Shown here: positions 1 through 10,383 of the stretch, piece by piece
Position numbering within the stretch: position 1 is the stretch's first letter
How the letters are laid out: the number at the start of each line of letters is the position of its first letter
Assembly (NCBI GenBank): GCA_051294375.1
Contig: JBJCIZ010000843.1
Span: 1-10,383, forward strand
DNA from: Paraspadella gotoi
Taxonomy: Eukaryota > Animalia > Chaetognatha
Direction: 5' to 3'
Length of the DNA stretch: 10,383 nucleotides
Translations under genes and position numbers: made by a program
The notes under the pieces: generated by a model
What the model was told of the DNA's origin: nothing
What the model saw: only the letters and a program-made list of their open reading frames with translations
The model's database searches: none

Positions 1-40
1 GCAAGAACACGAGGCTCAGTACCCCGGACCATAGTTGACA
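1..40 (+). repeat. 3' end (U5) of the 5' LTR
   Basis: GCAAGAACACGAGGCTCAGTACCCCGGACCATAGTTGACA is 40/40 identical to 9627-9666; the two copies diverge immediately after ...TTGACA, a canonical CA terminus. Confidence 0.95.
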
Positions 41-154
41 TTTAATACATTGGACAAAGGGAGGTGTTCTTGGAGACGAGGAGTTTGGTGCAAATCTATT
101 TGAACTACTTGGTGGCGAGTTAAAAGGTCAGTAAATCCCGCAGCACAAAGAACT

Positions 155-360
155 GGTACTCCACGAAGAGAGTGCCGAAGCAGAACGGACGCTAAGAAGT
201 TGCGTCGAAGATTTTTGTTTTTTTTGACGTCCAAGTCAAGGTGACACTCCACGAAGAGAGTGTTGAACGAGAGGGGAGGTGCCCGAAGCAGCACCTCTTC
301 CACAGAGAGAGCGCCCGAAGCAGCGCTCTCTCCAAAAAACATTGGGCGGAAGAGCCCGCC
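155..360 (+). promoter_or_regulatory. 5' leader array of six stem-loops with GAAG-containing loops (candidate packaging/dimerisation signal)
   Basis: Hairpins at 155-176, 188-206, 243-264, 273-300, 305-332 and 343-358; loops CACGAAGA x2, TAAGAAGTT, CCGAAGCA x2, GGAAGA. Structure read from the sequence; function inferred from position. Confidence 0.6.
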
Positions 361-440
361 AGGTGCGTACCCGCTAACCCATACTGGTTATTATTTATTG
401 AACCATTATAGTTGTTGGGACTGAAACGATATTAATATTC

Positions 441-474
441 AAAAAAAAAAAAAAAATAAAAAAAAAAAAAAAAA

Positions 475-505
<31 letters not shown>
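441..505 (+). repeat. Internal poly(A) tract A16-T-A18-T-A29 in the 5' leader
   Basis: Directly visible. Confidence 0.95.
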
Positions 506-630
506 CAAATACACACATTATTGCGTTATCACTGCCTCAATATTGCTTTAATTGTTGTTCGCGCTCTAAATCGGGGGCGGAGTGAAACAATCAAAATTGA
601 AACAAATAAACAAAATAAATAAACCAGTGA

Positions 631-3012
631 ATGTCTCGCACCGTTGCCCGTGAATCTGTAGGCATGGAGTTACTGTTAGGATATTTTGCTGATAGTGATA
701 ACCAAACACAGAGAGGGGTCAGGCATTACGTGGCCGAGTTGGCCCATGGCATCGACACGTTTAAGAAATTCGCAGGACTAGCCAGGTATGATCCAACGCC
801 GGACACAATCGCCGAGGCTTCACATCAGAGGAAATTACTGAAGAAGGTGACCCAGCAGCTTTACGACGTCATCGACGTGATCTCGGCTCTCGAGACGGAC
901 CGGGCGAGGACAGTTCTAGACGGAGCGAAGCGCGCCCTCAATGAGTTCTCCGCGCCGGGAGCCACGCCGTCAACTGCATCCGCTCCGTACAGGGTAGTTC
1001 CGCCAGTGCCCTTTGCCTCGCAGAGATGCTTCTCGGCTGGAGATGTCCGACCCGCAGGTGAGGAATATGGGAGGAACTGGCCGTCGCCACACAGTTCAGC
1101 ATGGGCCGCGCAGCCGGATCTCGGAATCCCCATCGCCTCGTCAAGCCGGACGGTGATCATTTCGGGGCCCTCCACGCCGCCGCCAAGGAGGGAGTCCGTG
1201 TCATCGCGCGGGTCGCGTGCATCACAGAGACGCCGCATAGTGGAGGCGTCGAAGGCGGCTGAAGAAAAGGGCAGGTTAGAGATAGAGAGGTTGAGGGTGG
1301 AATGGGCAAACAAGGAGAGGCAGATGAAGTTGGAGATGGAAGAAAGGGAGAAGCGACTGAGGCTGGAGATGGAGACTCAAGAAAAACAGTGGAGATTAGA
1401 AGTGGAGAACAAGGAAAAACAGTGGAGGTTGGAAATAGAGAATAAAGAGAGGCAACTAGAATTGAAACAGAAGGAGAGAGAGAACGAACTGAGACGTTTT
1501 GATGCCGAGGAAGAAGATGACCGGGAGCACGATTTTGATGGGCTGGAGACGGTGGTAGAGACGCCGCACGGAGCTCAGCTGCTGCCAACTCAACCGCCAG
1601 CCGTCCCGACGGAGCCACCGCCAAGAGCGCCGGCGCCGCCGCCAAGGGCGCCGACGCCGCCGCCAAGGGCGCCGACGCCGCCACCGACGAGGCAGCAGCA
1701 AACGCCGCGCCGCAGGTACCGAGTTGAGACGATAATGACTCCAGACGGAGACTTAGTAGATTTCCAAGTGCCGATCAACGACGATGAAGAAGTTCCAAAC
1801 TTGGCAAGGCCCGAAGCTGCGCGCGCTGCAGGCCCGCCCCCACCAAAGGTTAGACAAATATCCCCAATCAGGCTGGTCACGGAACGGGCCGAACCAACGA
1901 CGACGCCAAGCAGGAATGACCCGAGACCAATAACGCCACCCAGCGAACCCACGATAGAGACAAACCCCATGGCACAATTATGTCGCATCCAGCTGCAGCA
2001 TCAGGCGCTGACCCTACTGCAGCAAAAGAGACCCAAATCAAAGTTTATCTGTGATGGAAAGGTAGACTTCGAGACCCAATTGAACTTGTTTGAGTCGCTC
2101 GCCAACATAGACGGGGTGACTGAGGAGATGAGGTTTGGAGAGTTGAGAGAATACTTCAGTGGAGACGCCTTACACATCATCTCGCGCTTCGAGGCTTCAA
2201 AGGATTACGCCCAAGCGCTTACAAAGGTGATAAAAGCATTAAAATTTGAGTTTGGAAAAAAGGCCCACACGGCGAAGCACATGCTGAAGGAGTGGTTGAA
2301 GGGAGGTAAGGTCCGCGAAGCCGCCGGGGTGAAGACGGCGATACTGGAACTGGAGAAAATCTATGCATGGGCGCACGAGACGGGACGCGGATCCAGCTTC
2401 GGGGCACAAGATACATACAACGACATCTTTAACAAAAGACTGCCGCAATTCGGTGCGGCCTGGGCAAAAAGAATGGCCGACGACAGACTCGCGAGGTTGG
2501 CCGATGAGGACGATGATCTCTCCCAAGAGGTAGAGCCTGGATTTGATGAGTTCATTACTTTCCTGAAGAGACAATCCATGATACAAGAAAATAGAAATGT
2601 TATATTCGGCGCGACTACTGCAGCCACGACGACAACAACGACGGCGCCGAGAATGGTCGGCAGGACCTTTCACCGAGGATCCGCGTCGGCGAACGTGTCG
2701 GCCAGCATTGACACGATGGCATTCCCAAATCCCAATTCAAATCCAGCCACACATGCGCCGCGGCGAAATATGTCACTCAGCTGTGCTTTCTGCAGAGGAG
2801 GACACCACAACGGATCGTGCGACAGGTATTTGGGCCTGAAGAAAGAAGCTCGGAGAGCTCTGCTGGACGAAAAGGGACTGTGTCGACGATGCCTGGGACC
2901 AGGACACACTGCAGCCACATGCAACAAACTTCTCGGATGCCGCATCTGCTCAGGGCGACACCACTCATCGCTGCATGAGGACGACCAGACGAGGCCGTCC
3001 ACGACGTCCTGA
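631..3012 (+). CDS. gag: BEL/Pao Gag, 793 aa
   Basis: Long ORF after the leader: coiled-coil and Pro-rich N-half, capsid-like middle (LREYFSGDALHII...YAQALTKVIKALKFEFG) and three C-terminal Cys/His knuckles. Confidence 0.93.
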   Translation: MSRTVARESVGMELLLGYFADSDNQTQRGVRHYVAELAHGIDTFKKFAGLARYDPTPDTIAEASHQRKLLKKVTQQLYDVIDVISALETDRARTVLDGAKRALNEFSAPGATPSTASAPYRVVPPVPFASQRCFSAGDVRPAGEEYGRNWPSPHSSAWAAQPDLGIPIASSSRTVIISGPSTPPPRRESVSSRGSRASQRRRIVEASKAAEEKGRLEIERLRVEWANKERQMKLEMEEREKRLRLEMETQEKQWRLEVENKEKQWRLEIENKERQLELKQKERENELRRFDAEEEDDREHDFDGLETVVETPHGAQLLPTQPPAVPTEPPPRAPAPPPRAPTPPPRAPTPPPTRQQQTPRRRYRVETIMTPDGDLVDFQVPINDDEEVPNLARPEAARAAGPPPPKVRQISPIRLVTERAEPTTTPSRNDPRPITPPSEPTIETNPMAQLCRIQLQHQALTLLQQKRPKSKFICDGKVDFETQLNLFESLANIDGVTEEMRFGELREYFSGDALHIISRFEASKDYAQALTKVIKALKFEFGKKAHTAKHMLKEWLKGGKVREAAGVKTAILELEKIYAWAHETGRGSSFGAQDTYNDIFNKRLPQFGAAWAKRMADDRLARLADEDDDLSQEVEPGFDEFITFLKRQSMIQENRNVIFGATTAATTTTTTAPRMVGRTFHRGSASANVSASIDTMAFPNPNSNPATHAPRRNMSLSCAFCRGGHHNGSCDRYLGLKKEARRALLDEKGLCRRCLGPGHTAATCNKLLGCRICSGRHHSSLHEDDQTRPSTTS
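1315..1479 (+). repeat. Five 33-bp (11-aa) degenerate repeats in gag (coiled coil)
   Basis: ERQMKLEMEER / EKRLRLEMETQ / EKQWRLEVENK / EKQWRLEIENK / ERQLELKQKER. Confidence 0.8.
1615..1686 (+). repeat. 21-bp tandem repeat encoding (PPPRAP[A/T])x3-PPP in gag
   Basis: CCGCCGCCAAGGGCGCCGACG unit, about 3.4 copies. Confidence 0.9.
2782..2976 (+). other. Gag nucleocapsid: three zinc knuckles (Cx2Cx3Hx4C, Cx2Cx4Hx4C, Cx2Cx3Hx4H)
   Basis: CAFCRGGHHNGSC, CRRCLGPGHTAATC, CRICSGRHHSSLH; this triple arrangement is diagnostic of BEL/Pao. Confidence 0.93.
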
Positions 3013-3063
3013 CTTGCAGCAGCATACGCAGCAACCGGGGCACTCCGTCCAATTGTCCCAGTA

Positions 3064-6000
3064 ATGGTGAAAAATGGATCAAAAAAGATTGCTACGTATG
3101 CTTTATTGGACACAGGAGCCACACGGTCGGCGATAACATCGAAAATAGTAAGAAATCTAGAATTACAGCCCTATACACTATTCACCAACCTGACCACCTA
3201 TGATTCAATATCGAGAAACTGGAGAGATTATGTAGATGTAACTATATCGGCCCTTGATGGATCTAATTCAACAATTGCAAATAAGGTACTAGTCGGCGAC
3301 ATCCTAACTACTGAAAATGAAACGCCCTACCGAAATGACGACATACGAGACTACGAGTATATGAACGACATCGAACTAGACGAGTTAAGTAAAGACGCTA
3401 TCGAACTTATACTAGACGCGAGATTCGCTCCACTCTGGATTGGAGGAGAGACAAGAGTCGGAAATGCCAAGGAACCCATTGCATTAAAAACGGCGTTTGG
3501 ATGGACACTAATCGGCGTCTCATCAAAGCAAAACCCCGAGACTATAGGATGTTGTATTGATACAAATGAGTACGAAGAGTTAGAAAAATTAATTCAAACG
3601 ATGTTTAAACATGATTTCATCTTGAGAGGAGACGAAAGATATCCCTCAGAAGTGGTCCACCCATCGGCACAGGACCAATACGCGTTGGAGCAGTTGGAAG
3701 CCGGAATTCGGAAGAACCCAATCACCGGCCATTACATCGCCCCGTCACCCTGGAAAAGGGGAAGAGAAAAAACGGCTGAATATTTTAGAACAGTCCGCGA
3801 AGAATCGATCCAAAATGCGAAAAATAGAGCAAGAAAAACGGCATTTAAAATGAAGAGTGACCCGACATTGTTAGAGGGAGTCATGAAAACCATGGAAGAG
3901 ACAATTGAGATGGGCCACTCGAGAAGAGTGGTCGAAGACACATTAGATGAAAACCCCGAATTCTACACACCCTTGCACGTCGTCACGAGGCCGGACAAGC
4001 CCGGCAAATTTCGCATTTGTCAGGATTGCGCGTCGAAGGTGAGAGGCAGGTCGCTGAACGACGAATTGATCCCCGGACCAGACAACTTGACCCCGTTGAT
4101 TGGCATCCTATTCAAGTTCAGAAAAAAGAAAGTAACTTTAGCGGGCGACATAAAGTTATTCTTTCATCAAATCGAGTTGGACCCGAAGGATGTCGGAGCC
4201 TTCAGGTATTTTTTCTATAAAGACAAGACCCTCAAAACTCTGGAGAAACATGAGCCCCTCGTCCACGTATTTGGCGGAGCCGGCAGCCCAGGAGTCGCCA
4301 CCTTTGTACTACAGTACCACGGAAAAAGCATTCAAGACGAATTCCCAATAGAGGTAATAATTGCCCTATTCATCAAGTTTTATGTCGACGACTACTTGGA
4401 TTCACTTGATGACGTTGAAGAGGCGCGAAAGATGCGGAGAAATCTGACAGAGGCCTTGAGAAAAGGAGGATTTGAACTCGGTAAATGGCAATCCTCACAT
4501 CCCGCGGCTTTGGTGGATACAGATGATGAGACAGTCGAAACTACAGATGAGCCGAGTGACGAATTAACAGACGACTTGGAATCAGTCGCAGATAACGCGC
4601 TTCCGGAGGACCCGTCAGAAGGAGAACACGCCTCCAAAGTGTTGGGAGTCGGATACAACTTTAAAAGAGACGTATATTTTGTAAAAAAGTCAAAGAGAGC
4701 TGAAAACGAGGTAAACACAAAGAGAGACCTGTGGAGATTGGTCGCGTCCGTTTTTGACCCGCTAGGCCTCGTGTCGCCGTTCACACTAAGAGGACGCATC
4801 CTGGCGCAAAAGGCGGCGAATCTAAAATTAGATTGGGATACAAAATTACCCAAAGAACTACGAGACGAAACGAACGAATGGAGAAAGAGTCTACCCCACC
4901 TGAAGAGGATCCACTTGCCCAGATGGACGTCAGACGACGATATAAAGGTAAACAAAACCACTCTGATAGTGTTTTGTGACGCATCAATCGAAGGATACGG
5001 TGCCGTGGCGTACATAAAAAAGGAGGACACGAATTCTGGAAAAAACAAGATATCATATTTTTACTCCCGAGCCCATGTCGTACCCATGCAAATGCAAAGA
5101 ACAATTATACCCGGACAAATTGACCACGGCGACAGCATGCCGAGACTTGAGCTGAATGCGGCGCGACTCGCCGCCCAGATGAGAGACGTGATCGTAAGGG
5201 AAGGAGGCGAAACATTTGACGAAATAGTGATGCTTACAGACTCCGCGACTGTCCTAAAATGGATACAAAATTGGACAAAAAGGTTTCGCACATTCGAAAA
5301 CTTCAGGTTGAAGGCGATCAGAGCATTGACACAAATCTCAGACTGGGCTCACGTACCTGGAGAGGAAAATCCAGCCGACTTCACAAGTAGAGGATTAGCA
5401 GCAGATGAGCAAAAAAAGTGGAAAATATTCCATGAAGGTCCAAGCTGGTTGACGAAGTTGAAGGAAGAATGGCCGATCGAAAAGGACACTGAAAAAATAA
5501 GAAAAACAAAAAAGGAACCAGATACAAAATTAAACGAAATAGATGAGGACAGTGGTTACTCACCAATTGAATTAGTAGTGATTAACGCGACCCACGAATA
5601 CCCAAAAAACCCAAACACAGATGATGCAAACGTAACGTGGCCATTAAAAATCACGGAGAAGATTAGCGCATGGATGGGAAAAATCCGCCGAGTCGCTTAC
5701 TTCATGAAGGGAGTGAAAGGAATCGTTGAAATCCTAAAGGAGAAAAACAAGGTAAACAGGAAAATTAATGTAAACACGCTCGATGCGAAAACAGTAAAAC
5801 AAGCAAAAATAAATCTCATACGGGCTGTGCAAAGACAACATTTCGGGTCCGAGATGTTTGAACTAATAAAATTAGGAGTCAACTCACCAGACTCACATAA
5901 AGAACTCAGAAACAGATCCACAAAAATAACAGAACTGAACCCCTTTATCGACGAAGAAGGATGCCTGAGAACAGGAGGACGACTAAAAAACGCGCAAGAT

Positions 6001-7167
6001 TTAACATATGATGCAAGACATCCTTATATACTACCAAAAAATGACGAAATAGTCAACGCCATGATCAGAGACGAGCACGAATCATTACTACACGCAGGTA
6101 CAGGGACCACGTTCCACTTACTGAAACAAAAGTACACATTACTCGGGGGACGGTACCAAGTCGAAAATATAATAAGAAAATGTGTAACATGTCAACGCTT
6201 GTACAAAAGGCCCATGCCACAAAAAATGGCCAACCTACCGATCGAACGTACAAACATAACCATCCCATTTAAAGCAACAGGCCTGGACGTATTTGGCCCC
6301 TTTCAAGTAAAAATGGCCGGAAGAGGCCTGAATAAAAAGAATGTCATGTTACTCACATGCCTAGCAACACGAGCAATCACATTCGAAGTACTAAAAGACA
6401 TGTCTGCCATGTCAGTCTTAAATGCACTGATTAGATTTAAAAACTCATGTCCCGGGCTAGAAACGCTGATCTCAGACAACGGAACAAACTTCGTTGGCGC
6501 AGCCAACGAAATAAAGAGACAACTAAAAGCAATAAGCCAAGAAAAAAAGCTAAATGAGACGATAGCAAAAAAGGGAATTGAATGGAGATTCGGCCCACCA
6601 GACGCCCCACATTGGGGCGGTATTTGGGAAAGAATGGTAAAATCAGCAAAAAGACACATCAGCGCAGCCATGCCCCCACAGCCAGATTTAGACACATTCA
6701 CGACGATACTCAGCGAAATCTCAGGCATACTAAACCGTAGACCACTGACAGCCGCATCAACAAACCCAAACGAAGAAACCACGCTATCTCCAATAAACTT
6801 TATTTACCCGTATACACACTCGTCAACAGCACTTACCTTACTGCCCCACGCGCCATCCGAAGGAGACCAAATGAGAGCGACGTGGAGACAAGTCAGAGAG
6901 ACGGCAGACAGATTCTGGGAGCGATGGTCAGTCGAATATTTAACGACGTTACAAAAAAGAGAAAAATGGAACAAGACGAACGACGACTTGAAAGTTGGCC
7001 AACTCGTATTAATAGCAGAAAATAATCTTCCACGAGATGTTTGGCGCACCGGAGTAGTCATCGAGATCAAAGGAGAAGGAAATCACGCAAGAGAAGCTTT
7101 AATAAAACTCCCAAATGGCAAAATCAGTAGACGACACAAGATGTCACTTGTGCCGCTCGAAATATAA
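3064..7167 (+). CDS. pol: BEL/Pao Pol polyprotein (aspartic protease, RT, RNase H, integrase); frame is open from 3013, in frame with gag
   Basis: Protease LLDTGA (DTG 3109-3117); RT YVDD (4381-4392); RNase H FCDAS (D 4978), PRLEL, TDS, NPAD; integrase HHCC (H 6076, C 6181) and D-D-E at 6286/6475/6628. No stops or frameshifts. Confidence 0.96.
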   Translation: MVKNGSKKIATYALLDTGATRSAITSKIVRNLELQPYTLFTNLTTYDSISRNWRDYVDVTISALDGSNSTIANKVLVGDILTTENETPYRNDDIRDYEYMNDIELDELSKDAIELILDARFAPLWIGGETRVGNAKEPIALKTAFGWTLIGVSSKQNPETIGCCIDTNEYEELEKLIQTMFKHDFILRGDERYPSEVVHPSAQDQYALEQLEAGIRKNPITGHYIAPSPWKRGREKTAEYFRTVREESIQNAKNRARKTAFKMKSDPTLLEGVMKTMEETIEMGHSRRVVEDTLDENPEFYTPLHVVTRPDKPGKFRICQDCASKVRGRSLNDELIPGPDNLTPLIGILFKFRKKKVTLAGDIKLFFHQIELDPKDVGAFRYFFYKDKTLKTLEKHEPLVHVFGGAGSPGVATFVLQYHGKSIQDEFPIEVIIALFIKFYVDDYLDSLDDVEEARKMRRNLTEALRKGGFELGKWQSSHPAALVDTDDETVETTDEPSDELTDDLESVADNALPEDPSEGEHASKVLGVGYNFKRDVYFVKKSKRAENEVNTKRDLWRLVASVFDPLGLVSPFTLRGRILAQKAANLKLDWDTKLPKELRDETNEWRKSLPHLKRIHLPRWTSDDDIKVNKTTLIVFCDASIEGYGAVAYIKKEDTNSGKNKISYFYSRAHVVPMQMQRTIIPGQIDHGDSMPRLELNAARLAAQMRDVIVREGGETFDEIVMLTDSATVLKWIQNWTKRFRTFENFRLKAIRALTQISDWAHVPGEENPADFTSRGLAADEQKKWKIFHEGPSWLTKLKEEWPIEKDTEKIRKTKKEPDTKLNEIDEDSGYSPIELVVINATHEYPKNPNTDDANVTWPLKITEKISAWMGKIRRVAYFMKGVKGIVEILKEKNKVNRKINVNTLDAKTVKQAKINLIRAVQRQHFGSEMFELIKLGVNSPDSHKELRNRSTKITELNPFIDEEGCLRTGGRLKNAQDLTYDARHPYILPKNDEIVNAMIRDEHESLLHAGTGTTFHLLKQKYTLLGGRYQVENIIRKCVTCQRLYKRPMPQKMANLPIERTNITIPFKATGLDVFGPFQVKMAGRGLNKKNVMLLTCLATRAITFEVLKDMSAMSVLNALIRFKNSCPGLETLISDNGTNFVGAANEIKRQLKAISQEKKLNETIAKKGIEWRFGPPDAPHWGGIWERMVKSAKRHISAAMPPQPDLDTFTTILSEISGILNRRPLTAASTNPNEETTLSPINFIYPYTHSSTALTLLPHAPSEGDQMRATWRQVRETADRFWERWSVEYLTTLQKREKWNKTNDDLKVGQLVLIAENNLPRDVWRTGVVIEIKGEGNHAREALIKLPNGKISRRHKMSLVPLEI
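3955..4500 (+). other. Reverse transcriptase core (approximate bounds)
   Basis: FYTPLHVV, KFRICQDCAS, SLNDELIPGP, GDIKLFFHQI, VHVFGGAGSP, FYVDD, GGFELGKW. Confidence 0.88.
4963..5450 (+). other. RNase H domain, BEL/Pao type (approximate bounds)
   Basis: LIVFCDASIEGYGAVAY ... MPRLELNAA ... TDSATVLKWI ... WAHVPGEENPADFTSRG ... GPSWL. Confidence 0.88.
6076..7164 (+). other. Integrase (HHCC, DDE core with 50 residues between D2 and E, BEL-type C-terminal domain)
   Basis: HESLLH...CVTC; GLDVFGPF; SDNGTNFVGA; HWGGIWERMVKSAK; LNRRPL; FWERWSVEYL...GQLVLI...WRTGVV. Confidence 0.92.
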
Positions 7168-7310
7168 ACAAAGACACGCAATAGTGGCATACAGCGAATT
7201 CTAAAAATAAAACGAAGAGCTAAGCAAGCACGTAACCTAGAAACCGAGCAACAAAAGACGCGCGAGACCGAACATTGAAGCTATACCGCGTAAAAACCAT
7301 TCCACCAAAA

Positions 7311-7360
7311 ATTTATTTTTTTCATTTTTTTTAAAATTCATTCTTTTTGCTAAAAAGAAG
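7311..7360 (+). promoter_or_regulatory. T-rich tract plus AG: candidate 3' splice acceptor for a subgenomic ORF3 mRNA
   Basis: ATTTATTTTTTTCATTTTTTTTAAAATTCATTCTTTTTGCTAAAAAGAAG on an otherwise A-rich strand, ending about 25 nt before the ORF3 ATG. Function inferred. Confidence 0.4.
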
Positions 7361-7383
7361 TAAACTGCCCGGAACAAAACAAG

Positions 7384-8604
7384 ATGCAGAACGACGTAGA
7401 CGCAATCGACGTCATGATAAAAGAGGAAGAAGTAGTGGACCTTGAGTTCAGCCCGCCCGAAAGGTGGCCAAAGAAATTCACGGACTTATACTGGGAGCGA
7501 CTAAGAAGCGGAGAAGTCTCACCGACTGCAAGGAGGGCGCTAGAAGAAAAGAACATCCCAATCGTATTGAACACTCCTGATGAATGGGCGTTCAACAAAC
7601 GCTGGAACGAGATATCAGCGCTGCCGCAATTAATCGTCAACATACGAGAAGAATGGAGAAAGGTCGCGGCGTCACGCGGCTGGTCGGTAAGGAGATTCAC
7701 ACAGTATATCAAGAGGAACTTTCACGGGGAAAAATTAATGGAGAGAGAGGAAAGGGAGGAACAAAAAAAGAATACCCACACACAAAGAGAGGAACAAAAC
7801 AGAGAGACGGAAAGGACGAGAGTTGTAATAAACGAAGGAAGGGAAAAATGGAGAAGAGAGACGGAAAGGAACAACCTAGCTGAATCAGAACTAAAGGCAC
7901 AAAGAGAGATCTTAAAGTTAAGAAACGAGAAAGCCCAATTAAGCCACGAGCTAGAATGGCACAAAGCACGGATACAAGTCATAGAAAACGCGAGAGCCAA
8001 GGAAAAAAGGGAACTGGAAGAAAAATTAGACAGGAAAGTATGGGAGAACCTTGAAACAGAGCGCCGTTGGAGTAGAGTGGTAGAGCTCACACTCGGGAGT
8101 CGAGGACGGGAAATATGGAACGAGGAGCCAAGGACCTCAACATCAAGGTTATTTCAACAAATGACGTGCGGACACAGACAAGAGGAGGCAAAAACCTCGC
8201 TGTCACGGGCATATTTACATACGTGTGGACATAGCTGCGGGCGGGAGGAGGAAGTACTCACGACCTCACAGGCACTCCCGCCCGAACCTCAAAGAGATCC
8301 AAGAGGCACAATACATGAAGAGACGAACGAAAATGAAAAAATAAAAATAAAACTAGTGAAGGAGAACAACAGATGGGAAAGGTCGAGAGAAGCCGAGAAA
8401 GAAAAAGAGCATCAAAAACCAAATCGAGACCAAGGATGGGAGGTAATGAAGGTCGTGGAACCAAGCGTCAAAAAACGTGCAGCCCAAACACAAGGCAACG
8501 GACCGTCGACGTCAAAGAACACGAACCAAGATGAAAGAAAAAAGGAGAAGAGGAGAAAGAAAGAAAATGGCGAAAAAGAAATCACCGAAATCCACGCCAA
8601 GTGA
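7384..8604 (+). CDS. ORF3: 406-aa accessory protein of unknown function in the env position (not env-like)
   Basis: Uninterrupted sense ORF between pol and the 3' UTR, ATG in AAGATGC context. Trp-rich N-terminal ~115 aa, E/K/R coiled coil, two TCGH motifs, basic tail RKKEKRRKK; no hydrophobic signal or TM stretch. Confidence 0.8.
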   Translation: MQNDVDAIDVMIKEEEVVDLEFSPPERWPKKFTDLYWERLRSGEVSPTARRALEEKNIPIVLNTPDEWAFNKRWNEISALPQLIVNIREEWRKVAASRGWSVRRFTQYIKRNFHGEKLMEREEREEQKKNTHTQREEQNRETERTRVVINEGREKWRRETERNNLAESELKAQREILKLRNEKAQLSHELEWHKARIQVIENARAKEKRELEEKLDRKVWENLETERRWSRVVELTLGSRGREIWNEEPRTSTSRLFQQMTCGHRQEEAKTSLSRAYLHTCGHSCGREEEVLTTSQALPPEPQRDPRGTIHEETNENEKIKIKLVKENNRWERSREAEKEKEHQKPNRDQGWEVMKVVEPSVKKRAAQTQGNGPSTSKNTNQDERKKEKRRKKENGEKEITEIHAK

Positions 8605-8702
8605 AAACACACAAAACCCTACAAAAAATTATCAATAATTGTCACAAATTATGTTGGACGTATTGGATCCAAATTATCACTAAAGTTATGTTGGTTATAT
8701 TC

Positions 8703-8879
8703 TGATTATTATGACGAAATCCAATGTTGATGGATTGAAAAATAATTGATTATTATGACGAAATCCAATGTTGATGGATTGAAAAATATTTGATTATTAC
8801 AACAAAATCCAATGTTGATGGATTGAAAAATATTGTGATTATTACGACGAAATCCAAAGTTGATGGATTGAAAAATATA
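8703..8879 (+). repeat. 44/45-bp tandem repeat x4 in the 3' UTR, each with an AATCCA-N7-TGGATT inverted repeat
   Basis: Units start at 8703, 8747, 8791 and 8836: TGATTATTA(T/C)(G/A)AC(G/A)AAATCCAA(T/A)GTTGATGGATTGAAAAATA... Confidence 0.93.
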
Positions 8880-8961
8880 CCAATTGATGGGCAAAATATC
8901 TATCACAACGCCTTCGCCCCGAGCGAAACGGGGGGAGGGAAAGGAGAAGTTTCGACGGAGC

Positions 8962-9048
8962 GAAGGACCGGTGCCGGCCCTCGAAACGGTCGGCGCCGCA
9001 GCAGGAGTTGAAGGACCGGTGTCGACCCCCGAAACGGTCGGCGCCGCA
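8962..9048 (+). repeat. Two 39-bp direct repeats (48-bp period), each forming a 10-bp GC-rich hairpin
   Basis: 8962-9000 GAAGGACCGGTGCCGGCCCTCGAAACGGTCGGCGCCGCA; 9010-9048 GAAGGACCGGTGTCGACCCCCGAAACGGTCGGCGCCGCA. Confidence 0.9.
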
Positions 9049-9113
9049 AAAGAGTCGCAGTGGAGGCGCAACGAAGCCGCAGCAACGCCGAAGGACGAAG
9101 CAGCAGCGGTGGA

Positions 9114-9160
9114 GGAGCGACGACGAAGGAGCTACGACGAAGGAGCTACGACGAAGGAGC
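9114..9160 (+). repeat. 14-bp tandem repeat GGAGC(G/T)ACGACGAA, about 3.4 copies
   Basis: Directly visible; units start at 9114, 9128, 9142 and 9156 (partial). Confidence 0.88.
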
Positions 9161-9246
9161 GGGCGTGGCGACGACGAAGCAGCGGAGTTACGGGGGGAGA
9201 GGATGCCGGTCAGTGCCGCAACGATTGCCCGACAAGAAAAAATTTC

Positions 9247-9263
9247 GGGGAAATTGGGGGGAG
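9247..9263 (+). promoter_or_regulatory. Polypurine tract (GGGGAAATTGGGGGGAG) abutting the 3' LTR
   Basis: G6AG immediately followed by TGT, the typical BEL/Pao PPT/LTR junction. Confidence 0.72.
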
Positions 9264-9666
9264 TGTAAAGAGAGGCGGGCCAACTCAGCGGCACCGACGC
9301 GGCACGGGCGCGGCAATTCTTCTTTACGCGGCGCCGAGCAGCGACGGAGGCGGAAGAAAAGGCGCATACCGAGTTTGGGAGAGACGAAGAGACGGCGCCC
9401 TTTTTTGCTGAGGGAAATTTATTTAATATTTCTTTTTTGTCTAATAATTTTATATTGATACTTGGTCAAATACGGGGGAACCATAGATGTAAGATAATAT
9501 TTAAAATAAAGATAAAATAAGGGAAATATTTAATATTTGATATTCTTGAAATATAGGTATTAAACTTTGTTACAATACTCTGTGATATTAAACTGGTTGT
9601 TGTTACAACGGTTGCCGTGATTGCCAGCAAGAACACGAGGCTCAGTACCCCGGACCATAGTTGACA
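9264..9666 (+). repeat. 3' LTR (~403 bp), TGTAAA...TTGACA
   Basis: The 3' end is fixed by identity with 1-40. The 5' end is inferred from the PPT and the 5/6 terminal inverted repeat (TGTAAA vs TGTCAA) and cannot be confirmed inside the window. Confidence 0.78.
9505..9592 (+). promoter_or_regulatory. Candidate polyadenylation signals in the LTR (AATAAA 9505-9510; ATTAAA 9559-9564 and 9587-9592)
   Basis: Hexamers in the AT-rich LTR segment; the last is followed by GT-rich TGGTTGTTGTT. Confidence 0.4.
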
Positions 9667-10383
9667 AGAATCCGAGAAAGCTAAATCGATTAAGACCGAG
9701 TATAAAAATCCTTTTACAGCAAAATGCCGAAAGGTTATATACAATCGCCACTTACACGCATCATTGGAAATGCCGATGGAGAGTCACTGCATTCAAGCAA
9801 CATCGAAAGGCAGAAATACAGTGCCCACGAACCGGAATCCTTTAACGACAAAGAATCCCATTAGTAGAGCAAAGGGCGAAATGGAACCCCCATTGCGGAT
9901 AACACGCCGCGTGCTCGCTTCTCATCTACAGTGAAGGGAGCAACGCCGCACCGGGACGACACCAAGAAAAGCTAAGCCTAAACAGCAACAACTATACCAA
10001 GCAGTCGTTGGCGGAGCCCCCGCAAGCTGATGTACGACACGGAGCATCGATCAAACACGATACCAAGAAAATTTGTCGACGAATGGTGCATTAACAAAAA
10101 GAATATACACAGGCCCATCCCTACGCGTCTCCACAGGAAAATGGCGCCATCGCAATCCGAGAACGAATCGACTGAGAATGTTTCAAAAATTGGATTCTCC
10201 GATACAACCTTCTTCCCTGCATCCCCCCGATGAAGAAATCGAGACATAATCATCGCACATGCAACCACAGACCCAGATGGTAAGTGAGATGTGGATAATA
10301 ACGCGAGGCGAAAAACGAGGAACTGCAGTGGCGCATATGAAATGGAAAACCAATCACTCACCCTCGCTCAAGGATAAACAATC
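9667..10383. other. Flanking DNA outside the element, unassigned (AGAAT at 9667-9671 would be the 3' TSD copy if 5 bp)
   Basis: Lies beyond the LTR terminus; no recognisable protein in the frames examined. Confidence 0.55.

What the first reader, a model, noticed from the sequence alone, without database searches (positions are those of the whole stretch)
155..360. Leader array of six hairpins: different stems, shared GAAG loops, with covariation inside one element
Seen: GGTACTC-cacgaaga-GAGTGCC (155-176) and GACACTC-cacgaaga-GAGTGTT (243-264) share the loop and differ by pairing-preserving changes (G-C to A-U, U.G to C-G, G-C to G.U). GGGGAGGTGC-ccgaagca-GCACCTCTTC (273-300) and GAGAGAGCGC-ccgaagca-GCGCTCTCTC (305-332) share the loop on different 10-bp stems. 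GACGC-taagaagtt-GCGTC (188-206) and TGGGC-ggaaga-GCCCG (343-358) also display GAAG. Established: retroviral psi signals lie between PBS and gag and present purine-rich loops to NC zinc knuckles. Inference: a multivalent RNA protein-binding array, such as a packaging signal for the triple-knuckle Gag; I know of no description of this for BEL/Pao.
Basis: partly seen in the sequence, partly recalled or inferred. Interest (0 to 1): 0.78.

Follow-up and report, generated by a model that had tools for sequence, protein, structure and literature searches.

The report
Repeated-loop hairpin array in retrotransposon leader
The untranslated leader of an intact animal BEL/Pao retrotransposon carries four strong predicted hairpins with the same CGAAG loop motif on stems that differ yet stay paired, which likely forms a multi-site protein-binding platform on its RNA, most plausibly for packaging, although no binding is tested and distant relatives lack the array.

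Summary
The hairpins are real. The window is an intact BEL/Pao LTR retrotransposon. In its leader (41-630), H1-H5 are predicted with high pairing probability; H6 depends on context. The region folds at z -4.8, and 5 loops share GAAG against at most 2 in 400 shuffles. The tighter motif is CGAAG, in four 8-nt loops that form two look-alike pairs. Between partners, all 9 changed base pairs stay paired, and all 4 one-sided changes give G-U on the sense strand, favouring an RNA role. Limits: two look-alike pairs are not six independent cases; five near-identical runs show no variation; two distant relatives lack the array; a sister family's leader could not be read. Packaging signal is my best reading (0.45); a splicing or export platform is the main rival, since candidate splice donors flank the array. 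My searches found no BEL/Pao packaging signal described. In passing: 7 of 7 readable gag-pol junctions in this marine clade are in-frame TGA-CTN, a likely programmed readthrough, and the element has an orphan third ORF. The scan's earlier notes held nothing on this array.

The parts
1..40 (+). 3' end of the 5' LTR (the rest lies before the window)
   Evidence: 100% identical to 9627-9666
41..630 (+). Leader between LTR and gag, with no ATG
   Evidence: 0 ATG against 7.9 expected, 0 of 300 shuffles as low
127..132 (+). Candidate 5' splice donor upstream of the array (AAG|GTCAGT)
   Evidence: Consensus match only; use not shown
154..177 (+). H1: 7-8 bp stem, loop CACGAAGA
   Evidence: Pair probability 0.98
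176..180 (+). CGAAG directly 3' of H1, outside a loop
188..206 (+). H2: 5-bp stem, 9-nt loop with GAAG but no CGAAG; another CGAAG follows at 206-210
212..241 (+). U-rich tract followed by AG (234-235 or 239-240), a candidate 3' splice site; overlaps a seventh hairpin (222-241) and the palindrome GACGTC (226-231)
   Evidence: Sequence and fold; function untested
242..265 (+). H3: 7-8 bp stem, same loop as H1; 17-nt core identical to H1
273..300 (+). H4: 10-bp stem, loop CCGAAGCA
305..332 (+). H5: 10-bp stem, same loop as H4
343..360 (+). H6: weak hairpin with two registers
363..368 (+). Candidate 5' splice donor just downstream of the array (CAG|GTGCGT)
   Evidence: Consensus match only
441..506 (+). 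A-rich tract in the leader
631..3012 (+). gag, 793 aa, triple Cys-His box at 2782-2976, ending in an in-frame TGA followed by CTT
3013..7167 (+). pol (protease, RT, Pao peptidase A17 region, integrase zinc-binding domain), in frame with gag
   Evidence: Pfam PF05380 6e-33, PF18701, PF17921, PF00078
7384..8604 (+). ORF3, 406 aa, highly charged, no relatives found; preceded by a U-rich tract and AG at 7356-7360
8697..8877 (+). Four 44-nt tandem repeats, each able to form a hairpin
8881..9263 (+). Second CGAAG-rich zone in the 3' region, not in stable loops; ends in the polypurine tract (9256-9263)
   Evidence: 8 against 2.0 expected, 0 of 300 shuffles; none in a loop of a 5-bp stem
9264..9666 (+). 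3' LTR (TG...CA); start inferred from the polypurine tract

Best explanation
The array is likely a multi-site binding platform on the genomic RNA of an intact BEL/Pao retrotransposon, where four predicted hairpins hold the same CGAAG motif in 8-nt loops, and its most likely ligand is the element's own triple-knuckle Gag, which would make it a packaging signal. Shown: position in an ATG-free leader, stable predicted folds, identical loops within each pair, and stems that change without losing a pair. Inferred: a hairpin module was duplicated, selection on the sense RNA kept loop sequence and stem pairing while stem sequence drifted, and several Gag molecules bind side by side and start the particle. 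Inferred and weak: the array lies downstream of a candidate donor at 127, so an ORF3 RNA spliced from there, or started internally, would lack it and be excluded from particles. The array is specific to this family; distant relatives must use other signals.
For: Fold and shuffle statistics. All 4 of the element's 33 CGAAG sites that sit in a loop of a stem of 5 bp or more are these four. 9 of 9 changed pairs stay paired: 5 change on both sides, 4 on one side. All 4 one-sided changes give G-U on the sense strand and A-C on the antisense (1 in 16 if either were equally likely, my arithmetic). No loop-loop duplex below -2.3 kcal/mol, and no exact complement of the loops' central 6-7 nt on the sense strand. 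Gag has the triple Cys-His box (PMC554778, passages). Retroviral psi lies in the 5' region and MMTV Gag binds a looped purine stretch; Ty3 packaging needs both UTRs (PMC8096270, Introduction and passages), and CGAAG is enriched in both untranslated regions here but not in pol (11 against 8.3).
Against: No binding, probing or packaging data. Leaders of L003 and L005 (35-39% Pol identity) have 2 and 5 hairpins with no shared loop 4-mer. Nothing from a roughly 82%-identical sister family laid on the leader at 80%. With two sequences per pair the covariation controls are weak: 276 of 500 and 25 of 500 shuffles reach the observed value, and sliding H4/H5 by two columns still pairs 65-81% of cells. 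The loop-versus-stem contrast (0 of 16 against 14 of 36 differing) is partly circular, because pairs were picked by their loops. In isolation H5 folds better on the antisense strand (-20.5 against -18.2). In MMTV the central GAAG was the less critical part of the loop (PMC8096270). No PBS was verified.
Confidence: 0.45

Rival explanations
1. The loops bind a host SR-type splicing factor or the element's ORF3 protein and control splicing or nuclear export of the RNA, as a loop-displayed splicing enhancer or a Rev-response-like element would.
For: The array lies between two candidate donors (GT at 127 and 363) and contains a U-tract with AG, so 236/241-362 could be a small exon holding H3-H6. 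ORF3 has a candidate acceptor, as does the downstream ORF of L007, which carries an RS/SP-repeat stretch. Loop display of purine enhancers is known for the fibronectin EDA exon (seen only as reference titles in PMC7404189; otherwise recalled).
Against: H1 has the same loop as H3 but would be intronic. The one probable RNA run has a contig spanning 41-347 with no joint, and its ORF3 contig ends at 7308, upstream of the acceptor, with no loose end. Contigs cannot show RNA ends, so this is a weak hint. The window's ORF3 has no RS repeat run like that of L007.
Confidence: 0.25
2. The array is a by-product: short hairpin modules were duplicated and made self-complementary by template switching or slippage during copying, with no selected function.
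For: The element is rich in local repeats. The core is only two look-alike pairs. H4/H5 arms are AG/CT-rich and can be slid. Relatives lack the array.
Against: Copying one arm onto the other gives perfect pairs, not four G-U pairs all on the sense strand. The two pairs share CGAAG although their stems are unrelated, and loops stayed identical while half of the H4/H5 stem positions changed.
Confidence: 0.15
3. The array tunes gag translation, for example by slowing scanning ribosomes or as part of an internal entry site together with the A-rich tract, so that some RNA is set aside for packaging.
For: The 590-nt leader has no ATG and a 66-nt A-rich tract before gag.
Against: The lack of upstream ATGs fits ordinary scanning. 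A barrier needs stems, not identical loops.
Confidence: 0.08
4. The motif works as DNA: repeated transcription-factor sites in the provirus, or hairpins in single-stranded DNA during reverse transcription.
For: CGAAG is also enriched in the 3' region outside stable loops. Enhancer repeats in the leaders of insect LTR elements, and the high stability of C-GAA-G DNA triloops, are recalled, not tested.
Against: Double-stranded sites need no compensating stems. DNA folding energies are much weaker and equal on both strands, and G-T pairs add little.
Confidence: 0.07

Closest known systems
Retroviral psi signals, in particular the MMTV SL4 purine loop (PMC8096270; abstract, Introduction and passages read)
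   Same: 5' location before gag, purines exposed in a hairpin loop, a nearby splice donor, a Gag with Cys-His knuckles.
   Different: Four near-identical loops in tandem instead of one; the motif is CGAAG, whereas GGAG was the critical part in MMTV; no verified PBS or dimerisation loop; no experimental evidence.
Ty1 and Ty3 packaging regions (as summarised in the Introduction of PMC8096270)
   Same: LTR retrotransposon; 5' signal, and for Ty3 both UTRs.
   Different: Another superfamily; no repeated-loop array in the passages read.
Belpaoviridae / BEL-Pao elements (PMC8742986, whole text; PMC554778 and PMC3118150, passages)
   Same: LTRs, polypurine tract, triple Cys-His Gag, protease-RT-RNase H-integrase order, about 10 kb.
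   Different: [quoted passage not shown] Here gag and pol are in frame but split by TGA, the third ORF has no match to any family searched, and no PBS was verified. No packaging signal is described there.
Loop-displayed purine splicing enhancers (fibronectin EDA; seen only as reference titles in PMC7404189)
   Same: GAAG-type purines in hairpin loops near splice sites.
   Different: Use of the splice sites here is not shown, and the motif is repeated on both sides of the candidate acceptor.
Type II readthrough signals UGA-CUA / UGA-CGG (PMC3159437, passages); Tca2 gag-UGA-pol (PMC2194720, passages)
   Same: In-frame UGA followed by CU at the gag-pol junction.
   Different: The third base varies (CTN); no common downstream structure was found across the 7 junctions. 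This is a side finding.

Membership tests
Belpaoviridae (BEL/Pao) | LTRs with a polypurine tract before the 3' LTR | tested here: met
   1-40 equals 9627-9666; purine tract 9256-9263 then TG. The start of the 5' LTR and the target-site duplication lie outside the window.
Belpaoviridae (BEL/Pao) | Triple Cys-His box in Gag | tested here: met
   CX2CX3HX4C-type, CX2CX4HX4C and CX2CX3HX4H-type motifs at aa 718-782 (pattern from PMC554778)
Belpaoviridae (BEL/Pao) | Pol with protease, RT, RNase H, integrase and Pao-type domains | tested here: met
   PF05380, PF00078 (below cut-off), PF17921, PF18701; all best hits carry PF05380
Belpaoviridae (BEL/Pao) | gag and pol continuous or overlapping | tested here: not met
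   In frame, separated by TGA; the same in 6 related loci. I treat this as a variant layout, not as exclusion from the family.
Belpaoviridae (BEL/Pao) | tRNA primer-binding site after the 5' LTR | tested here: inconclusive
   Six TGG sites at 51-154, none next to the LTR; no host tRNA available. L003 has no TGG in its inferred leader.
Packaging signal (psi) | Located in the 5' region before or into gag | tested here: met
   155-360, within leader 41-630
Packaging signal (psi) | Stem-loops exposing purines | tested here: met
   Predicted only
Packaging signal (psi) | Structure conserved with covariation among related elements | tested here: inconclusive
   No variation in 4 of 4 runs laid; absent in 2 of 2 distant clade leaders; sister leader unreadable
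Packaging signal (psi) | Specific high-affinity Gag binding and requirement for encapsidation | not testable with these tools
   Needs experiment
Packaging signal (psi) | Self-complementary dimerisation loop nearby | tested here: inconclusive
   GAAG loops do not pair with each other; a 6-nt palindrome at 226-231 is half buried in a stem
Described Rfam RNA family | Covariance-model match | tested here: not met
   No match in the leader up to E 1; one sub-threshold hit at 8909-8949
Exonic splicing enhancer | Lies in an exon whose splice sites are used | tested here: inconclusive
   Consensus sites present; no joint in the one probable RNA run

The most novel reading that the evidence does not exclude
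This is the first recognisable packaging signal of a BEL/Pao element: a modular array of CGAAG-loop hairpins read by the triple-knuckle Gag. It sits in an undescribed marine clade that makes Pol by UGA-CUN readthrough and carries a third gene on a separate RNA that the signal excludes from particles.
Probability: 0.3. Interest if true: 0.68.

Novelty: new variant of a known kind. Interest (0 to 1): 0.42.

Why it matters
The ICTV profile calls Belpaoviridae replication poorly understood (PMC8742986), and my searches found no packaging signal or Gag ligand for the family. A 200-nt array with four near-identical loops and a 65-residue knuckle domain gives a small, direct in vitro test of what the triple Cys-His box recognises. 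The surrounding clade also appears to use programmed UGA readthrough, which the profile does not list. The limit on importance is that structured, purine-loop leaders are expected in LTR elements, and this array is so far seen in one family only.

Tried and rejected
Own genome: none held, so other copies and host tRNAs could not be read. Rfam: no match in the leader. Gag 440-793 found no homologue in the word-based search, though it aligns to the Gags of fetched loci. Viral contigs: two scans, no relative. The look-up of P0004 gave gene positions but no DNA, and that of P0017 repeated L003. Sequencing runs: no RNA holder on record; X9 is RNA by guess only. X9 has no cover of 348-438, which proves nothing. 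Loop-loop kissing and long-range pairing: not supported. Antisense UUCG-tetraloop reading: considered; the antisense folds do not form that tetraloop, and the G-U pattern favours the sense strand. Self-priming: an 8-nt complement of the leader start lies in the LTR; treated as chance. Clade-wide array: rejected for L003 and L005, whose leader bounds are inferred. Six leaders of ordinary BEL/Pao elements (25-334 nt) had 0-2 hairpins and no shared loop. A common structure after the gag stop: not found. ORF3: no Pfam family, no hit among 1.84 billion representatives, no usable Atlas hit. The four-hairpin alignment was misaligned and not used. The first tree run did not finish. Literature searches found no BEL/Pao packaging signal and no BEL/Pao readthrough report. 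I recall a 2003 survey naming a BEL element with a gag stop codon; one search found nothing, so readthrough may not be new to the family. No supplements were read.

Full report
What the window is. It holds one apparently intact BEL/Pao LTR retrotransposon: the last 40 nt of the 5' LTR (identical to 9627-9666), a leader (41-630), gag (631-3012), an in-frame TGA, pol (3013-7167), a third ORF (7384-8604), a repeat-rich 3' region, a polypurine tract and a 3' LTR inferred as 9264-9666. Pol matches the Pao peptidase, DUF5641, integrase zinc-binding and, below cut-off, RT families. Gag ends in the triple Cys-His box at 2782-2976, the hallmark named in PMC554778 (passages). The closest proteins (31-43% identity, P0001-P0021) come from ENA and JGI assemblies, and the related loci are metagenome contigs; one cluster member sits in a SAR324 bin, which suggests marine plankton. 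No host genome is held. An earlier scan note describes the genome as an invertebrate's (not checked).

The observation. H1-H5 have pair probabilities of 0.63-1.0 in a fold of 41-640; H6 as written has 0.03-0.07 there but forms in shorter folds. Region 140-380 folds at z -4.77 (0 of 200 shuffles). It has 7 hairpins against 1.6 expected, and 5 loops sharing GAAG against at most 2 sharing any 4-mer in 400 shuffles. Among 434 windows of 240 nt over this element and 8 related loci, only four have three or more loops sharing a 4-mer: two on this leader and two on the 44-nt repeats of the 3' region. The region was chosen after the fact and shuffles ignore duplication, so these numbers show order, not function.

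Refining the motif. GAAG is common on this purine-rich strand (96 sites) and only mildly enriched in the leader (8 against 3.9). CGAAG is strongly enriched (6 against 0.8, 0 of 300 shuffles) and again in the 3' untranslated region (8 against 1.4), but not in pol. Four of the six leader sites are in the 8-nt loops of H1, H3, H4 and H5; two lie just 3' of H1 and H2. Of 33 CGAAG sites in the window, these four are the only ones in a loop closed by 5 bp or more. The core is therefore two look-alike pairs, H1/H3 and H4/H5, with H2 and H6 as weaker members.

Is it selected, and on which strand? Between partners 14 of 36 stem positions differ and 0 of 16 loop positions do, but the pairs were recognised by their loops, so this is partly circular. 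Less circular: all 9 changed pairs remain pairs, 5 by changes on both sides. All 4 one-sided changes give G-U on the sense strand and would be A-C on the other, which points to sense RNA rather than DNA or arm-to-arm copying. The controls are weak with two sequences: 276 of 500 and 25 of 500 shuffles reach the observed values, and the AG-rich H4/H5 arms also pair when slid by two. H5 alone folds slightly better antisense.

Relatives. Four runs laid on 41-438 showed no differing letter, so they give no covariation. A sister family at about 82-85% identity exists in the same runs, yet nothing of it laid on the leader at 80%; its leader sequence could not be read, so its structure is untested. 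Of 11 metagenome loci, two include a leader: L003 and L005, at 35-39% Pol identity. They have 2 and 5 hairpins and no shared loop, and no nucleotide match to our leader. Their leader bounds are inferred. Six ordinary BEL/Pao leaders had 0-2 hairpins. The array is thus family-specific as far as seen. Rfam has no match in the leader.

How it most likely works. The loops do not pair with each other or with the rest of the element, so a protein ligand is the simplest reading. Position, repetition and the zinc-knuckle Gag favour packaging. Retroviral psi lies in the 5' region, MMTV Gag binds a looped purine stretch, and Ty3 needs both UTRs (PMC8096270, Introduction and passages). The same paper shows that the central GAAG of the MMTV loop mattered less than its flanks, so the motif itself is not evidence for Gag. 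I put packaging at 0.45. The main rival (0.25) is control of splicing or export: candidate donors sit at 127 and 363, a U-tract with AG lies at 212-240, and ORF3 has a candidate acceptor. Run X9, RNA by guess, has a contig across 41-347 without a joint and an ORF3 contig that ends at 7308 without a loose end; contigs cannot show RNA ends, so this only slightly weakens the rival. A neutral by-product (0.15), translational tuning (0.08) and a DNA-level role (0.07) remain. No PBS could be verified: six TGG sites lie 11-114 nt from the LTR and no host tRNA was available.

A side finding. The window and all 6 loci with a readable junction have gag-TGA-CTN-pol in frame. In a FastTree tree of 77 RT-region rows, the window, the 21 best hits and three locus translations form one 25-row group with support 100 (midpoint root, no bootstrap), and none of the 21 hits includes Gag knuckles. 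UGA-CUA is a known readthrough context (PMC3159437, passages). Tca2 shows that such junctions can hide other mechanisms (PMC2194720, passages). No common downstream structure was found. The ICTV profile lists only continuous or overlapping gag and pol (PMC8742986, whole text). I recall an earlier report of a gag stop in one BEL element but could not find it. ORF3 has no detected relative.

Novelty and verdict. Ten literature searches found no description of a BEL/Pao packaging signal; the library lacks most subscription papers and Repbase reports, and no supplements were read. The scan's earlier notes held nothing on this array. The feature is real and probably selected as sense RNA. It works like a retroviral psi in position and anatomy, but membership is unproven: binding is untestable here and cross-family conservation is inconclusive. 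I rate it a new variant of a known kind, interest 0.42.

Noticed in passing
window 3010-3015; L001:1043, L002:321, L003:3775, L004:168, L005:2847, L006:1988: All 7 readable gag-pol junctions are in-frame TGA followed by CTN. Five of the six loci are placed directly or through their protein, with the window, in one 25-row clade (support 100, FastTree; 77 rows; L005 was not in the tree). None of the 21 best Pol hits carries Gag knuckles. Likely programmed UGA readthrough across a marine BEL/Pao clade; possibly a stronger finding than the hairpins.
   Followed up: partly
window 7384-8604: Orphan 406-aa charged ORF3. In run X9 (RNA by guess) its contig starts at 7308 with depth 64, while exact-match gag/pol contigs have depth 5-9; DNA runs are even. 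A weak hint of a separate ORF3 RNA; contig depth cannot rank genes.
   Followed up: partly
L007:4583-6079 and L003:9332-10252: The relative's downstream ORF has a coiled-coil-like charged stretch and an RS/SP-repeat segment, and follows a clear U-tract and AG; no significant similarity to the window's ORF3.
   Followed up: partly
window 4106-4405, 5252-5356, 5488-5564 (diverged contigs in run X9): Three joints with CT..AC ends, which read GT..AG on the minus strand: possibly spliced antisense transcripts of related elements; the letters between are not known.
   Followed up: no
window 1932-6974: A sister family about 82-85% identical is present in 4 of 4 runs and crosses the gag-pol junction without gaps.
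   Followed up: partly
window 8697-8877: Four 44-nt tandem repeats, each with a hairpin preceded in three copies by CGAAA: a second small hairpin array in the 3' region.
   Followed up: partly
window 8881-9263: GC-rich structured zone with 8 CGAAG, partly from a 14-nt tandem repeat; overlaps a 179-codon open frame (8872-9411) of unknown reality.
   Followed up: partly
window 41-170; L003:1052-1476: No TGG-type PBS next to the LTR in the window, and no TGG at all in L003's inferred leader; L013 and L014 also lack one. The primer may be unconventional.
   Followed up: partly
window 441-506: A 66-nt A-rich tract in the leader; the relatives' leaders are U-rich instead.
   Followed up: no
window 162-169, 250-257, 283-290, 315-322: All four 8-nt loops start with C, end with A, and could form an inner C-G pair closing GAA with one bulged base, on the 5' side in H1/H3 and the 3' side in H4/H5. 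Read from the sequence; not predicted by the folding program.
   Followed up: no

What the first reader, a model, noticed from the sequence alone, without database searches (positions are those of the whole stretch)
7384..8604. Non-env accessory ORF3 in a BEL/Pao element: soluble, coiled-coil, putatively nuclear protein
Seen: an intact 406-aa ORF in the env slot with no signal peptide, TM helix or Cys-rich ectodomain. It has a Trp-rich, probably folded N-domain (RWPKKFTDLYWERL...DEWAFNKRWNEI...EEWRKVAASRGWSVRRF), a long charged helix (aa ~120-230) and NLS-like KKR and RKKEKRRKK. Established: known third ORFs of BEL/Pao (roo, Tas, Cer7-type) are mostly envelope-like. Inference: an uncharacterised accessory factor such as a Rev/Rec-like RNA exporter, silencing suppressor or targeting factor. 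With the repeated hairpins in both UTRs it could form a protein/response-element pair, the best candidate for an undescribed system here.
Basis: partly seen in the sequence, partly recalled or inferred. Interest (0 to 1): 0.8.

Follow-up and report, generated by a model that had tools for sequence, protein, structure and literature searches.

The report
Orphan coiled-coil gene in marine retrotransposon
A BEL/Pao retrotransposon from an uncharted marine lineage carries, where an envelope gene usually sits, an intact gene for a soluble protein with no detectable relatives, predicted to pair up through a coiled coil and likely to bind the element's own DNA or RNA to regulate it.

Summary
The ORF (7384-8604, 406 aa) is real: no shuffle gives it, its codon choice matches pol, and it is identical in 4 of 4 runs laid. 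It is not env and not a gag piece, and no search found a true homologue. It is predicted to be a parallel coiled-coil homodimer (aa 158-237), with a helical N-domain holding a helix-turn-helix-like motif (unproven) and a basic tail. The element belongs to an unnamed marine BEL/Pao clade. All 3 clade members with enough DNA after pol carry a long, mutually unalignable ORF there; the closest relative's is under purifying selection (dN/dS 0.13). Six RNA hairpins sharing a CGAA loop lie in both UTRs, and four spaced palindromes follow the stop. No call links either to ORF3, and the leader hairpins fit a packaging signal equally well. One probable RNA run covers ORF3 unspliced, but the strand is unknown and the same run holds spliced antisense RNA over pol. 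Best reading: a dimeric nucleic-acid-binding self-regulator (0.35); Rev-like export is unlikely. Non-env ORF3s are known from rotifer gypsy-type elements, and this scan noted one such orphan in a Gypsy element on other DNA.

The parts
7384..8604 (+). ORF3, 406-aa soluble orphan protein
   Evidence: identical in contigs of 4 of 4 runs laid (table 8)
7459..7737 (+). Trp-rich, basic (net +7) helical N-domain, aa 26-118; fold not identified
7654..7722 (+). helix-turn-helix-like motif, aa 91-113 (unproven)
   Evidence: only PDB sequence hit at E<=10 is the second HTH of GadX, E 0.84; helices either side of the turn in the model; no HTH fold stands out
7855..8094 (+). predicted parallel homodimeric coiled coil, aa 158-237
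   Evidence: score 0.44, best control 0.00; heptad a/d core at 176-200
8536..8562 (+). basic cluster RKKEKRRKK, candidate NLS
7312..7357 (+). U-rich tract and weak AAG acceptor before ORF3; read on the minus strand the same tract holds an AATAAA (7317-7312)
   Evidence: X9 contig starts at 7308 and runs through it unbroken
8697..8878 (.). four 44-nt repeats, each with the spaced palindrome AATCCA-N7-TGGATT (8718, 8762, 8806, 8851): candidate DNA sites
   Evidence: weak as RNA fold
154..332 (+). four leader hairpins with 8-nt CGAA loops (loop word at 164, 252, 284, 316)
8969..9046 (+). two 3'UTR hairpins with 8-nt CGAA loops (8982, 9030)
631..3012 (+). gag, ending in three Cys/His knuckles; stop TGA in frame with pol
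3013..7167 (+). pol (PR-RT-RH-IN), BEL/Pao type; first ATG 3064
   Evidence: PF05380 E 6e-33, PF18701 E 3e-21, PF17921 E 2e-8
9264..9666 (+). 3' LTR (TG...CA, 403 bp) after a polypurine tract; window 1-40 is the end of the 5' LTR
   Evidence: contigs join 9626 to 1 in three runs
3750..5563 (-). antisense RNA over pol with six GT-AG introns (3750-3970, 4108-4405, 4822-4899, 5036-5110, 5254-5356, 5489-5563)
   Evidence: joints in run X9 only, not in DNA runs X4, X5, X7

Best explanation
ORF3 is an intact, lineage-specific accessory gene of this BEL/Pao element, whose soluble product is predicted to dimerise through a coiled coil and likely binds the element's own nucleic acid in the nucleus to regulate it. 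Shown: intact ORF, coding-like codon use, no envelope features, no homologue, membership of a clade whose post-pol slot holds other long non-env genes. Predicted: parallel coiled-coil dimer (aa 158-237) carrying two basic helical N-domains. Inferred: a separate subgenomic RNA (internal start near 7308, or splicing from a leader donor at 127 or 363 to the weak acceptor at 7357); nuclear import by the basic cluster; binding through the HTH-like motif to repeated sites, first candidate the four spaced palindromes 114 nt behind its own stop, second the paired CGAA hairpins; a role as transactivator or anti-silencing factor of the element.
For: ORF not by chance and codon use like pol. Invariant in 4 of 4 runs. 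Homodimer model 0.44 against best control 0.00, runs agree in at least 90% of contacts, pLDDT at least 62; that mark was reached by 21 of 30 solved homodimers and 0 of 23 monomers (eukaryotes 17 of 29 and 0 of 30). N-domain basic, pI 10.3. The one PDB sequence hit falls on the HTH-like motif and is an HTH protein. Basic cluster rare in shuffles. Four spaced palindromes suit a dimer. The same slot in the closest relative, L001, is under purifying selection (dN/dS 0.134 over 227 codons, dS 0.73; shifted frames 1.8 and 2.7). An unspliced contig of the probable RNA run X9 covers 7308-8732.
Against: The HTH hit is not significant (E 0.84), Pfam has no HTH match at E<=10, and fold searches of the low-confidence model show nothing above background (best Z 5.0). 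The dN/dS result is for a different, unalignable protein. On eukaryotic homodimers without an older solved relative the complex tool passed only 1 of 7, and long helices may pair from memory. The X9 contig has no strand, ends 4 nt past a minus-strand AATAAA, and the same run holds spliced antisense RNA over pol, so it may be antisense. No splice joint to ORF3 was seen. The palindrome repeats have no stem changes and may be plain tandem duplications. No binding was tested.
Confidence: 0.35

Rival explanations
1. ORF3 is an RNA or particle cofactor: the dimer binds the paired CGAA hairpins or Gag and helps package, traffic or import the genomic RNP.
For: Six hairpins with one loop word occur only in the two UTRs, as three pairs, 5 of 6 with G-U pairs on the + strand. 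The array is not seen in seven clade loci (several lack their UTRs), so it may be family-specific like ORF3.
Against: The four leader hairpins lie between a donor-like site (127) and gag, the usual place of a packaging signal read by Gag NC (recalled for retroviruses), so Gag explains them without ORF3. No RNA-binding motif was identified.
Confidence: 0.2
2. ORF3 acts by protein contact on host silencing or chromatin machinery (decoy or adaptor) and binds no element sequence.
For: Rapid turnover of the slot (3 unalignable proteins in 3 clade members) fits an arms race. Antisense RNA over pol suggests host silencing pressure. Another BEL group in the same scan carries an ORF3 family whose best PDB hit is the nuclease EXD2 (E 0.067).
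Against: No similarity to any host protein; a basic N-domain and HTH-like motif point to nucleic acid.
Confidence: 0.2
3. ORF3 is a Rev/Rec-like exporter of unspliced RNA acting on the hairpins as a response element.
For: Basic cluster, oligomerising helix, structured repeats; the leader hairpins would be intronic if the donor at 127 is used.
Against: 406 aa, far above the size recalled for Rev, Rec and Rex; the basic cluster is Lys-rich and terminal; two hairpins lie in the 3'UTR shared with any ORF3 RNA; no sense splice joint seen.
Confidence: 0.07
4. The ORF is a recently opened or captured frame without function, carried by a young family, and the RNA over it is antisense.
For: No homologue; no variation to test selection; T-poor DNA (12% T) favours long frames; strand of RNA unknown.
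Against: 0 of 5000 in 7 composition-matched nulls; codon use like pol; the slot is filled and selected in relatives.
Confidence: 0.1
5. ORF3 is a degenerate env or a duplicated gag fragment.
For: Position after pol; class I fusion proteins and this Gag both hold coiled coils.
Against: No hydrophobic segment, sequon or furin site; best match to its own Gag E 0.79; no viral fold at E<=0.001.
Confidence: 0.03

Closest known systems
Family-specific non-env ORF3s of bdelloid LTR retrotransposons (DEDDy, GDSL, CC and TM types; PMC5408684, sections 3.3, 3.5 and Discussion read)
   Same: Third ORF after pol, non-env, varies between families, a coiled-coil type exists, treated as a separate transcription unit.
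   Different: [quoted passage not shown] No enzyme domain here; a basic helical N-domain and NLS-like tail instead. The paper found no significant departure from neutrality within the genome; here the relative L001 gives dN/dS 0.13.
Belpaoviridae env-like third gene (ICTV profile PMC8742986, whole text read)
   Same: Element structure, pol domain order and slot.
   Different: The profile lists only gag, pol and env; this product has no envelope feature.
Foamy virus Tas and plant Mutator VANC proteins (recalled, no call)
   Same: Works-like models: an element-encoded protein that binds sites in its own DNA to activate or desilence it; Tas is made from an internal promoter.
   Different: No sequence or fold similarity found; binding and promoter untested.
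Retroviral Rev/Rec/Rex with their response elements (recalled, no call)
   Same: Basic cluster, oligomerisation, structured RNA in the element.
   Different: Size, type and place of the basic motif, and hairpins not confined to unspliced RNA.

Membership tests
BEL/Pao (Belpaoviridae) element | pol with Pao-type RT/RH and IN in the order PR-RT-RH-IN | tested here: met
   all listed homologues carry PF05380
BEL/Pao (Belpaoviridae) element | LTRs of 0.2-1.2 kb and a polypurine tract | tested here: met
   403-bp LTR with TG...CA ends
BEL/Pao (Belpaoviridae) element | primer-binding site for tRNA-Arg or -Gly right after the 5' LTR | tested here: inconclusive
   by eye the first TGG lies 10 nt after the LTR end; host tRNAs not available
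env-like ORF3 | signal peptide and transmembrane anchor | tested here: not met
   max hydropathy 0.36
env-like ORF3 | Cys-rich glycosylated ectodomain, furin site | tested here: not met
   3 Cys, no sequon, no RX[KR]R
DEDDy or GDSL ORF3 | nuclease or esterase domain with catalytic motifs | tested here: not met
   no Pfam hit; models all helical
CC-type non-env ORF3 | soluble ORF after pol with a coiled coil | tested here: met
   (prediction); homology to the rotifer CC ORFs not tested
CC-type non-env ORF3 | own (usually spliced) sense mRNA | tested here: inconclusive
   unspliced, unstranded contig 7308-8732; no joint
HTH DNA-binding protein | HTH fold in the N-domain | tested here: inconclusive
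   motif and GadX hit E 0.84; Pfam none; fold searches at background
HTH DNA-binding protein | sequence-specific DNA binding | not testable with these tools
   needs gel shift or ChIP
Rev/Rec/Rex | small protein with an Arg-rich RNA-binding motif (recalled) | tested here: not met
   406 aa; basic cluster 5 Lys, 3 Arg at the C-end
Rev/Rec/Rex | Leu-rich export signal and CRM1-dependent RNA export | not testable with these tools
   no NES predictor run; needs cells

The most novel reading that the evidence does not exclude
An uncharted marine BEL/Pao clade has a complex-retrovirus design: a swappable accessory gene after pol, here a dimeric HTH-coiled-coil protein that reads repeated sites in its own genome (four palindromes or three pairs of CGAA hairpins), opposed by a multiply spliced antisense RNA, a self-regulating circuit not described for an invertebrate retrotransposon in the papers searched.
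Probability: 0.15. Interest if true: 0.85.

Novelty: new variant of a known kind. Interest (0 to 1): 0.5.

Why it matters
The ICTV profile gives BEL/Pao elements gag, pol and at most an env-like gene. Here one deep plankton clade fills that slot with different soluble proteins, at least one under strong selection, and a second BEL group carries a nuclease-like ORF3 family. That makes non-env accessory genes a recurring feature of BEL/Pao, not a rotifer gypsy oddity. This element offers a compact test case: one candidate regulator, two short candidate target arrays and an antisense RNA, all with coordinates.

Tried and rejected
No host genome is held, so copy number, flanks and sister subfamilies were not examined. 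Homologue searches for ORF3: 0 of 7325 candidates at E<=0.01, lengths 223-711 only; aa 1-139 against 1.84 billion representatives gave 1 hit, rejected as eight summed weak matches (25.8 bits each) to a repeat protein; aa 140-406 was not searched at other lengths; Atlas blank twice; exact sequence not on record; IMG/VR none for pol or ORF3; 80 fetched loci none by tblastn; Pfam none for the whole protein, 3 sub-threshold hits on the coil; Foldseek PDB and viral none at E<=0.001; VIA-align best Z 5.0. These blanks do not show a new fold. No run is on record as RNA; X9 is a guess, supported by its six GT-AG joints. Contig depth (63.6 over ORF3, 4.9 just upstream) is only a weak hint and is not used to rank genes. 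An antisense intron across 7237-7305 was considered and rejected: contig ends do not fit and no joint is listed. Splice-site scoring could not settle the strand, since the minus strand of ORF3 has no donor scoring 3 or more. The HTH pattern matched 0 of 100000 shuffles but was written after seeing the sequence, so it is not counted. The bacterial promoter scan is irrelevant to a eukaryote. Rfam: no match. L001's C-terminal ORF3 part found only 2 close relatives. Paper searches showed no listing for a non-env coiled-coil or HTH ORF3 in BEL/Pao; the library lacks most subscription papers, and no supplements were read.

Full report
Setting. The window holds one BEL/Pao element: the last 40 nt of the 5' LTR, a leader, gag (631-3012), pol (to 7167; PF05380 E 6e-33), ORF3, a 3'UTR with repeats, a polypurine tract and a 403-bp 3' LTR (9264-9666). 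Contigs of three runs join 9626 to 1, which confirms LTR followed by leader. No host genome is held. Nine runs of one organism in three studies hold the stretch; some may be the window's source.

The ORF. 7384-8604 is 406 aa. The DNA is T-poor, so I tested chance: 0 of 5000 sequences reached 406 open codons in each of 7 nulls. Its codon preference equals pol's (0.106 and 0.107; other + frames 0.03). It has no hydrophobic segment, sequon or furin site and 3 Cys, and does not match its own Gag (E 0.79). The contigs that cover it in 4 of 4 runs laid differ from the window only outside the ORF (table 8). The family looks young, and dN/dS cannot be measured on it.

No homologue. Every sequence, profile, language-model and fold search was blank or artefactual. 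The nearest pol is only 46% identical, so a fast-evolving ORF3 could be beyond reach.

Anatomy. AlphaFold2 from the single sequence gives a low-confidence bundle of short helices (aa 30-112) and one long helix to 237. A two-copy model gives a parallel coiled coil over aa 158-237: score 0.44, best of 3 controls 0.00, runs agreeing in at least 90% of contacts, pLDDT at least 62. The mark was reached by 21 of 30 solved homodimers and 0 of 23 monomers; for eukaryotes 17 of 29 and 0 of 30, but only 1 of 7 without an older relative. This supports a dimer and does not show it. The N-domain is basic (pI 10.3). Residues 91-113 read like a helix-turn-helix, and the only PDB sequence hit at E<=10 aligns them to the second HTH of the AraC-family regulator GadX, at E 0.84. 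Pfam and fold searches do not confirm it. The tail looks disordered by composition and ends in a cluster of 8 K/R in 9, rare in shuffles.

The clade. The top 53 pol hits (P0003-P0055, 36-46% identity) are unnamed metagenome proteins. Those included group with the window apart from all named-host sequences: FastTree support 1.0 (182 rows) and SH-aLRT 100 in a quick IQ-TREE run on 34 chosen rows; the careful search did not finish. L007 joins the clade in the integrase tree. Tara plankton data are known to hold five deep environmental BEL clades (PMC5029228, passages); I did not test which one this is. Of 25 sequences with 2 kb or more after pol, 3 are of this clade (window, L001, L007) and all 3 have a long sense ORF there (406, 509 plus predicted upstream exons, and 747 codons). 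They do not align (best E 0.083). L007's frame has a hydrophobic stretch (1.95) in its first 100 codons, in U-rich sequence that may be untranslated. L001's gene has two predicted GT-AG introns that keep the frame, and the locus holds two diverged copies of its 3' part with dN/dS 0.134 (227 codons, dS 0.73; shifted frames 1.8 and 2.7). So the slot holds a selected gene in the nearest relative; selection on this ORF is inferred, not measured. L001, L002, L003 and L007 have a pyrimidine-rich CAG acceptor 45-163 nt after pol; the window has the U-tract but only a weak AAG. Of the 22 outside loci, 8 have an ORF over 300 codons: 4 form one ORF3 family (below), 2 look like a following gag, 2 were not examined.

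RNA. Run X9 is labelled RNA only by guess, but it alone shows six joints whose skipped parts are GT-AG introns on the minus strand of pol; three DNA runs lack them. In X9 one contig covers 7308-8732 without a gap or loose end and another 8805-9382. Their depths (63.6, 71.8) exceed the contig just upstream (4.9), a weak hint of a separate RNA. It may be a sense RNA from an internal start near 7308 to the LTR poly(A) signal at 9505, or an antisense RNA from the LTR ending after the minus-strand AATAAA at 7317-7312. Contigs cannot tell. No leader-to-ORF3 joint is listed. Expression of ORF3 is therefore plausible but not shown.

Repeated sites. Six hairpins with an 8-nt loop containing CGAA occur in the element, four in the leader and two in the 3'UTR, none elsewhere on either strand. 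They form three pairs with different stems, and 5 of 6 have G-U pairs on the + strand, which points to RNA. Shuffles reach the count in 0 of 1000 (leader) and 3 of 1000 (3'UTR). The word was picked after looking, but among all 256 four-mers it ranks first with 6; the next three are overlapping words. Seven clade loci show no such array, though several lack their UTRs. The leader set lies after a donor-like site at 127 and before gag, where a packaging signal is expected (recalled). The four 44-nt repeats fold weakly (z -1.6) but each holds a 6+6 palindrome with a 7-nt spacer, the usual shape of a dimer's DNA site. No call links ORF3 to either set.

Mechanism. A basic helical domain on each arm of a coiled-coil dimer, with a basic tail, is the build of a nucleic-acid-binding regulator. 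I commit to a self-regulator (transactivator or anti-silencer) that likely binds the palindromes or LTR, at 0.35. An RNA or particle cofactor and a host-protein antagonist each get 0.2, a functionless frame 0.1, Rev-like export 0.07, env or gag remnant 0.03. That ORF3 is a functional gene at all I put near 0.85.

Known comparison. PMC5408684 (passages and sections 3.3, 3.5, Discussion) describes family-specific ORF3s of types env, DEDDy, GDSL, CC and TM in rotifer LTR elements, so the kind is known. PMC8742986 (whole text) lists only gag, pol and env for Belpaoviridae; PMC3118150 (passages) says few BEL/Pao elements have env. Spliced antisense TE transcripts are reported in Drosophila (10.1101/2023.05.27.542554, passages). 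PMC6431247 (passages) added nothing on BEL. Tas, VANC, Rev and an exonuclease ORF in C. elegans Cer elements are recalled, not checked. Ten paper searches listed no BEL/Pao ORF3 of this type. Verdict: new variant of a known kind; interest 0.5.

Noticed in passing
window 3750-5563, minus strand: Six GT-AG introns in an antisense RNA over pol in run X9. If all are used on one molecule (not shown), a stop-free stretch of 285 codons results; 9 of 5000 random splicings reached that, but the unspliced frame already has 222. The splice dinucleotides are mostly not kept in relatives (2 of 11 aligned sites in L001, 3 of 12 in L003). Likely cryptic splicing of a silencing RNA; an antisense protein is not excluded.
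   Followed up: partly
window 3010-3015; L001 4743, L002 498, L003 1043, L004 321, L006 1988: gag and pol are in one frame, split by TGA followed by CT in 6 of 6 clade loci examined: a conserved, likely stop-codon readthrough signal.
   Followed up: partly
L051:6580-9660, L054:6649-9780, L055:7316-9811, L071:6590-8908: A second BEL group carries a conserved non-env ORF3 family (773-1044 aa): an N-domain whose best PDB hit is the 3'-5' exonuclease EXD2 (E 0.067) and a Cys/His-rich domain. No Pfam hit of note. Possibly a BEL counterpart of the rotifer DEDDy ORF3.
   Followed up: partly
L001:9293-11537 and 3-872: Predicted two-intron, Pro/Ala-rich ORF3 with a short coiled coil, Cys/His motif and acidic tail; a second copy about 80% identical lies upstream of the element, suggesting tandem elements.
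   Followed up: partly
L007:2564-4804: 747-codon low-complexity ORF right after pol with basic clusters and a C-terminal charged helix; no Pfam hit.
   Followed up: no
window 41-130: No primer-binding site directly after the LTR end; the first TGG is 10 nt in.
   Followed up: no
window 8887-9411: 174-codon GC-rich + frame through the 3'UTR hairpins into the LTR; no Pfam hit; run contigs show small insertions within it, so probably not a gene.
   Followed up: partly
window 9667-10383: The flank is itself a higher-depth, more variable repeat in the DNA runs, with no long ORF and no match in the fetched loci.
   Followed up: partly
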